DNA of 64,000 nucleotides from the IMG/VR virus record IMGVR_UViG_3300045282_000112, positions 1 to 64,000 of that record; one strand, written 5' to 3'. Position 1 is the first letter of the stretch. The number at the start of each line of letters is the position of its first letter. Position numbers and translations under genes: made by a program. The notes beneath the pieces were generated by a model, which made no database searches, had not been told where the DNA came from, and was given only the letters and a program-made list of their open reading frames with translations. This DNA is from a virus. Of the stretch, positions 1 to 64,000 are shown in pieces.

Positions 1-286
1 CAGGCAAATTACTCATTATGCGTAATTTGCCTCCGAACCGTTCGGCAACTTGCATGAACCTATTAGCCTGTTGTTGGCTCATCTCGAACTCTGCTTCTAT
101 CCACGGCAGGAAGTTGCCGTGCCCGATCTCCTCCTTGACCATGAGTAGTTCGCGACCGATGTCCAACACGTCCTCTGCGCTGCGCTTTAACTTTGCCTTG
201 ATGCGTTCCGCCGCCGCGCGCACGCTCTCACGCACACCCGGCTTGATGGCGGCATAGTTGAACTTTCCCATAATAATGATTTCCAT
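1..286 (-). CDS. DUF3102-like phage protein, N-terminal part (runs off window edge)
   Basis: Not in ORF track because it is open at the edge. Manual translation from ATG 286 (GGAGG upstream): MEIIIMGKFNYAAIKPGVRESVRAAAERIKAKLKRSAEDVLDIGRELLMVKEEIGHGNFLPWIEAEFEMSQQQANRFMQVAERFGGKLRIMSNLP. The IG..L..K...HG.F..W...EF.MS...A.RFM.VA pattern is characteristic of DUF3102. Confidence 0.8.
   Translation of the reverse strand, partial: MEIIIMGKFNYAAIKPGVRESVRAAAERIKAKLKRSAEDVLDIGRELLMVKEEIGHGNFLPWIEAEFEMSQQQANRFMQVAERFGGKLRIMSNLP
3..31. repeat. Palindrome GGCAAATTAC-N9-GTAATTTGCC inside DUF3102 gene (second copy at 40958-40988)
   Basis: Perfect 10-bp inverted arms; positions 1-31 match 40958-40988 at 30/31 nt. 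Confidence 0.9.
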
Positions 287-354
287 TGCTCTGGCCTCCA
301 CAAGAGATCGGGGTGACTTGCGCCACCCCGACCAATTGCTCTACATGCCTTCAG

Positions 355-1440
355 TTACTCGGCGGCTTCGGCTTGCTCGTCCTCCTCCAGCTCAGTCGCG
401 TCATCGACCTCGACAAAGCGGGGGAAGTGATCGTGCAGCTTGAAGTTCTCCGAGAAGCTATCCTCCCCCAAAACGAAGGCGTTGGATGCCCGAATAAGGA
501 ATGCCAACGTAATCATCTGGTTGAAGCGCTTGGCGTAGGCGTTCGACTTCTGCGCCTTCTTCGACGCCTCAAGGTTCTTGAGCAACAGCGCATGCAACTG
601 AGCGACCGGCGCGGACGCCTGCTCCGGGTTGGACAACCCGGTCCAGAACTCGTCCATCCGCTCCTCGCCATACAACTGAAGCTGCCGGTAAGCCACGAAC
701 GTCGCGACCTCCTTGTGCTTCACGAGCGTGACGCCGGGCCGATAACCTTCAGAATTGACCGCCGTTGCGACCGCGATCAGATCAGGGTTACTGTTGATGA
801 AGTCGATGATCTGGACCTTCGTCAACGTCGGCATCTTCAGGCGCTTCAGCCCCTTGCCCGCGATGGCATAAGCCTCGATGTCGTAATCGTGGCCGATCTG
901 CACCGCCTTGCCCATGACCGTAGCGTGGCCGTTGAAGCCTGCCGTGCGCAGGACATCAGAGACCGTGCGGGTCTTGCCGTTGTCGTAATAGGCAAAGAGT
1001 TGCGGGTCGTTGGAGACGCCATCGGCGACGATGTAGTTCGGGAATGAGGCACCGCCAAAAAGGCAGGCCCAAGCCCGATGCTGCAAGTTCATCGCCCGAC
1101 CATCATCATTGACGACAATGGTCTCTCCGGTGCGTGGCCAATCGCCATCCTGCATATAGCGGGCGTAGCGCTTGACCGTAGCGAGGCTCGGCTTGCGATT
1201 ACCGGAGTTGCGGATGAGCAGCAGCTCACAAAGCTGCGGCTCAACGTCATACCAACCGCTCTCAAGGGGCAACTTGTCCTGCGGCTGGGTCTTCGCCCAA
1301 GCTTCAAACTCCTCAACGGCGTTGGAGAAGTCTGATGGGGTAGCCCGGTCCAGATCAAGGGCGAACTGCGGCTTCCAGTCCGTCCTCCACGCTGTGCTCG
1401 AAAGCAGCAACGCGTTAAGCGTCGTCTTCTCTTTGGGCAT
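355..1440 (-). CDS. ParB/Srx-like N-terminal domain protein
   Basis: Start moved to ATG 1440 (AGGAGG RBS). NRKPS..TVKRYARYM..GDW..TGETI....DGRAMNLQHR resembles the phage ParB-like NR...V..YA.DM..G.W...GE.I.....G.L.DGQHR signature. Confidence 0.6.
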   Translation of the reverse strand: MPKEKTTLNALLLSSTAWRTDWKPQFALDLDRATPSDFSNAVEEFEAWAKTQPQDKLPLESGWYDVEPQLCELLLIRNSGNRKPSLATVKRYARYMQDGDWPRTGETIVVNDDGRAMNLQHRAWACLFGGASFPNYIVADGVSNDPQLFAYYDNGKTRTVSDVLRTAGFNGHATVMGKAVQIGHDYDIEAYAIAGKGLKRLKMPTLTKVQIIDFINSNPDLIAVATAVNSEGYRPGVTLVKHKEVATFVAYRQLQLYGEERMDEFWTGLSNPEQASAPVAQLHALLLKNLEASKKAQKSNAYAKRFNQMITLAFLIRASNAFVLGEDSFSENFKLHDHFPRFVEVDDATELEEDEQAEAAE

Positions 1441-1537
1441 GTGCCCTCCTATGTTGCCGTGCTCCAGAGCCTTCCGGTGGAAGGATGGAAGCTCCCGGCA
1501 ACGACCCAAATAAGCTATGCCATAAGCTTTGCAAGAA

Positions 1538-2449
1538 TTATTTCTCAGTGGCGGCAATAACCTTGGCAACGAAGTCGGTGCGTGGCTCGACCGCCTCCAC
1601 CTGCGCGTCGGTGTCACCGATGGCAAGCTTGGCGAGAGCCACTGCCTGCTGATACTGCGCCGGTTCCAGCATGTCGCGTGTCAGCACCGTGCGCACGTCG
1701 AACCAATGGCAGACGCGCTCGGCCTGCCGGTCCTCGCTCACACGCATGCAGCCCTCGGCGAACAGCGGCTCGCTGTCCTTGCCATCCGGGTAGAAGGGAA
1801 AGTTGATGCCGCTTTCCGCCAGCTCGCGACGCCCGGATGCCGTCTCGGCGGCCTTCCAGCAGAAGTTCAGGAAGCGCAAGCCATCGGCGACGGTCGGTGG
1901 CACGGGTGCAGTCCAACGCTCACACAGTCGTCCGAGAGCGTGCGAGCAGACATAAGCCAGCACCTCGGCGATGGACGCATCGTCGCGTGACGGCGTCACC
2001 CGGAACTCATGGCGCATCGCCTGCACGCCCTCCTCGCCGTGCTCGACCATGATCGCCAGCGGATGGGTCGTGGGTTCCAAGGTGATCAGGATCAGCGTGG
2101 CGTCGCGCGGCGCGCTGGAGAAACGCTTGCGCTCGGATCGCATGTGCATGGAGAAGCCGCGATCTTCCTGCGGGATCGCGTCGAACCAGCCCGACGCCTT
2201 GCGCAACAGCCCGATGCGGTTCTTGGGTCCACTCAGCTTGCCGAAGTCGCGCATGAGGAGATGGAAACCGTGCGGCCAGCGGGCCTCGCGCACGCTGATG
2301 TGCTTGGCATAGCGGTCGGCGTATTTGGGGCGCAGCGTGGAGACCATCTTGCTGGCTCCGATGCGTTCGCGCCGCTTCAGTTCACGTGAGACTTGTGCCG
2401 CGAACACGCGGCCTTCCGTAGAGATTTGATCCTTCACCGTCGCCTCCAT
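1538..2449 (-). CDS. hypothetical protein
   Basis: 303-aa ORF co-oriented in operon; no family recognised. Confidence 0.7.
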   Translation of the reverse strand: MEATVKDQISTEGRVFAAQVSRELKRRERIGASKMVSTLRPKYADRYAKHISVREARWPHGFHLLMRDFGKLSGPKNRIGLLRKASGWFDAIPQEDRGFSMHMRSERKRFSSAPRDATLILITLEPTTHPLAIMVEHGEEGVQAMRHEFRVTPSRDDASIAEVLAYVCSHALGRLCERWTAPVPPTVADGLRFLNFCWKAAETASGRRELAESGINFPFYPDGKDSEPLFAEGCMRVSEDRQAERVCHWFDVRTVLTRDMLEPAQYQQAVALAKLAIGDTDAQVEAVEPRTDFVAKVIAATEK

Positions 2450-2483
2450 AGAGTGATCCGCTCATATGGGGGCACAGCTTATA

Positions 2484-2909
2484 TTAGTCCACCTCCAATT
2501 CCACCGAAGCGCTCTTGAGTAGGCCCATGAACCACTCCCACTGCTTGTCGGTGAAGCTGACAACGGAGTAGACTTCGGCGCGGTCCTCAAGGCTGTCGAG
2601 GAAGCCCTTGGCCTTGGCGGACAGGTAGCAGCCCGACATGCGGATGCTGTGGACGAGGTCGCCGACATACTCGGCGTCGATAACCTGCTCTCTGACCGGG
2701 CGTGGCTTTGGCTTGGGCTGCGGTTGTGGCTGGGTGACGGGCACCGTGGTGAGCGTGGCGGTCAGGTCGTGCCAGTCACGCTCGGCGGCCCTCAGTGTGC
2801 GGGTGATCGCGGCGGCGGTCGCCGTCACCTCGCCAGCATGGTCAGACGAGAGCATCGGCAACAGCCGCGCCAACCGTTTGCACAACTCAACAGACAACGC
2901 CCGCGCCAA
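2484..2909 (-). CDS. hypothetical phage protein
   Basis: L.MLSSDHAGEV.A.A.AI.R.L.....DWHDL N-terminus, a pattern seen in alphaproteobacterial phage proteins; start uncertain. Confidence 0.65.
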   Translation of the reverse strand: MARALSVELCKRLARLLPMLSSDHAGEVTATAAAITRTLRAAERDWHDLTATLTTVPVTQPQPQPKPKPRPVREQVIDAEYVGDLVHSIRMSGCYLSAKAKGFLDSLEDRAEVYSVVSFTDKQWEWFMGLLKSASVELEVD

Positions 2910-2938
2910 CCTGTGCCCCCATATTGGCTCAACGTTTG

Positions 2939-3448
2939 TTATGCATGCGGGATCAGCAAGTGCAACATGTTACACGCCGCGTAGCCGGGAAACTCACGGT
3001 CGAGGCGGGCCGGGACCTTGTGGACGTTGCGTGCGATGATCGCGGTCGTGATGATGAAGGTGTCTTGGGTCTCTGCGAAGCGCTGAAAGAATTTGATCAA
3101 CAGCTGCACGCCGATGCGCAGGATGCCGTCCTGCACGCGCCGGTCATGGTGCTGCTCGGCGAGGAACGCAACGAGGCGCTCGGCCTTGCCGTCGAAGTTG
3201 GCACGCTGCGACAGCTTCCAATAGCTCTGCTCACGGGCATCGGCTAGACCGGCTGCCCGCATCTCGTCGGCAACAACCCTGAACACGCGCTTGCCTTCGG
3301 CCGAGGCGTCGCCGTTGATATTGACGTGCTTGGCTTCACCGCCCCACTCACCGAAGGCCATGAAGGCAGTGATCTTCTTGCGAACAGCATCGACCTCGCT
3401 GCGGGGCATTGCACGCAGCGAGGCGATCACGGCATCAGCGGTCGTCAT
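2939..3448 (-). CDS. hypothetical protein
   Basis: 169-aa ORF in operon. Confidence 0.7.
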   Translation of the reverse strand: MTTADAVIASLRAMPRSEVDAVRKKITAFMAFGEWGGEAKHVNINGDASAEGKRVFRVVADEMRAAGLADAREQSYWKLSQRANFDGKAERLVAFLAEQHHDRRVQDGILRIGVQLLIKFFQRFAETQDTFIITTAIIARNVHKVPARLDREFPGYAACNMLHLLIPHA

Positions 3449-3463
3449 TCAGCTCAGCCTTTC

Positions 3464-3691
3464 TCAGGCCGCAGCTCGTGCCGAGCCAGCGTGCTGCATA
3501 CGCAGCGAGCGGCGCTTGGTTGCCTTGTTGATACGTGACATGATCTGAGAAACACGCGCCTGTGTAATGCCGAGGAAGTCGGCAATTTCCACCTGACGGT
3601 AGCCCTGATTGTAGAGGGTGACGGCTTGCTTGCGCCTTGCCTCCGCGAGGTCGGCGCGTTCGTCCACCCGGTCGAGATTAAGTCGATACAT
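3464..3691 (-). CDS. helix-turn-helix protein (sigma-70 region 4-like)
   Basis: LYNQGYRQVEIADFLGITQARVSQIM is a typical HTH. Confidence 0.75.
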   Translation of the reverse strand: MYRLNLDRVDERADLAEARRKQAVTLYNQGYRQVEIADFLGITQARVSQIMSRINKATKRRSLRMQHAGSARAAA

Positions 3692-3731
3692 GGCCCTTGA
3701 AACTCCTGTTAGGCACCTTTCGTTGCCAAGG

Positions 3732-3759
3732 TATATATCGCAATATCAGCTATTTTCAA
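3732..3759 (-). promoter_or_regulatory. putative sigma-70 promoter of leftward operon
   Basis: Minus strand TTGAAA-N16-TATATA upstream of 3691; 9-bp inverted repeat TGTTGATGT-N9-ACATCAACA directly upstream (3762-3788). Confidence 0.45.
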
Positions 3760-4230
3760 TATGTTGATGTGACATAACGACATCAACACAATGACAGGTA
3801 TCGGCGGCTACAGCGTCACAGTCTTGGCGAGGTGATTTGATTGCATGGTTCCATGCCCTTCCGGCCGGGGAATTTTCGTCAAAAATTGCACGTTGGGTGC
3901 CAAAATGAAATTTCACATCAGGTCCTGCAATATCAACGACTTACAAGGTTTCGACCTTCTGCGCACATGACGCGCGCGATAAAGATATCTCTTACAGGTT
4001 AAGCTCGCTGCGCTCGCTTAACAGACCTACTCCACCTGCTGCTCGCTTCGCTCGCATCGTTGGAGTAGGTCTTGGAATAGGGTTGAAGAAAAGTAGGTTG
4101 GCTTCAGAGGATGAGGCTGGGGGTAGACTACCGCGCGCGCGACCCCCCCCCCTTGAAAATTAAGTTGCGCAGGAGGCTTGCAGGTCGCGCTCGACGAGCT
4201 TAGCTTGGCCGGTCTTTGGAGACCCCGACA

Positions 4231-5031
4231 ATGCCAGCGAGCAAATTGGAAACCGAACTCATCAAGATCACGAAAGTCGCACAAGCCGCAGGTGAGCCCC
4301 GTCCGAAGTATTTTCTCCGGCTGCTGCAGGAGGGCCAGAAAATCGAGACCGACCACTGGGAAGCGACGCTCTCAGCCGAGGCGCAACTCTGGTATAACCA
4401 AGCCGTCCAGCTTTACAGCGCGCACCACAATCCCAACGATATCAAAGAGTTTCCCGACTACGTGCCAACCTCGACGCGTGCCACGCTGGCACCTGAGCCA
4501 GAGCCTGAGACCGAAGACGCCGCGCCGGAAGAGACCGACGAGCCCGAGGATGCAGACGGCGGTGAAGGGCCCGAAGACGACGACGAGCCCGAAGACGACG
4601 GTGACGAAGACGCCGAGGATGAGGGTGTGACGGTCGTCGAGCCTGAGCCAGAGCCCGCCCCGTTGCAGGCTGCCACGACCAAGAAAACAACCCGCAAGCC
4701 TCCTCCCCCGAGGAAGCCGCCGCCCGCCGTCAAGACCCCTGCGAAGCCACGTCCAGCGGGTGGCATCAAGGCCAAGGACGCCAACGGCGAGTTGCTCGTG
4801 GCACCCTCGATCAGTCGTCCGCCGAAGCCCGCATCGCCGGGTGCCTCGACCATGATCAAGCGGCTGTTGCTGAAGGATATCAACATCAGCAACGCCGAGC
4901 TGATCGAGAAGCTGCGCGAGGAGAATATCCCGGTCACGTCGATCTCGGTATCGACGATCAGGTCCGATTTCCGGCACTCGCTGCGCGTGCTGCAGGAAGC
5001 GGGCTACTGCACAGAGATCGCCAATCCCTGA
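4231..5031 (+). CDS. hypothetical protein with acidic and Pro/Lys-rich linker and possible C-terminal HTH
   Basis: ATG 4231 with GGAG upstream; stop overlaps polymerase start. Confidence 0.75.
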   Translation: MPASKLETELIKITKVAQAAGEPRPKYFLRLLQEGQKIETDHWEATLSAEAQLWYNQAVQLYSAHHNPNDIKEFPDYVPTSTRATLAPEPEPETEDAAPEETDEPEDADGGEGPEDDDEPEDDGDEDAEDEGVTVVEPEPEPAPLQAATTKKTTRKPPPPRKPPPAVKTPAKPRPAGGIKAKDANGELLVAPSISRPPKPASPGASTMIKRLLLKDINISNAELIEKLREENIPVTSISVSTIRSDFRHSLRVLQEAGYCTEIANP

Positions 5032-7490
5032 TGGCGTTCCTTGCGCCGCCGAAAAAGCGCAGCAAGCAAGCGAGCCTGACCCCTGAAGAGATGATGGCAG
5101 CGGGCTGCGAAGGATGCCCGCTGCAAGCCGCACCGAAAGCGACACCGAGCGGTGCCGACCCGTGCGACGTTTACATTCTCGGTGAGGCTCCGGGTCAGCG
5201 CGAGGCGGATGTCGGCGAGCCGTTCGTCGGCCCGTCGGGTCGGCTGCTGAAGAGCATGATCCCCGCCGTGTGGAAGCCGACGGTGCGCTTCAACAACGTC
5301 ACGATGAGCTGGCCGCCGAAGGACAACAACGGCAAGCAGATGCCGCCGACGCCGACCGCCATGTGGCACTGTCACGGCTACTTGATCGAGGACATCGAGA
5401 AATCGAAGCCGCGCGCGATCTTCGGCTTCGGTGCCACGGCGCTGCTGGCAATGACCGGGCAGCGTGGCATCAAGGCGCTCGCCGGGCGGCACATGCCGAT
5501 CACGGTCGGCAGCCACGTCTGCTGGTATTTTCCCTTCGTCCACCCCGCCTCGATCCTGCACGCCCGCGAGAAGGACCAAGACGGGCTGAAGGCGGCGCTG
5601 CGGCGGCAGATCGCGGCGTCCTTCGCGCTGGTCGACACGCTGCCTGCGCCACGCGTGGAAGGAACCGACGAGGCGCAGGCAGGCGTGCGGACGCTGCTCG
5701 ACGCCGAGCAGGCTATCGAGTGGCTGCACCGTGCGTCGTCGCTGGATCGAGTAGGCATCGATTACGAGACGACCGGGCTGTCACCTTATGCGACGGGGGC
5801 ACGCCTGCTCAGCGTCGCGTTTGCAACGGCCGAGGAGGCGGTGGCGTTCCCGCTCGACCACCGGGCCAGCCCATGGACCGAAAACGAGCGTAGCGCCATC
5901 TACGGGGCACTGCGCGCGGTTCTGGAAGCGCCGGTCCTCAAGGTGGCGCACAACGCGTCGTTCGAAATGCTCTGGAGCCTGAGCCGCTTCGGCAAGCGGG
6001 CGGCGCGGCACCGGCTGTGGGCCGACACGCTGGCGCAAGCCTTCCTGCTCGACGGGCAGCCGGGCGCGCACAGCCTCGACCACCTCTGCCAAGAGCATTT
6101 CGGGCTGGCGCTGAAGTCGGTGTCGGACCTCGACGTGACCAACCTCGACAACGAGCCGCTGCACGAGGTGCTGATCTACAACGGCATGGACGCCAAATAC
6201 TGCCTGCGGCTGTTTGAACAGCAACGGCAAGCCATCGTCGACGAGGGACTGCAGCGCGTCTATGACCACCACATGGCGCGCGTCGCCGCGCTGGTGCGTG
6301 TGCAACACGCCGGTCTGCCGGTCGACCCGACGGTCAACGCCACGCTCGCCGCAAGCTACCATGCCCAGCTCAAGAGCATCGGCAGGAAGCTGGCGCAGCT
6401 GCCCGAGGTGCAGGCGTTCGAAGCGGACGGCAAGGAGTTCAACCCGGCTGCGCCGAGGCACGTGGCGAAGATACTCGGCATCGACACGTCGAAGCCGTTC
6501 ACGACCAACGTCACGGCGCTCACCGCGCTGCACTCGCATCCTGCCAAGCTGGTGTTGAAGCGGCGCGGCCTTGCCAAGATGCTGTCCACCTACATCGAGC
6601 CATTCGGGCCCGGCGGCGGGCTGGTGCACGGCGGCAAGATACACCCGGTCATCGGCACCACGGGGACGGTGACATGGCGGACCAACAGCCAGAGCCCGAA
6701 CATCCAGAATTTCCCCAAGCGGGCCGAGCGGCACAGGGCGATCCGCAGCCAGATCGTGGCACCGTCGGGCTGCAGCATGCTGTGCGTCGACTACTCCTCG
6801 ATACAGGCGAGGAACGTCGCCATGGAGAGCCGCGACCCGACGCTGGTGCGCTACTTCATCGATCACTACGACATGCATCAGGATTGGTCGGAGCGCATCC
6901 AGCGTCGCATCCCCGGCTGGGCCAAGAAGCGTGACCAGAAGACGCTGCGCAACTGCGCCAAGAATGAACTGGTGTTCCCGTTATTTTTTGGCGCGCAGCC
7001 AGCCTCAGTGGCAGGCTACCTCGGCGTTCAGGTCAAGCATGGATACAAGCTCTACGACGAGTTCTGGCACGAGTTTCCCGAGATCAGGGTATGGCACCAT
7101 AAGCTGCACCGCTTCTATGACCGGCACCACTACGTGACCGGGCTGAGTGGCTTCCGGCGGCATGCGCCGATCACCGACAACGAGCTGGCCGCCGCACCGA
7201 TCCAAGCCGACGAGGTGTTCTTGGTCTGCGAGGCGCTGATCCGGCTGTCGCAATACGAAGACGATGCATTGCAACCCGTCATGATGATCCACGACGATCT
7301 CAGCTTCATCATCCCAAACCAGCGTCTAAACGAATGTGTTGACATTATACTGCATGAGATGCTTAGGTGCGAACACTTGTGGCTGAACGTGCCATTGGCT
7401 GTGGAAGTCAGCATCGGACAAGACTGGTGTAACTTGAGCAAAGTCGGACAATTCGAGAGCATGGGCGACGGCGGATACATTCAAATCTGA
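5031..7490 (+). CDS. family A DNA polymerase with N-terminal uracil-DNA glycosylase (family 4-like) and 3'-5' exonuclease domains
   Basis: UDG: CEGC, GEAPG..E, GEPFVGPSG, HPA. Exonuclease: DYETTG, HNASFE, YNGMD. Polymerase: PNIQNFP, DYSSIQ, R..AK, PIQ, IHDD. Confidence 0.92.
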   Translation: MAFLAPPKKRSKQASLTPEEMMAAGCEGCPLQAAPKATPSGADPCDVYILGEAPGQREADVGEPFVGPSGRLLKSMIPAVWKPTVRFNNVTMSWPPKDNNGKQMPPTPTAMWHCHGYLIEDIEKSKPRAIFGFGATALLAMTGQRGIKALAGRHMPITVGSHVCWYFPFVHPASILHAREKDQDGLKAALRRQIAASFALVDTLPAPRVEGTDEAQAGVRTLLDAEQAIEWLHRASSLDRVGIDYETTGLSPYATGARLLSVAFATAEEAVAFPLDHRASPWTENERSAIYGALRAVLEAPVLKVAHNASFEMLWSLSRFGKRAARHRLWADTLAQAFLLDGQPGAHSLDHLCQEHFGLALKSVSDLDVTNLDNEPLHEVLIYNGMDAKYCLRLFEQQRQAIVDEGLQRVYDHHMARVAALVRVQHAGLPVDPTVNATLAASYHAQLKSIGRKLAQLPEVQAFEADGKEFNPAAPRHVAKILGIDTSKPFTTNVTALTALHSHPAKLVLKRRGLAKMLSTYIEPFGPGGGLVHGGKIHPVIGTTGTVTWRTNSQSPNIQNFPKRAERHRAIRSQIVAPSGCSMLCVDYSSIQARNVAMESRDPTLVRYFIDHYDMHQDWSERIQRRIPGWAKKRDQKTLRNCAKNELVFPLFFGAQPASVAGYLGVQVKHGYKLYDEFWHEFPEIRVWHHKLHRFYDRHHYVTGLSGFRRHAPITDNELAAAPIQADEVFLVCEALIRLSQYEDDALQPVMMIHDDLSFIIPNQRLNECVDIILHEMLRCEHLWLNVPLAVEVSIGQDWCNLSKVGQFESMGDGGYIQI

Positions 7491-7493
7491 AGT

Positions 7494-8015
7494 GTGTGGA
7501 GAATGAACAAATGGGTCAGACGCATGGTTGAACGCGCGCGCATGAGCAACGGACCAGCGGCACGCCACGAGCCGACACTCTCCGAGCTGGAGGCGGCGCT
7601 GCCAATCGATACCCTAAACCTCATCGAAGTGGGGAGCCAGCAGGCAGAACTGTTCTACCGGGTCGCCAAGCTGCTCGCTGGGCTGCACGCGCAGCGCGAC
7701 AAGCTGCTGCTCGAAAAGGAGGAAGCCGAGGCGCAGGCGCGCTCGGATATACGTGACAGCCTCACCGACAGGAAGCTGACCGTTGCCGACATGGAGGCTG
7801 GCGTCAAGCTGAACCCCGACGTGCGCCACCTCGCCCAACGGCTGCTTGGGGTGCACGAAAACATCGGCGCGGTGCACGCGCTGAAGGACGCATACGTGCA
7901 ACGTAAGAGTTCGCTCACCGACTTGGTTGAGCTGCAGCGACAGGTGGGGGCTGCAATCGATCCCGCCGTAGTCAAGACTGCAATGACAGAACACCGCAGA
8001 ACATACAGGAGATAG
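7494..8015 (+). CDS. coiled-coil protein, possibly UvsY-like recombination mediator
   Basis: Helical ~160 aa (LTVADMEAGV..NPDV...A...RKSSL..LV.L); position next to SSB and RecA. Confidence 0.45.
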   Translation: MWRMNKWVRRMVERARMSNGPAARHEPTLSELEAALPIDTLNLIEVGSQQAELFYRVAKLLAGLHAQRDKLLLEKEEAEAQARSDIRDSLTDRKLTVADMEAGVKLNPDVRHLAQRLLGVHENIGAVHALKDAYVQRKSSLTDLVELQRQVGAAIDPAVVKTAMTEHRRTYRR

Positions 8016-8019
8016 GCAA

Positions 8020-8940
8020 GTGCCAAGCCACCACGACAATCAGCAACGACCCCGCTTCCAGTATCAGGAGCGGACGCCAGACATGATGCAGGCGCGCCTT
8101 GAGCGTGCCAACCGCTTCGACAGCATCTACAAGGCAGGCTACCCGACATGGAAGCCGAAGCAGGGTGACAACCTCATCCGCTTCCTGCCGCCGACGTGGC
8201 CGAAGCCAGACCATTACGGCTACAGTGCGTGGACGCACGGCTGGATAGGCCCGGATCAGGGCTCCTATCTGTGCCTCTACAAGATGCAGAAGAAGCCATG
8301 CCCGATCTGTGTAATGGCACAGAAGTTCAAGGCGGCAGGCGACGAGGAGGAGGCACGCCATCACAACGCATCGGAGCGTGTGGTGACATGGGTCCTCGAC
8401 CGTGACGGCGACGACTCCTACAAGCCGCTGCTGTTCAACATGTCGGGGACGATGGACCGCGAGATACTCGCGCTCTGCCGCGACCGCCGCAACAACGCGG
8501 TGATCTGGGTCGACAACCCCGATGAGGGCTTCGACGTGTCGTTCCAGCGCACCGGGTCGGGCAAGATCGGCACCAAATACGGGGCCTACCTGATCGCCCG
8601 TGATCCATCGCCGCTCAGCCCGGATCGCCGTGTGCAGAACGGCATCCTCGACTACATCGAAGACAATCCGTTGCCCGACATCCTGCAGTATTACCCGGCC
8701 GACTACATCCAGCGTGCGATGCTCGCGGGCGCTGAACCGGAGCAAGAGCGTGAGCTGGTGTCAAGGCCGACGACACGCAGCCTGCGCCGCGCCGACCCTT
8801 ACGACGAAGGTGTCACGACCGAGACCGACACCGAGGCCGCCACTGAGGACGACGACTACAATTACGCGGGGCTGACCGGCGGCAAGCCCGAGCCGCAGCC
8901 ACCACGGCGCACGCCGCGCGCCACGCTGCGTCCGCGCTAG
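8020..8940 (+). CDS. T4 gp32-like single-stranded DNA-binding protein
   Basis: WKPKQGDNLIRFLPP; H...C...CPIC zinc site; G.D..F.RTG; acidic C-terminal region. Confidence 0.75.
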   Translation: MPSHHDNQQRPRFQYQERTPDMMQARLERANRFDSIYKAGYPTWKPKQGDNLIRFLPPTWPKPDHYGYSAWTHGWIGPDQGSYLCLYKMQKKPCPICVMAQKFKAAGDEEEARHHNASERVVTWVLDRDGDDSYKPLLFNMSGTMDREILALCRDRRNNAVIWVDNPDEGFDVSFQRTGSGKIGTKYGAYLIARDPSPLSPDRRVQNGILDYIEDNPLPDILQYYPADYIQRAMLAGAEPEQERELVSRPTTRSLRRADPYDEGVTTETDTEAATEDDDYNYAGLTGGKPEPQPPRRTPRATLRPR

Positions 8941-9894
8941 GTGGCAAAGAAGAGTAAGCCTGAGCCGAAGCCCGAGCCCACGATCCAGTTCGTCGGCTCG
9001 GGCTGCACTGTTCTCGATCAGGCGCTCGGCGGTGGCTGGGCGCTTGGTCGGATCAGCAACGTCATCGGCGACCGCTCGTCGGGCAAGACGTTGTTGGCTA
9101 TCGAGGCAGCGACCAATTTCAGCATGCTGCACCCGGCCGGTTCGATCTGGTATCGGGAGAGCGAACACGCCTTCGATCCGCACTACGCGCGCTCGCTGGG
9201 CATGCCGTTCGAGCGCGTGCGCCTCGATCACATCGACACCGTCGAGGCGTTCTACGACGACCTGAGCAAGGTCATCGACACGGCACCGAAGCCCGCCATC
9301 TACATCGTCGACAGCCTTGATGCACTGGGCGACATCAAGGAGCGGGAACGCAGCTTCCGCGACGCGACCTACGGCACCGACAAGGCCGCCGCGCTGTCGG
9401 AGCTGTTCCGGCGGCGCGTCGGTGACATGGCGCAAGCCAACGTCACGTTGATGATCGTGTCGCAGACGCGCTCGCGCATCGGCGGCTACGGCAAAGCTTG
9501 GGTGCGAGCTGGCGGCAAGGCGCTCGACTTCTACGCGTCACAGGTCGTGTTCCTGAAGCAGACCTCACTGGTGAAGCGCGAGGTGAAGGGCATCGAGCGG
9601 ATCACTGGCATCACGGTGCACGCGCGCATGGAGAAGAACAAGGTCAGCCTGCCGTTCCGCGAGGCGGACTTTGAAATCACCTTCGGTTATGGGGTCGACG
9701 ATCACAAGGCGTGCGTGGCCTACCTCGACGAGGCGGGGGCGCTGAACGGCGAGAAGCCCGTGGCGCTGCTCAAGGCGATGCGCGGCGGTGACACGGCGCT
9801 GTGCGCCTCGGTGAAGGCACGCGTGATCGAGCATTGGGCGGCGGTCGAGACTTCGTTCTTGCCGACCAGCCGCAAATACGGAGGAGAACAATGA
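8941..9894 (+). CDS. RecA/UvsX-like recombinase
   Basis: SG...LD.ALGGG...GRI, Walker A GDRSSGKT, E.EHAFDP.YA..LG, IVDS, GGKALDFYAS, KNKV..PFR. Confidence 0.92.
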   Translation: MAKKSKPEPKPEPTIQFVGSGCTVLDQALGGGWALGRISNVIGDRSSGKTLLAIEAATNFSMLHPAGSIWYRESEHAFDPHYARSLGMPFERVRLDHIDTVEAFYDDLSKVIDTAPKPAIYIVDSLDALGDIKERERSFRDATYGTDKAAALSELFRRRVGDMAQANVTLMIVSQTRSRIGGYGKAWVRAGGKALDFYASQVVFLKQTSLVKREVKGIERITGITVHARMEKNKVSLPFREADFEITFGYGVDDHKACVAYLDEAGALNGEKPVALLKAMRGGDTALCASVKARVIEHWAAVETSFLPTSRKYGGEQ

Positions 9895-10364
9895 GCTTCT
9901 ATGAAATCTACGGCTCGCAGATAGTCAATCGTCGCAACATCCGTGCGGCCCGCCTTACCGGCACGCACAAAGACCCTGTCCGTGACACCCTCATCACGCT
10001 CGACGACGGGGGGAACGTGCTCCTGCGTGGCAACCACCTTGACCGCATCGTGGAGGAGATCGGTATCATCCCGGCAGAACCCGGCTACCGCACCGTTACG
10101 CATTGGGCGGACGAAGAAGGGGACGGCGTCCACATGCACCCGATCATCGCTTGGCGCATCGAGGGTGGCTTGGTGTCGCCGCTCACCCCCGACTGGGGCA
10201 TGAACGACGGTGACTTCGCCATTCTCTACCCGGACGGGCGCGTCATCTCGCCCGGAGATCAGTGGTGGCCAAACGTAGAGGAATGGCTGGTGTCGGCGCG
10301 CGAGGAGTGGGCCAAGAAGCTGGCCAAGAGGCTGGCCAAGATGAAGGCCGAGAAGGCCGCTTGA
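9891..10364 (+). CDS. hypothetical protein
   Basis: ATG 9891 with GAGGAG RBS, overlapping recA stop. Confidence 0.7.
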   Translation: MSFYEIYGSQIVNRRNIRAARLTGTHKDPVRDTLITLDDGGNVLLRGNHLDRIVEEIGIIPAEPGYRTVTHWADEEGDGVHMHPIIAWRIEGGLVSPLTPDWGMNDGDFAILYPDGRVISPGDQWWPNVEEWLVSAREEWAKKLAKRLAKMKAEKAA

Positions 10365-10463
10365 TCCCTGCCGGAAGTTACCCACCTGACGGTCGCGCCC
10401 GCCCCCTTGGGCTTCAATCCCCCCGCCCCCCTCGAAACCTTTGGACGGCGGGCGCACCATCCC

Positions 10464-10946
10464 TCAAGCGTCGTCTGGATCATCTCCCTTCATGCGCGAC
10501 CCGCGCCGGATGTCGTCGAGCCATTCACGCTCGTCGTCGTCGAAGCCACGGCTCCACAGGTTGGATGGCAGACCAGTGCTGACGGTTGAGATCGTGTGCC
10601 CGTGCATCGTGCCGCGCTTGTTGTCCTGCTCCTTTGGGCCAGCTCCCTGCGCCCGCTTGCGAGCGAGGTCACGCTCGCGCTTGCGCCGGTTGAACGTCTC
10701 GGTGTCGAGCGGTGGCGGCAGCGGCTCGGGCGGCTGGGTGTCGCGCAGCACCGTGCCGTCGCCGAGGCATTCCCAGCAGAGGCGCTTGCCCCGCGCGTTG
10801 CACTCGGGGCAAGGAATGTTGCGGTAGCGGTAGTGACCAAAGTTAACGTCGTAGTCGGCGGCGTTGACGCGGCCCGTGCCATAGCAGTTGTTGCACTTCA
10901 GGTCGCCAGTGCCACGACAGATCGGACACTTCCACAACCACGGCAT
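10464..10946 (-). CDS. DnaJ-type zinc-finger protein
   Basis: Four CxxCxGxG-like repeats (CPICRGTG, CNNCYGTG, CPECNARG, CWECLGDG). Confidence 0.7.
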   Translation of the reverse strand: MPWLWKCPICRGTGDLKCNNCYGTGRVNAADYDVNFGHYRYRNIPCPECNARGKRLCWECLGDGTVLRDTQPPEPLPPPLDTETFNRRKRERDLARKRAQGAGPKEQDNKRGTMHGHTISTVSTGLPSNLWSRGFDDDEREWLDDIRRGSRMKGDDPDDA

Positions 10947-10949
10947 GAC

Positions 10950-11243
10950 TTATGTCAGTCTCCGATGCTGCCCATCGCTCGGTGTCTCAAGGTCAGCAAT
11001 GGCGAGAGCTATCACCCGGATGATGCCGTCGTTGAACGTCTCGCCCGGGCGCAGCATGTCCATGACAGCCTCGATAAGGTTATCATGCATATCTATCCAC
11101 CACTCACCAGTGCTGTGGCGCTCGACGTTTGCACCGATCTTCCAGTAGCCCCCGCCGCTCAGGGACGAATACTTGTCGATCAACCTGAAGGCTTGGTCGT
11201 TGATCAGGACACGCTTCATGGGACGCTTCATGGGGCGCTTCAT
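10950..11243 (-). CDS. hypothetical protein
   Basis: ATGA-coupled to upstream ORF; begins with three 12-bp repeats (MKRP MKRP MKRV). Confidence 0.6.
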   Translation of the reverse strand: MKRPMKRPMKRVLINDQAFRLIDKYSSLSGGGYWKIGANVERHSTGEWWIDMHDNLIEAVMDMLRPGETFNDGIIRVIALAIADLETPSDGQHRRLT

Positions 11244-11449
11244 GGATTTCGCTTCTTCATCTCGCGACGCATCGCGGCTGTTGCACGCTCGTTGCGCTCG
11301 ACCGCGACGCCGATCACCCTGCCCTTCGGCGAGGCGACCATCAACATGTCATGCACCAACCCGCAGTCACAGCAGGAGAAACGGAACTTCTCGTTGCTGC
11401 GCACCGTGAAGTCGTCGACCGCCTTGAGCGTGCGGTAGCGGCTCTTCAT
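11240..11449 (-). CDS. hypothetical protein (CCDCGLVH motif)
   Basis: Small ORF with Cys/His cluster, coupled to neighbours. Confidence 0.65.
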   Translation of the reverse strand: MKSRYRTLKAVDDFTVRSNEKFRFSCCDCGLVHDMLMVASPKGRVIGVAVERNERATAAMRREMKKRNP

Positions 11450-11467
11450 TGCGGCCTCATTGCAGCT

Positions 11468-11923
11468 TCATCCCACGGCTCGGTGGTTCTGAATGGGCCG
11501 AGGGTGGTGGTGCGGGCCGTTGTAGGCGCGCTCGGTGTGCTCGGAACAATAGACCGAGCCAGCTGCCTGCGGCTCGCCGCAGAACACGAAGTCATAGTCA
11601 CCCTGCGGCCACTTGCACTGCCCCGGGCCCAGCTCAAGGATCGAACGGGTGAACGGCACATTGGGCCGCGACGGCGAGGGTGCGGGCGGCGGCTCCATCT
11701 TGAACCACTTGTCCGCGCTGGGCTTCCTTGGCCTTGGCTGGCGCTGCGCCTTCGGCTTCGGCTTCGGCTGCGCTACCGGCGCGGGCTTGACCTTCAGGCG
11801 GTAGAGCTTGCCGATGATGGAGTTCTTGCTGACGCCGAGCAGCTCGGCGATCTCGCTGGCCGAGCGTCCTTCGGCGCGCAGCTGCTTCAACCGCTCGATG
11901 GCGGCATCGTCCCATTCGCTCAT
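11468..11923 (-). CDS. gcrA: GcrA cell-cycle regulator homologue
   Basis: W....IE.LK.L..EG.SAS.IA..LGVS.NS.IGK..RL N-terminus; L.L....C.WP.GD...FCG......YC..H C-terminus. Confidence 0.9.
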   Translation of the reverse strand: MSEWDDAAIERLKQLRAEGRSASEIAELLGVSKNSIIGKLYRLKVKPAPVAQPKPKPKAQRQPRPRKPSADKWFKMEPPPAPSPSRPNVPFTRSILELGPGQCKWPQGDYDFVFCGEPQAAGSVYCSEHTERAYNGPHHHPRPIQNHRAVG

Positions 11924-13110
11924 CTGGTCACCACATATTCTGTCGTGGCCACGCCTTGGCCACCGGTTGTGAAGTTTTCAGTCCACGTGCGGCGCTGAAG
12001 GCAGAGCGGGCACCAGTAGCGCTTGTAGTCGCCCGACAGCGTGCGGTCGGCCCCTACCGGTTCCCACGCCTGCCGACCGTCGGCATGATGGTGGTCACAG
12101 CCAATGCTGCGATTGTAGTGCTTCCAATGCCCCATCACATCGTGTGCAACCGGCGAGCGACGGTCGGTCAGGTTGAAGATGTCACGCACGCTCGTGGGCC
12201 GGTCAAGGCGCAACGTCACGACGTGATGCTCCTTGAACACCGTGCGCCTGCCCCGCCACAGGCCCACCTCGCGCGGCACCTGTCCAATGGCCACATGCTT
12301 CGATGGCTGGTTGAGCAACAAGAGCAGCGTCACCAGCGTCAGCGGATCGCCGCCCGCCATGAAGCACAGCTCGGTGAAGTCCTTCGGGGCAGTGTCACGC
12401 AGCTCGCCGTGCGTCACCCTGTGGAAGGTGGGGCTGATATCGAAGTGCGCGGCGATCTGGCCATGTGTCCACTGCTTGCCGATCTCGGGCATGACGATGT
12501 CGATGCCCAAGTCGCCGCGCAGTTCACCACGGGAGACCGAGAAGGTGTCATTGATGTGGGTGAGGCGCGGGTCGCGCGGATCGATACGCCGCTGACCGCC
12601 GAAGACATAGGCGTCGCGCACACGTATGGCGTCGACCTCATTGTGCCCGGTAAGCTTGGTGAGCGACACCGACTGTGGCCGGTTGAGGCGGAAGCTGATG
12701 CCGCCGAAGCCCACGTCGGGCCATTGTGGATCGCGCGCGGTGTTGGGTCGCTTGCCATTGGAAAAGATCAGCACGGTGCCCTCGTGCACGAGGTAGCCCA
12801 CCCGTTCGTCCGACGACGGCACCAGCGGCTGCTCTGGACGCCACTCACGCCACATGGCGCGGCTGTCGAACTCAAAATAGCAGGTTGGGTAAGGCGCACG
12901 CGCAAACTCAATGTTGTCGATCAGCAGATCGACATGGTTGAGCATCATCTCGCCAACGCGCGCCGAGGCAGCGTGATCGAATACGAAGCGCCGGGCGTTG
13001 TGCCGTTGCTGCCAGACCGCTTCCAGTGTCGAGCGCAGCTTCAGGCCGCGCTTCGGGTGGTCGGCGGGACTGGCGAGATCGAGCAGGGTAGCTCGGGCGT
13101 CGCGCTTCAC
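11920..13110 (-). CDS. hypothetical phage protein
   Basis: 396 aa; C-terminal SPVAHDVMGHW motif of a common phage protein family. Confidence 0.75.
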   Translation of the reverse strand: MKRDARATLLDLASPADHPKRGLKLRSTLEAVWQQRHNARRFVFDHAASARVGEMMLNHVDLLIDNIEFARAPYPTCYFEFDSRAMWREWRPEQPLVPSSDERVGYLVHEGTVLIFSNGKRPNTARDPQWPDVGFGGISFRLNRPQSVSLTKLTGHNEVDAIRVRDAYVFGGQRRIDPRDPRLTHINDTFSVSRGELRGDLGIDIVMPEIGKQWTHGQIAAHFDISPTFHRVTHGELRDTAPKDFTELCFMAGGDPLTLVTLLLLLNQPSKHVAIGQVPREVGLWRGRRTVFKEHHVVTLRLDRPTSVRDIFNLTDRRSPVAHDVMGHWKHYNRSIGCDHHHADGRQAWEPVGADRTLSGDYKRYWCPLCLQRRTWTENFTTGGQGVATTEYVVTR

Positions 13111-13126
13111 AGGTCATCCTCCTTTT

Positions 13127-13339
13127 TCACGGGTATTCGTCCAGCAGCCGCTCGTCATCGGACTGCAAGCTCTCCTCGAACTCGCGGTCGAGGCGCTCCA
13201 GATCAGCGCGCGCCTCCTCCTCGGTGCAACCCCAGCCATGCTTCCACGGCTCTTCGTCGTCACCTTCGTGCAAGGCGCGCCAGTCCCAGCGGCGGTCGGG
13301 GATCGGCGGGTATTCGTGATAGACGACAACGCGTCTCAT
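13127..13339 (-). CDS. hypothetical protein
   Basis: PPIPDR.WDW.A...G.G.TEEEA.ADL small phage-protein pattern; coupled ORF. Confidence 0.7.
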   Translation of the reverse strand: MRRVVVYHEYPPIPDRRWDWRALHEGDDEEPWKHGWGCTEEEARADLERLDREFEESLQSDDERLLDEYP

Positions 13340-13611
13340 GCCGCACCCTCCGCTGTCAGCGTGGCGCGCTCAGCCTGCAGGGCTCCCCGCAGCGCCAGCA
13401 CCCGGTTGCCGTCGGCCGACCAGTGACCGCGCGCCAAGGCGCGCTGGCTGCCCCTCACGGCGCGCTCCAGCCGCTCGACGATCTGGGCGGTGCCTTCGTA
13501 GGGGCCAGCCATCAAATCGTGCAGGTGACGCTCCCTGACGTAGCCAGCGGCGATCCGGTCGACACGGGCGTTGGTGCTGCGCACCGCGATCTCAAGCATG
13601 TCCATGTTCAT
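13336..13611 (-). CDS. hypothetical protein
   Basis: GGAG RBS; ATGA coupling on both sides. Confidence 0.65.
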   Translation of the reverse strand: MNMDMLEIAVRSTNARVDRIAAGYVRERHLHDLMAGPYEGTAQIVERLERAVRGSQRALARGHWSADGNRVLALRGALQAERATLTAEGAA

Positions 13612-13775
13612 CTCCTGCGAGCCGCGATCAGGCGTCCAGTGCGGACCTTGAGTTCGCGCTCGATCTTGTGGGCGGCGCGATAAGCGGCGTCGTCCTTGTT
13701 GGTGGCGAAGACCTCGACGGTGGCGCGGTTGCCCGCATCCTCGTCGTCGATCTCAATGGTCACAATCCAGAGCAT
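13608..13775 (-). CDS. hypothetical protein
   Basis: MLWIVTIEID... from GAGGAGTGACCATG; 3' part of track ORF 13608..13991. Confidence 0.55.
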   Translation of the reverse strand: MLWIVTIEIDDEDAGNRATVEVFATNKDDAAYRAAHKIERELKVRTGRLIAARRR

Positions 13776-13777
13776 GG

Positions 13778-13984
13778 TCACTCCTCGATCAGGTATTCGT
13801 CGTGCTGGTAGGTGCCCTCGACGCGCTCGACGATGCCCTTCTTGACCAGCGAGGAGACCACCCCGCCGATGCTGGCAGCGTCGATGCCAGCGTCGCTGGC
13901 GATATCGTGGCTGTAGATGCCGCCCGGCGCGCGCTCGCGCAGGGCGTCGATCACGGCGCGCTCCAAGGGGGTCAGGAAGATCAC
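13778..13984 (-). CDS. winged-HTH (MarR-like) small protein
   Basis: LTPLERAVIDAL...DIA.DAGI...SIGGVVSSLVKKGIV. Confidence 0.6.
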   Translation of the reverse strand: MIFLTPLERAVIDALRERAPGGIYSHDIASDAGIDAASIGGVVSSLVKKGIVERVEGTYQHDEYLIEE

Positions 13985-13997
13985 TGGTCATTCTCCT

Positions 13998-14249
13998 CTA
14001 GGCAAACACGCGGATCGCGCAGTAGTCGATGCAGACCCACTTCCGGCCGCGCTGCAGGAAGGCCCCGTTCTTGGCGGCCTTGAACATCGCGACGTGGCGG
14101 TGGTCGAAGCGGGTCGCCTGCGTCATGGTGGCGATCACCACGGTGCGGCCCTCGGTGAGGTTGCGGACGATGGCGGCGACCATCACGCGGGCGCGGTGCC
14201 AGCGGAGGAAGCGGCCTTCGATCATCTGGTTGTTGGTCATGGTGGTCAT
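13998..14249 (-). CDS. hypothetical early protein
   Basis: AGGAG RBS directly downstream of promoter 14264-14292. Confidence 0.7.
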   Translation of the reverse strand: MTTMTNNQMIEGRFLRWHRARVMVAAIVRNLTEGRTVVIATMTQATRFDHRHVAMFKAAKNGAFLQRGRKWVCIDYCAIRVFA

Positions 14250-14263
14250 CTCCTGCTCAACTT

Positions 14264-14292
14264 ATATAAGCCCGACCCCGATGACCTTCAAG
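14264..14292 (-). promoter_or_regulatory. early promoter CTTGAA-N17-TTATAT
   Basis: One of four near-identical CCCCTTGAAGGT...GCTTATATAAG units; matches alphaproteobacterial RpoD consensus CTTG-N-CTATAT. Confidence 0.8.
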
Positions 14293-14310
14293 GGGGTCGA
14301 GAGACTTTTC

Positions 14311-14676
14311 CTAGTCGAGCCGCTCCCCGGCGTAGGCGCTGTAGCCAGCCGCGCTGAAGACCTCGGCCATCGCTCGCGCGTGGGCAGTCTTCATCTCGTG
14401 GCTCTGGCCATGCTCGCTGATCCAGAGGTGGACCCCGCCGCCGTAGCCCGTCCGACCGTGACCGGCCTTCTTCAGCCAGTAGCCGAGGCTCCGGTCCTTG
14501 ACGACCACCCAAGCGAAGCCGCACAGACCGTGCAGCAGCCCAACCTGCTTGCTGCCCTGCATGACCGCGTAGTGCGCCATGCCCTTCTCTGCCTCGACCG
14601 CCGCCAGCCGACCGGCCAGCACCGCGCGAGCGTAGAGCAGCTCGTAACCCTTGCTATCAATCTTTGCCATGGTCAT
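14311..14676 (-). CDS. hypothetical early protein (CGFAWV motif)
   Basis: G.CGFAWV...QS.E.K.A.A.A.A.V.......RLD pattern of a common phage early family; GAGGAG RBS. Confidence 0.75.
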   Translation of the reverse strand: MTMAKIDSKGYELLYARAVLAGRLAAVEAEKGMAHYAVMQGSKQVGLLHGLCGFAWVVVKDRSLGYWLKKAGHGRTGYGGGVHLWISEHGQSHEMKTAHARAMAEVFSAAGYSAYAGERLD

Positions 14677-14697
14677 TCTCCTCTTCAGGCACAGCTT

Positions 14698-14726
14698 ATA
14701 TAAGCATGGGCCCGACCACCTTCAAG
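14698..14726 (-). promoter_or_regulatory. early promoter CTTGAA-N17-TTATAT
   Basis: Same repeat unit; -35 box lies in hairpin TGGGCCCGA...TCGGGCCCA (14707-14739). Confidence 0.8.
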
Positions 14727-14739
14727 GGGATCGGGCCCA

Positions 14740-15365
14740 ATGTTTTCAGTCTTTTGGACCGGGGAGCCTTGGCCAAGCCTTAGTGCTTGAGTTTCGCAAT
14801 CTCCCGCGAGAGCGCGCGATAACCGCCGCCCTGTGTCGTTTCGTTGCCCTGAGAGGTCAATGGATGGTGGATGGTCCTCTACTGTCGCCGCACCGCAGCG
14901 ACCGGATCGACGGCCATTGGTCCGATGGCAACAAATCAAGGAGCGCGGGTCACTGCAACAGTGGTCGAAAGCGCCGGTTGATGACCCGGCTCCCACACTA
15001 CGTCCGCGCTTATTCCCGCCGTCGGGCACACGCCCGATACTCGCTTTTTCGCGGTCCTCTTGGGCCCGGTCTTACGCCGTGGGCCCACGCTCCTTGTGAC
15101 AGGCTCATCAAATGATCTCTCGCCAACCCTTCGGCGGGTCGCATTCCCGCTGTCTCGGCAGTCAGTTGCGTCCGTTACACCCGGCTGCTGCCTATGGCGT
15201 CCGACGAGAGATCGTTTGATGAGCCTCCTTTCTGCTGGTTTCTGGGAGGAGCCCTCGACCCTCTGGCATCCCGGTCCACCCACTCTCTGTGCGGCCCACG
15301 TGGGGCTCTAGGCGAGGTGTTAAGTGGTGGCTGGAAGTTGCGCTCTAGGTCTTGGTCTCCTCACC
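14740..15365 (-). ncRNA. putative large (~600 nt) structured non-coding RNA, family unknown
   Basis: No credible ORF; own early promoter (15371-15398); long-range stems 14755-14763/15270-15278, 14937-14949/15084-15096, 15101-15126/15201-15226; many local hairpins; mismatches mostly resolve as G-U on minus strand. Confidence 0.65.
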
Positions 15366-15370
15366 AGCTT

Positions 15371-15398
15371 ATATAAGCTGCACAGGATGACCTTCAAG
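15371..15398 (-). promoter_or_regulatory. early promoter CTTGAA-N16-TTATAT
   Basis: Same repeat unit; points into ORF-free structured region. Confidence 0.75.
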
Positions 15399-15422
15399 GG
15401 GGTGTGCCAACTTTTTTGGGCA

Positions 15423-15445
15423 CATTTACACGCCCTGTGTAAATG
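15423..15445. repeat. palindrome CATTTACAC-N5-GTGTAAATG (second copy 49231-49255)
   Basis: Perfect 9-bp arms; near-identical site upstream of the head protease/scaffold gene. Confidence 0.8.
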
Positions 15446-15521
15446 GTGCTCCCCCCGCGAGGAAGGCAGGGGCGGGCTCAAGCACTCTACAAAGGCGAGC
15501 CCGCCCCCTCCGACGGGGAGA

Positions 15522-15623
15522 ATGACCATCAAACCACCCGACGGGAGGCGCACATGTAAAGAGTGTCAGCGCGTGCTGCAAGCGGGCAGACGGCAGTGCC
15601 GCTGCTGCGGCCACCGCTCCTGA
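15522..15623 (+). CDS. small zinc-ribbon-like protein
   Basis: GGAGAATGACC start context shared with other early genes; MTIKPPDGRRTCKECQRVLQAGRRQCRCCGHRS; 3' end overlaps convergent ORF. Confidence 0.4.
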   Translation: MTIKPPDGRRTCKECQRVLQAGRRQCRCCGHRS

Positions 15624-15772
15624 TACTCTCGGCGTGCACGATCCTGCGGCGTTTCGTATCCGCCTTGGCTCTGGACCTTGCCATCGTAGTGGTCAAAGTT
15701 GCGCGGCAGCTGCTGGTAGGAGGAGTTGTCAGCTAGCAGAAAGCTTGCGCCCAAAACGATCATCGTCAGCAT
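15566..15772 (-). CDS. hypothetical protein with hydrophobic N-terminus
   Basis: 68-aa ORF; weak RBS; overlaps convergent small ORF. Confidence 0.35.
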   Translation of the reverse strand: MLTMIVLGASFLLADNSSYQQLPRNFDHYDGKVQSQGGYETPQDRARREYQERWPQQRHCRLPACSTR

Positions 15773-15856
15773 TTTTTACATTTCCCTCTTGCATTGTCGT
15801 GTCGAGCTTATATCTGTGTTGCAAGGCCGACGCAACGTCGGACCTGATTGGAGAGA

Positions 15857-16969
15857 ATGACCATGAAGCAAGGACGTAACATCATCGAGCTGGCGACCGA
15901 GCTGGAGCGCCAGAAGGAGGCGAAGGTCGACCTCGTCGCGTCGACCAAGGACATGCACGTCACGGCGCGCACCTACGCCAACAGCAACGAGAGCCACGTC
16001 GGCATCGATGTCGGCGACCGGCAGTTTGGGATCAACAACACCGGGCACGCGCAGATCGGCGGGCACACTGGCATCCCGAGCGCCTACTACAAGAAGATGC
16101 AGGCCGAGGCTCCCGACCTCCTCGCCACCAACATCAACCGCTGGTTCGAGAAGTATCCGGCCCCGCGCATGGCCCGCACGCTCGACGGCAAGCTGCGCGC
16201 CTTCCTCTCGCCTGCCTACCGTCCGCTGGAGAACGCCGACCTTGCCGAGGCGGTGCTGCCGGTCCTCATGGACCTCAAGATGATGATCATGAGCTGCGAG
16301 GTCACCGAGACGCGCCTCTACATCAAGGCGGTCGACGAGCGCATCCTGCTCGACATCCCGACCGGCCGCGCACTCGGCGACGGCAGCCACGTGTTCTTCG
16401 ACACGGTGTCACCTGCGGCGATCATCTCCAACTCGGAAGTCGGGCTCGGCAGCCTCTCGGTCGAGACCGGAACGTGGACCAAGATGTGCACCAACCTCGC
16501 GGTCTTCTCCTCCTCGGGCATGAAGCGCCGCCACATCGGTGCCCGCACCGTGTTGGATGACGGCGAGCAGGTGCGCCACCTGCTGACCGACGAGACGAAG
16601 CGCGCCACCGACAAGGCGGTCTGGATGCAGGTGCGCGACGTGGTCGCCGGGGCCTTCAACGAGGAGAAGTTCAAGGCGAACGTCGACAGCATGAAGGGTG
16701 CGGTCGAGCAGAAGATCGAAGGCGACCCGGTCAAGGTGGTCGACCTCTCGGCGAAGCGGCTGGGCCTGACCGAGGCCGAGGGCAAGTCGGTGCTGCGCCA
16801 CCTGATCGCGGGTGGTGACCTGACCCGCTACGGGCTCTTCAACGCGGTGACCCGGTCGGCTCAGGATCACGAGAGCTACGACCGCGCCACCGAGATCGAG
16901 CGGATGGGCGGACAGGTGATCGAGCTGCCGAAGCACGACTGGGAAGTGATCCAGAAGCAGGCCGCCTGA
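15857..16969 (+). CDS. DUF932-family phage protein
   Basis: G..L.ELA.ELERQ..AK.D; RTLDG..RAFLS..Y..L.N; ISNSEVG.GS; C.N; R.H.G; Y.L.NAVT...YDRATE.E..GG. Confidence 0.8.
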   Translation: MTMKQGRNIIELATELERQKEAKVDLVASTKDMHVTARTYANSNESHVGIDVGDRQFGINNTGHAQIGGHTGIPSAYYKKMQAEAPDLLATNINRWFEKYPAPRMARTLDGKLRAFLSPAYRPLENADLAEAVLPVLMDLKMMIMSCEVTETRLYIKAVDERILLDIPTGRALGDGSHVFFDTVSPAAIISNSEVGLGSLSVETGTWTKMCTNLAVFSSSGMKRRHIGARTVLDDGEQVRHLLTDETKRATDKAVWMQVRDVVAGAFNEEKFKANVDSMKGAVEQKIEGDPVKVVDLSAKRLGLTEAEGKSVLRHLIAGGDLTRYGLFNAVTRSAQDHESYDRATEIERMGGQVIELPKHDWEVIQKQAA

Positions 16970-16987
16970 GACGGCACCAGCTGAAGG

Positions 16988-17017
16988 AAAAGGGCGGCTT
17001 CGGCCGCCCTTTTGTTT
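16988..17017 (+). terminator. Rho-independent terminator
   Basis: AAAAGGGCGGC-TTCG-GCCGCCCTTTT followed by GTTT. Confidence 0.85.
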
Positions 17018-17026
17018 GCCTGCCCC

Positions 17027-17055
17027 CTTGAAGGTTACCAGCGGACAGCTTATAT
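17027..17055 (+). promoter_or_regulatory. early promoter CTTGAA-N17-TTATAT
   Basis: Same repeat unit on plus strand, followed by AAGGAGG RBS of 17077. Confidence 0.8.
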
Positions 17056-17076
17056 AAGCTGTGAAAGGAGGGTGTC

Positions 17077-17307
17077 ATGAGACACCTCAGAACAGAAGGC
17101 GAGAGCGAGAGACAACTGCGTAGCTGGGGCTTTGAGCTGCGGTCCCACAACATAGCCTACGGGCTCTGGGACCACTACAGCGACGGGCGGACCCTCGCCC
17201 TCTACGACGACGGCGGCTGGATCGAGATCAAGGCGCACGGTCGATACGGCCGAGGCACCGCCAGCCTGATGGCTTACCTGCGGACTGCCGCAGCGGAGAT
17301 GGAATGA
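17077..17307 (+). CDS. hypothetical early protein
   Basis: Strong RBS after promoter. Confidence 0.7.
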   Translation: MRHLRTEGESERQLRSWGFELRSHNIAYGLWDHYSDGRTLALYDDGGWIEIKAHGRYGRGTASLMAYLRTAAAEME

Positions 17308-17513
17308 CCAAGACCGCCAACCCGGTCGCCAGCGGCAACCACGGGATCGACAGTTCGCCCCGCCGGGGCACCGTCGAGGTCTACGACCGGGGCGAACTGC
17401 TCTGGCTGATTGCCGAGAACGTCCGCCGCAAGGGTGCCGACCTCGACGAGCTGGCACACATCGCCGCGCTGACCGAGGCCGAGCTGGCCGACATCCGCAC
17501 CATGATCGACTGA
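17304..17513 (+). CDS. hypothetical early protein
   Basis: ATGA-coupled. Confidence 0.65.
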   Translation: MTKTANPVASGNHGIDSSPRRGTVEVYDRGELLWLIAENVRRKGADLDELAHIAALTEAELADIRTMID

Positions 17514-17520
17514 GAGGAGA

Positions 17521-17739
17521 ATGACCATGAGCAAGCGCCTCCCCGCCCGCTACTGGCAGGCCATCGTCTGGATCGCCGCCAACGACGACAACGAGTGGCT
17601 CGATGACGAGCATGGTAGCCCGAGCGTGACCCTCTCGCTCGTCACCGACGTGTTCAACGTGCCTGTTGAGCAGGCCACCGAGCATCTGCGCAAGGCGCTT
17701 GGCCTTGAAGCAGCGTTCCAAGCCAAGAGAGGAGAATGA
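17521..17739 (+). CDS. hypothetical early protein
   Basis: GAGGAGAATGACCATG start; Y..AI.WIA.NDD pattern. Confidence 0.7.
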   Translation: MTMSKRLPARYWQAIVWIAANDDNEWLDDEHGSPSVTLSLVTDVFNVPVEQATEHLRKALGLEAAFQAKRGE

Positions 17740-18005
17740 CCATGAGCTACTACATCGCGACCCGCACCACGCCGAGCGCCACCACGCCGGGCATCGCCTA
17801 CCGCAGCAGCATGCTGCACGAGCCCGCGAGCAAGGGTGATTTGGAGTGGCTGCGCAAGAACCACGACCACGTCGAGAAGGTCGACGGGGCCACCGCCCAC
17901 AAGTGGGTGAGGGACGGGCTGCCGCACAGCACAGGGCTCTACCTCGACTACAACTACTACCACAGGCTGGTCGTCAGGAAGGCGACCGAGGAGAAGGACA
18001 GATGA
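17736..18005 (+). CDS. hypothetical early protein
   Basis: GAGGAGAATGACCATG start. Confidence 0.7.
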   Translation: MTMSYYIATRTTPSATTPGIAYRSSMLHEPASKGDLEWLRKNHDHVEKVDGATAHKWVRDGLPHSTGLYLDYNYYHRLVVRKATEEKDR

Positions 18006-18298
18006 GCATACAGAAGTTGGTTGACGCCTACCGGCCCTACGACGAGCTGCGCTGGGCCGTCGAGGTGGTCGCCGCAGGGGGCGGGGGCGTCTTTTGGTGG
18101 GAGCCGATAGCCGCCTTCAACTCGCGCGAGGTCGCTGTGGACTACGCAAAGCGTAGCCGGGAGGCGGCGGACGACAACGACATGAACCTCGTCTACCGGG
18201 TGCGCGAGCGCGGCGACGACGACAGCTGGGTCGTGGTCGGCAGCCTCGCGGACGACCAGCGGCGGGTCAAGGACCGCTACGGGAGGGCGCGCGCATGA
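18002..18298 (+). CDS. hypothetical protein
   Basis: ATG 18002 coupled to previous stop; WEPIAAFN motif. Confidence 0.65.
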   Translation: MSIQKLVDAYRPYDELRWAVEVVAAGGGGVFWWEPIAAFNSREVAVDYAKRSREAADDNDMNLVYRVRERGDDDSWVVVGSLADDQRRVKDRYGRARA

Positions 18299-18765
18299 CC
18301 CGCTTCGTAGTGATGACGCGCTCGGCGCACATGCCGAACGCGTGCTGGGGCGTCTACCGGCGGGTGGCAGTGGTCGAGACCGACCTTCCCGAGCCGCTGG
18401 AGCCGACCATGATCAGCGCCCGTGCGAAGCATGTGATCAGGATCGTCGAGACGTGGGAGCGGCTCAACGTCGGCAAGACCGAACGCTGCGCCTACCGCAA
18501 GGCACTGGCTGAAGCCGAGGCGCTGGCCGAGAAGCTGAACGAGGCGGCGATGCGCTGGGTGGTGGAGTTTCGCTACGCGGGGAGGCCGAACTTCCTCACC
18601 GAGCGCGCCTTCTCCGGGGAACTGGCGGCCATCGGCTACGCCGAAGCCTGCTCGCTGGCCCACCCGACCGTCGACTACCGGGTGCGCGAGCTGGGTGCGG
18701 GCGACCGCTGGAACACCGTCTGGCAACGTGCACAAACACTTACACAGGAGAGCGTAAATGCCTGA
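18295..18765 (+). CDS. hypothetical protein
   Basis: ATGA-coupled 156-aa ORF. Confidence 0.7.
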   Translation: MTRFVVMTRSAHMPNACWGVYRRVAVVETDLPEPLEPTMISARAKHVIRIVETWERLNVGKTERCAYRKALAEAEALAEKLNEAAMRWVVEFRYAGRPNFLTERAFSGELAAIGYAEACSLAHPTVDYRVRELGAGDRWNTVWQRAQTLTQESVNA

Positions 18766-18949
18766 GACTGTTCATGTCTGCTCGATCTGCCAAGGACCCT
18801 ACATGGGCTTCGGCAACAACGCCTACCCGGTCAACGACGGGCGCTGCTGCGACGACTGCAACTCGACGACCGTGATCCCGGCGCGCATCCGCGCCATGAC
18901 TTCCCGAACTTCCCCGGGGAAGTCGGGGAAGTTGACAAAGAGCCACTAG
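18758..18949 (+). CDS. small Cys-rich phage protein
   Basis: CSIC....GFGNNA.PV..GRCCD.CN...VIPAR pattern; AGGAG RBS. Confidence 0.7.
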   Translation: MPETVHVCSICQGPYMGFGNNAYPVNDGRCCDDCNSTTVIPARIRAMTSRTSPGKSGKLTKSH

Positions 18950-18964
18950 CAGCCCCGTAGGCGC

Positions 18965-19010
18965 GAAAAAGCCCCGGTCAGGTGTCATCCACCCGGCCGA
19001 GGCTTTTTTC
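18965..19010. terminator. bidirectional terminator between early and late regions
   Basis: GAAAAAGCC...GGCTTTTTTC stem flanked by A and T tracts at the convergence point. Confidence 0.65.
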
Positions 19011-19167
19011 GTCTGTAGGGCCCTGCGTAGGGGCTGTAATGTAGCGGCGAAGCCTTGCTCGCGTCCAGCTCAGCTTCGCCGCCGCCACGGCTTGAACGCG
19101 CGGGCGGCCCCCGTTGGGGTGTTAGGGCGGGAAGGACCGCCCGCGCGCGCTTACCGCTTTCCGGGTT

Positions 19168-19680
19168 TTAGGTGAGGTTGCCGACGATGGCGGCGGTGTC
19201 GGGCCCCTGCTCGACGGCATCCATCGAGCCGATGATCGGCAGCGGGCCGAGGCTGCCCGTGATGGCAGCGAGATCGATGGCGGGACCCTCGACGGCATCC
19301 ATCGAGCCGATGATCGGCAGCGGGCCGAGCGTGCCGGTCGCCAGCATGGTGTCGTAGCCTTCGCTGGCTGCCATCGTGCCCATGAGGATCGGGCCGGGGT
19401 CAGTGGTCGTGAAGCCGTCGGGCACCGTCGCCGCATCGATAATCGACTGCGGCTGCAAATACTTGACCACGAACTCGCGGCCCATGGTCTCGGCCGTCCA
19501 CATGTTGGCGGCGTAGAACGAGCCACCCCACAAGGCGGCGGCACCGTCGCGGTCGATGTAGTCCACCTGCACGTTGAACAGATACTGCGTGCTGGGCTGG
19601 CTGATGCCTGGGGACATCGGTGCCTTGGGCGCAGTAGCGCCGAGCAGCACTGGCTTGTAGCGCTTGCCGTGGCGGATCAT
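19168..19680 (-). CDS. hypothetical protein with internal repeat
   Basis: LGPLPIIGSMDAVE repeated twice; last gene of late operon. Confidence 0.7.
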   Translation of the reverse strand: MIRHGKRYKPVLLGATAPKAPMSPGISQPSTQYLFNVQVDYIDRDGAAALWGGSFYAANMWTAETMGREFVVKYLQPQSIIDAATVPDGFTTTDPGPILMGTMAASEGYDTMLATGTLGPLPIIGSMDAVEGPAIDLAAITGSLGPLPIIGSMDAVEQGPDTAAIVGNLT

Positions 19681-19910
19681 CAGCCGGTCTTCCTGCTGCC
19701 CTGACCGTCTTTCAGCTCATCGACGATCTGGGCGACCAGCTCACGTGGCGGCGGCTGCTTGCCGTAGTCGGTAGCCTTCCACCACGCCTGTCGCGTCTTC
19801 AGCGTGAGCCTGAACCAATGCACGCCGCAGACCGCCCCCTCGCGCCCGCTGTAGGGCGAGCGCGTAGTGTTACCACAACCGGGGACGATGCACGGCATAC
19901 GGTCGGCCAC
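19680..19910 (-). CDS. small zinc-binding hypothetical protein
   Basis: CIVPGC...C..HW. Confidence 0.6.
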   Translation of the reverse strand: MADRMPCIVPGCGNTTRSPYSGREGAVCGVHWFRLTLKTRQAWWKATDYGKQPPPRELVAQIVDELKDGQGSRKTG

Positions 19911-19913
19911 CCT

Positions 19914-20252
19914 CTATTGCTCGACCAGCTTCATCGAAGTCTTGGGCATTGTCTCGGCACCGAGCACGTCGTCGATGATGGTGAGAAGCGTATGGCTGGC
20001 GGTCGCCCACGGGAAGTCCTGCACCGCCGCGACCAATGACTTGTGATCGTCGTCTTCCAACATGAAGTAGCCGTTGGTGTTCTCAGCCGTGATGCCGTCG
20101 AGCGCGTCGATGATGCGGACACGCTTGCGTATCTCGTCGACCGGTAGTGGCTTATGCGGGCTGTTGCTCGCCACCAGCCGCAGCACGGTGATCGACGAGG
20201 TAGGCTCGCTGCCGGTAGGCCCCTCTTGCACCCTGATCCTGATTTTCTTCAC
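19914..20252 (-). CDS. putative tail fibre assembly/chaperone-like protein
   Basis: GTG 20252 overlaps fibre stop; E.RKR..IIDAL...LED.D...L...V..FPW pattern; position after fibre. Confidence 0.5.
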   Translation of the reverse strand: MKKIRIRVQEGPTGSEPTSSITVLRLVASNSPHKPLPVDEIRKRVRIIDALDGITAENTNGYFMLEDDDHKSLVAAVQDFPWATASHTLLTIIDDVLGAETMPKTSMKLVEQ

Positions 20253-23200
20253 TATGCAGTCTCCCCTTTTTCGATTTGGCTCATCCAAGCGACCGCGAAC
20301 ATCTCTACTGCCAGCCATAGCCGGTTGACCATTTCGCCGACGCCCAGCTCGTTGTGTTTCCAGTCGCTTTCGGTTGGCATGCCCGGAAGCGCCTGCATCT
20401 CGCGCATCTTGGTGATGAATTTCTTCGGGTCGCGCGGGTCGACGCCCTGCTTCAAGAGCTTGGCAAAATGATGCGCGGCCTCGTGCTGCTTGCCGTTGCC
20501 CGCGACCGCGATCTTGTCCCACTTGTCCAGATCGACGCCGATGGCACCTGAGAGGAACTCGCTTTGCATCGCCATGCACGTCAACGCCACGCCGCTGTCA
20601 TAGACGGCGACCTGTGCGTTGAGCGTGCCTCCCCCCTTGTCGGTGCCAACGGGGTTGCCAACCTGCACGCCAAGCCCGAGCGTCATCACGTTGGTCGCAA
20701 CCCCAGCGTTGAAGGTGCGCAAATACATCTTGCTGGCGTGCGCGCCGCTGGTGAGGTTGGTGGTGTAGATCATGATCTCGCCGAAGGTGACGTTGGCTTT
20801 CGCCGCGTTGTTGCCTTGGAAGCTGATGTAGCCAAGGTTGCCAAGGACGGGCGTCGCCATAGTGCGGCGGATGACGTAGGCGGGGCTTGCACCAGTGCCA
20901 GCGGCTGTCGAGAGGGCCAAAAACCAGTTGGTCTGTATCGAATTGACAGCGGTGATGACCGACGGGTTGTTGAGCATGCAGTCGAGCCAGCCGATAACCT
21001 GACCCTTCGACACCACGACCGGGGGAGCGGTCGCCGTCGTGAAGTTGCCGATCATGCGGTCGGCGAGGACAGGCTCCAGCCGCGCCAGCTTGAGGCTGCC
21101 GGTGGCGTGCACCATGTCGGTTGAGGTGGCGAACGCCTTCAGGCCGCCAAGCATGGTTGACAGTTGCGCGGCGGTGATCTGGATCGGCGACGCGTTGCCT
21201 GCAGCGACGTTGCCGAGCACGTGGTTGGGGGCGATGGGCACCAGCCTGTCCAGCGTAACCCCGGCGAGCGGGAGGCGGGCATTGGCGAGTGTGCCGGTCC
21301 CATACTGGAGATCGGTCGAGCGCGCGAACTGCTTCAAAGCCATCGCCGCGTGCAGTTGGTCCATGCTGACCGTTTGGGCATAGTCGGTGGCGGTGCCGAC
21401 GTTGCCGATGACGCGCGCGGCGGCGATCTTCACCATGCGCGCGAACGGGATCGAGGCATCGGCGTAGCGCGCCACGGGGATGTAGCCGGTGATCAGGTCG
21501 GTGGCACTGCCTGACGAAGCGATGGCTGCCAGCGGCGCGCCGGTCGCGCCGCCGATGCCGAGCATGATCCGCACCTCTGCGGCGGTCAGTTGATACGGCG
21601 ACTTGGTGGTGCCGCTGACGTTGCCGAGGATGTGGGCGGTGGTGATGGCCGCCAGCTTGTTCAACATGACGCCTGCATCGGGCAGGCGTTGGTTGTTGAT
21701 GGTGCCGGTGACCAGATCGGTGGCACTGCCCGAGGTAGCGATCTTGGCCAGCCCGCTGCCCGCCGTGTCGAGGCCGAGCATGGTCTTCACTTCGGCGGCG
21801 GTCAGTTGGTAAGGCGACTTGCTGGTGCCGCTGACGTTGCCGAGGATGTGGGCAGTGGCGATAGCCTGCAGCTTGTTCAGCATGACACCAGCGTCGGGGA
21901 GGCGCTGATTGTTCAGCGTGCCGGTGATGATATCGGTGGCACTGCCCGAGGTGGCGATCTTGGCCAGCGTCGCGGTGCCGCCGCCACCTGACAGGTCGAG
22001 CATCGCGCGCACCTGTGCAACGGTGAGGGCGATAGGCGCTATTGCGCCTGCGGTGTTGTTGCCAAGGATGGTGTTGGCAGCCTGCACCGCGAGCTTGCCG
22101 AGCACCAGCGAATGGTCGGCGATGCGCGTCACTGGGATGTAGCCTGTGATCAGATCAGCGGCGCTGCCCGACGTGGCAATGGCCGCCAGTGTGCCAGTCG
22201 AGCCACCAAGGTTGAGCATCGCCCGCACCTCAGTCACCGTTAGCGGGACCGGCACCGCGTTGACCGTCAACGTATTGCCGACGAGGGTGTCAGGCGGGAT
22301 CAGCGCCAGCTTGGCGAGCAGGATCGTGTGATCGGCGAAGCGCGCTCCGGGGATGTAGCCCGCAATCAAGTCGGTGGCGCTGCCTGAGGTGGCGATGAGT
22401 GACAGCGTCCCGCTCGACCCGCCGAGGTTCAGCATCGTCCTGACCTGTGCAACGGTCAGCGCGGCAGGTGAAGCGTTCGCGGCTCCTGCGTTGCCAAGCA
22501 GCATGTTGGGCGCGATTACCGACAGCCTGCTCAACGCAATGGTGCCTGCGGCGTAGCGCCCTGCGGGGATGGTGCCTACCACCAGATCGTCGGCGCTGCC
22601 TGACGAAGCGATGGCGGCCAGATTGCTGCCCAGCGTGGCGATGCCGAGCATCGTCTTGACCTCAGCCACCGTCAACGCCTGCGGCTCAGCCGCCGTCGCC
22701 CCATCATTGCCGATGATGGTGTGGGTCGGGATCACCACCAGCCGCGCCAGCGCTATCGTGCCGTTGGCGTAGCGCGCGGCCGGAATGGAGCCTGCGATCA
22801 GGTCGGCGGCGCTGCCGGAAGTGGCGATGGCGGCCATCACGGTGCCCGCCGTGACGCCGAGCATTGCCTTCACCTCAGACACGGTGAGCGCCTTCGGCGA
22901 GGCAGCGGCTGCACCGTTGTTGCCGAGGATGGTGGCTGCCGAGATCACCGTCAGCTTGTTCAGCGCGATCTCGCCGACAGCGATGCGCGCCGCAGGGATG
23001 GTGCCAGTGATCAGGTCAGCGGCGCTGCCCGAAGAGGCGATAGCAGCCAGATTGCTGCCGAGGCTGGCGATGCCGAGCATCAACTTGACATCAGCCACGG
23101 TCAGCGCGACCGGCGCGGCAGGCGAGGAGGCAGTGTTGCCGAGCAGCGTATCGACCGGCATGATCGCCAGCTTGGCCCACGTGATGGTGCCCGTGCCGTA

Positions 23201-25231
23201 GCGCGCCGCCGGGATGATGCCCGCGATGAGATCGGCGGCACTGCCCGACGCAGCGATGTCGGCCAGCCCCGGACCTCCGGTGATGCCGAGCATCGCCTTG
23301 ATCTCACCCACGGTCAGCGCGACGGGTGGGCCGAGGTTGACGAGCGTGTTGCCGAGGATGGTATCAGGCGGGATCAGCGCCAGCTTGCTGTAGGCAATCG
23401 AGGCCGAGCCGTAGCGTGACGTGGGGATGATGCCGGTCACCAGATCGGCGGCGCTGCCAGACGTGGCGATAGCCGCGAGAGGACCGGTCGAGCCGCCGAG
23501 GTTGAGCATCGCGCGCACCTGCGCGACGGTCAGCGGGTAGGCCGTCAGGTTGCCGCCGCTGACGTTGCCGATGATGGTGTCGGTGGGGATCACCACCATC
23601 TTGCTCAATGGGATGGTGCCGGTGCCGTAGCGGGCTTGTGGGATGGTGCCGGTCACCAGATCGGCGGCGCTGCCCGTGACAGCAATGGTCGCCAAGCCTG
23701 CACCCGGCGTGGCGATGCCGAGCATCGTCTTCACCTGTGAGGGGGTGAGCGGATAGGGCGACAAATTGTTGCCGCTGACGTTGCCGAGGATGTGGTCGGT
23801 GGAGATCACCACCAGCTTGTTCAGCGGTATCGTGGCTGCGCCGTAGCGGTTGACGGGGATGAGGCCGACGATCAGGTCAGCGGCGCTGCCCGACGAAGCA
23901 ATGGCTGCCAACTGCCCACCCAGCGTGTCGAGGCCGAGCATCGCCTTGACCTGTGCAACGGTCAACGCTACCGGCGCGAGAGGGGTGGTGCCGGTGTTGC
24001 CGAGGATGGTGTCGATTGGAATGATGTGCAGCGCGGCCAGCGGCACCGTGCCTGCCTGATAGCGTGCCGCTGGGATGTAGCCGCTTGTCAAGTGCGCGGC
24101 ACTGCCCGAGGTGGCGATAGGAGCCAGCGTGCCGGTGCCGTCGCCGGTCCCGCCACCCGACAGGTCGAGCATGTCCCTGACTTGTGCGGCAGTGAGCGCG
24201 ACCGGTGAAGCGTTGGCACCGCTGACATTGCCGAGGATGCGGTCGTGGGCGATCACCGCGAGCTTGGCATAGGGCAGCGAGTGGTCGGCGATGATGTTGA
24301 CCGGCAGCGTGCCGGTCAGGTTGGCAGCGTTGGTGCTGGTTGCGAGCGGACCCACCGCCACGCCGTTGAGCATGATCTGCGCACCAGCATTGGCACCGCT
24401 GCGCAGCACGAGATCGCCCGCCGCCGTCGCGTGCGTCGAGCCGTAAGCGACGATGTAGGCACCCCGCGAACTGTCAAAGCCGCCGGGTGCCGCCGACAGG
24501 CCAATGTAGCCGGTCGTGGCCGCGCCGCTCTTGATCGTCATCAGGACGACGGGAATGCCGGTGGTGTTGGAGGTTACCTGCCCGCCGTTGAAGACCAGTG
24601 GTTGGGCACCCAGCAGGGAGAGCGTGGTGAAGTCGAGGTAGGGGCCGACCAGCCCCAGCGTCGCGCGCATCGCGGGGAAGGTAGCGTCGTCGAGCAATTG
24701 CCGCGCGCTCGGCGTGAACGGCGTCAGCGCCATCGTGCCGGGGCCGGTGAAGTAGCCGAGCGTGTTGGCAGCCGAGACGAGGTTGCCGAAGGCGATGACA
24801 TTCGGCTTGCCTGCGGCGGTGATGCCGAGCGCCGTCTGCCATGTCGCGAGGTTGGCGTGCGCCATCAGGCCGCGCGAGAAGGCGGTGGCCACGAACGTCG
24901 TCAGCGAGGCGGTCGAGGTGCTCGACCAGAACGGCACCTTGTCGGCACCCGGGATGATGGCTTGCAGCGCCGCGAGGTTGCCGGTGAGAGCTGTCGTGCC
25001 CTTGACGATGGCTTGCCGCAACAGCGTGTCGTCGCCCTCCACGTCGGGGATGGCGAAGTGATCGATGACGTGCCTGATCTGTGCAATGATGCCGTTGAAG
25101 TCGTGGTCCCGGACCTCAGTGTTCAAAGGGTCGGAATACCAGCGGCGCTGCGCAGCACCGCCTACCGGCGCGACAGGACGCGTTGCCGTAGAATGGTCTT
25201 TGTCGGCAGGATTGAGAACGCCGATTGGCAT
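20252..25231 (-). CDS. long tail fibre with ~70-aa tandem repeats
   Basis: 1659 aa after baseplate genes; N-terminal FNGIIAQIR...DD.LL..AI anchor; about 13 clear and 3 degenerate IATSGSAADL...ILGN...P.ALTVA.V..ML repeats. Confidence 0.85.
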   Translation of the reverse strand: MPIGVLNPADKDHSTATRPVAPVGGAAQRRWYSDPLNTEVRDHDFNGIIAQIRHVIDHFAIPDVEGDDTLLRQAIVKGTTALTGNLAALQAIIPGADKVPFWSSTSTASLTTFVATAFSRGLMAHANLATWQTALGITAAGKPNVIAFGNLVSAANTLGYFTGPGTMALTPFTPSARQLLDDATFPAMRATLGLVGPYLDFTTLSLLGAQPLVFNGGQVTSNTTGIPVVLMTIKSGAATTGYIGLSAAPGGFDSSRGAYIVAYGSTHATAAGDLVLRSGANAGAQIMLNGVAVGPLATSTNAANLTGTLPVNIIADHSLPYAKLAVIAHDRILGNVSGANASPVALTAAQVRDMLDLSGGGTGDGTGTLAPIATSGSAAHLTSGYIPAARYQAGTVPLAALHIIPIDTILGNTGTTPLAPVALTVAQVKAMLGLDTLGGQLAAIASSGSAADLIVGLIPVNRYGAATIPLNKLVVISTDHILGNVSGNNLSPYPLTPSQVKTMLGIATPGAGLATIAVTGSAADLVTGTIPQARYGTGTIPLSKMVVIPTDTIIGNVSGGNLTAYPLTVAQVRAMLNLGGSTGPLAAIATSGSAADLVTGIIPTSRYGSASIAYSKLALIPPDTILGNTLVNLGPPVALTVGEIKAMLGITGGPGLADIAASGSAADLIAGIIPAARYGTGTITWAKLAIMPVDTLLGNTASSPAAPVALTVADVKLMLGIASLGSNLAAIASSGSAADLITGTIPAARIAVGEIALNKLTVISAATILGNNGAAAASPKALTVSEVKAMLGVTAGTVMAAIATSGSAADLIAGSIPAARYANGTIALARLVVIPTHTIIGNDGATAAEPQALTVAEVKTMLGIATLGSNLAAIASSGSADDLVVGTIPAGRYAAGTIALSRLSVIAPNMLLGNAGAANASPAALTVAQVRTMLNLGGSSGTLSLIATSGSATDLIAGYIPGARFADHTILLAKLALIPPDTLVGNTLTVNAVPVPLTVTEVRAMLNLGGSTGTLAAIATSGSAADLITGYIPVTRIADHSLVLGKLAVQAANTILGNNTAGAIAPIALTVAQVRAMLDLSGGGGTATLAKIATSGSATDIITGTLNNQRLPDAGVMLNKLQAIATAHILGNVSGTSKSPYQLTAAEVKTMLGLDTAGSGLAKIATSGSATDLVTGTINNQRLPDAGVMLNKLAAITTAHILGNVSGTTKSPYQLTAAEVRIMLGIGGATGAPLAAIASSGSATDLITGYIPVARYADASIPFARMVKIAAARVIGNVGTATDYAQTVSMDQLHAAMALKQFARSTDLQYGTGTLANARLPLAGVTLDRLVPIAPNHVLGNVAAGNASPIQITAAQLSTMLGGLKAFATSTDMVHATGSLKLARLEPVLADRMIGNFTTATAPPVVVSKGQVIGWLDCMLNNPSVITAVNSIQTNWFLALSTAAGTGASPAYVIRRTMATPVLGNLGYISFQGNNAAKANVTFGEIMIYTTNLTSGAHASKMYLRTFNAGVATNVMTLGLGVQVGNPVGTDKGGGTLNAQVAVYDSGVALTCMAMQSEFLSGAIGVDLDKWDKIAVAGNGKQHEAAHHFAKLLKQGVDPRDPKKFITKMREMQALPGMPTESDWKHNELGVGEMVNRLWLAVEMFAVAWMSQIEKGETA

Positions 25232-25244
25232 CGCTGGTCCCTTT

Positions 25245-25931
25245 CTAGGTCGTTACCGCCATGTCCACCTTGCAGTGCGCGGGGACGTAGCGTTCGAGCA
25301 TGCAGTCGATCTCTTCCAGCGTGGCGAGGCCCAGCTTGACGTTGTGCCCGAGCTTGAAGTTGAGCACCGCCCCCTGCTTGAATGCAGGTGACATACCGGT
25401 GTTGATCACCACGTGGAAGGTGGAATAGACGTTAGGATATTGAGTATCGTGGCCAGTCAGCCAGCGACCCGTCGCCGTGTAACCATTGGCAGCCAACAGG
25501 TCTAACAGATATTTGGCCGTCGGTATTGCACCCACACTGTGCTGCACCTTGGCGCACAGCGACATATTGTATATGTCGCACTCGTCAGGGATGCCGAAGT
25601 CGGCGGCCCACGCATCGAGGTCCTCGTCCGACGTGGAGCAAATCCACTCGTCGAGGCTGATGCACATCGCGTCTTCGTAGTTCAGCCATGACAGCGCGAG
25701 CCCCGACATGAACTGCCGGATGATGCTGCCCCGCTCGTAGCTCGTCTCGGTGTTGTCCCACGCCGTGCCGCGTGGCAGCAGGTTCATGAACGCGAGGAAG
25801 CATGCGTCATGGTCGGGGCAGTAGGTGTAGTCGGACGGGACCGGCTCGCCTTCCAGCTCCGCTGGCGCAGGCTCCCAGTCGGCCACGTAGGTGTCTGGAC
25901 CAGCAGGCACTAGGACAAGGTCGTTGCTCAT
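25245..25931 (-). CDS. baseplate protein, Mu gp48/YmfQ-like
   Basis: LLPRGTAW, L..W..DFGIPD.C, C.LER..PAH; start at ATG 25931. Confidence 0.8.
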   Translation of the reverse strand: MSNDLVLVPAGPDTYVADWEPAPAELEGEPVPSDYTYCPDHDACFLAFMNLLPRGTAWDNTETSYERGSIIRQFMSGLALSWLNYEDAMCISLDEWICSTSDEDLDAWAADFGIPDECDIYNMSLCAKVQHSVGAIPTAKYLLDLLAANGYTATGRWLTGHDTQYPNVYSTFHVVINTGMSPAFKQGAVLNFKLGHNVKLGLATLEEIDCMLERYVPAHCKVDMAVTT

Positions 25932-27019
25932 GCGATGAACCGCACGGTGCCGAGCGTCGGCAAGCCGCCCGGTGAAGTGATCGGGATCACGATGTTGGCG
26001 CTGCTCGGGTAGTCGGTGAAGTAGTTGTGGCTGCGCACCCACTTCGGTGCCATCGCCACTGCCTCGTTGATCCACGCGAGGCTGAAGTGCGAAGGCTCGA
26101 TGGTGCTCGCGGGCTCGGCGCGGCGCATGAACATCGCCTTCAGTTCTTTCACCACGTCGTCACGCACTGCGCTGGTGTCGGGCACCAGTGCCTGCACTGT
26201 GACGTTGACCACTGACGGCACGGGCTTCGCGACGATGACGTTGGCGTCGCTGGGTGCCAACGTCTGCAGGATGACCTTCAGCTGTTCAACGTCGTTGTCG
26301 GCGGGGATGCCGTTGCCGACGCTGTCCATCATGAAGTAGATCGTCACGCTGCCCGGCTGTGGAGTAGCGCGCTTGACGAACACGCGCGTGATGCCCGCCT
26401 TGGTCTGGCACCACTCAACATATTCGGCAGGCGTTCCGCCGTGCGGCGGGTTCTGTTTGCGATACAGAATGCGCTGCCGAAAGCTGTCATCACTCTCGGC
26501 AGCGCGCCCCCCGATGAGGCCGCCGGTCGCGACAGTGAAGCCTGTCACCCCAGCAATTGGCGTCAACGGCGTGAGCGTAGCGCCTGCATCGGTGTTGGCA
26601 AGCTCACCCGCCGAGTAGGCGCGCATGAACAGCGTGAGCGTCGAGGTGGTGGCAGTGACGGTGCCGACGGTGATGAACGTCTCGCCGTCGGAGCGCATGA
26701 ACGCGGTGCCGTCGTAGACCACGACGCCGAGCACCGATGGCGAGGAGACCGAGCCCTGCGCAAAGCCGGGTGGATTGCGTGACAGGCCGCCCGCTTGGAT
26801 GCCGTGCCAGTCGAGGTAGTCGCCGGTCGCGGTGGTGACAAACGCCTGTTGATGAATGAACTCCAAGCGCAGGTAGCCCATGCGCAGCGCCTGCCCGAAA
26901 GCTTTCAACACGGGCACGAGGTTGTTTGGCCAAATCCAAGGATCGGTGCCAGCAACTTCGGACTGCACAGAATTGCGCAGGTCCTGAATGATCTCTTCTG
27001 TGCTTGGAGCGGTATACAT
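25928..27019 (-). CDS. baseplate J / Mu gp47-like protein
   Basis: TATG.YLD.HG, GG...ESD..FR.RIL...NPPHGG...EY..W. Confidence 0.9.
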   Translation of the reverse strand: MYTAPSTEEIIQDLRNSVQSEVAGTDPWIWPNNLVPVLKAFGQALRMGYLRLEFIHQQAFVTTATGDYLDWHGIQAGGLSRNPPGFAQGSVSSPSVLGVVVYDGTAFMRSDGETFITVGTVTATTSTLTLFMRAYSAGELANTDAGATLTPLTPIAGVTGFTVATGGLIGGRAAESDDSFRQRILYRKQNPPHGGTPAEYVEWCQTKAGITRVFVKRATPQPGSVTIYFMMDSVGNGIPADNDVEQLKVILQTLAPSDANVIVAKPVPSVVNVTVQALVPDTSAVRDDVVKELKAMFMRRAEPASTIEPSHFSLAWINEAVAMAPKWVRSHNYFTDYPSSANIVIPITSPGGLPTLGTVRFIA

Positions 27020-27027
27020 GCTGGTGC

Positions 27028-27612
27028 CTATTGCATAGCGTAGAGATCATGTCGGAAGGCGCGTTCGTATTTCTTGGCATAGACCTTGATATAGATGGAG
27101 ATCATGCCACGGGTCCTGTCGATCTCAGCCTTCACCTCGACATTGTTGATGACACCAGCGCGGATCATCACTTGCAGGGCTTCGGCGCAAAAGTGCTCGG
27201 CCATCTTGCAGGTGTAGTCGGTGAGCGGTGCGCGGCGCAGCGTCCACAGCAGCGAGCCGAGCGGCTCTTCGCCCGGTGCAATGCCCTCCGTATTGCCGTG
27301 CCACTCGTGTTGATCGGCGACGGTGAAGCCCATGCGTCCGATCATCCAGTCAGGCAGCCGTGCATCAGAGGCGATGCACAGCAGCACGGCGGTGCCGACC
27401 GGGTCGACGTTGGCGAGGCCGCCCGAGTTGAGCACCCGCTGCACCGTCGTAACCTCCCCAGTGCGCGGATCGACCACCTCATAAGGCGAAGCTATCGGCT
27501 CCCCCGGTATTCCTTCCGGCTCCGGTGGCGGCTGGAGTTGCCAGTTGCCGACCGTGCCGAGCGCCGGATCGGTTGACCAGATGGTGTCCCAGAGAGCACT
27601 GCTGCTGCTCAT
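27028..27612 (-). CDS. Mu gp46-like baseplate wedge protein
   Basis: TAVL.C..SD.R...W.G...LGSLLW.L.R...AE.F..EALQ. Confidence 0.8.
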   Translation of the reverse strand: MSSSSALWDTIWSTDPALGTVGNWQLQPPPEPEGIPGEPIASPYEVVDPRTGEVTTVQRVLNSGGLANVDPVGTAVLLCIASDARLPDWMIGRMGFTVADQHEWHGNTEGIAPGEEPLGSLLWTLRRAPLTDYTCKMAEHFCAEALQVMIRAGVINNVEVKAEIDRTRGMISIYIKVYAKKYERAFRHDLYAMQ

Positions 27613-28058
27613 GACACAGCTCCCACGAATGTCCGATACGTTGCCCCCACGGTGCCCGAGACGATGATCGGTGGCGTCCCGGTGCCGGGTTGCGCGCCGG
27701 GGATGGCGATCTCGAAAGCGGTCAGCGTGAAGGCGTTGCCCGCCGCCACGTCGAGCGGGTTACCGAGCGAGCCTGCAGCCAACAGCCGCACCGCCCCTTC
27801 GCGGTCATCGACGAGCGACCAGAAGGCGGCGTGCCCGTCGTGGAAGACCATGCCGTAGATGATCTCCAGCACGATCACCTTGCGGCCGACCGGCAGGTAG
27901 TTCGACGGGCCGACGACGCTGGGCACGACCCAGCCGAGCGCACCGTGCATCGCGCTGCCGTAGTCAGTCGGCTCAGCAGGCCCGATGAGCAGGCGCGTTG
28001 TCTCGCGCACCAGCACCTCCAGTCCACGGTCGAGCACGCGTGCATCAAGGTAGCTCAT
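27609..28058 (-). CDS. hypothetical virion protein
   Basis: VLD.GL..L...TRL.I..AEPT.Y...GN.FTL.AF.I.IP. Confidence 0.65.
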   Translation of the reverse strand: MSYLDARVLDRGLEVLVRETTRLLIGPAEPTDYGSAMHGALGWVVPSVVGPSNYLPVGRKVIVLEIIYGMVFHDGHAAFWSLVDDREGAVRLLAAGSLGNPLDVAAGNAFTLTAFEIAIPGAQPGTGTPPIIVSGTVGATYRTFVGAVS

Positions 28059-28062
28059 GCGA

Positions 28063-28323
28063 TCAGTCCTCGACGTAGGTGCGGACGGCTGTTGCGGTGA
28101 GCGTTGCGCCGCACGTCGCCATGCTGCCGTTGAAGGCGACCAGCTTGTCTTCGACGTAGGTGCGGATGCAGCCGGTCGCGATTGGATTGGGACCGTGGAT
28201 CGGGCAGCAATAGATGTCGCCGATGCGGGCGATCAGGATGTCCTCTGCGTAGGTGCGCGTGGCAGACGTGCAGACCACGTCGCCGTGCGAGCCGGGATCA
28301 CCGAGACGCAGGATCAGCGGCAC
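28063..28323 (-). CDS. PAAR-like spike tip protein
   Basis: RLGD..SHG, ARIGD...CP.HG...I.TG, CGA.L. Confidence 0.85.
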   Translation of the reverse strand: MPLILRLGDPGSHGDVVCTSATRTYAEDILIARIGDIYCCPIHGPNPIATGCIRTYVEDKLVAFNGSMATCGATLTATAVRTYVED

Positions 28324-28734
28324 TCACGCGCCCGACCGGTTGATGTGAACTTTTCCATCGCGGAAGCACTCGATGGTGGCCTTGCCGACCTTGCGCTTCC
28401 ATACGTCTTTGGTGCCGTGGTCGAAGCCGCCCCACATCTCGTAGAGTTTGAACTCGCCCTCTTTTAGGTCTTTCGGCCTATACTTCGGGTGCTCCATGCC
28501 AATCACCATTGCGGCGTCGTTGTTGCCGCCAAGGTTCATGTTGACGCCCTGTGAGCCCACGGGTGCGTGGTTGGTGAAGCCGTAGCTCTGCACACGTGGG
28601 ATCGCGAACTTGCCGCTGGTGCCGCCGTAGCGTTCACCCTGACGACCGTCAGCCTCCACCCGCTGCTGCTCCTTGTCGTCGTGTGTTTTGACCAACTGAT
28701 TGCGGTGGATCATGTTGTCCATCTGCGTGGCCAT
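28324..28734 (-). CDS. baseplate spike, Mu gp45-like
   Basis: Q.YGF....P.G...LGG......I..E...YRP..L..GE..LY. Confidence 0.8.
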   Translation of the reverse strand: MATQMDNMIHRNQLVKTHDDKEQQRVEADGRQGERYGGTSGKFAIPRVQSYGFTNHAPVGSQGVNMNLGGNNDAAMVIGMEHPKYRPKDLKEGEFKLYEMWGGFDHGTKDVWKRKVGKATIECFRDGKVHINRSGA

Positions 28735-28745
28735 AGCTCACCTCC

Positions 28746-29945
28746 TTATCCGGGGAAGCCCCCACCTCTGAGGAAGTCCGTATCGACGATGGTGCCGAGC
28801 GTGTTGATATCGAAACGCCGGTTCCACATGCTGCCGCTATTGCATGGCGTTGCACCCGCAGGATCGATGCTGGTCGGTGCCTCCAGCGAGGTCGGATCGA
28901 CCAGCGTCAACTCGGTGACCGAGCCTTCAGCCAGCGACTGCTTGAACACGATGCGCGAGGTGCGCAGCGTGCAGTTGACCTTCAGCCATGGTGCGAACAC
29001 GTAGACATCGGCGAGCAACACCCAGATCGGCCCGCCCGACGATGCCTCACGGCCATACGGGACGTTCTTCGGCACGAAGCTCTCACCTGCGGGCGAGTGC
29101 CAACCGGGCACCGTCACGGTGCACTGCAAGCTGGCCCCGCTTGACCGCTGCGCCTCCCATGCGGCGCGTGTCTGTGCACGTTGCACATCGACCACCGCTG
29201 GCTCCAGAATGATCTTGGTGCGGTTGCGGGCGAGGAAGGACTGTGCCATCGCACCCGGCTGGAGGTTCTGCTTCAAGTCGGTGCCGTAAGGGGTCTGCCC
29301 GAGAACCTTCGTGACGGCATCCTCGTCGGTCAGGCGTGCCGACATCTTGAGGATGTTCTCGCCCTGCACGATTGGGCCCTGCACGCCCAAAGCTTTGCCT
29401 GCGCTGACCGAGATGCCGCCGTCCATCATGCCGTGCAGGAGGTGGCCGTAGTTCTTGAGCATTCGCATGCTCTCTGCGTAGATCGTCGCCCCCTGCCGTA
29501 TCTGCCAAACCGGCACAATCGAGTTGTCGCTATCGTTCGTCACGGTGAGGCCAAGCGGCTGCGCCCACGCCTGCACCAACTCCCAAATCCCCTTGTTCTC
29601 GTAGTAGCCACCAGTGTCGGAGACGATTGAACTCAGGTTGATGCTCGACCCCTCGTTCTTGGCGGTGATCGTGATCGAGTGCTGTTCAGCGTCGGCGCTA
29701 GGTGCGTATTGCCAGACGGCGGCGCGTGCCACGAAGTCACCGTTGGCGAACACCTCGATGATCGTCCCGGGAGGAAAATTCCACTTGTCGAAAGCCGCCA
29801 CTGTGCTCGCCCCGACCGGCGTGATCTCAGTGGTGGAAAGCATGATGTTGACGATGTCGGTCGCGGTATCCTGCTCGATGACGACTGTCTCCCAATCGGA
29901 ATAGACGCCGCTGTCAGCCACCACTGTTATCTGCTCGAAAGGCAT
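28746..29945 (-). CDS. baseplate hub, Mu gp44/gpP-like
   Basis: Y..WE.V.I; G.NIL; RA.WE..R...S....TV.GW; G..T.L.LV.P. Confidence 0.75.
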   Translation of the reverse strand: MPFEQITVVADSGVYSDWETVVIEQDTATDIVNIMLSTTEITPVGASTVAAFDKWNFPPGTIIEVFANGDFVARAAVWQYAPSADAEQHSITITAKNEGSSINLSSIVSDTGGYYENKGIWELVQAWAQPLGLTVTNDSDNSIVPVWQIRQGATIYAESMRMLKNYGHLLHGMMDGGISVSAGKALGVQGPIVQGENILKMSARLTDEDAVTKVLGQTPYGTDLKQNLQPGAMAQSFLARNRTKIILEPAVVDVQRAQTRAAWEAQRSSGASLQCTVTVPGWHSPAGESFVPKNVPYGREASSGGPIWVLLADVYVFAPWLKVNCTLRTSRIVFKQSLAEGSVTELTLVDPTSLEAPTSIDPAGATPCNSGSMWNRRFDINTLGTIVDTDFLRGGGFPG

Positions 29946-29948
29946 CGC

Positions 29949-31562
29949 TTATATTCCGGTCACCAAGCTCATGCCGTGCTCGGTCAACGCCACCATCTGC
30001 TGCGGCGCGAACATCGGGTGGGTGATCCCATTGAAGCGCATCAGGTCGACATCCCTGCCCGCCGCGTTGCGGCCGTAGACAGAGGCGGCGATGGCCGCGA
30101 GGGGCTTGCCCGCCCAGCTCGTGGGCAGCCGCACCGAACCGTTGCCGCCCGCTGAATAGTGGGCGACGAAGTCGGGCACGGTCCTGCGCAGCTTGCGCAA
30201 GTTATCCTGCAAGTCAGTGTCCGATGGCAGCAGCGCAATCTCCTCGTCGAGCTGTTCGAGCAGCCGCCTACGCGTCAGCGATGCGTCGGGCTGTCGCGCG
30301 GGCGCGACATCGATGCCTGCCCGGATCGAGTAAGCGAGAGCCAAGCGGCGCGTCAGCGAGCACACCGTCTCGGCGAGAGCCAGTTCAGCCTTCACCGACG
30401 CCGTCGATAGCTGGGCGGCGCTGAGCGCGCGCTGGATGCGTGGCTTGATGTTGGTCATCGGGATGAGCGCCATCGCGAGGTCGGAGGCGTTGCTGGTCGT
30501 GCCGGTCTGCAAGGCTGCGAAGCCGTTCACCAGCATGCCGCCGAAGCCCTCGCCCATCTTGCCCTGCGCTGGCAGCACCTCGCCAGTCGAGGCGCGGACG
30601 GCGACACCACGCAGCGCCTCCGAATAGGCCGACAGGCCGGATGCCTGTTGTGCCTGCACGGCAGCGGTCTTGGTCATGGTGTTGGCTGCCGTGCGCTGCA
30701 CAGTGGCGAAAGCGGAAGCGTTGTCGATGAAGCGTTGCGAGATGAACTTCACAATCGCGCCCGCCTTCTCGTTGAGGCGCACCGCTCCTGCCGCCTTGAG
30801 CAGGTTCTGCCCAATGCCGCGAATGTAATTGGCGGCGGTGGTGCGCGCGACCGATGGCTGCGTGCCGGTGAACACCTCATTGAAGCGTGCGAGCGCACTG
30901 CTTACGACATTGCCCGAGGCGCGGTGCACCGAGTAGGCCAATTGCAGGGGCGACGGATGGTTGCCCGCCGTCGGAACAGAGCCTGCTTCACCACGTGGCT
31001 CGACCGAGAACGACATGGAAAAGTCGATGCGGCCCATACGCTCGGCATGGAAGCTGCTTTCAACCGTCTGGCACACGGCCCACATCGGCACGCGCATCGG
31101 CAAGTAGAGCAGGCCCGCGCCGGTCACGTTGGTATTCTTCAGTGGATCGGTGCACGCGGCAAACAACAGCTCGGCCCACAGGTCGCACTGATCACCAAAG
31201 ACGTAGCCCTCTATCTGTATCTGTTGGCGCAGCCTTCCCAAGTCTTCATTGTCCCACCACTCTTTACTCGGATATTCATGCACATGGATGCGTCGCCCAC
31301 CCGAGCGGCTATCGGTATCGACCGCGAACGGCACGTCCTTGAACGATGCCTCCCACTGCACCTTCTGCCAAGGCTGGCAGCCGACCGAAGCGTTCCACGG
31401 GTCCGACCCCGCCGACGAATGACGAAAGTTGTTCTGCGCGCCGATCTCGTTGCAGACCATGCCGCCCAGCGGCTTGAGCACCTCGAACGGGTGACGCTGA
31501 CCGACGCCGCCACCTTGGTTGAGGAACTCCCATCCGGGCTTGGTGATCAGTTCATTGGACAT
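29949..31562 (-). CDS. DNA circularisation protein, Mu gpN-like
   Basis: ASFK.VPF.V...GGRR..VHEYP.......EDLGR; C-terminal LysM-like N.I.HP.F. Confidence 0.85.
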   Translation of the reverse strand: MSNELITKPGWEFLNQGGGVGQRHPFEVLKPLGGMVCNEIGAQNNFRHSSAGSDPWNASVGCQPWQKVQWEASFKDVPFAVDTDSRSGGRRIHVHEYPSKEWWDNEDLGRLRQQIQIEGYVFGDQCDLWAELLFAACTDPLKNTNVTGAGLLYLPMRVPMWAVCQTVESSFHAERMGRIDFSMSFSVEPRGEAGSVPTAGNHPSPLQLAYSVHRASGNVVSSALARFNEVFTGTQPSVARTTAANYIRGIGQNLLKAAGAVRLNEKAGAIVKFISQRFIDNASAFATVQRTAANTMTKTAAVQAQQASGLSAYSEALRGVAVRASTGEVLPAQGKMGEGFGGMLVNGFAALQTGTTSNASDLAMALIPMTNIKPRIQRALSAAQLSTASVKAELALAETVCSLTRRLALAYSIRAGIDVAPARQPDASLTRRRLLEQLDEEIALLPSDTDLQDNLRKLRRTVPDFVAHYSAGGNGSVRLPTSWAGKPLAAIAASVYGRNAAGRDVDLMRFNGITHPMFAPQQMVALTEHGMSLVTGI

Positions 31563-31571
31563 CGCGCACCA

Positions 31572-34500
31572 TCATCTGCTCATGGCTGGAGGGAAGGCGG
31601 GATCGCCGGGGCGTGAGAAGGAACTACCCGTGCGGTCAACATCGACGCCGAGATCAAAGTGGCTGGCGGGCAGCACGCTCGGCACCGCCGCCTGCAATTG
31701 CTTCGCCAGCTTGACATTGATGTCCACCGCACCGCGCCCGAGTTGCAGCGAATTTGCACCCGCCAGCCCTGCAATCGGATCGCGCTGCTGATCCACCTGC
31801 AGCAAGTCGATTGGCTTGCGTCCGCCTCTTACACTCGCAGCGTTGTCGTCCACTTGCAGCAAGCTGACTGGCTTGCGTATTACGGCGCTGCCAGTCCCCA
31901 TCACAGGCTCACGCGTCAGGCGGTCTTCTGTCAGCGAGTTGTTGCCGCGCGCTCGCGACATCGCCTGTGACTGTGCCTGCAGCTGCTTTGCCATCGACAT
32001 GTTGCGGGCAGGCGCGCTGGGAGTGTTGGTTACCGCTGCAAAGCCAGAACCGGACGCAGCCTGCTGCGTGCCAGACAATGCCAACCATGCTTCGTCGGGC
32101 GACATTCCTGCAGCAAGGTTCTTCTGATACTGCGCGCGCTCCGCTTCCATTGCGCCGCCCATCTTCTGCGCCGATATCGACGCACGGTTACCACCCGTGC
32201 CACCGTAGACGCTGCGCCCCGTGCGCGGGTCGGCAACCGAAGCGAACTCTTGCGCCGCTGCAAGTTGGGCAGCGCCTAGATTGCCGCTCTGTCCAGTGAT
32301 GTAGCTCTTGATCTGTGGACGCTTCTCGTCGATCAAGTAATCACGGAAGATGCGCTCCTGCAATTCTGGCGTCAGCTTTGAATTAGGGTCAATACCCATT
32401 GATCGCACGGCTTCACGCATCGTGCCGGGGATCACCTGATACTTGCCGACAGCGAACAGACGGTTGGGATCGCCTCTGCGCAGCGCCTGCCGCTGCATGA
32501 CCTCACCGATGGTCATCTTTGAGAAGTCGATCTTGCCGCGACTGTCGCCCGCCACACCGCGATTGTAGGAGCCATAGCCCCCTTCGCCTGACGATATCGT
32601 CCTGCCTACCGATCCACCCGCACCTGAAATTCCAGCAGTTGCTGCCGCCGTGTTTTTGAGGAACTCCGAACCGGGCTTGCCAGCGGGGCCGAAGCCTGTG
32701 CCACCACCTGCGCCCGCGCCACCTGACATGCCGACGCCGGTCTGTTGCCAGCCGGGAGCACCAACACCAGCCTTTGCACCGCCGAGCCCAGTGCCCGCTG
32801 CGCCGCCCGGTGCACCGACGCCCGCCGTGCCACCGCTAATCCCGCCCGCGCCGCTGCCGGGAATGCCGTAACCAGAACCGCTGCCTGAATAGCCGCCACT
32901 GCCGAGAGCACCACCCGGTGCACCGACGCCCGCCGTGGCATCGCCACCCATGCCGATGCCGCGCGTGCCACCAAGCGTCATGGTGGCCAGCCGCAACGCG
33001 TCATTGAAATCTTTCGTGGTCTTCGTCGCGTTTTTCACGATGGCGGTGAAATAGGAGAGCTGTGGATCGCCGCCCGTCATGTCGTCGTGCGTGCCAATGG
33101 TGCTCTGTGGGATTTCACCAGCAGGGTAGGACCACTTGCTGCGCGGGATGCCGCCGTGCATGCCGGGGTCGCCTTGACCGCGCCAGTAGTCACCTGTCTG
33201 TTCTGACGTGCTGCCCATCCCGCTGCTGTAGGCGGGCACGTATCCACCTACAGACGGTCGCCGCGACAGCATCAGCAGCTCGTGCGTGCGTCTGGCACGA
33301 CCGACCTCTTCCTCCGTCATGCGGTCCATTTCCCTTGGACCCTTGCCCGCGAGGAGCCGTCGCTGATCGAAGCTGACGGCGTCGGAGGTTCCCTGCTTGA
33401 ACTTCTGCCACGTGCTCTTGCTGGGCAGATACTCATCCACACGGCCCGCAGGGTCGTCGTCGGAGAATATGTCGTATACCTCCCAAGCCGCGAACGCCGG
33501 TCCCAGCGCTTTGCCCAGTCCCAACGGGAGGCGTGGGCCCCTTGGCACACGCGCGCCGGGGACACGTGGCATGCGCGGGCCGCCGCCGGGGATACGTAGA
33601 CCGCCGCCGAGCCCAATAGCACTCCCGATGAGACGCAACGCCCGCACGGCACCCCACGTCCCGATAACAATGGCTCCTAGCGCAAGACCAAAAGCGGCAA
33701 GCCCCTTGTTCGCCTCACTCAGGCTGTCGTAGAAGGGGATGAACTGCGCAGTCATGTCGTTCATGACCTTCAGGAACGCTTCGCGTCCCTCGTTGAACTG
33801 CTTGCCGCCGCGCTCGATAATATCGTCCTGATAGCGCAGGCGACGGTTCTCCTCGACGGCGTCCTTGTTGACATCTCGTGTAGATGTCAGTGTTCCCGCC
33901 TTCCTTTCCCTATCCGCCTCGGCAACAAGCGCGGACAGCAGCATCTTGTAAGCTGCCTCGGGGCCCTCCCGCTCGAACACGCGTTCATAGCCCTTCACCG
34001 CCCGCTCGCGCGCATGCGGGCCCACGTAGAGCTTATCATTAAGGGCAGCGAGCAGCCTTACCGCAGCAGCCGCGCCGCGCGGCGTGCGCATCAAATTCAG
34101 CGTGCCCATGATATCAACGTCGGGCCCGCCTACATTAGCACCCATCTTGGTTTGCAGATCGATTACCGCCTCGGTGCGCCTGCGGATAAGCGCCGTGTCG
34201 TTGCCCGCACCGCGCGCGGTCGCCGTCATAACGCGGCGCGCATCCCAAGTGCTCGGCAGCCGCATGAACTCGGCGATGTCCTTCGCCATATCGTCCATCA
34301 CCTTGGACGAGAGCTTGGTGCTGTCTTTCAGCCGGTCATGCCAGATCGTCATGTTCTTGACTTCGTCGCGGTAAGCCGTCGCCATGTTGCCCATGACGAT
34401 GCCGACAGAGGTGGCGGCGGCGGTAACCCCAGTGACGAAGCTGGCGAACATGGACCCTGCCATGTTCGTCGTCTTCTCGATGTCGCGCTGACCCTGCTCG

Positions 34501-34682
34501 TGCATGCGGTGCTGGTTCTTCTGCCCGCGCACGAACTCCTGCTGCATCTTGTTGGCTTGCGTGGTGTAGCGCTGAAGATCACGCAAAGCTTCCGCAAAAC
34601 CCTGACCCGTCCGGTTCTCGGCGGTCAGGATTATGCGGCCTTCAATGGTGGAGGCTGTGCTGGCTGAGAAGGCCGCGTTCAT
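31572..34682 (-). CDS. tape measure protein with lysozyme-like domain
   Basis: Helical N-terminus, hydrophobic segments, Gly-rich linker; EGGY..YN.G...MT.GEV...AVGKYQ.IP.T...TPE.Q lambda-R-like muramidase motif. Confidence 0.8.
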   Translation of the reverse strand: MNAAFSASTASTIEGRIILTAENRTGQGFAEALRDLQRYTTQANKMQQEFVRGQKNQHRMHEQGQRDIEKTTNMAGSMFASFVTGVTAAATSVGIVMGNMATAYRDEVKNMTIWHDRLKDSTKLSSKVMDDMAKDIAEFMRLPSTWDARRVMTATARGAGNDTALIRRRTEAVIDLQTKMGANVGGPDVDIMGTLNLMRTPRGAAAAVRLLAALNDKLYVGPHARERAVKGYERVFEREGPEAAYKMLLSALVAEADRERKAGTLTSTRDVNKDAVEENRRLRYQDDIIERGGKQFNEGREAFLKVMNDMTAQFIPFYDSLSEANKGLAAFGLALGAIVIGTWGAVRALRLIGSAIGLGGGLRIPGGGPRMPRVPGARVPRGPRLPLGLGKALGPAFAAWEVYDIFSDDDPAGRVDEYLPSKSTWQKFKQGTSDAVSFDQRRLLAGKGPREMDRMTEEEVGRARRTHELLMLSRRPSVGGYVPAYSSGMGSTSEQTGDYWRGQGDPGMHGGIPRSKWSYPAGEIPQSTIGTHDDMTGGDPQLSYFTAIVKNATKTTKDFNDALRLATMTLGGTRGIGMGGDATAGVGAPGGALGSGGYSGSGSGYGIPGSGAGGISGGTAGVGAPGGAAGTGLGGAKAGVGAPGWQQTGVGMSGGAGAGGGTGFGPAGKPGSEFLKNTAAATAGISGAGGSVGRTISSGEGGYGSYNRGVAGDSRGKIDFSKMTIGEVMQRQALRRGDPNRLFAVGKYQVIPGTMREAVRSMGIDPNSKLTPELQERIFRDYLIDEKRPQIKSYITGQSGNLGAAQLAAAQEFASVADPRTGRSVYGGTGGNRASISAQKMGGAMEAERAQYQKNLAAGMSPDEAWLALSGTQQAASGSGFAAVTNTPSAPARNMSMAKQLQAQSQAMSRARGNNSLTEDRLTREPVMGTGSAVIRKPVSLLQVDDNAASVRGGRKPIDLLQVDQQRDPIAGLAGANSLQLGRGAVDINVKLAKQLQAAVPSVLPASHFDLGVDVDRTGSSFSRPGDPAFPPAMSR

Positions 34683-34885
34683 CGGAGGGGCCTCGTCACG
34701 GCTTGCGCCCGCTGTTGCGTTTGCTCCTGCCGCTTGTTTGCCTTGGCCATTTCACTGCGCCACGCGACGCAGAGGTCATACCAAAACAATAGTTGGCGGA
34801 CGGGATAGGTCAGGAGGCGGTTGGGATCATCGCGGCAGACGCCTGCCTCGAACACGAGGCCCGCGATGACCATGGTCAGTTTCCC
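34679..34885 (-). CDS. tail assembly chaperone, frameshifted (G-T type) extension
   Basis: -1 frame ORF entered via slippery GGGAAAC (34879-34885) just before chaperone stop. Confidence 0.7.
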   Translation of the reverse strand, partial: GKLTMVIAGLVFEAGVCRDDPNRLLTYPVRQLLFWYDLCVAWRSEMAKANKRQEQTQQRAQAVTRPLR

Positions 34886-35394
34886 GCTTGGTTCAGCTCC
34901 GTGTTCAGCCATTCAAAAATGCTGCGGATGTCGCGCGCCGGGACACGGTTGAGGGTGCCCAGATCAACGTTGGAGAGCCGCGTCAGCCATTTCCTGAAGC
35001 GGTCGATATCCATCTCGACAGACATGCCGGTCGATGTCCAATTCGTCTTGGTCGGCATGCCACCCACCTCGAACACGTCGAGACCCTGCGGTGCGCGCAT
35101 CTTGATCTGGGTGACGGTGCTGCCGTTGTTGGACTGCACTGGAGCGGAGAGAATGAACAGGCGCTCGGCTTCCCACTTGGGCAGCGCGTCGAGCGGTGCA
35201 GCCAGTGTCGCTTCGGGATCGGGCGGACGCTCAGGCTCAGGCGGCGGCTTGTTGATCTGCGCCTCCATCGCGCGCTGCATGGCTTGATTGCGCTCAGGAG
35301 GCCGAGCATTGACAACTGGCGCTTGGCTCTGCCCATCGCGCCTTGGCACACGGCTGGTATCAGGCTCAGGAGCCTGTGAGAAAGCTTCGCTCAT
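34876..35394 (-). CDS. tail assembly chaperone, Mu gp41-like
   Basis: L..PV........I.MR.P...D...L.RL......L......D; position between tube and tape measure. Confidence 0.75.
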   Translation of the reverse strand: MSEAFSQAPEPDTSRVPRRDGQSQAPVVNARPPERNQAMQRAMEAQINKPPPEPERPPDPEATLAAPLDALPKWEAERLFILSAPVQSNNGSTVTQIKMRAPQGLDVFEVGGMPTKTNWTSTGMSVEMDIDRFRKWLTRLSNVDLGTLNRVPARDIRSIFEWLNTELNQAGN

Positions 35395-35416
35395 TGAACA
35401 CCCCTATGTTGAGAGA

Positions 35417-35914
35417 TCAGGCGGTCGGTCCACCTCGACCAAGCGGCCCTGCGTCAGGCGTCGCGATGTCGTCGTATTGCGGGCAGAAGCGGCCGAGCAC
35501 CTCGGTGGTTTGCTGCGCCGTGTAATCATCGGTCACCAGCTCGATGCCGCTGATCTCACCTGTGCTGAGGTTGACCTCGGGTGCGCCCACCACGAGACAT
35601 TGCGTCAGGCTGTGCGTGAAGCCTCGGCTCTTCTCCACCACCACGATGTCCACCAGACAGCGCGAGCAGTAGAGCCGGATCGGGTTCTGGTCGCACCTGT
35701 TGATGAACGACATGACGACGCGAATGGGCCTCGACGCCTCGGTGACCCAGACGCGACCGGCGGACGAAGCGCCCGCCGTGCGTTCGATGCGCGCTGGCTG
35801 GATACGCACGTCACCCAGCGCTTCGTAATACTCGCTCGTGTTGTCGAAGTTGGCGATGATGTATACTTCACCGCCAATGATTTCAGAACAGCAAGCTGAA
35901 AGATCATTTGCCAT
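35417..35914 (-). CDS. tail tube protein, Mu gpM-like
   Basis: Follows sheath; size; G.PEVN...GE motif. Confidence 0.7.
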   Translation of the reverse strand: MANDLSACCSEIIGGEVYIIANFDNTSEYYEALGDVRIQPARIERTAGASSAGRVWVTEASRPIRVVMSFINRCDQNPIRLYCSRCLVDIVVVEKSRGFTHSLTQCLVVGAPEVNLSTGEISGIELVTDDYTAQQTTEVLGRFCPQYDDIATPDAGPLGRGGPTA

Positions 35915-35944
35915 TGGGATAGACCCCTTTCTCGAATGTCAGGA

Positions 35945-37531
35945 TCAAGCGGCTTGCTGCATCAGTGTTGGGTCGGTTGCATCAAGCTCAAGGTGCGTCT
36001 CGACCAGCGCAGCGACGACCCTCAACTGGTTGACGAAGTCAGGCCGCATCAAAGCGTCCACCCTGTTGCGGTCGGTCGGGTTGCGTTCGCAGACCAGATA
36101 GCGAGTGAACAGGTCGGCGTTCTCCACCAAGCCCATTGACGCCATGCGCTTGTATTCGTGGATGATGAGGTTCCTGATCTCGATGGGGCTGGTGAAGCCG
36201 TTGATGCCCTTCGGCAGCGTGGAGAGCGCCGCGCGCGGGTAGGCACCTGTGATGCGCGCCCGCATCTGGCGCACGAAATACTGTGCTTGGAACATCGTGA
36301 TCGCGTCGGCCCAAGAGGGGTCCGGGTCGCCGAACACGTTATATTTGCGGCAGGTTCTCACGCGGTCGATGCGGCAGGTATGGTTGTCGTCGACCGTGAT
36401 CGTCGAGCCGCCTTGGTTGAGCAGCGTCTGCTTCTCGATGCGCGTGAAGCTCTCGTCGTCGTCGCTGCCTGCGCAGCAGTTGCGCAGCTCCAGCGTCTGC
36501 AATGGACGTGACAGTTCAGGAGGTGCCGCCCAGTGCGTTGTCGCGAGACCGCCGAGAGCCGATGCCCACAGCCAATATGGGATCACCGTATTTTTCACCG
36601 TGATGATCGACATGTGTGGGTCTTGCTGCGGGGCAAGGTAGTCGTAGGTCGCCTGCCAAGAGGCGTTGTTGAGGCCAGTGAAGACGTGGCCATAGAGTTG
36701 CCGGTTAGGTGCCCAGCGACCGGCTGCGTGGTCCATGAAGTCCTCGCATTGGGCGAGGAAGTGGGCGCTCTGGTAGCCCATCACGAACACGTCGAATGGC
36801 CGGTCCTGTATCGTCGAGAAACAGGCTGTCGGATTGTGCTCACCTGAGCCGTCGCTGGTCTGCTTGGTGATTTGCAGGCAGTGGCGCGCGATGATGATGT
36901 TCTTGGCACTGAGGTCGGCGCGACCGAAGCAGCCGACGTAGCTGACCTTCAGCCAATTGCCGACGGTGCCCGGGTAGCGTGCCGTGAGCAGCACCGTCTG
37001 GTGGCTGGTGTCCTTCGGGTCGATGGTCGCGAGCACACCGATCTCGCGGGCGTTGACCGAGTTACGGATCGACGCTGCGATGGTCGCGGCAGACCAATTC
37101 TTCTGCACGTTGAAGTGCACCGGGACGCCTTCGATGTGGAAGGTGCCAGTGCCGAAGAAGTTTTGGGTGCCGCCCCGGATCACGCGCACCTTGGCAGTGG
37201 CGCGAAATGCATTGTTGAGCGGGTCTGGGTCGTCGAGCGTCGAGGGAATGGCGATGCCCCAGATTTCCGCGAACGGTGCGTTGGAGCGGGCGAAGTCATA
37301 CATGCGCGCCAACATCGAGCCGCGCCCGAACAACTCCTTCGCGAGCGTGCCTGAGAGCAGGTAGGGTTGGTTGGGGACGTGCGTGCCCTCGCCGTAGCCC
37401 GCGCCCTGATTGGCTGAGCCGACAAGGCACATCCTGAGAGCGGGCGACCATGGCTCGGCGGCGGACGTGACCTCCGCATAGAACAGCGGCAAAAGCACGT
37501 CGGGAGGGATTTGACCAAAGGCGACTGGCAT
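35945..37531 (-). CDS. tail sheath protein, Mu gpL-like
   Basis: F..IP.....PLFYAE; LFG.GSML..M; RW.P..QLYGH; PLQTL.L; R...D.NRVD....D.VNQLRV.A. Confidence 0.92.
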   Translation of the reverse strand: MPVAFGQIPPDVLLPLFYAEVTSAAEPWSPALRMCLVGSANQGAGYGEGTHVPNQPYLLSGTLAKELFGRGSMLARMYDFARSNAPFAEIWGIAIPSTLDDPDPLNNAFRATAKVRVIRGGTQNFFGTGTFHIEGVPVHFNVQKNWSAATIAASIRNSVNAREIGVLATIDPKDTSHQTVLLTARYPGTVGNWLKVSYVGCFGRADLSAKNIIIARHCLQITKQTSDGSGEHNPTACFSTIQDRPFDVFVMGYQSAHFLAQCEDFMDHAAGRWAPNRQLYGHVFTGLNNASWQATYDYLAPQQDPHMSIITVKNTVIPYWLWASALGGLATTHWAAPPELSRPLQTLELRNCCAGSDDDESFTRIEKQTLLNQGGSTITVDDNHTCRIDRVRTCRKYNVFGDPDPSWADAITMFQAQYFVRQMRARITGAYPRAALSTLPKGINGFTSPIEIRNLIIHEYKRMASMGLVENADLFTRYLVCERNPTDRNRVDALMRPDFVNQLRVVAALVETHLELDATDPTLMQQAA

Positions 37532-37565
37532 GGGGGCTTCCTTTCAAAAGCTGGTGTGACGCCGC

Positions 37566-37943
37566 TCAGCGCGAGATCGCGTTGGGCTCGGGCTCAGGCT
37601 CCGGCTGTGGCTCTGGCTCGGGCTCTGGCTCGGGCTCTTCCTGCGGCTCGGGCAATGGGGTGGGCGCATCGGGCTGCATGAGCACCAGATCACCGTCGCG
37701 CATGCGGCCACTGATCCACAGATCGTCGGCGCGCACTTCAACGGGGCCAGTGATCTCCGACATGTCGGAAGCCATCACCCGCTTCATGTGCGGTGCGGGT
37801 GTCACCCAGATCATCTTGGGTGCGGGCTTGCGGGGGCGCAGGCCAAGCGCCTCCTCGTCCCTGATCCGCTCCTCGTTGCGGTCGATGACCTTCTGCGTGG
37901 CCTCAAATTCTTGATCTGCGACGCTCTTTGTGGGCATGGGCAT
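37566..37943 (-). CDS. DUF2635 / Mu gp38-like protein (paralogue 2)
   Basis: WV.PA....V.....V..D..W...R.RDGD; PEPE tail. Confidence 0.55.
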   Translation of the reverse strand: MPMPTKSVADQEFEATQKVIDRNEERIRDEEALGLRPRKPAPKMIWVTPAPHMKRVMASDMSEITGPVEVRADDLWISGRMRDGDLVLMQPDAPTPLPEPQEEPEPEPEPEPQPEPEPEPNAISR

Positions 37944-37961
37944 TGGTGTTCCTTTCGAAGT

Positions 37962-38342
37962 TCACTCGGTGGCGACGGTCGCCGTGATGACGCAGATGTC
38001 CGCGCCGCTCTCCTGTGCCGCCATCAACATCCAGTCGGGCACTGGCTCACTCAGCAGCAGCGAGCCGTCGCGTAGGCGGCGGTGGGCGTAGGTGTCGTCG
38101 CGGGGCACCGCCATTCCCGCGACCGGGTAGGGGAGGCCATCGATGTCGAGGATCGTGCGCCCCTCGGCAGGCTTGACCCACATGGTCGTCGCCGCAGGCT
38201 CGCTCTTCGGTGCCGCACGCATCGCCACGGCGCGGCGCTCGGCTGCCATCTCGCCCAGCGATGCCATCGACAGGCCGCCGGGAATGCCCGCCGTCAGTGC
38301 GTCGGTCGGCGGGTCCGAGTTGGGATCGACCTCACCCGGCAT
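37962..38342 (-). CDS. DUF2635 / Mu gp38-like protein (paralogue 1)
   Basis: MWVKPAEGR.I.D..G...P..G..VPRD..Y..RRLRDGS; start ATG 38342. Confidence 0.65.
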   Translation of the reverse strand: MPGEVDPNSDPPTDALTAGIPGGLSMASLGEMAAERRAVAMRAAPKSEPAATTMWVKPAEGRTILDIDGLPYPVAGMAVPRDDTYAHRRLRDGSLLLSEPVPDWMLMAAQESGADICVITATVATE

Positions 38343-39168
38343 GGTCGACGGTCGGCGTGCCCGTTTCCGGGGGAACCATAACGTTCGCAGTCTCAACGAA
38401 CGGAGCCTCCTGCTCGATGGGCCACATCGCCTCGATCTCAAGGCTCGGGATGGAAGCCCACACGCGTTGCAGCGGCGGGTAGGTCGGGCGTGGCAGGTAG
38501 CCGTGCGCCTCGATGATGGCTGCCAGCTGCTCGATGCTCTTCTTGAAGTCGCCAGTCGCGGTGCAGATCAGGTCGTTGACGACGCGCACCCAGCCCTCGG
38601 GCAAAACGTCGGGCACGGGATGTGCAAACTCTTTGACCGGGCTCGGCGGGCACTCAGGTGGCAGGTTGACGACGATTGACAGCGTGCGCACTGCGAGGCG
38701 GACTGCACCGCGCTCGGGCGCGGAGAAGCGTGGCACCGATGAGTAGCCGCTGATCGAGCCGTAGTGCCAGCGGTCCTGATACAGGCTCGCCCAGTAGCCA
38801 TGGCCACGCAGCGCCGCCCATATCTGCCACTCCAGCAGGTCGAGGAAAGCTTCCAGCGAACTGTCGGTGCGCGGCCAGTCGATGCGTGGCTCTTCCTTGC
38901 CGTTGATCATCGTGGTGGCGGCAGTGAGCACGCCGAACTCGATCAGCAGCCGCGCCTGCCTGCCGATGATCTGGAAGCGGTTGAACGCGAGGTTGTCGTC
39001 ATCGACACGGATGATGATGACCGGGCGTCGCTTCGACGGCACCACATCGACGACGCTGTCGATCATGCTGTCGTAGACAAACTCGCCCGCCACCGTCGGC
39101 CAAGGCGGACCATGCCCGCCATTGATCAGCGTCGCGACCGTTGCCAGTCTGAGCGCCGTCCGTTCCAT
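38332..39168 (-). CDS. putative tail completion/terminator protein
   Basis: PT.AG..VYDS..D...P.I....DDD; LDLLE.QI..AL; position before sheath. Confidence 0.6.
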   Translation of the reverse strand: MERTALRLATVATLINGGHGPPWPTVAGEFVYDSMIDSVVDVVPSKRRPVIIIRVDDDNLAFNRFQIIGRQARLLIEFGVLTAATTMINGKEEPRIDWPRTDSSLEAFLDLLEWQIWAALRGHGYWASLYQDRWHYGSISGYSSVPRFSAPERGAVRLAVRTLSIVVNLPPECPPSPVKEFAHPVPDVLPEGWVRVVNDLICTATGDFKKSIEQLAAIIEAHGYLPRPTYPPLQRVWASIPSLEIEAMWPIEQEAPFVETANVMVPPETGTPTVDHAG

Positions 39169-39196
39169 CTATAACCTTCCAGAATGTAAAGTTTGC

Positions 39197-39379
39197 TCAC
39201 CCGTGGATCGGCGCGCCGAACACCTGCCAGCCAAGAATGCCCAGCAGGATGAACAGCAGAATGCTGTGCCCCCACAGGCCGTAGGAAGTAGGGACATTCG
39301 CTGGCCAGCCCCAATTGATGACGAAGCCGAAGATCAACCAGATCAGCATCAGTATCCAAAACAGCAGACCACTGGTCAT
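39197..39379 (-). CDS. small membrane protein
   Basis: Two hydrophobic helices; LLFILLG.LGWQVFG.PI. Confidence 0.7.
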   Translation of the reverse strand: MTSGLLFWILMLIWLIFGFVINWGWPANVPTSYGLWGHSILLFILLGILGWQVFGAPIHG

Positions 39380-39385
39380 CTGAGT

Positions 39386-39544
39386 TCAAAGCCTCCCTAG
39401 CAGGAGCAAAACAACGACAATGACGAGGATGGCCCCAATGATGCCTGATGGTCCGTAACCCCAGTTGGCGCTGTATCCCCAAGTCGGCACAGCGCCGATA
39501 AGGATCAGGATCAGCAGGATGAGCAGGATTGTTCCAACTGACAT
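39386..39544 (-). CDS. DUF3309-family small membrane protein
   Basis: Below track cut-off; MSVGTILLILLILILIGAVPTWGYSANWGYGPSGIIGAILVIVVVLLLLGRL; AAAGGGG RBS. Confidence 0.8.
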   Translation of the reverse strand: MSVGTILLILLILILIGAVPTWGYSANWGYGPSGIIGAILVIVVVLLLLGRL

Positions 39545-39555
39545 GGCATCCCCTT

Positions 39556-40002
39556 TCACCAAGGCGGCGTTGCATCGTCAGGTGACGGCGGCACATCGAT
39601 GCCGCTGATCTCGACCAGCGTCGCCTCGTAGCGACCGAAGCCCACGGGGGTCGGCCCGTCCCCCACTTCGTAGACACGCGTGCCCGTGTAGTCGGGGTTG
39701 TGGCGCGAGCCGGTCAGCGTGAAGCGGTCGAAACGCTGCACCTTGGTAAGCGCGCCACGCGCCATGAACGACAGCTTCGGCTCGCTGCTGGCACGCTTGT
39801 GCATGGCGTTGAGGCTGTGCCCGGAGCCCAGCGCAGCACCCGGCTGCAACAGGATGGCACGACACGATCCGCCCGCGCGCTCGGGGTCGGGCTCGGGCAA
39901 CGCGTTGATCACCTCGCGCATTGGCACATACTCGAACGCGTCGGTGAACTCCTCGTCGAGCTTGGCGTAGGCCGCCGCGATGCGTGCACCAAAGACGCTC
40001 AT
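39556..40002 (-). CDS. putative head-closure / head-tail joining protein
   Basis: Size and position; D..F...PDP.R...DRF...YEV...P.GFGR. Confidence 0.5.
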   Translation of the reverse strand: MSVFGARIAAAYAKLDEEFTDAFEYVPMREVINALPEPDPERAGGSCRAILLQPGAALGSGHSLNAMHKRASSEPKLSFMARGALTKVQRFDRFTLTGSRHNPDYTGTRVYEVGDGPTPVGFGRYEATLVEISGIDVPPSPDDATPPW

Positions 40003-40526
40003 CAGAAGCGCGCCCAGACGCGCGAGAACTGTTCAAGCACGCCCTCGGCGACACGCTCCATCGCATCGGGCAGCAGCTCGGCACCAGCCCGCAGCATGCT
40101 GTCGGTGATGCTCAGCCGCTCGATGCGACAGCGGCAATTTGGGTGCGCCGGGTAGATGTCCATCACGTCGATGATCCGGTAGACGACGCCATCACGCGGC
40201 CCGCAGATCGGGCAGACCTTCTCGTCGCGGCTGGTGACCCACTCGACGTAGGTGACCATCTTCTCGTCGGACGAGATGCCGAAGCTTGGCAGCAAGGCAC
40301 TCGCCTCGCGGCTGGTAAGCGCCGACGCGATCACCTGCGGCGGCACTTCGGGGAAGTCTTTGGCGATCTCATCGACCACGTCATTGAACAGTGCGTGCCC
40401 ACTGTTGTTGACCTCGATGGGGATCGCCCGCTCGATCTCGCCTTGGCTGATCGTCACGGCGTAGTGGTATTGCGCCTGCAGCAGACTGGTATCGATGCCA
40501 AGCACCAATACCTCGATGTCAGCCAT
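40002..40526 (-). CDS. short MuF-like (minor head) domain protein
   Basis: WVTSRDEKVCPIC..RDG...PAHPNCRC. Confidence 0.75.
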   Translation of the reverse strand: MADIEVLVLGIDTSLLQAQYHYAVTISQGEIERAIPIEVNNSGHALFNDVVDEIAKDFPEVPPQVIASALTSREASALLPSFGISSDEKMVTYVEWVTSRDEKVCPICGPRDGVVYRIIDVMDIYPAHPNCRCRIERLSITDSMLRAGAELLPDAMERVAEGVLEQFSRVWARF

Positions 40527-40750
40527 CAGAAGCGGCGCACCGTGAAGGGTCGCGGCGGATCAACTGGCTGCGCGGCCGGTTGCCAGTTCTTGCTGATGGT
40601 CGCCCTGCCGACGCGAATGTCGTCGCCAATCGAGCGCGCCATCTCACCCATGTGTGCACGCAGTGCCGTGTTGTCACCACGCTTCAGCGCGCTGACCATG
40701 CGGCTGCCTATCTCGCGGCGCTGTCCACATCCACACCCCATGACGATCAC
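40526..40750 (-). CDS. hypothetical protein (GCGC..RR)
   Basis: Coupled small ORF. Confidence 0.55.
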   Translation of the reverse strand: MIVMGCGCGQRREIGSRMVSALKRGDNTALRAHMGEMARSIGDDIRVGRATISKNWQPAAQPVDPPRPFTVRRF

Positions 40751-40932
40751 TCCTGCGGCTGTTGCTCTGGCGCAGGGTCTTGCTTGTTGAGCCCTGCGTC
40801 ATCGCGCGGGTCCTCGGTGGGCTTGGTGCCGCCCGGGTGCGCGCCGGGAGAGATGCCGCCGCTGGCAGGCGCGTAGGTGCCCTCGCGGACCTTCTCTTTG
40901 CGGTCTTGCTTGTCATCCTTGTCGTCTGCCAT
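40747..40932 (-). CDS. hypothetical protein
   Basis: AGGAG RBS; hydrophilic 61 aa. Confidence 0.55.
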   Translation of the reverse strand: MADDKDDKQDRKEKVREGTYAPASGGISPGAHPGGTKPTEDPRDDAGLNKQDPAPEQQPQE

Positions 40933-40957
40933 TGGTCTCTCCTATTTAGGACAGTCA

Positions 40958-40988
40958 CAGGCAAATTACTCATTATGGGTAATTTGCC
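40958..40988. repeat. intergenic copy of DUF3102 palindrome
   Basis: CAGGCAAATTACTCATTATGGGTAATTTGCC versus 1-31; similarity continues (GAACCG.TC) after a 3-nt gap. Confidence 0.9.
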
Positions 40989-40995
40989 GAACCGC

Positions 40996-41493
40996 TCAGA
41001 CAACCAGCACAGCTGGCTTGTTCACTTTCAGAAGCTCTAAGTAACGTTGCCCATACGGCGTCGAGGTGAGCCCGTATTGGTCGCCGATGCCTGCACCGCT
41101 GCTGCCCTGCGCTGTCTGCTTCGCCGTCGGCGGGTTGAAGCTCACCGACATGCTCTCAAAGTGCAGCGAGGTGACCGAGCCGCCGGGGATGAGAATGGTG
41201 TTGCCCTCGTCGTCGGTCACCACGTCGGGCACCAGCGTCGCGGCGAACAAGGCCAGCATCAGGTAGTGAGCCGCGAGGTAGCCGATGGCCTTGGTGCAAT
41301 CAAAACATGCCGTGTCGATCCACGTGCTGTCGGCCCAGCACGAGGCGTCGTTGATGGCGTTCTCAATCGCGCCGTCGCTGATGTTGGCGAACTCGGGGAA
41401 GCGTGCCCTGAACTGCTCGACGGTCGGCGGCTCGCATGGCAGCGAGGAGACGCCGATGTTGATCGGCCATCCGGGCATAAGGCTGTAGCTCAT
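40996..41493 (-). CDS. head-tail adaptor, DUF4054-like
   Basis: FRARFPEF; YLAAH.L; ST.YGQRYL.L. Confidence 0.85.
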   Translation of the reverse strand: MSYSLMPGWPINIGVSSLPCEPPTVEQFRARFPEFANISDGAIENAINDASCWADSTWIDTACFDCTKAIGYLAAHYLMLALFAATLVPDVVTDDEGNTILIPGGSVTSLHFESMSVSFNPPTAKQTAQGSSGAGIGDQYGLTSTPYGQRYLELLKVNKPAVLVV

Positions 41494-41954
41494 GTGCCGA
41501 AGCGCCTCCGCGCGGCGATGTGGTGCGGTCGTGGCGGCCAGTCAGTGGTCATGTGCGGGTGGTCAGTGAACGCGCCGTAATGGTCGGGCCACTCGATCAC
41601 CTGCATGTGCAGCACCTTGCCAGTAATATGCGCCGTGTCGCCGCCCTCCTGTGCATACATGCCCGGGGGCGTCGGCAGGCGTGGGCTGCGGCAGAAGATG
41701 ATCCACGGCTCGCCGAGCAGCGGCTTGTAGATCGGGTTGCCTGCGCCGTTGCTCTTCGGCACCTGTTCGAAGAACAGCGGCGTGAATTGCTGGGCAGCGG
41801 CGTTGAAGTGTGGGAGGTCGCTGCCATCGTCGTCGTTGAGAAGCGTCTGATACGATGGCGCGACATTGCGCTTGATCGTCGCTGTCGCCTTGCCACGCAG
41901 CGGCGCTGTGCCGCTGAAGACTACATACGGCCCACCAATGAAGACGCCAGACAT
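41490..41954 (-). CDS. hypothetical protein
   Basis: 154-aa ORF coupled to adaptor gene. Confidence 0.6.
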   Translation of the reverse strand: MSGVFIGGPYVVFSGTAPLRGKATATIKRNVAPSYQTLLNDDDGSDLPHFNAAAQQFTPLFFEQVPKSNGAGNPIYKPLLGEPWIIFCRSPRLPTPPGMYAQEGGDTAHITGKVLHMQVIEWPDHYGAFTDHPHMTTDWPPRPHHIAARRRFGT

Positions 41955-41964
41955 CGGCGCACCG

Positions 41965-44900
41965 TCATGGCGCGAAGGCGAAGGTCTTGGCTACGCCACC
42001 GACTTGCATCTTCAGCGCCGTGCCATCGAACCAGATAAGGCCATCGGTTGGCGCTGCTGGTGTGCTGACCGGCATTTGCACAGACGACGTGAACAGGCTG
42101 CGCAGCGATTTGGCGAGCGCCCCGATGTCGAGCGTGTTGTCCGTCTCAGGCACGAGATGGCTGCCTGTCGAGTGAGACATGCGCCACTTGGCCGTCGGGC
42201 CGTCGGAGCAGAAGACGAGGTCTTTCTGCACGCCACCGCTCAGTGCACCCACCTCGAAATTGAACTGGGCGGATGGGAGAGTGGGGTCCATGTAGTTGTC
42301 CCAGCCAAGCTGGGCGATCCCCTGCGGGGTTCCCGTGTGGTCATACAGGCCGATGGCTGCCCCATAGGTGGCCAGCATCTGCGGCTGTATGCTCATCACA
42401 TATATCCCGGTATCGATGTCCTCCACCGGGGTGTCACGACCGGGCGTGTTGGGCATCACGCTACGATCAAACGTGTGATCAACAGGATCGATGAAAGCGT
42501 TGCTGAGCAGGACGCCAATGTAGTTGGCGGCGTGACTGTAACCCAAGCCGCCGCCGATATACATGTTGCGCGAACGCAGGCCGATGATCGGCCCATCGTA
42601 GTCGGAGATGTTGAGAACTGTCGTGGGCGTCGTCTGGTCGGCGGCCTTCGACACGATGCTGCCGCCGGATACCGCGCTGTAGCCGCCTTCGGTCTTCGTC
42701 TCCAGCATCAGTCTGGGCGAGGACACGCCAACCTCGCCGGATGCATAGATGTTGCGCACCCGGTTGACCTCGGACCCGATGTCCACCGTGTTGCTCATCA
42801 CCGGGAGCAGGTGGCTGCCCAGCGAGTGGTGGATTTGCCAATACGGCGCACCATCCACGTCGGAGGCGAAATACACGTCGCCCTTCAGCGAGACAGCATT
42901 GATAGCTTTGACGCGCTTCTCGGGCGAGCCAATGTTGAGCGTGTTGTCCACCTCGGGGATGAAGTGGCCGCCGGTCGAGTGCGACACGCGCCACACGGGC
43001 ACATCCGTGTTAGTGCAGAAGGCAAGGTCTTTCGGTGTGCCGTAACTAGCGACCGCGAGTTGGAAGAAGCTCTTGTCCTCTGACCAAGCGAGGCCGCCGT
43101 AGCTGCTCTCGTAGTCGGACAGCGGGCCACTGGAGAACATATGAAAGTGGTCGTAGAAGTAAGACCCGACTGATGCCATCATCTGGATCAGTCGGCCACC
43201 ATTGGGCTGGCTCTCGATGGTGCTGTCATCATCAACGAAGAACATGATGACGTTGGCATCCAACCCATCCTCTTGTTCGTCACTGCCGCTGCCGCCGAAC
43301 TCTCCACCACCACCGCCACCGATGCTCATCTGACGCCACTTGTAACCCTCGGTGCCGTTGATGATCACGCCGCCGCTCATCATGTGCAGCGGTGGTGCCG
43401 TCCCTTCTGGTCCTTCCGGCGCGCCGGGGTCGCTCTGCCGCACTTGGATGGTGCCACCGCGCCACGTGTCCCCCCTCTCGCTCGTGGTGCCACCTGTGTC
43501 CGACAGGAGCAGCCTCGGAGTGCTGACGCTGGTGCCCGCGTGCACGTCACGCAGCCGGTTGGTGTGTGAACCAAGGTCCGACACGTTGTCGCGCCACGGC
43601 GTGATGTGTGGCTCGTGCCACGCACCGAAGGACCAGTTGGCGGTGATGTAGAGCGGCTTGCCCGCAAACTCACCTTGCCCCCACGCCTGCGCGCCGACGA
43701 GCCAGCCACCCGGCCCGCCACTGATGATCATGGCCTCACCCGGCAGGCTCAGGTCGTCAAGGTTGTTACCGAAGCCGTCGAGCCAAAGGCCAGAAGTGTA
43801 GTTGGGGTTGATAAATCCCACGTAGCCGAAGGCGTTGTAGAGCGTCTCAGTGCCGACGCTCTCGTAGCCCGCTGGTGGCGGCAGGACGACCTTGTCGGAT
43901 GTGAAGTTTTCCACGCCGAGACTGCCAGCGTGCACGGCGCGCACGCGATGCGTGGGATCACCGATGTCCTGCAAGTTGTCGGTGCCGGGGATGAGGTGAT
44001 TGCCGTTCGAGAACGCCATCGTCCACTTCGGCTGACTGTCATCGGCGCAGAACGCCAGATCGGCCTGTGAGGCCGTGACCGTTCCGCTCCAGAAGCCAAC
44101 CCTGATGTTGAAGCGGGTGGGAGCCTCTTGGTTGTCCCAACCAATCGTCGCATCCCAATTGTTGGTGTAGTCGTAGAAAGCTGCCTCACAGGCATAGAGG
44201 CCAAGGATACCGGCGTAACCGGGCGTGTAAGGATAGAGGTAGGCAACCAAGTTGCTTTTGACGGGATCAGGCGGGGCTGTTGAGCCGTAGTTGTCGCTGG
44301 CGTAGAAGTAGATACCATTGGTATCGACAGGGGGATTGTCACCCAGCATCCAAGGATCGGCGGTGCCAAGGTTGAGGGTGCGAAAGCGGATGTCAGGGTA
44401 ACCAAAATCCTCAAAGGTCATGTCGGTGTTGGAGAGCACTGCCGCTGCCGGAACGTCGGGGCGGTCAATGCGCTCGCTCACGACAGAGCCGCAATCGAGC
44501 AGGCCCTCCTGCTTCAACTTAACCAGTGGCGTATGCACCGTGGAGCCAGCATGGATATCGCGCACGCGATGCGCCTCGTCGCCAACGTCAACAACGTTGT
44601 CGGCGTTGGGCACGAGGTGGCTGCCGCGCGAGTGGGCGATCAGCCACTGCGCGATGTCGCCCTGCGAGCAGAAGGCCATGTCGGGCTGCACGCCCGGTTC
44701 GTCGGTCGCCCAGTTCTTGTCGAAGCCCAGTGTCAGGTTGAGCTTGTCCTTGGCGGCGCTCCAGCCGAACGAGAACGAGCGGTCGAACTCATCGTAGTCG
44801 TTGATGAACTCAACGGTGTTGGCGAGGCCAAGGAAGTAGCCGGTCTGCAAGATCAGCGACGGGACCGACGCATCGAGCGGTGCAGGCTGTGCATCGCTGT

Positions 44901-45546
44901 TGATCCAGTTGTCGTCGAGCCAGAAGCTGATCATGTTGCTATCGACGGCACCCGCCGAGAAGCCGCCGCCGACGTTGGTCATGCGCAGGCTGTAGGTAGG
45001 CGTGGCCGCACCCGGCACGCCAAGCGCCATCTCGCCGCCGCTGACCATGTGGATCGGGGCGACGGTCATGCCTTCCCTTGCGGAGGCATCTCTTGCGACA
45101 GAACTGGCAGCGCCAGCAGCGGGGGGCAGTGCTTGGATTGTGCCGCCCCCGATAGCACTATCCTCGAAAGGGGGCTGGAGCGCCATTTCGTCGTTGAGGT
45201 AGATGGCGCTCGCCACGTGCACGGTGCTGGCCATCGCCGTGGTCGGGATCGACAAGACGAAGTCGGCCCATTCCTTCGGGAAGCTCTGGTCGATGCCGAC
45301 GATGGTCACCACGTCGGCAGCCATCTCTTCTGGGGTGAGCGTCACCCGCACCAGCACCGAGCCAGCGGGCTGCACGACCGGCGCGATGGTCAGCGGCGCG
45401 AGGCCGTAGCCGTCCTTGTCGATCTTGAAGTCGCCCGCCGCGAGGCTCGGGTTTGCCTTGAACGTTCCGGGCATCGCCATGTCGGACAACGACACGCGCA
45501 GCACAAAATCCTCACCCTTGATCGGGGGGTTATACGGGGCAGCCAT
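41965..45546 (-). CDS. large fibre/spike-like virion protein with six internal repeats
   Basis: 1193 aa; repeats D[LM]AFC...W..[SA]HS.G.H[LF][VIL]P..DN..D[IV]G....R.R.[IV].A. Confidence 0.65.
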   Translation of the reverse strand: MAAPYNPPIKGEDFVLRVSLSDMAMPGTFKANPSLAAGDFKIDKDGYGLAPLTIAPVVQPAGSVLVRVTLTPEEMAADVVTIVGIDQSFPKEWADFVLSIPTTAMASTVHVASAIYLNDEMALQPPFEDSAIGGGTIQALPPAAGAASSVARDASAREGMTVAPIHMVSGGEMALGVPGAATPTYSLRMTNVGGGFSAGAVDSNMISFWLDDNWINSDAQPAPLDASVPSLILQTGYFLGLANTVEFINDYDEFDRSFSFGWSAAKDKLNLTLGFDKNWATDEPGVQPDMAFCSQGDIAQWLIAHSRGSHLVPNADNVVDVGDEAHRVRDIHAGSTVHTPLVKLKQEGLLDCGSVVSERIDRPDVPAAAVLSNTDMTFEDFGYPDIRFRTLNLGTADPWMLGDNPPVDTNGIYFYASDNYGSTAPPDPVKSNLVAYLYPYTPGYAGILGLYACEAAFYDYTNNWDATIGWDNQEAPTRFNIRVGFWSGTVTASQADLAFCADDSQPKWTMAFSNGNHLIPGTDNLQDIGDPTHRVRAVHAGSLGVENFTSDKVVLPPPAGYESVGTETLYNAFGYVGFINPNYTSGLWLDGFGNNLDDLSLPGEAMIISGGPGGWLVGAQAWGQGEFAGKPLYITANWSFGAWHEPHITPWRDNVSDLGSHTNRLRDVHAGTSVSTPRLLLSDTGGTTSERGDTWRGGTIQVRQSDPGAPEGPEGTAPPLHMMSGGVIINGTEGYKWRQMSIGGGGGGEFGGSGSDEQEDGLDANVIMFFVDDDSTIESQPNGGRLIQMMASVGSYFYDHFHMFSSGPLSDYESSYGGLAWSEDKSFFQLAVASYGTPKDLAFCTNTDVPVWRVSHSTGGHFIPEVDNTLNIGSPEKRVKAINAVSLKGDVYFASDVDGAPYWQIHHSLGSHLLPVMSNTVDIGSEVNRVRNIYASGEVGVSSPRLMLETKTEGGYSAVSGGSIVSKAADQTTPTTVLNISDYDGPIIGLRSRNMYIGGGLGYSHAANYIGVLLSNAFIDPVDHTFDRSVMPNTPGRDTPVEDIDTGIYVMSIQPQMLATYGAAIGLYDHTGTPQGIAQLGWDNYMDPTLPSAQFNFEVGALSGGVQKDLVFCSDGPTAKWRMSHSTGSHLVPETDNTLDIGALAKSLRSLFTSSVQMPVSTPAAPTDGLIWFDGTALKMQVGGVAKTFAFAP

Positions 45547-45573
45547 GAGTTGATCCCTTCTACATTCAGAGGG

Positions 45574-45945
45574 TCACAGTGCGTGGGTGACTGTCGCCGC
45601 CGTCAGCGTGACGTTCTGGCCTACGGCGATTGTAAGACCGGGCAGGATCACGTCGGTGCCCGCCGTGCCGACGGTGAGACCGGTTAGGTGGGCGAGGCCA
45701 CCGCCGACGACGCCGGTCCTCACCTGCGCCTTGGCAGCGTCGCCCGCACCGACTGCGGGCACGGTGCCGAAGTCGAAGGCCAGCGTCCAAACACCGTTGG
45801 ACACAGTGCCGCCATCGTCCGCCAGCCCGAACGACACGAGCAGCACGTCGGTGGCTGAGAGGATTTCCAGCGTGCCATTGGCGAAGTGGTCACGCGTGAC
45901 GGTCATCCGCGTGTCCTTGAGTGACGGATCGTAATAGACGGGCAC
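45574..45945 (-). CDS. hypothetical virion protein
   Basis: beta-rich; GLTVG..G.D..L....I..GQ.VT.T....TH pattern. Confidence 0.65.
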   Translation of the reverse strand: MPVYYDPSLKDTRMTVTRDHFANGTLEILSATDVLLVSFGLADDGGTVSNGVWTLAFDFGTVPAVGAGDAAKAQVRTGVVGGGLAHLTGLTVGTAGTDVILPGLTIAVGQNVTLTAATVTHAL

Positions 45946-45956
45946 TGGCGTTCTCC

Positions 45957-46205
45957 CTACAGCTTGGCGCGGCCTTCGGGATGCGGGTGCTGCTCCTTGT
46001 TCTTGCTGCTACGCGCAGGAGCGCCACCGACGACCTCAAGGTCGCCGCCGCTCTCCCACGTCTCGGTCAGCCACGCTGCGGTGTGGTCGTCCACGTCGAT
46101 GTCGGCTTCCTCGCCGCCCGGAAGGATGACGTGGTGTTTGTTGGCCAAGTCGATGACCCCTCGGGGGCCAGTGCCATTGCTGTTCTTCAGGCTGATGAGA
46201 GCCAT
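45957..46205 (-). CDS. hypothetical protein following capsid gene
   Basis: ATG 46205 with AGGAG RBS. Confidence 0.65.
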   Translation of the reverse strand: MALISLKNSNGTGPRGVIDLANKHHVILPGGEEADIDVDDHTAAWLTETWESGGDLEVVGGAPARSSKNKEQHPHPEGRAKL

Positions 46206-46249
46206 GTCTTTGTTCTCCTGTGCAAAGTTAGCCCGGAGGCTAACGACCA

Positions 46250-53353: not shown

Positions 53354-55788
53354 CTCAGGCGGCCTTGCTTTACCAGCTCCTTGTAGGTCTTCTTCACGTC
53401 CCGGTAGTAGCTGTTCCAGCTCGGCGTATGCTTGACGCTGCCCAGCTCGTATTCGAGGCGCGCCATCTCGGCCATGGTCTCGTGCATGCCCTGCCGTGTG
53501 GATGCGCCACTGTGCTTGACGGCGTTCCACCACTCGGTCGAGTAGTCGGTGAGCCCGTCCTCGTCGGCCAGCTTCTGCCAGTTCAGGTTATGCTTCACGA
53601 AGCGTTCGTAGATCGGGAACTGCTTGTCGTAGGGCGGGGCGAGGCTGCCGTCGGGGTGCATCCATCCCTTCCACGGTTTGTCGGGGTCGGGGCCCGGCTC
53701 GTTGACGCCCGGCAGCGCCTTCTGCATGGCCTCGCTCTCTGCCTGCAGCGCGTCCAGCACCTGCTGATACTGGATGTGCATCACCTCGTGCGAGGTGACG
53801 CCCGCGATGGTGCCCGAGTTCAGCTGGTCGGGGAACATCAGCACGGTGCCACGCTTGTGGCCGCCGGGTGGCTGATCCATCGAGTAGGCCATGCCCGCCG
53901 CCATGTATTCCCGCCCGCCCAGCACGAAGCGCGCGTCGGAAGGCTTGCCGATCATCACCGTCTTCGGGTCTGCCCCCAGCTCCTCGGCGACGTTGCGCGC
54001 CTCGTTCAGCGTGTGGTGCACGCCCATCAGGGTTTCGCGGGATGCCCAGACGTAGGGGTCCTCGCTCATCGGCGGGTTGACGACGTAGGCGCGCTGCAGC
54101 TTCTCGGCCTCCGACCATGAGGTGACGCGCTCGCCATCTGTCCGCGCGTAGCGCTCGCCGCGCTTGGCGTAGAGGGTGGTGACGTGCTCCGGGTCGTAGC
54201 TCATCAGCACGATGTCGGGCTCGCCCTTGTTGAATTTGGCGAAGGTCTCCTTATTCCAGCCGTCGGGCTTGAAGGTCTCGTTCCACGGCAGGCGTGCGGC
54301 GGCGCGGAAGCCCGCCTCGGCGTAAGCCTGCGGCAGCACGGTGTCGAAGCAGTCGAGGCGTCGGCCGCCTTGATCGACCGCCAGCTGCAGCGCCGACAGG
54401 GCGAAGTTGTCCACCTTGCTGTCGTGGTGCTTGAACACCGAGACGATGTTGTCGCCGTCGAGCGCGAAGCCAGCCTTGCCGTCGAGCGTCGTGAACAGCC
54501 GCAGCTTGCGATAGTCGTCGGGGTCCTTGATCTCCACCGCCGTGCCGTATTTGGTCGAGGCGGCAGCCGCTGCGATGGCGTCTTGCAGATCGCGGAAGTC
54601 GGTGCCCGAGCGGATCATGCGGGTGTTCAGCTCTTCGAAGTGAGCTGGCGTCGCCTTGTTGGTCTTCAGGTAAGCCTTAAATCCCGGCGTCGGCCGGAAG
54701 ATCATGCGCCCACCGCTAGTAATTGCTCTAAAGCTTCTTCCTTTGTAAGGCTTGGATGAGCTGACAGGACTTCGCGGAGGAGCTGGTGCATACGGGGGGT
54801 TAGACCCTGCTCCAGCATGCGCCGTGCCTGTTCCTCCAGTGGCGGCCGATGCTCCTCCTCCTGATCCTGCAGCCGAAGGTGAGCCCCCGCCGCCCCCGCC
54901 GCCTTCTCCGGTCCATTGTCCGCCGCCCTCTTCCCCTGCGGGAACTCGCGGTTGGTCTGGGTCATACGCGTCAATCCTCCTGCTGTCGCTGCTCGCGGCG
55001 GCGACACGCTTTTTCAACTCGGTCCAGTGCAAAGTGACACTGGGCGCGACGCGTATGCCGCGCCCCTGTATAAGTGGGGTGCGGGCGATCACATCGCCAC
55101 GGTATACGTTAACAATATCGTCGATTGATACACCGCCGATGACCCCTACCTCGTTTTCTGAGGTGCCCTGCACACGGCGCAGGCGCTCGTCGACGGGTTG
55201 CCGGATGGCGATCACGTAGGCGGGCCGGTCCCAATCGGCCTTCTGCTGCTGCGGCGCGAAGCTGCTGGCGTAGGACGCTGCCACGCTCGGGTCAGTGGCG
55301 TAGTAGGTCAGGCCCTTCTGCGCCTCGCCGATGTTGTATTCGCCCTTGCTGCGCACCTCCCCCGTCGCTTGGATGGCTTCGAACTCGGCCGCCGCCATGC
55401 CCCGGTAGATGATACCGGCAGAGCGTGCGCCCGGAAGGTCGCCCTGATGCGGGGCAGTCGGGATCAGCTGGTCATGTTCCATGTCGACCGGCTTGCCCTC
55501 ATACTCCAGCACCATCCGCTCGTGGCGGTAGAAGCGTGGGTCGTAGTGACCTATCGTGTCGCGGTTGGCTTGGTAGGGCACCCGCTTCTCGGGTCCTGCA
55601 GGCGTGAAGCCTCCCTCGCCCGAGGTCCACTGCCCCGACGGGTCGCGTGGCTGGTCGGGATCGAAGTCCTGCCACCGCTGCAGCCGCTGGGGCGGGCTGT
55701 AGGGCTCGCAATCGAAATGCGCTACCCAAGCGTCCCGAAAGCGGCTGGCGCGCTCCAGCAGGGCTGCAGGGGGCAGGAAAAGGCTCAC
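53350..55788 (-). CDS. multidomain protein: ART-like, GNAT-like and HExxH zincin-like domains
   Basis: GTG 55788 overlaps upstream stop; YRG/YYATD/ENE; GFAL.G..IVSVF...GG..LDCFD..L...Y..AGF; HEVMH...TDYS..W...HETMAE. Confidence 0.75.
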   Translation of the reverse strand: MSLFLPPAALLERASRFRDAWVAHFDCEPYSPPQRLQRWQDFDPDQPRDPSGQWTSGEGGFTPAGPEKRVPYQANRDTIGHYDPRFYRHERMVLEYEGKPVDMEHDQLIPTAPHQGDLPGARSAGIIYRGMAAAEFEAIQATGEVRSKGEYNIGEAQKGLTYYATDPSVAASYASSFAPQQQKADWDRPAYVIAIRQPVDERLRRVQGTSENEVGVIGGVSIDDIVNVYRGDVIARTPLIQGRGIRVAPSVTLHWTELKKRVAAASSDSRRIDAYDPDQPRVPAGEEGGGQWTGEGGGGGGGSPSAAGSGGGASAATGGTGTAHAGAGSNPPYAPAPPRSPVSSSKPYKGRSFRAITSGGRMIFRPTPGFKAYLKTNKATPAHFEELNTRMIRSGTDFRDLQDAIAAAAASTKYGTAVEIKDPDDYRKLRLFTTLDGKAGFALDGDNIVSVFKHHDSKVDNFALSALQLAVDQGGRRLDCFDTVLPQAYAEAGFRAAARLPWNETFKPDGWNKETFAKFNKGEPDIVLMSYDPEHVTTLYAKRGERYARTDGERVTSWSEAEKLQRAYVVNPPMSEDPYVWASRETLMGVHHTLNEARNVAEELGADPKTVMIGKPSDARFVLGGREYMAAGMAYSMDQPPGGHKRGTVLMFPDQLNSGTIAGVTSHEVMHIQYQQVLDALQAESEAMQKALPGVNEPGPDPDKPWKGWMHPDGSLAPPYDKQFPIYERFVKHNLNWQKLADEDGLTDYSTEWWNAVKHSGASTRQGMHETMAEMARLEYELGSVKHTPSWNSYYRDVKKTYKELVKQGRLR
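54702..54965 (-). CDS. nested +1-frame small ORF, candidate immunity protein
   Basis: AGGAGG 10 nt before ATG 54965; 87 aa ending VLSAHPSLTKEEALEQLLAVGA; TGA overlaps an in-frame ATG of host gene. Confidence 0.45.
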   Translation of the reverse strand: MTQTNREFPQGKRAADNGPEKAAGAAGAHLRLQDQEEEHRPPLEEQARRMLEQGLTPRMHQLLREVLSAHPSLTKEEALEQLLAVGA

Positions 55789-56549
55789 AGAGCGAACAGC
55801 TCCTCCCACATCGCCTGCGCGTTGGCGAGCGCTTGCGTGGCAGTAGGCCCGCTGCCGAGGCACCTGCCAGTGTGCATGGCCACGAAGCTCTCGGCTTCGA
55901 ACTGCTCGCGGCTGTCCATGGCGTAGGGTGAAACGGCGTCCTTGTCGGCGTAGCGGGCGACGATGGCGTCAACCACATCGGGCCCGTGCGCGGTGCGCAG
56001 CTCCTGCATGAGGATGTGCCCGAACTGGTGCAGGAGCGTGCCGTCGGCGCTGCTGTCGACCATCAGGCCCTTCCACTCACGCTCGTGTGCAGCGAGCTGG
56101 TCGGGGTGCCACTGGCGGGCGTTGAGGATAAGCTTGCCGTCGCCCGCCAGAACGAACTCGCGGTCGCCGAGGTCGCGCATCTCGACCTTGATGGGGCTGT
56201 CGATCAACGGGGAATAGTCCTCCGCGAGCTGGTCCATGGCGTCCTTGGCGTTGAGCTTGGCCTCGGTCTGCTTCATGCGGTAGCTGTAGCTCGGGCTGCC
56301 GTCCGGTCGCACGTCCTCCTCTTCGCCTGCGTCGTCGGGTTCCACGTCCCATTCGAGCAGGTTGTGCATGGGCATGGCGAGGTCGGAGGCGTTGAACGCG
56401 CTCTCCGGGCCCCATGTGCCCGTGCGGTTCGACCATGCGCTGATGACAGTGGTCTCTGGATTGCGCACCTCGGCGGCGCGGAACTGCTCGCCCTGCGGGG
56501 AGGTGACGTTGTAAACCCGCCGTGCGTTGGGCGGTCTGTCGGCGGCCAT
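55785..56549 (-). CDS. protein with degenerate zincin-like domain (HQxxH)
   Basis: LLHQFGH...VSPYA..S.E.FEAE.F; AAGGA RBS. Confidence 0.7.
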   Translation of the reverse strand: MAADRPPNARRVYNVTSPQGEQFRAAEVRNPETTVISAWSNRTGTWGPESAFNASDLAMPMHNLLEWDVEPDDAGEEEDVRPDGSPSYSYRMKQTEAKLNAKDAMDQLAEDYSPLIDSPIKVEMRDLGDREFVLAGDGKLILNARQWHPDQLAAHEREWKGLMVDSSADGTLLHQFGHILMQELRTAHGPDVVDAIVARYADKDAVSPYAMDSREQFEAESFVAMHTGRCLGSGPTATQALANAQAMWEELFAL

Positions 56550-56583
56550 TAGTTGTCCTTACAAATCGTTTGTATATGGTGCC

Positions 56584-58977
56584 TCAGCAGTCCTTCTGCC
56601 AGCCGCAGCCGTCACCGGAGCGGTTGTAACCCTCGACGTATCCGCGCTCCGAGGTCTTCTCGATCTCGTCGATGCGCGCCTCCTCCTCGGGGCTCTTGTT
56701 CTCCTTCGCCACGAGCACGCGGCGCTCCTCGTAGAGCTGGTGACCCTCGCCGAACTTGTATTCGAGCAGCGCGTGGGTGTTGAACTGCAGCTCGGTGACG
56801 ATGCCGTCCTTGGTGCGGAAGTTGAGCATCAGGTCACGGTAGCCTGCCATGGGGGTGAGGAAGCGGTCCTTGACGCGGATCACGTCGTTGTTTTCGACGA
56901 AGTCCGCCACCGCCTGACGCACGGTCACGCAGTCGTCGAAGGCGACGGTAGCGCGCAGCACATCCTTCAATCCCTCGGGTGGCACCTTCTCGTCGCGCAT
57001 CTTGCGCTCGGCCGACGAGCGCGCCTTCATGGTGCGGGTGCCGGGCTCGGCACTGGTAGCGGGCGGGTAGGTGACCTTGCCGCCGAACTTCTGTGCAAAC
57101 TCCTCGACCGTGCTCATGAACTCAGGCTCGGCGGTCTTGCAGGCCGCATACAGCTCGTCGATGTCGTTGGTCGGCTGTATCTGCTGATCCGGCGGCTGGT
57201 AATCCGCGCCCATGTTCTGCGCGATGTCGGTCTTCTTCGCGACCGTGGCCGTGCCCTTCGACTGCGGCGCGGTCTGGGTCTTGGTGCTGCCGGTAACCTT
57301 GGTCTCGCTGCTGGAGCTGCCGCCACCGCCGGGGCCGAACTTGCCCTTGTTGTCGGGCTGGCCGCGCGGGTGCTTGCTCTCTTCCCACTCGTCGCGCGAG
57401 CGCACGCCGAGTAGCTGCCGCACATGATCAGGATCGTAGTCGCGCGTGTGCCGGTAGCGGCGCAGGTTGAGGCGACCGGCGCTGACCGGCTTGGCGTCAC
57501 GGGTTGGCTTGCCGCCACCCTTCTGGAACGGGCTACCACCACCGGGCTTCTGCTGCCCCTGCTGGCTCGGGTGCTGGTTGCCCATGGCGTTGCCCGCCAG
57601 CATCTCCTTGCGCTTCTCGGCCTCGGCTTGCGCTGCCTGCTCCTCGGGGCTCTGCATGCTTTCGAGCGCGAGCTGTTCCTGATCCTCAAGCGCCTGCTCA
57701 AGGCCCGGGTAGACGCCATCCTCGATCAGCTGGTTCTGCCGCCCGATGCGCAACGCCTCGGCGTCGACCAGCCCCATCATGACATCAAGGTTGGTGACAT
57801 CGGCCTTCAACTTGGAGACCGCCGCCTTCTCGGTGGCGGGCATCTGCCACAGCGGGTTCCAGATGTAGTAGATCGACGGGTCGCGCTTGCCCAGTGCAGA
57901 GCGGATCAGTGCATCGTCAAGAGAAGCAAGGGCGGGAGACAATACATTGGTCTGATCTGAGTTAACTCGGTCGTAGTAGTTACGGACATCACTCTCTCCA
58001 GTAGACTGTAGTCCAGCAGGGGACTGTCCCAGCATACGTGTAGCGGGGATGTCTGCTGCACCGGAGGCGATGAGGAGATACATCTGCAGGACATCGGGGA
58101 GTTGCGTGAAATTCGCATTGATGCGCTCCCACTCCTCCTCCTTGTCGAGGAGCAGCGTGTTGATCACCGACTTCACCGAGTTGGCATACATGAAGCGTGC
58201 GGTGAGCCGGTTCTGATACTCGGCGGTGGCGATGTTCTGCGACAAATCGGGGATTTTAATGATGTCGAACTTGCTTTCGGTGACCAACGTCGCGATGGAC
58301 TGTGTCACCAGCGTCGCCGACATCACGGCGTCCTGCACGTTCTGCAGCACGGGATCGCCCCAGATTTCCCCCATCATCACGGGGTCGGGCAGCTGCATGC
58401 CCTTCAGCACGATGACCCGCGACGGGTGTATCTGGAACTCGTCGCGCGACAGCTCGGTGCCAACGTCCATGTTGCGCGTGAAGTAGAGCGGCTTGCCGTA
58501 GAGCGGGTCCATCACGTCCTTGATGAGCGGACCCGTGCCCAGCGCCCAGCGTGAGACGGGAATGATGAACTCCAGATCGCCCTTGCCGACCTTCTCGAAA
58601 TTCAGCGGCTGGCTGGCGCGTCCCTGCTTGATGCCCATGATGATCGCCGCGCCGCCGTAGAGGCGCGCCAAGATCAGCGCCTCCTTCAGCACGCACTGCA
58701 CATCGAGGCGCGTCTCTTCGGCCTCCAGCTTCTCGATGACGTTGGTGTCAGCCTGCCACGCACGCCACGCGCGGGTGGCATCCTGTGCCGGGATGTCGAT
58801 CAGCTTGCGGGCCAGCCAATTGGCGCGGTAAGCGCTCTCCAGCTCATACTGTGACAGCGGGTTGAACTGGAAAAACGACGCGCCCGAGGCGGCCTTGTCG
58901 CGCCCCGGCACGCCGAAGCCTGCCATGAGGTTGATCAGGCTGTCCTTGAACTCGGCAGTCACCCCTTGATAAGTCAT
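56584..58977 (-). CDS. portal protein (DUF1073-type) fused to C-terminal RelA/SpoT-like nucleotidyltransferase
   Basis: Portal: Y..NWLARK.IDIPA.D.TR.W, ARLYGG, IHPSR, A.DIP.TR..GQSP.G..STGE.D..NYYD. C-terminus: K...S..RK, D.LRA, KDRF, GYRD, ELQ, H.LYE. Confidence 0.88.
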   Translation of the reverse strand: MTYQGVTAEFKDSLINLMAGFGVPGRDKAASGASFFQFNPLSQYELESAYRANWLARKLIDIPAQDATRAWRAWQADTNVIEKLEAEETRLDVQCVLKEALILARLYGGAAIIMGIKQGRASQPLNFEKVGKGDLEFIIPVSRWALGTGPLIKDVMDPLYGKPLYFTRNMDVGTELSRDEFQIHPSRVIVLKGMQLPDPVMMGEIWGDPVLQNVQDAVMSATLVTQSIATLVTESKFDIIKIPDLSQNIATAEYQNRLTARFMYANSVKSVINTLLLDKEEEWERINANFTQLPDVLQMYLLIASGAADIPATRMLGQSPAGLQSTGESDVRNYYDRVNSDQTNVLSPALASLDDALIRSALGKRDPSIYYIWNPLWQMPATEKAAVSKLKADVTNLDVMMGLVDAEALRIGRQNQLIEDGVYPGLEQALEDQEQLALESMQSPEEQAAQAEAEKRKEMLAGNAMGNQHPSQQGQQKPGGGSPFQKGGGKPTRDAKPVSAGRLNLRRYRHTRDYDPDHVRQLLGVRSRDEWEESKHPRGQPDNKGKFGPGGGGSSSSETKVTGSTKTQTAPQSKGTATVAKKTDIAQNMGADYQPPDQQIQPTNDIDELYAACKTAEPEFMSTVEEFAQKFGGKVTYPPATSAEPGTRTMKARSSAERKMRDEKVPPEGLKDVLRATVAFDDCVTVRQAVADFVENNDVIRVKDRFLTPMAGYRDLMLNFRTKDGIVTELQFNTHALLEYKFGEGHQLYEERRVLVAKENKSPEEEARIDEIEKTSERGYVEGYNRSGDGCGWQKDC

Positions 58978-59022
58978 GTCAGTTACTTACCGTCGAAAGG
59001 TCGGTTGCAAACTGCATATCCA

Positions 59023-59118
59023 TCACGTCCCTTCATCGGGCTGGTCACCGCAGCGCCACGCCAGCGAGACGAGGAAGCCGACGAGCGCACCAGCCAAGAA
59101 GATCAGGGTCTCAAACAC
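59023..59118 (-). CDS. small membrane protein (lysis-associated?)
   Basis: MFETLIFLAGALVGFLVSLAWRCGDQPDEGT; overlaps previous ORF. Confidence 0.35.
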   Translation of the reverse strand: MFETLIFLAGALVGFLVSLAWRCGDQPDEGT

Positions 59119-59221
59119 CGTAGTGCTGTTGTGCCCACATGATGCCGACGACCACGCCGATCACCATGCCGCCGAACATCGCGAGCACGGCAAACAGCGT
59201 GCACAGCGCGGCGGTCGTCAC
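59111..59221 (-). CDS. small membrane protein (lysis-associated?)
   Basis: GTGA-coupled to endolysin stop; MTTAALCTLFAVLAMFGGMVIGVVVGIMWAQQHYGV. Confidence 0.4.
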   Translation of the reverse strand: MTTAALCTLFAVLAMFGGMVIGVVVGIMWAQQHYGV

Positions 59222-59910
59222 ACCATCACCTGCACTTCACGCCGCAGCTTGTCGCCGCACTCCCTCGCGCCCTGCTCAGTGCTGTCGAAGGCGAGGCGCG
59301 TGTAGTCCCACTTGCCTTCCTGTGCGACGCCGCAATTGGCCTGCACCTCGGCGTGGCTGAGCACGGTCTGCGGCGTGACCGGGATGCCGTAGAAGACGCA
59401 GAGGTCGGCGACGACCGCGATCAGCACTTCCCATTGGTCCTCGGTCATCGGGTAGTCGCCTGCGTCGAACGGGCTTTCCTTCGCGCCCGACATGCAGCAC
59501 AGCGAGACGCCGATGGACCCTGTGTTGAAATTCTTGGTGTGCGCCGCGTAGGTGCCGTCGCTGGTGCTGACGTTGTCCTTGATCGAGTAGGAGCCACGCA
59601 CCAGCTTGCCGTCGCCCTCGATCAGGATGTGGTAGTGTGGTGTGTCACCACCGCCCGCCTTGTGCGTGCCAGCGGTCCAGTGGCAGATGACACGCTCCAT
59701 GTCGCAGTCTGGCATCCACGACGGCGGCACAATGCCGGGGACGGGGCCTTCACCACCCTCCTCGACCTCGGGCGGCGCAGGCAGCGGTGCGAACTCGTCG
59801 AGCGCATCGAAGATCGCCTCCTCGGTGAGCGGCCCATACATGCCGTCGCTCGGACCCGGGTCGAAGCCCAGCGAGCGCAAGCGGTCCTGCAGTTCGTCGG
59901 TTCGCATCAT
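59218..59910 (-). CDS. endolysin: peptidoglycan-binding domain plus N-acetylmuramoyl-L-alanine amidase
   Basis: LQ.RL..LGFDPG..DG.YGP.T; HWTAG, YH..I..DG, AHT...NTGSIG, SH.E. Confidence 0.9.
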   Translation of the reverse strand: MMRTDELQDRLRSLGFDPGPSDGMYGPLTEEAIFDALDEFAPLPAPPEVEEGGEGPVPGIVPPSWMPDCDMERVICHWTAGTHKAGGGDTPHYHILIEGDGKLVRGSYSIKDNVSTSDGTYAAHTKNFNTGSIGVSLCCMSGAKESPFDAGDYPMTEDQWEVLIAVVADLCVFYGIPVTPQTVLSHAEVQANCGVAQEGKWDYTRLAFDSTEQGARECGDKLRREVQVMV

Positions 59911-59936
59911 GTCCTCCCGGTATGTCTAACTTGCAC

Positions 59937-59977
59937 GGCTACTTGCCCAACTCGCCCCATGAGTTGGGCAAGTAGCC
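59937..59977. repeat. perfect 17-bp inverted repeat upstream of endolysin
   Basis: GGCTACTTGCCCAACTC-N7-GAGTTGGGCAAGTAGCC. Confidence 0.85.
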
Positions 59978-60049
59978 TCCACCCGAAGGGTCCAGTGAAC
60001 CATCAGACCGGGCTGGGGGCGATGGGAAGGAACACCCTCGGGTGAAGCT

Positions 60050-60328
60050 TCAGTGTGGCAGTGTCGTCGGTCGCTGCGCGTCCTGCGTGACGCACACCTT
60101 GACGATGTCGAGCACGTTCGTGACCAGCCCAACGCGGCTCGTCTCCAGCGTGGCGAGGAAGTAGGCAGCAGCCACGACGAAGGCGAGGTTGAGCAGCACG
60201 ATCAGCAACAACACCGGCTGCGCGCCAAGCGAGCCTATGGCATCATGTGCAACGGCAATGCCTGCCTGCACCGCACCGGGCGGGTGCGCCGCGAGGATGA
60301 CCTGACCGTTGGTGGGGGGCTTGCCCAC
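60050..60328 (-). CDS. membrane protein, holin candidate
   Basis: Single TM QPVLLLIVLLNLAFVVAAAYF; upstream of endolysin. Confidence 0.55.
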   Translation of the reverse strand: MGKPPTNGQVILAAHPPGAVQAGIAVAHDAIGSLGAQPVLLLIVLLNLAFVVAAAYFLATLETSRVGLVTNVLDIVKVCVTQDAQRPTTLPH

Positions 60329-60341
60329 TGCATGCAGGCGC

Positions 60342-60668
60342 TCAGCCGCCGTATGAAAAGCTGACGCTGGCGCTGCCGCGCATCACGGTCACCTCGGTGT
60401 CGCCGCTCTCCGACTTGACCCACAGGCGTTCGCCCTCGACCGGGTCGAAGCCCTGCACAGTCATGGCGCTGCCGCGCGCCGACGAGCCGCTCGGCCCGGT
60501 CACGCGCACGTATTTCGGCGTGTCGGTATTGGGCACGCCGGGGCCGCCGATGCTGACGCGCAGCGTCTGCCCGCTGCTCACCACCAGCGTGCAGTTGAGG
60601 TTGCCCTCGCCGCTCACGTCGGTGTAGCCGTCGGCGTTGACCGGAATGCGGTGCGTGGTGGTGCCCAT
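60342..60668 (-). CDS. hypothetical beta-rich protein
   Basis: AGGAG RBS; 108 aa. Confidence 0.7.
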   Translation of the reverse strand: MGTTTHRIPVNADGYTDVSGEGNLNCTLVVSSGQTLRVSIGGPGVPNTDTPKYVRVTGPSGSSARGSAMTVQGFDPVEGERLWVKSESGDTEVTVMRGSASVSFSYGG

Positions 60669-60677
60669 GCTGATCTC

Positions 60678-61034
60678 CTATGCCTTGGCCTCGGCTCGGC
60701 TATCCAGTGCGGCAGAGTTCTCACGCATCACTTGTTTTAGAGCCTCGGATGGCGAGCCGCTAACGTCACTCACGCCGACGGTCGCGGCCTCGGTCTTCGC
60801 CGCCTGACCAAGCTGGTAGGGCATCCACGCGCACCAGAACGCACCGCCTTGCGGCTTGTCGTCGTCCTGTAGAAGCTGCACGGAGGTCTGGCCGTAGGGG
60901 ATACCCTCTTCCGCGATCACCATGAGGTTGACCATCTTGTCGCTGTGCACATGCGCAACGATGGCGGCTTGCGCCTTCTCCGGGGCCTTGCTGCTGTAAA
61001 ACCAGACGACGCGTCCGACAGTTGGCTTGATCAA
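60678..61034 (-). CDS. hypothetical phage protein
   Basis: IKPTVGRVVWF...AAI.A.V..D..VNL.V...W.PYQ pattern; TTG 61034 after AGGAG. Confidence 0.75.
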   Translation of the reverse strand: MIKPTVGRVVWFYSSKAPEKAQAAIVAHVHSDKMVNLMVIAEEGIPYGQTSVQLLQDDDKPQGGAFWCAWMPYQLGQAAKTEAATVGVSDVSGSPSEALKQVMRENSAALDSRAEAKA

Positions 61035-61051
61035 TGCTTTATCTCCTGTCA

Positions 61052-61240
61052 AAGGGCGGCGACCTACACACGCTCTCGCGGTCCAGTCTCAGGGTAATCC
61101 TGAACCAAATGTGTGCAGGCCGCCTAGTCCGGTAAGCGCTATGCGGGGATGCTGGGAGGTGAGCAGTCCCCAAAACGCAAACCGGGATCAGGTTGGGGCC
61201 GGGATTGCAACTCCCGGCCCCATTACGCCAGCGCTTGCTT
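61052..61240 (-). ncRNA. putative structured RNA element (~190 nt)
   Basis: Intergenic; stems 61058-61071/61111-61124, 61080-61086/61100-61106, 61134-61140/61230-61236, 61145-61153/61162-61171, 61194-61204/61212-61222; G-U pairs on minus strand. Confidence 0.5.
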
Positions 61241-61262
61241 TTGCCGAGCCACGCGGGCGCGA

Positions 61263-61535
61263 TCAGGTGTCTTCGTCGTAGCCGTAAAAGGCTATCTCCC
61301 CCCAGTCAGGGTCGTCGACATCTCCGCGTTGCCACGGCGGCTCAGTGGTGATGCGGTAGCCGAAGTTGGGGATTAACTCGACGAACCAAGCGGTGGGCTC
61401 GTGCGCGTTGGCTACGCCCCGCTGCCGCCACTTCAACTCGCAATACGAGCGCAGCTCGTAGGGGTGGACCGCAAGTGGGACGATGCGCGGTTCATCGCGC
61501 GCGATGACCATCCTCGGGTCGTCCCACTCGGTCAA
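61263..61535 (-). CDS. hypothetical protein
   Basis: TTGA-coupled 90-aa ORF. Confidence 0.55.
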   Translation of the reverse strand: MTEWDDPRMVIARDEPRIVPLAVHPYELRSYCELKWRQRGVANAHEPTAWFVELIPNFGYRITTEPPWQRGDVDDPDWGEIAFYGYDEDT

Positions 61536-61744
61536 TTCTTGAACTTCGGCATACCGGGACGGTCAAGCCCGACATCGGGCAGCGGCTGCTCTGGCCTCGG
61601 CTGCGGGCGCACCGAGCGGGCCGCCTTCATGCGTGTCGCCATCTCGCGGATGAACTCGTGGCGCGTGATGCCCATTGCGTCCCACGGCGTCTGCTTCTTG
61701 TCGCCGGTCGCGGGCTTCGCGGCGGTCTTCGCTGCTGCTACCAT
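61532..61744 (-). CDS. hypothetical protein
   Basis: GGAG RBS within terL 3' end; 70 aa. Confidence 0.55.
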   Translation of the reverse strand: MVAAAKTAAKPATGDKKQTPWDAMGITRHEFIREMATRMKAARSVRPQPRPEQPLPDVGLDRPGMPKFKN

Positions 61745-63288
61745 AGCCTTGCTCCTCCGAACACCTTCTGTGCCAGAATGTTGCTGGGAACGTCGCCGAC
61801 CCAGCTCATGTCGCTGCGGTAAGTAGAGCCCAGCGTGAGCTTGGAGAACGCGCCTGCGGCTGCATCCACCATGTCAACGTAGGCTCCGTTGGGGAAGGTC
61901 TCGTGCTCGCCGATGAACTCCTTGTTCCACTCGGCGGCGAGGATCGACACGTTGCCTGCCTGAACTTGGGCGGCGTAGGGATCGGCGCGGATGTGCTTGG
62001 CATCGGTGACCTTGTCGGCCTCCACCTTGTAGCCCGACAGCATGCGCACCGTGGCCTCGGCGCTGTCCTTGCCACCTGAGCCGGGCTCTTGCTCTACCAC
62101 GGTCAGCACGTTGTTGCCCACGTCCTGCCGGTCGAGCTGTGCTGTCTGCAGGATCATCTTCTCGCGGTCGAGCGCCGAGAGCTGCTTGCGGCGCACGTCG
62201 GTGACGATGAAGCGCCCGTCATTCAGCTTCGACATGCGCACGCCCGCAGTATAAGCACCACCCATTTCTGTGGCTGCTTTGTCCCAGTAACGGACAGTCT
62301 TGGCGATGTCCTTGGGTGCTGCTTGCACAACACGAAATTGCTCGATGGGGAACATACCCCCGCCAGCAATGATCGGGTTCTGCTGGTATAAGCTCACCCA
62401 TGAGGCTTGGCTCAGGCCACGGCGGCGTTCCTCTAGGAACTCCAGCGACTTGAACTCGGGGAACAGCGCCTCGCCCTTCTTGCGGTGCGCCTCGTCCTTG
62501 ATGGCGATGGCCGGGTAGTCGAGCACCACGGTCTCGGGGAATTTTTCGAGGAAGCGACCGGCCGGATCGTCGAGGTGCCAGCGGGTCAGCGTCATCAGCA
62601 GCGCGGCGTGATCCGAGAAGCGGGTGAAGAAGTCGTCGGTGAGCCAGCTCCACGTCGCGTCGCGCACGGTCTTGGAATTGGCCTCGCGCCTGCCCTTGAT
62701 CGGATCGTCGATGAAGCCGAAATCAAGGCCCTTGCCCGTGACCTGTCCCGACACCGTCGTGTTGCGGAAACTGCCCTTGAATGCGCCCTGCACGGTCGGG
62801 TTAGTCGGCGTGTGCTCGCCCATGTATTCGAGCAGGTTGTTGTTGCGCATGCCCCCGACAGAGCGGCCGAAGGTGGGGAGGCGAGCACCGAACACTGACT
62901 TGAAGCGGTCGCCGTCCATCATGCGCTGCAGTGAGACGTTGACGCCCTGCCCGAGGTCGTCGGAATAGCTGGTGAACAGGCACTTGAGATTTGGATTGCG
63001 GCCCGCCACCCATGCGATGAAGTCGGTGACCACGGTCGTCTTGCCGTGCTGTGGTGGTGCCATCAACACAAGCTTTGGCCGCTCACCGTTCATGAAGCGG
63101 TAGTAGAACGCCTCAAGATGGTCGCATACTTCCTTGATCCACCAGCCGCGAACCAAGTCTTTCTCACGGATGTGACAACGGAAATTGTAGAAGAACTGTC
63201 GCGCCTCGCAGCGCGCCAACTCCTCTACCAATGCTACATCACGGCTGTTCTTGACCTTCGGCAGGAGGTCAGTGGTAAATCCGGTCAA
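61738..63288 (-). CDS. terL: terminase large subunit
   Basis: Walker A MAPPQHGKT; TGKG....IDDP.K; TRWH.DD; YQQ.P; WD.A; EQEPGSGGK; FP.G...D.VDA. Confidence 0.95.
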   Translation of the reverse strand: MTGFTTDLLPKVKNSRDVALVEELARCEARQFFYNFRCHIREKDLVRGWWIKEVCDHLEAFYYRFMNGERPKLVLMAPPQHGKTTVVTDFIAWVAGRNPNLKCLFTSYSDDLGQGVNVSLQRMMDGDRFKSVFGARLPTFGRSVGGMRNNNLLEYMGEHTPTNPTVQGAFKGSFRNTTVSGQVTGKGLDFGFIDDPIKGRREANSKTVRDATWSWLTDDFFTRFSDHAALLMTLTRWHLDDPAGRFLEKFPETVVLDYPAIAIKDEAHRKKGEALFPEFKSLEFLEERRRGLSQASWVSLYQQNPIIAGGGMFPIEQFRVVQAAPKDIAKTVRYWDKAATEMGGAYTAGVRMSKLNDGRFIVTDVRRKQLSALDREKMILQTAQLDRQDVGNNVLTVVEQEPGSGGKDSAEATVRMLSGYKVEADKVTDAKHIRADPYAAQVQAGNVSILAAEWNKEFIGEHETFPNGAYVDMVDAAAGAFSKLTLGSTYRSDMSWVGDVPSNILAQKVFGGARLW

Positions 63289-63646
63289 TAGGGATACCCC
63301 GTGCGGCCAGCTCGGCGCGCACCTCGTCGATGCTGCGGTAGGTCACCTCCTGCGTGGTGGTCGAGGTAACCTGCAGCGGGATGACGCGTGCCAGCAGGCT
63401 GGCGTAGGTGCGCGGGTCAGTGCGGGCGATCTGCTTCAGGTAGCCAACCAGCCCGTCGAGCCCCTTGCCGTCCTCGCCCACGCATTGCGCGGCGTAGAGG
63501 ATGGCGTCCTTCAGGACCACTGAGGTGCGGGATTGGCCGCCCCTGCGTCGGCCTCGGCTGTCGTAGGGGCGGTTTTCGTCGCCGGGCAGCGGTGCACCGA
63601 GCATGTTCAATTCGGCGCGCGGCACCTTCAGAACGGCTCGTTTCAT
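63269..63646 (-). CDS. terminase small subunit (putative)
   Basis: GR..G......LKDAIL.AA...G...GLVGYL...A...P.....LL.RV.P; directly upstream of terL; start uncertain. Confidence 0.65.
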   Translation of the reverse strand: MKRAVLKVPRAELNMLGAPLPGDENRPYDSRGRRRGGQSRTSVVLKDAILYAAQCVGEDGKGLDGLVGYLKQIARTDPRTYASLLARVIPLQVTSTTTQEVTYRSIDEVRAELAARGIPIDRIYH

Positions 63647-63714
63647 TGCTACCGCAGCGGCACGGGAATGCCGCCGTCCTCTCGCTAGAACAGACAACAC
63701 CCCGAACACCTATA

Positions 63715-63996
63715 TCAGACTGCAGCCACCAATGTCACGGGGCAATGCACGCGGCTTTCGCGACCGAGGATTGACAGGAGGATAGCGACGCGCTGCTGCG
63801 CGTCCATCCCCTCCACGATCCCGACATGATTGACAAACGGTCCATCGGTGATGCGCACCGACTGTCCCTCGCGGAAGGTGTTGGTGGCATCGGGCAGGCA
63901 CACGACGCCGACCTCGTCGGCCAGCACCTGATAGCTCTCTACGATCTGCGGAGACACTTCACACGCCCTCGCTCCCATGGCCAAGACACGCAGCAC
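63715..63996 (-). CDS. NusG/RfaH-like antitermination factor (C-terminal part, KOW domain)
   Basis: FREGQSVRITDGPF....G.V......RV.ILL.ILGR; likely begins beyond window edge. Confidence 0.8.
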   Translation of the reverse strand: MLRVLAMGARACEVSPQIVESYQVLADEVGVVCLPDATNTFREGQSVRITDGPFVNHVGIVEGMDAQQRVAILLSILGRESRVHCPVTLVAAV

Positions 63997-64000
63997 GCCC

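Follow-up and report, generated by a model that had tools for sequence, protein, structure and literature searches.

A probable new structured RNA encoded among the early genes of an uncultured soil phage

The locus

The window, i.e. the whole 64-kb stretch of DNA that was analysed, belongs to the virus record of an uncultured soil phage with a high-GC genome, the host of which is probably an alphaproteobacterium. The element considered here sits where the leftward and rightward early genes diverge, with genes for PolA and for gp32-like and RecA-like proteins 5-10 kb away. Its neighbours encode a 121-aa protein that falls into no family and has a single homologue (64% identity), and a DUF932/phrog_1362 protein whose two closest relatives are found on ENA contigs (88% identity). 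These neighbouring proteins give no functional clue, a Pfam scan of 28 proteins encoded between 1.5 and 27 kb revealed no reverse transcriptase or transposase domain, and the adjacent gene required by a retron msr/msd, a DRT ncRNA, an omega RNA (IscB/TnpB) or a bridge RNA (RT, TnpB/IscB or IS110 recombinase) is missing. The features that frame the element are as follows.

15425..15443, no strand assigned: AT-rich palindrome, centred ~72 bp upstream of the predicted RNA start, candidate regulator site
15367..15398, minus strand: host-type promoter module, with a -35-like TTGAAG (15397-15392) and a palindromic -10 block, GCTTATATAAGC (15378-15367)
14707..14739, minus strand: GC-rich 14-bp hairpin (inverted repeat I9; mean pair probability 0.97), which holds the -35 box of the next promoter
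14694..14725, minus strand: second copy of the promoter module, which would drive the 121-aa gene
14311..14676, minus strand: 121-aa gene (GC3 0.87), downstream of the element and with its own promoter copy

The promoter motif, TTGAAGG-N12/13-GCTTATATAAGC, is present in three exact copies (about 15367-15397 and 14694-14725 on the minus strand, 17028-17059 on the plus strand), no match to it arises in any of 100 shuffles, and its palindromic -10 part occurs four times exactly in the window against 0.05 expected. These figures bear out the promoter motif of the first-pass annotation, made from the sequence alone, where it was read as an early promoter aimed into the element on the minus strand, and the predicted RNA start would lie near 15362. 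A simple scanner for sigma-70 consensus promoters and terminators made no call at either the motif or the hairpin at 14707-14739, the latter because it has no T run; this hairpin is a candidate for the 3' end or terminator of the RNA. The second promoter module, a full copy 18 nt ahead of the RBS of the next gene, makes the RNA cassette a separate unit. Blocks combining the promoter and the -35 hairpin (D1-D3) recur at 14255-14299, 14689-14733 and 15356-15403, and the cassette has the same layout as its neighbours (promoter, SD-like box, body and hairpin), but its start codon is missing and its body is non-coding. Further upstream, the AT-rich palindrome has two matches in the window against 0.03 expected, the sole other copy lying at 49234-49252, so that it is common to the element and the head-gene region. 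The window also has a hairpin at 15464-15514, outside the proposed RNA.

The stretch is real, and it does not code for protein. Over 14677-15847 the GC content is flat across codon positions (~0.5-0.7 in all three phases across 14700-15800), and GC3 is ~0.9 in both flanking genes (0.86-0.96 in one phase). No ATG, GTG or TTG comes after the SD-like GAGGAG at 15361-15356, in agreement with the original description of ~630 nt devoid of an RBS-supported ORF. Single-base indels at 14984, 14987 and 15030 in a diverged relative (X3, see below) are tolerable to no reading frame. A tmRNA, already discounted at first reading, is not the explanation either, since ARAGORN calls no tRNA or tmRNA in the 64-kb window.

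Predicted fold

On the minus strand, the central 297 nt have an MFE of -143.1 kcal/mol (z = -5.86), a value that none of 200 shuffles attains. Folding of the plus strand is about equally good (-268.6 kcal/mol, z = -3.77), and coding controls span z-scores of -0.41 to -4.29, the most extreme being the L020 gene of a relative; given this range and the mixed z-scores of the positional analogues described below, the fold z-score was rejected as a discriminator. The MFE fold contains several multistem junctions and can be divided into the following parts.

15246..15362, minus strand: 5' domain, a long irregular hairpin of MFE helices, in which the SD-like GAGGAG (15361-15356) pairs with CUCCUC (15251-15246)
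15101..15226, minus strand: Domain A, a 26-bp helix whose cap is a 74-nt junction that carries hairpins at 15192-15157 and 15150-15134
14937..15096, minus strand: Domain B, multibranched in the MFE fold and closed by a 13-bp helix
15083-15078/14997-14992, 15077-15074/15003-15000 and 15069-15067/15006-15004, minus strand: inner helices of Domain B
15037-15022, 14990-14973 and 14963-14951, minus strand: hairpins of Domain B
14840..14935, minus strand: 3' domain C, a long hairpin in the MFE fold with an 8-bp apical stem (14902-14895/14891-14884, probability 0.86)
14747..14832, minus strand: three short 3' hairpins in the MFE fold (14832-14809, 14805-14762 and 14761-14747)

The two long stems proposed at the outset are both part of the MFE fold, with mean pair probabilities of 0.90 for the 26-bp stem (15226-15201/15126-15101; 22 Watson-Crick, three G-U and one C-A pairs on the minus strand) and 0.78 for the 13-bp stem (15096-15084/14949-14937; 12 Watson-Crick and one G-U pairs, same strand). 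The 26-bp stem, detected as a 22-nt inverted repeat of 95% complementarity, is the best separated-arm repeat among 16 in the 64-kb window. The observation that four of the five imperfect pairs in the long stems are G-U on the minus strand is also correct; the plus strand has A-C mismatches at these four positions, a pattern that favours the minus strand and agrees with the promoter direction. Three elements of the first-pass fold are unsupported. Its closing stem (15278-15270/14763-14755), meant to join the two ends, is perfectly complementary over 9 bp, yet it is outside the MFE fold with a pair probability of 0.0, costs 5.7 kcal/mol when forced (-287.3 versus -293.0 kcal/mol) and is the kind of 9-mer match of which we estimate about one by chance within 626 nt. 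Among the six local hairpins, those at 14884-14902, 14951-14963, 14973-14990 and 15022-15037 are retained (mean probability 0.75-0.96), and those at 14913-14929 (0.0) and 14852-14880 (0.12) are not.

Natural variation

Two sets of related sequences inform on how the element varies. In a near-identical strain (X2), one difference is seen in 549 cassette bases, when the flanks have 29 in 760 (Fisher P = 1.9e-6) and a segment consisting mostly of the DUF932 gene has six in 389 (P = 0.023). In this strain the downstream gene begins with a stretch in which 16 of 157 bases are different, and the cassette is near unchanged: there are no differences over 14694-14963, the 5' domain is identical as far as it is covered (to 15319), and an A>G change at 15087 turns a U-G pair into C-G.

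The second set is a diverged relative (X3), which was read from difference tables and from loose ends of 30 letters on three short contigs (records 11, 12 and 14), assumed to represent one genome. Its aligned part is limited to 14947-15215, and the alignable core is put at ~290 nt (15226-14937); its 5' domain (loose end behind 15215) and 3' domain C (loose end before 14947) are unlike those of the window. Among the 51 MFE pairs readable on both sides, a count that excludes six changed pairs, differences within ~30 nt of piece ends being unlisted, 39 are unchanged, five have changed on both sides and still pair, two have changed on one side and still pair, four are broken and one is affected by an indel. 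When the same 28 substitutions were placed at random 20,000 times, the probability of at least five double changes was 5e-5 and that of at most four broken pairs 0.005. The compensatory double changes (15089/14944, 15087/14946, 15074/15003, 15069/15004 and 15067/15006) are all in Domain B, where the one-sided changes at 15082 and 14997 keep pairing through G-U or G-C. Domain A has changed little over 15147-15215 (three substitutions and two insertions), and four changes fall on the 5' arm of its 26-bp helix (15216, 15218, 15219 and 15220), the partners of which are in the part without listed differences. In X3, substitutions cluster in loops (14978-14984 and 15029-15030). As for strand, the changes at 15082 and 14997 in X3 and at 15087 in X2 keep or improve pairing on the minus strand only, and one of the four broken pairs (14986/14977) would still pair on the plus strand.

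Covariation, which the first-pass annotation proposed to test among homologues, is present in one diverged relative, and these compensatory changes support the view that the two long stems and an inner helix have been kept. The idea of a single ~600-nt unit has fared less well, because only ~290 nt (15226-14937) can be aligned in the relative and the stem that would join the ends is unsupported.

Distribution and known families

Searches for known RNAs were uniformly negative for the element. None of 4227 Rfam families reached its gathering score in the window by cmscan, and at E values of up to 10 the region 14500-15600 gave four unrelated sub-threshold matches, with neither ROOL nor GOLLD among them. 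The Rfam 15 models for phi29 pRNA (RF00044), 6S RNA, RNase P RNA and tmRNA, and those for group I/II introns and self-cleaving ribozymes, had no match. In 20 related loci, Rfam matches were restricted to mmgR/suhB and hammerhead, elsewhere in the loci. Literature searches on GOLLD/ROOL, DUF932 and large structured phage ncRNAs turned up no description of the RNA, supplements aside.

Searches by sequence were no more productive. No match was found by blastn of 14600-15500 against 50,697 phage records, the phage's own genome returned the element itself plus promoter repeats, and nhmmer and blastn of 14677-15847 against eight IMG/VR loci of PolA or DUF932 relatives gave nothing. The 80 metagenome loci with DUF932 relatives (47-65% identity) yielded no nhmmer match at E<=1 and one 22-nt blastn match (E = 0.12), none of 55 upstream regions matched the window in an all-against-all blastn, and exact/IUPAC pattern scans of viral contigs and genome contigs gave zero hits. 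A single-sequence covariance model of 297 positions and 90 pairs (R1) had no match in 151 genomes of the order of a Hyphomicrobiales MAG. Its best scores elsewhere were treated as noise: 16.5 bits in 88 related loci (L065, fold z only -1.96), 17.6 bits in ten genome loci and three MAGs (with many non-canonical pairs) and, with filters off, 8.2 bits in the three closest loci.

Several other candidates were dismissed. Four loci found via the promoter motif are chance matches (GC 38-42%) and bear no similarity to the element. In about 11 of 55 relatives, the DUF932 gene is preceded by a non-coding stretch of 500-700 nt. These positional analogues share no sequence, and their fold z-scores are mixed (-3.13 for L019, -0.85 for L020). 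In L091, an inverted repeat of 25 bp directly precedes the RBS of a gene on the plus strand; it corresponds to the window hairpin at 15464-15514 and not to the RNA. With these searches, the element is probably lineage-restricted, being seen in near-identical strains only, besides the X3 relative.

What the element might be

The view of the first-pass annotation that this may be a new large phage ncRNA holds in part, on the strength of its non-coding character, the lack of an Rfam family, the compensatory changes, the low variability and the minus-strand G-U pairs; the element is probably a structured phage RNA that is new and restricted to one lineage, with ~290 nt as its core. The explanation that we favour, evenly poised as a whole between being right and being wrong, is that of a stand-alone gene for an RNA, located in the phage's early region. 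The first leftward host-type promoter at 15367-15398 would make a minus-strand RNA of ~660 nt ending at or near the GC-rich hairpin at 14707-14739, the functional part of which would be the central ~290 nt (15226-14937) with its two adjacent domains, i.e. the 26-bp duplex capped by a three-way junction and the 13-bp duplex closing a multibranched domain. We propose that the folded RNA itself would be the product. Stable and made early, it would act in trans by binding protein, as a scaffold or a decoy, and the near-perfect 26-bp duplex would be the likeliest docking or cleavage site of a dsRNA-binding protein such as RNase III. Nothing, however, favours trans over cis action specifically.

A cis-acting leader is the most serious rival, though an unlikely one. 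The element would then open a long transcript that starts at the first leftward promoter and runs into the leftward early operon, serving either RNase III processing at the 26-bp duplex or polymerase read-through of the promoter-overlapping hairpins, in the manner of put RNAs. There are precedents: RNase III cuts T7 early mRNAs and the lambda N leader, and phage HK022 has its put RNAs. The location directly downstream of the first leftward promoter, the strong hairpin ahead of each following gene, the duplex of RNase III substrate size and the absence of a T run in the 14707-14739 hairpin, which makes read-through plausible, are all compatible with this. However, the next gene carries its own full promoter copy and has no need of a leader, the conserved multi-domain core is far larger than known put or RNase III sites, and it would be odd for a leader co-evolving with its gene that the X2 cassette is unchanged when the start of the downstream gene has changed so much. 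An origin-of-replication transcript, forming an R-loop or a primer for the family-A DNA polymerase of the phage, is quite improbable. Transcript-primed origins are known (RNA II in ColE1, and promoter transcripts at the T7 primary origin), the element lies where early genes diverge and within reach of the PolA, gp32-like and RecA-like genes, ColE1 RNA II resembles it in length and in being rich in structure, and the cumulative GC skew has its minimum at ~15-18 kb. That minimum, however, is very weak (-118, comparable to the noise), neither iterons nor repeated boxes are found in 14200-16000 apart from the promoter modules, and there is no AT-rich unwinding stretch by the 3' end of the RNA, the AT-richer part (15640-15850) being upstream.

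It is very improbable that the element is a decayed protein cassette or spacer, with stems that are fortuitous or left over and a low variability that results from a recent recombinational sweep of the module, even if the SD-like remnant shared with the neighbours but followed by no start codon fits such decay, phage genomes are mosaic, the identical X2 block between diverged flanks looks as if it had arisen by recombination at the repeated promoter modules, and z-scores this large are also seen in a coding control. What speaks against it is that five double and two wobble-preserving changes in 51 readable pairs are unexpected without selection on pairing (P = 5e-5), and that substitutions in X3 are concentrated in loops. 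An element acting at the level of DNA, with inverted repeats serving as dsDNA protein sites or as folded ssDNA (e.g. a priming or recombination site), would account for co-variation too, if a dimeric protein or a DNA hairpin were selected, and for a plus strand that folds about as well as the minus strand. We nevertheless find it hardly credible, considering that the arms are 74-134 nt apart and nested in other conserved helices, an arrangement usual for RNA but not for operators, that imperfect pairs read G-U on the strand that would be transcribed and A-C on its complement, and that a promoter is aimed into the element.

A bolder version of the stand-alone RNA gene can also be contemplated, albeit with more doubt than belief. 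The element might represent a new RNA class unrelated to GOLLD, ROOL or any Rfam family, made by host RNA polymerase in the first minutes of infection from its own promoter-to-hairpin cassette, operating in trans as an RNA machine (a decoy or scaffold for a host defence or RNA-processing factor, or an RNA-only assembly) and spreading as a mobile module among soil alphaproteobacterial phages. Large structured phage RNAs are known from few examples, the functions of which are still open, and this one stands out by its high-GC soil phage and by its clean early promoter-to-hairpin cassette, which is not beside tRNAs. Its narrow distribution is a weakness. Its ~290-nt core is short enough for probing, cryo-EM and pull-downs, natural variation already marks which helices matter, and a trans-acting early RNA could reveal an RNA-based strategy for host takeover or anti-defence.

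Comparison with known systems

The obvious comparison is with GOLLD (RF01998), many members of which exceed 800 nt when the present unit is at most ~660 nt, and with ROOL (RF03087), both being large multi-domain structured RNAs of phages and prophages. ROOL has a mean length of 581 nt (PMC5737381, PMC12286853), and both are RNAs of unknown function that assemble into cages and often adjoin tRNA genes or islands in phages and prophages (PMC12286853). The element differs from the two in having no covariance-model match, no tRNA gene in 64 kb, a location in a promoter-bounded early cassette, a restriction to one soil phage lineage and a conserved part of ~290 nt. The likeness that can be shown to GOLLD and ROOL is limited to size and phage origin.

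Two other RNAs come to mind because of what they do. The phi29 pRNA, a non-coding RNA of ~170 nt in phi29-like podoviruses of Firmicutes, is made from an early phage promoter and is itself the product; the element has no match to its Rfam model, and the only candidate tie to packaging is the palindrome shared with the head-gene region. ColE1 RNA II is a highly structured replication pre-primer of ~550 nt, made from a host promoter and used by a family-A polymerase, and the phage also encodes PolA, but no antisense RNA I-like partner or promoter is seen on the other strand of the element.

The last two likenesses concern signals in early transcripts. Like putL and putR of HK022, the element would be a structured RNA right after an early promoter, its structure setting in a few nt at most from where the 15367-15398 promoter is predicted to start transcription, ahead of early genes punctuated by hairpins. 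However, put RNAs are ~70-nt cis antiterminators with two stem-loops that act on the transcribing polymerase, whereas here the core of ~290 nt comprises two multibranched domains and the downstream gene has its own promoter. The T7 R0.3-R1.3, lambda N leader and sib sites of RNase III offer another parallel, in the form of a long near-perfect duplex and a predicted host-type promoter. RNase III substrates are duplexes of roughly two helical turns, a length that the 26-bp helix, with one mismatch and three G-U, attains. In contrast to the T7 and lambda sites, which are single hairpins between or before coding regions, this duplex caps a conserved junction, has a second conserved domain next to it and is part of a cassette that contains no gene.

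A structured, non-coding cassette

The leftward region is organised in cassettes. In each, a promoter with its -35 box inside a GC-rich hairpin is followed by an SD-like box and a body, and the next hairpin comes last. The candidate RNA fills one of these.

15398-14707, minus strand: RNA cassette
15226-15201/15126-15101, minus strand: 26-bp stem (domain A)
15096-15084/14949-14937, minus strand: 13-bp stem (domain B)

This cassette has the same frame as its neighbours, but its body is non-coding yet structurally constrained. GC content by codon position is flat over ~14700-15800 (0.5-0.7 in all phases), whereas it reaches 0.86-0.96 in one phase of the flanking genes, and 14677-15847 therefore represents ~1.17 kb of non-coding DNA, which upholds the first-pass annotation in finding no RBS-supported ORF in the RNA stretch. 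The SD-like GAGGAG has no start codon after it and is paired with CUCCUC in the fold. Owing to single-base indels in X3, a diverged relative from a soil metagenome, there is no conserved reading frame in the core.

The 297-nt core folds on its own at -143.1 kcal/mol (z = -5.86), which none of 200 shuffles equalled, and of 16 repeats in the window the best with separated arms is an inverted one of 22 nt (95%). Full-length z-scores (-4.27 for the minus strand, -3.77 for the plus strand and -3.48 in a separate run) do not settle the matter, since -4.29 was obtained for a coding control in a relative. Both long stems proposed earlier are present in the MFE fold. The 9-bp stem thought to close the structure has a pair probability of 0.0 and costs +5.7 kcal/mol to force, and pair probabilities back four of the six local hairpins claimed but do not support the other two.

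Variation in a strain and in a diverged relative

Contigs of four soil runs were aligned on 14300-16300. In X2, a strain of the phage, cassette pieces 14694-14963 and 15041-15319 have zero and one difference, respectively. The flanking pieces are as follows.

14528-14684: 16/157 differences + 5 gaps
15526-15739: 7/214 differences
15785-15986: 2/202 differences
15988-16174: 4/187 differences

The cassette thus differs at 1/549 positions vs 29/760 in the flanks (P = 1.9e-6; P = 0.023 when compared with the segment made up largely of DUF932 gene). The pattern points either to constraint or to recent exchange of the module. The lone change, 15087 A>G, lies in the 13-bp stem, where on the minus strand it replaces the sole U-G pair (with 14946) by C-G. 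Piece 14528-14684 covers the opening third of the 121-aa gene (14311-14676, minus strand) plus its RBS, so that the mosaic pattern changes abruptly at the promoter module.

X3 aligns with parts of the core only, through three short contigs that each run on into unlike sequence.

Record 11, 14947-15066: 12 differences, 5 gaps
Record 12, 15037-15134: 12 differences, 4 gaps
Record 14, 15147-15215: 3 differences, 2 gaps

Listed differences were mapped onto MFE pairs, as were the 30-letter loose ends where these could be aligned, the three contigs being assumed to come from one genome. On this basis, both partners can be read for 51 pairs. Of these, 39 kept their bases, 5 changed doubly with compensation, 2 still pair after a one-sided change, 4 are broken and 1 is hit by an indel. 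When the same 28 substitutions are placed at random, at least five doubles occur at P = 5e-5. Two compensated pairs lie in the 13-bp stem (15089/14944, C-G to U-A; 15087/14946, U-G to A-U), in which deletion of 14942 leaves one bulge, and three in inner helices (15074/15003, U-A to C-G; 15069/15004, C-G to U-A; 15067/15006, G-C to C-G), where the alignment displays one insertion and one deletion whose letters equal three substitutions. One-sided changes preserve pairing at 15082 (U-G) and 14997 (G-U to G-C). The broken pairs are 15083/14992, 15146/15138, 15177/15171 and 14986/14977; the hairpins of the last two, which also carry indels, can refold. Substitutions cluster in loops 14978-14984 and 15029-15030. 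The 26-bp stem has four changes on its 5' arm (15216, 15218, 15219 and 15220), whose partners fall in a zone without listed differences; since record 12 has five unlisted differences, unseen compensation is possible.

As for the strand, four pairs of the two long stems in the window are G-U on the minus strand and would be A-C mismatches on the plus strand; one C-A mismatch points the other way, being G-U on the plus strand. This agrees with the earlier claim that the G-U pattern matches promoter direction. Variant positions 15082, 14997 and, in X2, 15087 favour the minus strand, along which the promoter points, whereas 14986 favours the plus strand.

Promoter modules and an upstream palindrome

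The promoter said to point into the RNA proves to be a repeated motif, TTGAAGG-N12/13-GCTTATATAAGC, with exactly three copies in the window and none in 100 shuffles.

15367-15397, minus strand: exact copy, pointing into the RNA
14694-14725, minus strand: exact copy
17028-17059, plus strand: exact copy
14261-14270: fourth copy of the -10 palindrome
15797-15813: partial copy, ahead of the DUF932 gene
15425-15443 and 49234-49252: AT-rich palindrome TTTACAC-N5-GTGTAAA

The motif, which we take to be similar to the rhizobial sigma-70 consensus CTTGAC-N17-CTATAT, was not called by an E. coli-type promoter scanner. Both boxes are palindromic (CCTT-G-AAGG and GCTTAT|ATAAGC, in 14249-14299, 14683-14733, 15356-15403 and 17028-17059), and the -35 box sits within a GC-rich hairpin in the minus-strand copies. 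Two further roles are possible for these modules: as terminators, and as sites where recombination exchanges cassettes.

Just two copies of the AT-rich palindrome are present in 64 kb, where 0.03 would be expected: one ~72 bp ahead of the predicted RNA start, the other in the head-gene region. As a candidate operator, it could bind a dimeric regulator that connects the two places. Late genes may have a regulator in common with the RNA unit or with the divergent small ORF.

An unannotated 33-aa ORF (15522-15623, plus strand), with four Cys in CxxC...CxCC spacing and a weak UPF0547 zinc-ribbon match (E = 0.0036), starts with an RBS/start module, GGAGAATGACCAT, common to the DUF932 and 121-aa genes. 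Upstream, a 51-nt GC-rich hairpin (15464-15514) ends right at its RBS. In L091 (3500-3642 and 2345-2415), a distant relative (DUF932 47% identity), an inverted repeat of 25 bp (92%), capped by 93 nt, lies directly ahead of the RBS of a gene on the plus strand, in the position corresponding to this hairpin; L091 also has an Rfam mmgR/suhB match (45.6 bits).

The phage and its host

The virus record is 84,383 bp long, and its first 64 kb are 63% GC. Two sets of small genes diverge at the RNA region, leftward from 14676 to ~10464 and rightward from 15848 to ~18949, with gp32-like and RecA-like genes further left.

5031-7490: PolA gene, further left
10464-10946, minus strand: protein with DnaJ-type CXXCXGXG zinc-finger domain (E = 3.6e-7), leftward early operon
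11468-11923, minus strand: GcrA-like cell-cycle regulator (PF07750, E = 3.4e-23), leftward early operon
13778-13984, minus strand: small winged-helix protein, TrmB/MarR-like (E = 7e-6), leftward early operon

Cumulative GC skew over the whole genome has a weak minimum at about 15-18 kb, near the divergence point. The host is probably an alphaproteobacterium, because of the GcrA-like gene, by which the phage could manipulate the host cell cycle, and because the nearest genome-borne DUF932 relatives (55% and 54% identity) are on Hyphomicrobiales MAG contigs. The phage is present in soil-metagenome DNA runs, and long near-identical pieces also turn up in at least two other studies (runs X2 and X3).

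Nature of the RNA

We read the cassette as an RNA gene, ~660 nt long, whose conserved core (~290 nt) comprises 15226-15101 and 15096-14937, because it shares the cassette frame, has an SD-like box without a start codon, and has a body that is non-coding but structurally constrained. In the account that we favour, which has about an even chance of being right, its product would be a stable RNA that is made early and acts in trans, and a dsRNA-binding protein or RNase III would recognise the 26-bp duplex; the label 'early' is not secure, since the upstream palindrome recurs only in the head-gene region. The main competitor, a leader that acts in cis in processing or antitermination, is less likely. 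An origin transcript, a decayed cassette and a DNA-level element are all improbable, the last slightly more so than the other two.

Comparison with known RNAs

Searching the whole window with cmscan against Rfam 15, the check proposed by the first-pass annotation, gave no family at gathering, leaving the RNA unassigned, and no tRNA or tmRNA is found in the window. With E up to 10, 14500-15600 has only four sub-threshold matches, of which the best (mir-1207, 23.9 bits vs a cut-off of 90) is at 15464-15514, outside the RNA. A metagenome contig with a DUF932 relative (L059) has a type II hammerhead ribozyme match at 471-538, minus strand (42.8 bits vs gathering 37). No homologue was found at sequence or model level in the collections searched (phage records, related loci, genomes); the closest relatives by protein search reach 88% for the DUF932 protein and 64% for the 121-aa neighbour.

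The RNA falls outside ROOL and GOLLD, as it does outside other Rfam families, and works like no family that we can name. What it has in common with these two (PMC12286853, PMC5737381) is only size class, phage origin and a function that is not known. Judging by sequence, it would be one of the orphan structured phage RNAs, seen in one soil phage lineage only.

Follow-up and report, generated by a model that had tools for sequence, protein, structure and literature searches.

What is an alarmone-synthetase-like enzyme doing at the end of a phage portal protein, and is the gene that joins the two genuine? The phage in question is an uncultured, ~84-kb, contractile-tailed virus from soil, and its record is a linear metagenome assembly that is 84% complete. 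The window referred to here is the first 64,000 nucleotides of that record (IMGVR_UViG_3300045282_000112), and all of the genes discussed lie on its minus strand.

The portal-enzyme fusion gene (56584..58977, minus strand) is an uninterrupted open reading frame (ORF) of 797 aa in both the ORF list and the translation, as the initial annotation had claimed. That annotation was placed at 56584–57480, which corresponds to the last ~299 residues of the fusion. A portal domain makes up residues 1–470 (57568..58977), as judged from Pfam, PHROG, TIGR01555 and 8hds_A matches. It is followed by a low-complexity linker rich in Q, G and K (residues 471–597; 57187..57567), recognized by direct reading of the translation, and by a Tas1-like synthetase domain of the RelA/SpoT superfamily (residues 598–797; 56587..57186), assigned through sequence and fold matches. 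Within the linker is the tag motif HPRGQPDNKGKF (57337..57372), which is of the HPR...G.F type and leads into a Gly/Ser run; linker and tag had both been described beforehand, and both are present in the translation. The same holds for the RelA/SpoT motifs that had been named, all of which fall in residues 651–750: KARSSAERK (651–659), KDVLRAT (671–677), VKDRF (702–706), GYRD (712–715), ELQF (729–732) and HQLYE (746–750). Catalytic Asp672 is encoded at 56962–56964 and Glu729 at 56791–56793. Where positions are given in the numbering of the 200-aa domain, 597 is added to obtain those of the full protein.

The portal part, likewise proposed at the outset, is recognized by several profiles. It matches Pfam PF06381 (Phage_portal_3) over residues 44–395 with an E of 7.5e-99 and 331.2 bits against a cut-off of 33.8, spanning profile positions 1–355 of 357, as well as phrog_146 over residues 11–470 (E 9.6e-119) and TIGR01555 (E 8e-72, 242 bits against a cut-off of 196). 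The closest solved homologue is the Pam3 portal (8hds_A; E 3.9e-95, residues 11–441), and E217 gp19 is another solved portal related to this part of the fusion. Since PF06381 finds a single match across the 84,383-base record, this is the sole portal of the phage. Genes for terminase, MuF-like, DUF2213, major head and sheath proteins share its strand in a head and packaging module. The large terminase (61738..63288; phrog_38, E 2.3e-68) lies upstream in the same late module. The MuF-like minor head protein (49963..51048), recognized through Pfam and PHROG, is separate and carries no toxin domain; its Phage_Mu_F match (E 1.4e-6) scores 29.4 bits against a cut-off of 29.6, and its PHROG matches are to minor head and head morphogenesis proteins. 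A further gene (47734..49206) encodes a ChaB plus DUF2213 protein, for which the PHROG name is head maturation protease (phrog_530, E 6.8e-90; Pfam DUF2213, E 1.9e-50; ChaB, E 9.2e-19). Portals are assemblies of 12 copies with the C-terminus directed into the capsid. The figure of up to 12 copies per virion in the initial annotation follows from this established architecture, and 8hds was deposited as 12 chains; with its C-terminus facing the capsid interior, the portal should place up to 12 enzyme copies in each virion, near the DNA exit.

Population evidence speaks to whether the joined frame is genuine. Contig pieces from four other soil runs, belonging to three studies, overlap to tile 56974–57759 across the junction with no indels, so that the frame is intact, a point that had been marked for checking. 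Thirty-six differences are listed within the ORF. All eight that fall in residues 471–797 are third-position and synonymous, including the three of the linker (codons 552, 570 and 571). When codons hit more than once are combined, the amino-acid changes left, by our own reading of the variants, are T395A and V338I only. The portal-enzyme fusion is real and is evolving under purifying selection.

Searches of the whole protein against Pfam and NCBIfam showed the portal alone, and the enzyme surfaced only with the last 200 aa as query. Even then, the isolated domain did not reach the cut-off of Pfam RelA_SpoT (PF04607; 14.9 against 27 bits, E 0.034), and a six-frame search of the whole record with this profile gave no match. 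Among 74 relatives of the domain, six matched PF04607 at E ≤ 1e-5. Against the PDB, on the other hand, the last 200 aa alone matched Tas1 (6ox6_A) at E 2e-5 with phmmer, and the family profile placed Tas1 (1.9e-25) well ahead of SaSAS (2.2e-8), YwaC (1.3e-6) and other (p)ppGpp synthetases (1e-6 or worse). The profile search suggested with the initial annotation thus succeeds with the family profile and falls short with Pfam. The fold agrees with Tas1. An AlphaFold2 model of the domain (pLDDT 94.5, pTM 0.88) returned Tas1 as the best Foldseek match (E 1.5e-8, TM 0.65), followed by 8vx3, an exported alarmone synthetase, RelP, SAS1 and Rel. In total, 70 PDB chains were found at E ≤ 0.001, and among the matches listed, which also include RelQ, all are RSH/SAS synthetases or Tas1. 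No CapRel- or FaRel-type structure was found at E ≤ 1 in the profile search or among the Foldseek matches listed.

Across 43 aligned family members, D672, K703, Y713, R714, D715, E729 and Y749 are invariant, and K651, K659 and R675 are nearly so. The segments bearing the catalytic Asp and Glu align with KDLARNT and GEIQVN of Tas1. The claim of a RelA/SpoT synthetase therefore stands on the Tas1 profile and fold matches and on the invariant Asp and Glu, though not on the Pfam cut-off, and the evidence supports a toxin-type RelA/SpoT-superfamily synthetase whose closest solved relative, by sequence and fold, is Tas1. In the usual naming, the catalytic Asp lies in syn2, the catalytic Glu in syn4 and basic residues in syn1. 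The acceptor site, syn3, reads Y-R-D-L-M, that is, D-x-M, with D715 invariant and GYRD invariant in the subfamily. In the available text of PMC12226406, syn3 is given as G-x-N for Apk1, Apk2 and SaEAS and as S-x-H for (p)ppGpp synthetases. The D-L-M of this domain differs from the G-x-N of Apk1 and Apk2, and its product may therefore not be (p)ppApp.

The domain is widespread, and its carriers vary. In a search of 1.84 billion proteins, the last 200 aa match 1162 cluster representatives (E ≤ 1e-3), and the same domain occurs on at least six other portals of two portal families. For example, one 85-kb contig encodes a protein that combines a portal, an oxidoreductase-like part and an enzyme 59% identical to this one (P0003), and a portal-enzyme fragment is 65% identical (P0008). 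Other arrangements are portal plus enzyme (P0030), portal plus Acb1 plus enzyme (P0046) and a Mu-type portal plus enzyme (P0037), and in L025 a single open frame, at least 1327 aa long, encodes both portal and enzyme. Among the 74 mid-length relatives, other carriers are MuF (three), DUF2213 (three) and eCIS core (three) proteins. The DUF2213 carriers (P0005, P0007 and P0023) belong to a family that is also present as a separate gene in this phage. Searches of viral contigs for related loci gave none with a single-domain query and five with a 7-sequence alignment as query. Among 50,697 phage records, tblastn with the enzyme matched one phage, Bordetella phage vB_BbrM_PHB04, which is entered twice. 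With the whole fusion, 1458 of these records matched and none covered ≥80% of it, so the fusion is absent there.

The tag likewise recurs. A six-frame regex scan of the record gave ten matches, four of which lie in long ORFs, those of the portal and of two cargo proteins encoded downstream. In 26 of 153 relatives, a strict form of the motif precedes the enzyme domain by at most 200 aa, and the tag-plus-enzyme cassette is also found on MuF, DUF2213 and stand-alone proteins, the last with the tag near the N-terminus. Residues 529–562 of the fusion match phrog_113. No description of an HPR...G.F tag was found in the literature under six spellings.

Two of the genes that follow the fusion carry this tag, and the gene directly after it encodes a candidate partner. 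The 837-aa multi-enzyme cargo gene (53350..55863), defined by ORF list and regex, has tags at 55627–55653 and 54913–54954, and its sole profile match is phrog_2563 over residues 446–534. By eye, ART-like, GNAT-like and HEVMH zincin-like motifs can be seen in it. The 634-aa cargo gene (51629..53533) has a tag at 53147–53173 and matches Pfam DUF7178 (E 4.7e-20). Directly after the fusion, the ORF list places a 254-aa gene (55785..56549) that joins a companion module to a zincin-like C-terminal part in which HQFGH replaces HExxH. Neither Pfam nor PHROG recognizes the 254-aa protein, and no PDB sequence matches it at E ≤ 10. Its N-terminal ~75 aa (56325..56549) are homologous to a 72-aa ORF that overlaps the stop of the enzyme-bearing gene in a related locus (L002), and when the module alignment was used in a word-index search, the L002 protein was the only one recovered. 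Of 153 relatives, 6 carry a homologue of the module fused in cis straight behind the enzyme. At 13 of 33 related loci the module lies immediately downstream of the enzyme match, as it does in all 11 of the best-matching loci (tblastn E ≤ 4e-30) with at least 100 nt downstream.

Complex prediction puts this module on the enzyme. Three runs scored 0.79, 0.78 and 0.79 against 0.00 for the best control. Of 80 solved complexes, 58 attain the mark used, as do 2 of 110 mismatched pairs. At least 98% of contacts are common to the runs, and the pLDDT of the partner is 84 or higher. The predicted interface lies on the active site and includes D75, G115, Y116, D118, E132, Q134 and H149 (domain numbering). 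Since a solved Tas1-Tis1 complex exists, the pass may in part be memory of Tas1-Tis1. The AlphaFold model of the module alone is poor (pLDDT 54), a sequence comparison with Tis1 shows no resemblance at E ≤ 10, and an Atlas structure look-up gave an 81-aa, mostly viral cluster without a name (TM 0.63) and otherwise unrelated families. On homology and complex prediction, then, the ~75-aa module is a candidate immunity protein, predicted to cover the active site of the enzyme.

The closest characterised relative of the domain is an Apk, or adenosine 3'-pyrophosphokinase, a class that makes exclusively (p)ppApp from ATP; Tas1 is far ahead of the next match in the family profile. As described in the available text of PMC10083569 and PMC12226406, Apk2 enzymes are MuF-fused (p)ppApp synthetases of temperate phages from Bacteroides caccae, S. 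pneumoniae, M. haemolytica and P. multocida, with the immunities IapK/BcTis1 and Aph1. The present locus resembles them in having a Tas1-like synthetase at the C-terminus of a head protein, within the head module, and a next reading frame that encodes a small protein or domain predicted to block the acceptor site. It differs in several respects. The carrier is the portal, which is essential and present in 12 copies, rather than MuF (Apk2) or PAAR (Apk1), and MuF is a separate, toxin-free protein. The module lacks Tis1 sequence likeness and is the N-terminal domain of a 254-aa protein. In addition, the 84%-complete record gave no match to the Aph1-type HD hydrolase (PF13328) or to an integrase (PF00589), although Aph1 is variable even among Apk2 loci. 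Tas1 (Apk1) and Tis1, the type VI effector and immunity of Pseudomonas aeruginosa (6ox6), share the positions of the catalytic Asp and Glu with this domain, whereas Tas1 reaches its target through a secretion system, on a PAAR spike, rather than in a capsid, is ~23% identical and has another acceptor motif. By analogy, the fusion appears to be a portal-borne counterpart of the MuF-borne Apk2 toxins.

Other comparisons are looser. In the available part of the polyvalent-protein survey (Iyer et al. 2017, PMC5512222), portals fused to a PBECR RNase, a 2H phosphoesterase or an InPase (e.g., BcepF1.124) are read as packaged, injected cargo. As there, an effector enzyme sits here on a head protein, the portal, beside multi-enzyme proteins, and the 837- and 634-aa neighbours carry the same tag; that part of the survey places RelA/SpoT on MuF and within polyvalent proteins rather than on portals. 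The single cultured phage matched, Bordetella phage vB_BbrM_PHB04 (MF663786), encodes right after its portal a 493-aa protein that ends in a GYRD homologue (35.9% identity, E 4e-7). Behind it come a 69-aa ORF and a hydrolase of the HD type whose annotation is (p)ppGpp synthetase/hydrolase. PHB04 differs in that the enzyme is on a separate gene and the 69-aa ORF is not the module (no match at E ≤ 1). CapRel, a fused toxin-antitoxin, is a host defence that is triggered by a phage capsid protein and modifies tRNA. As a RelA/SpoT-type toxin whose relatives in 6 of 153 cases may carry an inhibitory element in cis, the domain resembles this toxSAS, but no CapRel is among its profile matches (E ≤ 1) or the fold matches listed. 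A fusion of a portal with an alarmone synthetase or toxSAS was not found in the titles or abstracts that a literature search gave, and supplements of PMC5512222, PMC10083569 and PMC12691689 may list some; in PMC12691689 and 10.1101/575399, "portal" means web portals only. The locus presents cargo of a type already known from phage heads, on a carrier for which no published description is known.

How such an enzyme might act can be set out as a model that we lean towards with a little more belief than doubt: a Tas1-like pyrophosphokinase that is packaged, held by an inhibitor, cleaved from the portal and ejected, with (p)ppApp as its likeliest product. A flexible linker joins the enzyme to the C-terminus of the phage's sole portal. 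During virion building, the small module of the next gene would sit over the acceptor and catalytic site and silence it. As long as it is attached to the portal, the enzyme cannot get out of the capsid, and release into the host would thus need cleavage; the cut may fall at the HPR...G.F tag or close to it, with the head protease as a possible agent. The enzyme would then exit with the DNA and, once inside the new host cell, move pyrophosphate from ATP onto the 3' OH of a nucleotide, draining ATP and stalling host metabolism and defences early in infection.

Not every part of this model is equally secure. The same packaged enzyme might perform another chemistry, making (p)ppGpp or both alarmones, or pyrophosphorylating another acceptor such as the tRNA CCA end or a host-defence signalling nucleotide, and we regard this as rather unlikely. 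SaEAS is a promiscuous exported synthetase, and toxSAS of the FaRel2 and CapRel type pyrophosphorylate the tRNA CCA end. The acceptor motif, unlike both the Apk and RSH consensus and yet invariant as GYRD in the subfamily, points towards such an alternative, as does the runner-up among solved relatives, SaSAS/SaEAS (8vx3), which takes adenine and guanine acceptors according to the available text of PMC12691689. Syn-motif exchange left the specificity of Apk2 unchanged in the available text of PMC12226406, so that motifs do not predict product, and the anti-CBASS enzyme Acb1 beside the domain in one portal relative (P0046) hints at counter-defence. What holds the balance for (p)ppApp is the lead of Tas1 over SaSAS and the (p)ppGpp synthetases in the family profile and, as regards tRNA, the absence of CapRel and FaRel from the profile matches (E ≤ 1) and the Foldseek matches listed.

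Delivery itself might also fail to occur. The domain could be kept on the portal or trimmed at maturation and act in the producing cell, for instance in late shutdown of host metabolism, or at the packaging vertex in nucleotide sensing or feeding. The cleavage site in the linker is only putative, and a portal stays with the virion once DNA is ejected. A 2026 preprint (10.64898/2026.01.27.700999) reports that, during infection, Gp8, the portal of T7, binds RelA and SpoT and inhibits both, and portals can thus affect alarmone metabolism outside the virion. An enzyme that drains ATP late in the cell would nevertheless deprive packaging, which runs on ATP as well, the close linkage of the inhibitor module speaks for silencing in the producer, and a tag-plus-enzyme cassette that also occurs on MuF, DUF2213 and stand-alone proteins suits cargo better than a portal-specific role, which makes non-delivery improbable to our minds. 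Least credible is the view that an assembly or frame error created the fusion, or that the domain is a decayed pseudo-enzyme which acts only as a structural extension. The incomplete metagenomic source and the sub-threshold RelA_SpoT score can be cited for it, but it is already contradicted by the independent contigs of three other studies that cross the junction without indels, by six more portal-enzyme fusions, by a set of differences in the enzyme part that are all synonymous, and by invariant catalytic residues in a confidently modelled fold.

A broader reading, which we put forward tentatively and doubt more than we believe, takes the GYRD subfamily as a third kind of head-borne alarmone-type toxin with its own product or acceptor. 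The ~70-aa module, whether free, cis-fused or on the next gene, would form a new inhibitor family, and the HPR...G.F-plus-glycine peptide found before the enzyme and before all other enzyme modules that lie between portal and MuF in this phage would be a general capsid-loading and cleavage signal for interchangeable enzymes on portals, on MuF, on DUF2213 proteins or with no carrier.

For head-borne toxins in general, virion carriage and injection are still open according to the discussion of PMC10083569. Fusion to the portal forces packaging and sets both copy number and position, and this locus is therefore the cleanest case for asking whether and when such an enzyme is freed and what effect it has on a newly infected cell. 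The linked small module is a new and testable candidate inhibitor of alarmone-type toxins, and the odd acceptor motif possibly signals a new product. Finally, the recurring tag suggests a rule for addressing enzymes to the capsid interior, which, if true, would help to interpret the many genes in the portal-to-MuF interval that lack annotation.

The window comprises the first 64 kb of a linear IMG/VR virus record of 84,383 bases, which originates from soil metagenomes and is 84% complete according to CheckV. From approximately 20 kb to 64 kb, the minus strand carries the late module of a contractile-tailed phage. In order, this strand encodes a large terminase (61738-63288), an amidase-type endolysin (59218-59910), the portal-enzyme fusion (56584-58977), proteins of 254 aa (55785-56549), 837 aa (53350-55863), and 634 aa (51629-53533; DUF7178), a MuF-like protein (49963-51048), a ChaB and DUF2213 protein referred to by PHROG as a head maturation protease (47734-49206), the major head protein (46250-47188), and the tail sheath (35945-37531). 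The endolysin has a peptidoglycan-binding-like N-terminus, and its position between the terminase and portal genes is an unusual spot for a lysis gene.

The initial annotation described the fusion as a single uninterrupted ORF of 797 aa, consisting of a portal, a Q/G/K-rich linker with a tag peptide, and a C-terminal domain with RelA/SpoT-type motifs, and this layout is borne out throughout. Residues 1-470 match Pfam Phage_portal_3 (E 7.5e-99), phrog_146 (E 9.6e-119), and the solved Pam3 portal 8hds, deposited with 12 chains (E 3.9e-95). The record contains no second portal of the Phage_portal_3 family, making the fusion gene's the sole one. The peptide HPRGQPDNKGKF lies in the linker (residues 471-597), with a glycine/serine run behind it, and all of the motifs listed by the initial annotation occur in residues 598-797.

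Logan contigs of four other soil runs, from three studies, mapped to 56400-59100 with zero indels. The passage from portal through linker to enzyme is bridged by short, mutually overlapping contigs of different runs (56974-57216, 57087-57237, 57132-57356, 57235-57528, 57319-57584, and 57463-57759). Called base by base, the 36 single-base differences listed within the ORF comprise 31 synonymous and 5 non-synonymous changes. When differences within a codon are combined, however, the three changes at codon 340, all in one contig, are jointly Ser to Ser and the two at codon 245 jointly Leu to Leu, leaving only T395A and V338I, both in the portal part. Every one of the eight differences in residues 471-797 is synonymous, so the linker and enzyme domain are translated and under purifying selection. 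The observed fusion is thus confirmed.

By the Pfam RelA_SpoT model alone, the isolated domain is not a member of that family (14.9 bits, under the cut-off of 27). The remaining tests agree with one another on a Tas1-like synthetase, supporting the identity first proposed at the levels of sequence profile and predicted fold. For example, Tas1, a type VI secretion toxin (6ox6_A), is the domain's sole phmmer match among all PDB sequences (E 2e-5). Relatives among 1.84 billion cluster representatives number 1162 at E <= 1e-3, of which 244 reach E <= 1e-10, and a family profile built from 43 of the shorter ones matches Tas1 (1.9e-25), the exported Streptomyces synthetase SaSAS (8vx3; 2.2e-8), YwaC (1.3e-6), and, more weakly, RelP, Rel, and RelA. 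An AlphaFold2 model from the 43-sequence alignment (pLDDT 94.5, pTM 0.88) likewise places Tas1 at the top of a Foldseek search of the PDB (E 1.5e-8, TM 0.65), followed by 8vx3, RelP, SAS1, and Rel, with seventy chains at E <= 0.001. The catalytic D672 and E729 are invariant, as are K703, Y713, R714, D715, and Y749. The fusion ends in GDGCGWQKDC (last 10 residues, 56587-56616, minus strand), in which DG[ND]G.GW is kept in close relatives and the two cysteines are restricted to the three closest.

None of 50,697 catalogued phage records matches 80% or more of the fusion protein, and the enzyme part alone matches a single phage, Bordetella phage PHB04 (MF663786, 7008-9273; locus L001). Here, a GYRD-type synthetase ends a 493-aa protein directly 3' of the portal, followed by a 69-aa ORF and an HD hydrolase annotated as a (p)ppGpp synthetase/hydrolase. 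As a cultured phage, PHB04 could act as a laboratory model for the GYRD-type subfamily.

Among 153 protein relatives of the enzyme, at least five bear a portal, Pfam having covered 75 of them with the 25 commonest families listed. Four portals are kin to that of the window by phmmer (P0003, P0008, P0030, and P0046), and the fifth (P0037) is of the Mu type by Pfam. Two portal families bear the enzyme, so the portal has served as its carrier on at least two independent occasions. P0003 (1322 aa, on an 85-kb contig) inserts an FAD/NAD oxidoreductase-like part between portal and enzyme, and P0046 (1585 aa) the anti-CBASS enzyme Acb1. A portal also occurs in two of 33 related loci on viral and metagenome contigs. 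L017 has it as its own gene upstream, while L025 (2-3982, plus strand) has an open reading frame of at least 1327 aa that is cut by the contig edge and encodes, in order, a portal, a ParB-like part, a tag, a helical part that is probably membrane-active, a tag, the synthetase, a tag, and a GNAT-like part, so that one of three tags precedes each of the last three modules. In 74 relatives of middle length, the enzyme is also carried by MuF (3), DUF2213 (3), eCIS core (3), VgrG-type GPD (1), and PAAR (1). The enzyme domain is, in short, a cargo common to several delivery scaffolds, the portal among them. The DUF2213 head protein of the window has an N-terminal ChaB domain, and in P0005, P0007, and P0023, a tag, synthetase, and companion module occupy ChaB's position; the DUF2213 N-terminus thus seems to be another swappable cargo slot.

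The six reading frames of the record hold ten matches to the tag pattern (H, Q, or E followed by PR, 2-9 residues, G, any residue, and W or F). Four of them fall within long ORFs, namely the portal gene and the two large cargo genes downstream, and each of the four precedes a glycine run and a further domain. In 26 of the 153 relatives, chiefly the closest, a strict tag precedes the enzyme by no more than 200 aa; these include short stand-alone proteins that carry it near the N-terminus. We infer that the tag acts as a signal for loading, cleavage, or both, a logic comparable to that of T4 internal proteins, which bear a capsid-targeting peptide. A literature search found no published description of the tag. 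The 837-aa protein has two tags, each ahead of a further module, and by eye it shows an ART-like R-S-ExE layout, a GNAT-like part, and HEVMH zincin-like motifs. The GNAT-like part matches phrog_2563 at residues 446-534, and the protein appears to be a multi-enzyme cargo of the polyvalent kind.

The next gene after the fusion encodes a companion module in the first ~75 residues of its 254-aa product. In locus L002, a 72-aa ORF that overlaps the stop codon of the enzyme-bearing gene aligns with these residues (15 invariant positions in three sequences) and also with a segment directly following the enzyme in cis in six of the 153 relatives. A module HMM places it directly behind the enzyme match in 13 of the 33 loci, with no hit elsewhere in the set. 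Of the 13 best-matching loci (tblastn E <= 4e-30), two end within 50 nt of the match, and all 11 others have the module, including two weak matches (E about 4e-5, probably one sequence twice) and one cut by a contig end. More distant loci are mostly without it. In L003, an IMG/VR locus (6630-6821, minus strand), the module is convergent with the enzyme gene on the opposite strand, while it is co-directional in all other loci.

Complex predictions using the 43-row enzyme alignment and a 3-row module alignment scored 0.79, 0.78, and 0.79, versus 0.00 for the best of three controls; 58 of 80 solved complexes reach that mark, as do 2 of 110 mismatched pairs. As a Tas1-Tis1 complex is already solved, part of this score may come from the predictor having learned that structure. 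At least 98% of contacts are common to the runs, with partner pLDDT of at least 84. The predicted interface (D75, G115, Y116, D118, E132, Q134, K144, and H149, numbered within the domain) comprises the catalytic and acceptor site, and the models support binding of the module over it. This would be a known mode, since Apk2, a MuF-fused (p)ppApp synthetase toxin, reportedly has its acceptor site blocked by the immunity protein IapK (PMC12226406). The module has no sequence likeness to Tis1, the immunity partner of Tas1, and gives a poor AlphaFold model alone; it may be a divergent Tis1/IapK or else a new inhibitor family. The remainder of the 254-aa protein (residues ~76-254; 55785-56324, minus strand) has HQFGH where zincins have HExxH, followed by SPYAMDSREQFEAESF, and from these motifs looks like a zincin-type fold in which the catalytic Glu is missing; searches of Pfam, PHROG, and PDB sequences gave no match to it.

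The syn3 acceptor site reads G-x-N in Apk2 and S-x-H in (p)ppGpp synthetases (PMC12226406). Tas1 and SaSAS are likewise G-x-N in our alignments. This defining feature of characterized (p)ppApp toxins is absent from the fusion enzyme, which reads D-L-M at the aligned positions, with the Asp invariant in the subfamily. Because of this, (p)ppApp remains a best guess for the product rather than a reading. Swaps of these motifs failed to convert Apk2 specificity (PMC12226406), so the product does not follow from the motif.

MuF-RelA/SpoT fusions were predicted in 2012 (PMC3482391) and characterized as Apk2 in 2023-2025 (PMC10083569, PMC12226406). Portals fused to other effector domains were described in 2017, although the available text of that account has RelA/SpoT on MuF and not on portals (PMC5512222). 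A 2025 survey of synthetase carriers gives signal peptides, LXG, XopAD, SPP1/MuF, DUF4157, and Rhs/PAAR, and its main text does not include the portal (PMC12691689). A literature search, supplements aside, found no paper on a portal-synthetase fusion. The cargo and its logic are known; a portal as the carrier has yet to appear in print, the partner module lacks a published description, and the acceptor motif departs from the usual forms.

The analysis shows that an intact Tas1-like enzyme is joined to the sole portal in a fusion that recurs and is under selection, and that a companion module is tightly linked to it. Since the C-terminus of a portal points into the capsid, each head would hold up to 12 enzymes at the DNA exit, a packaging geometry that supports the copy number suggested initially. 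Enzyme identity and geometry are supported, while release and product are proposals. During virion assembly, the module would hold the enzyme silent. The enzyme would then be cut from the portal near the tag and exit with the DNA, release from the portal being the weakest link of the scheme. In a new host, it would pyrophosphorylate a nucleotide using ATP, like Tas1 and Apk2, and thereby arrest metabolism and perhaps also ATP- or nucleotide-dependent defenses. The presence of Acb1 beside the enzyme in P0046 fits such a counter-defense toolkit.
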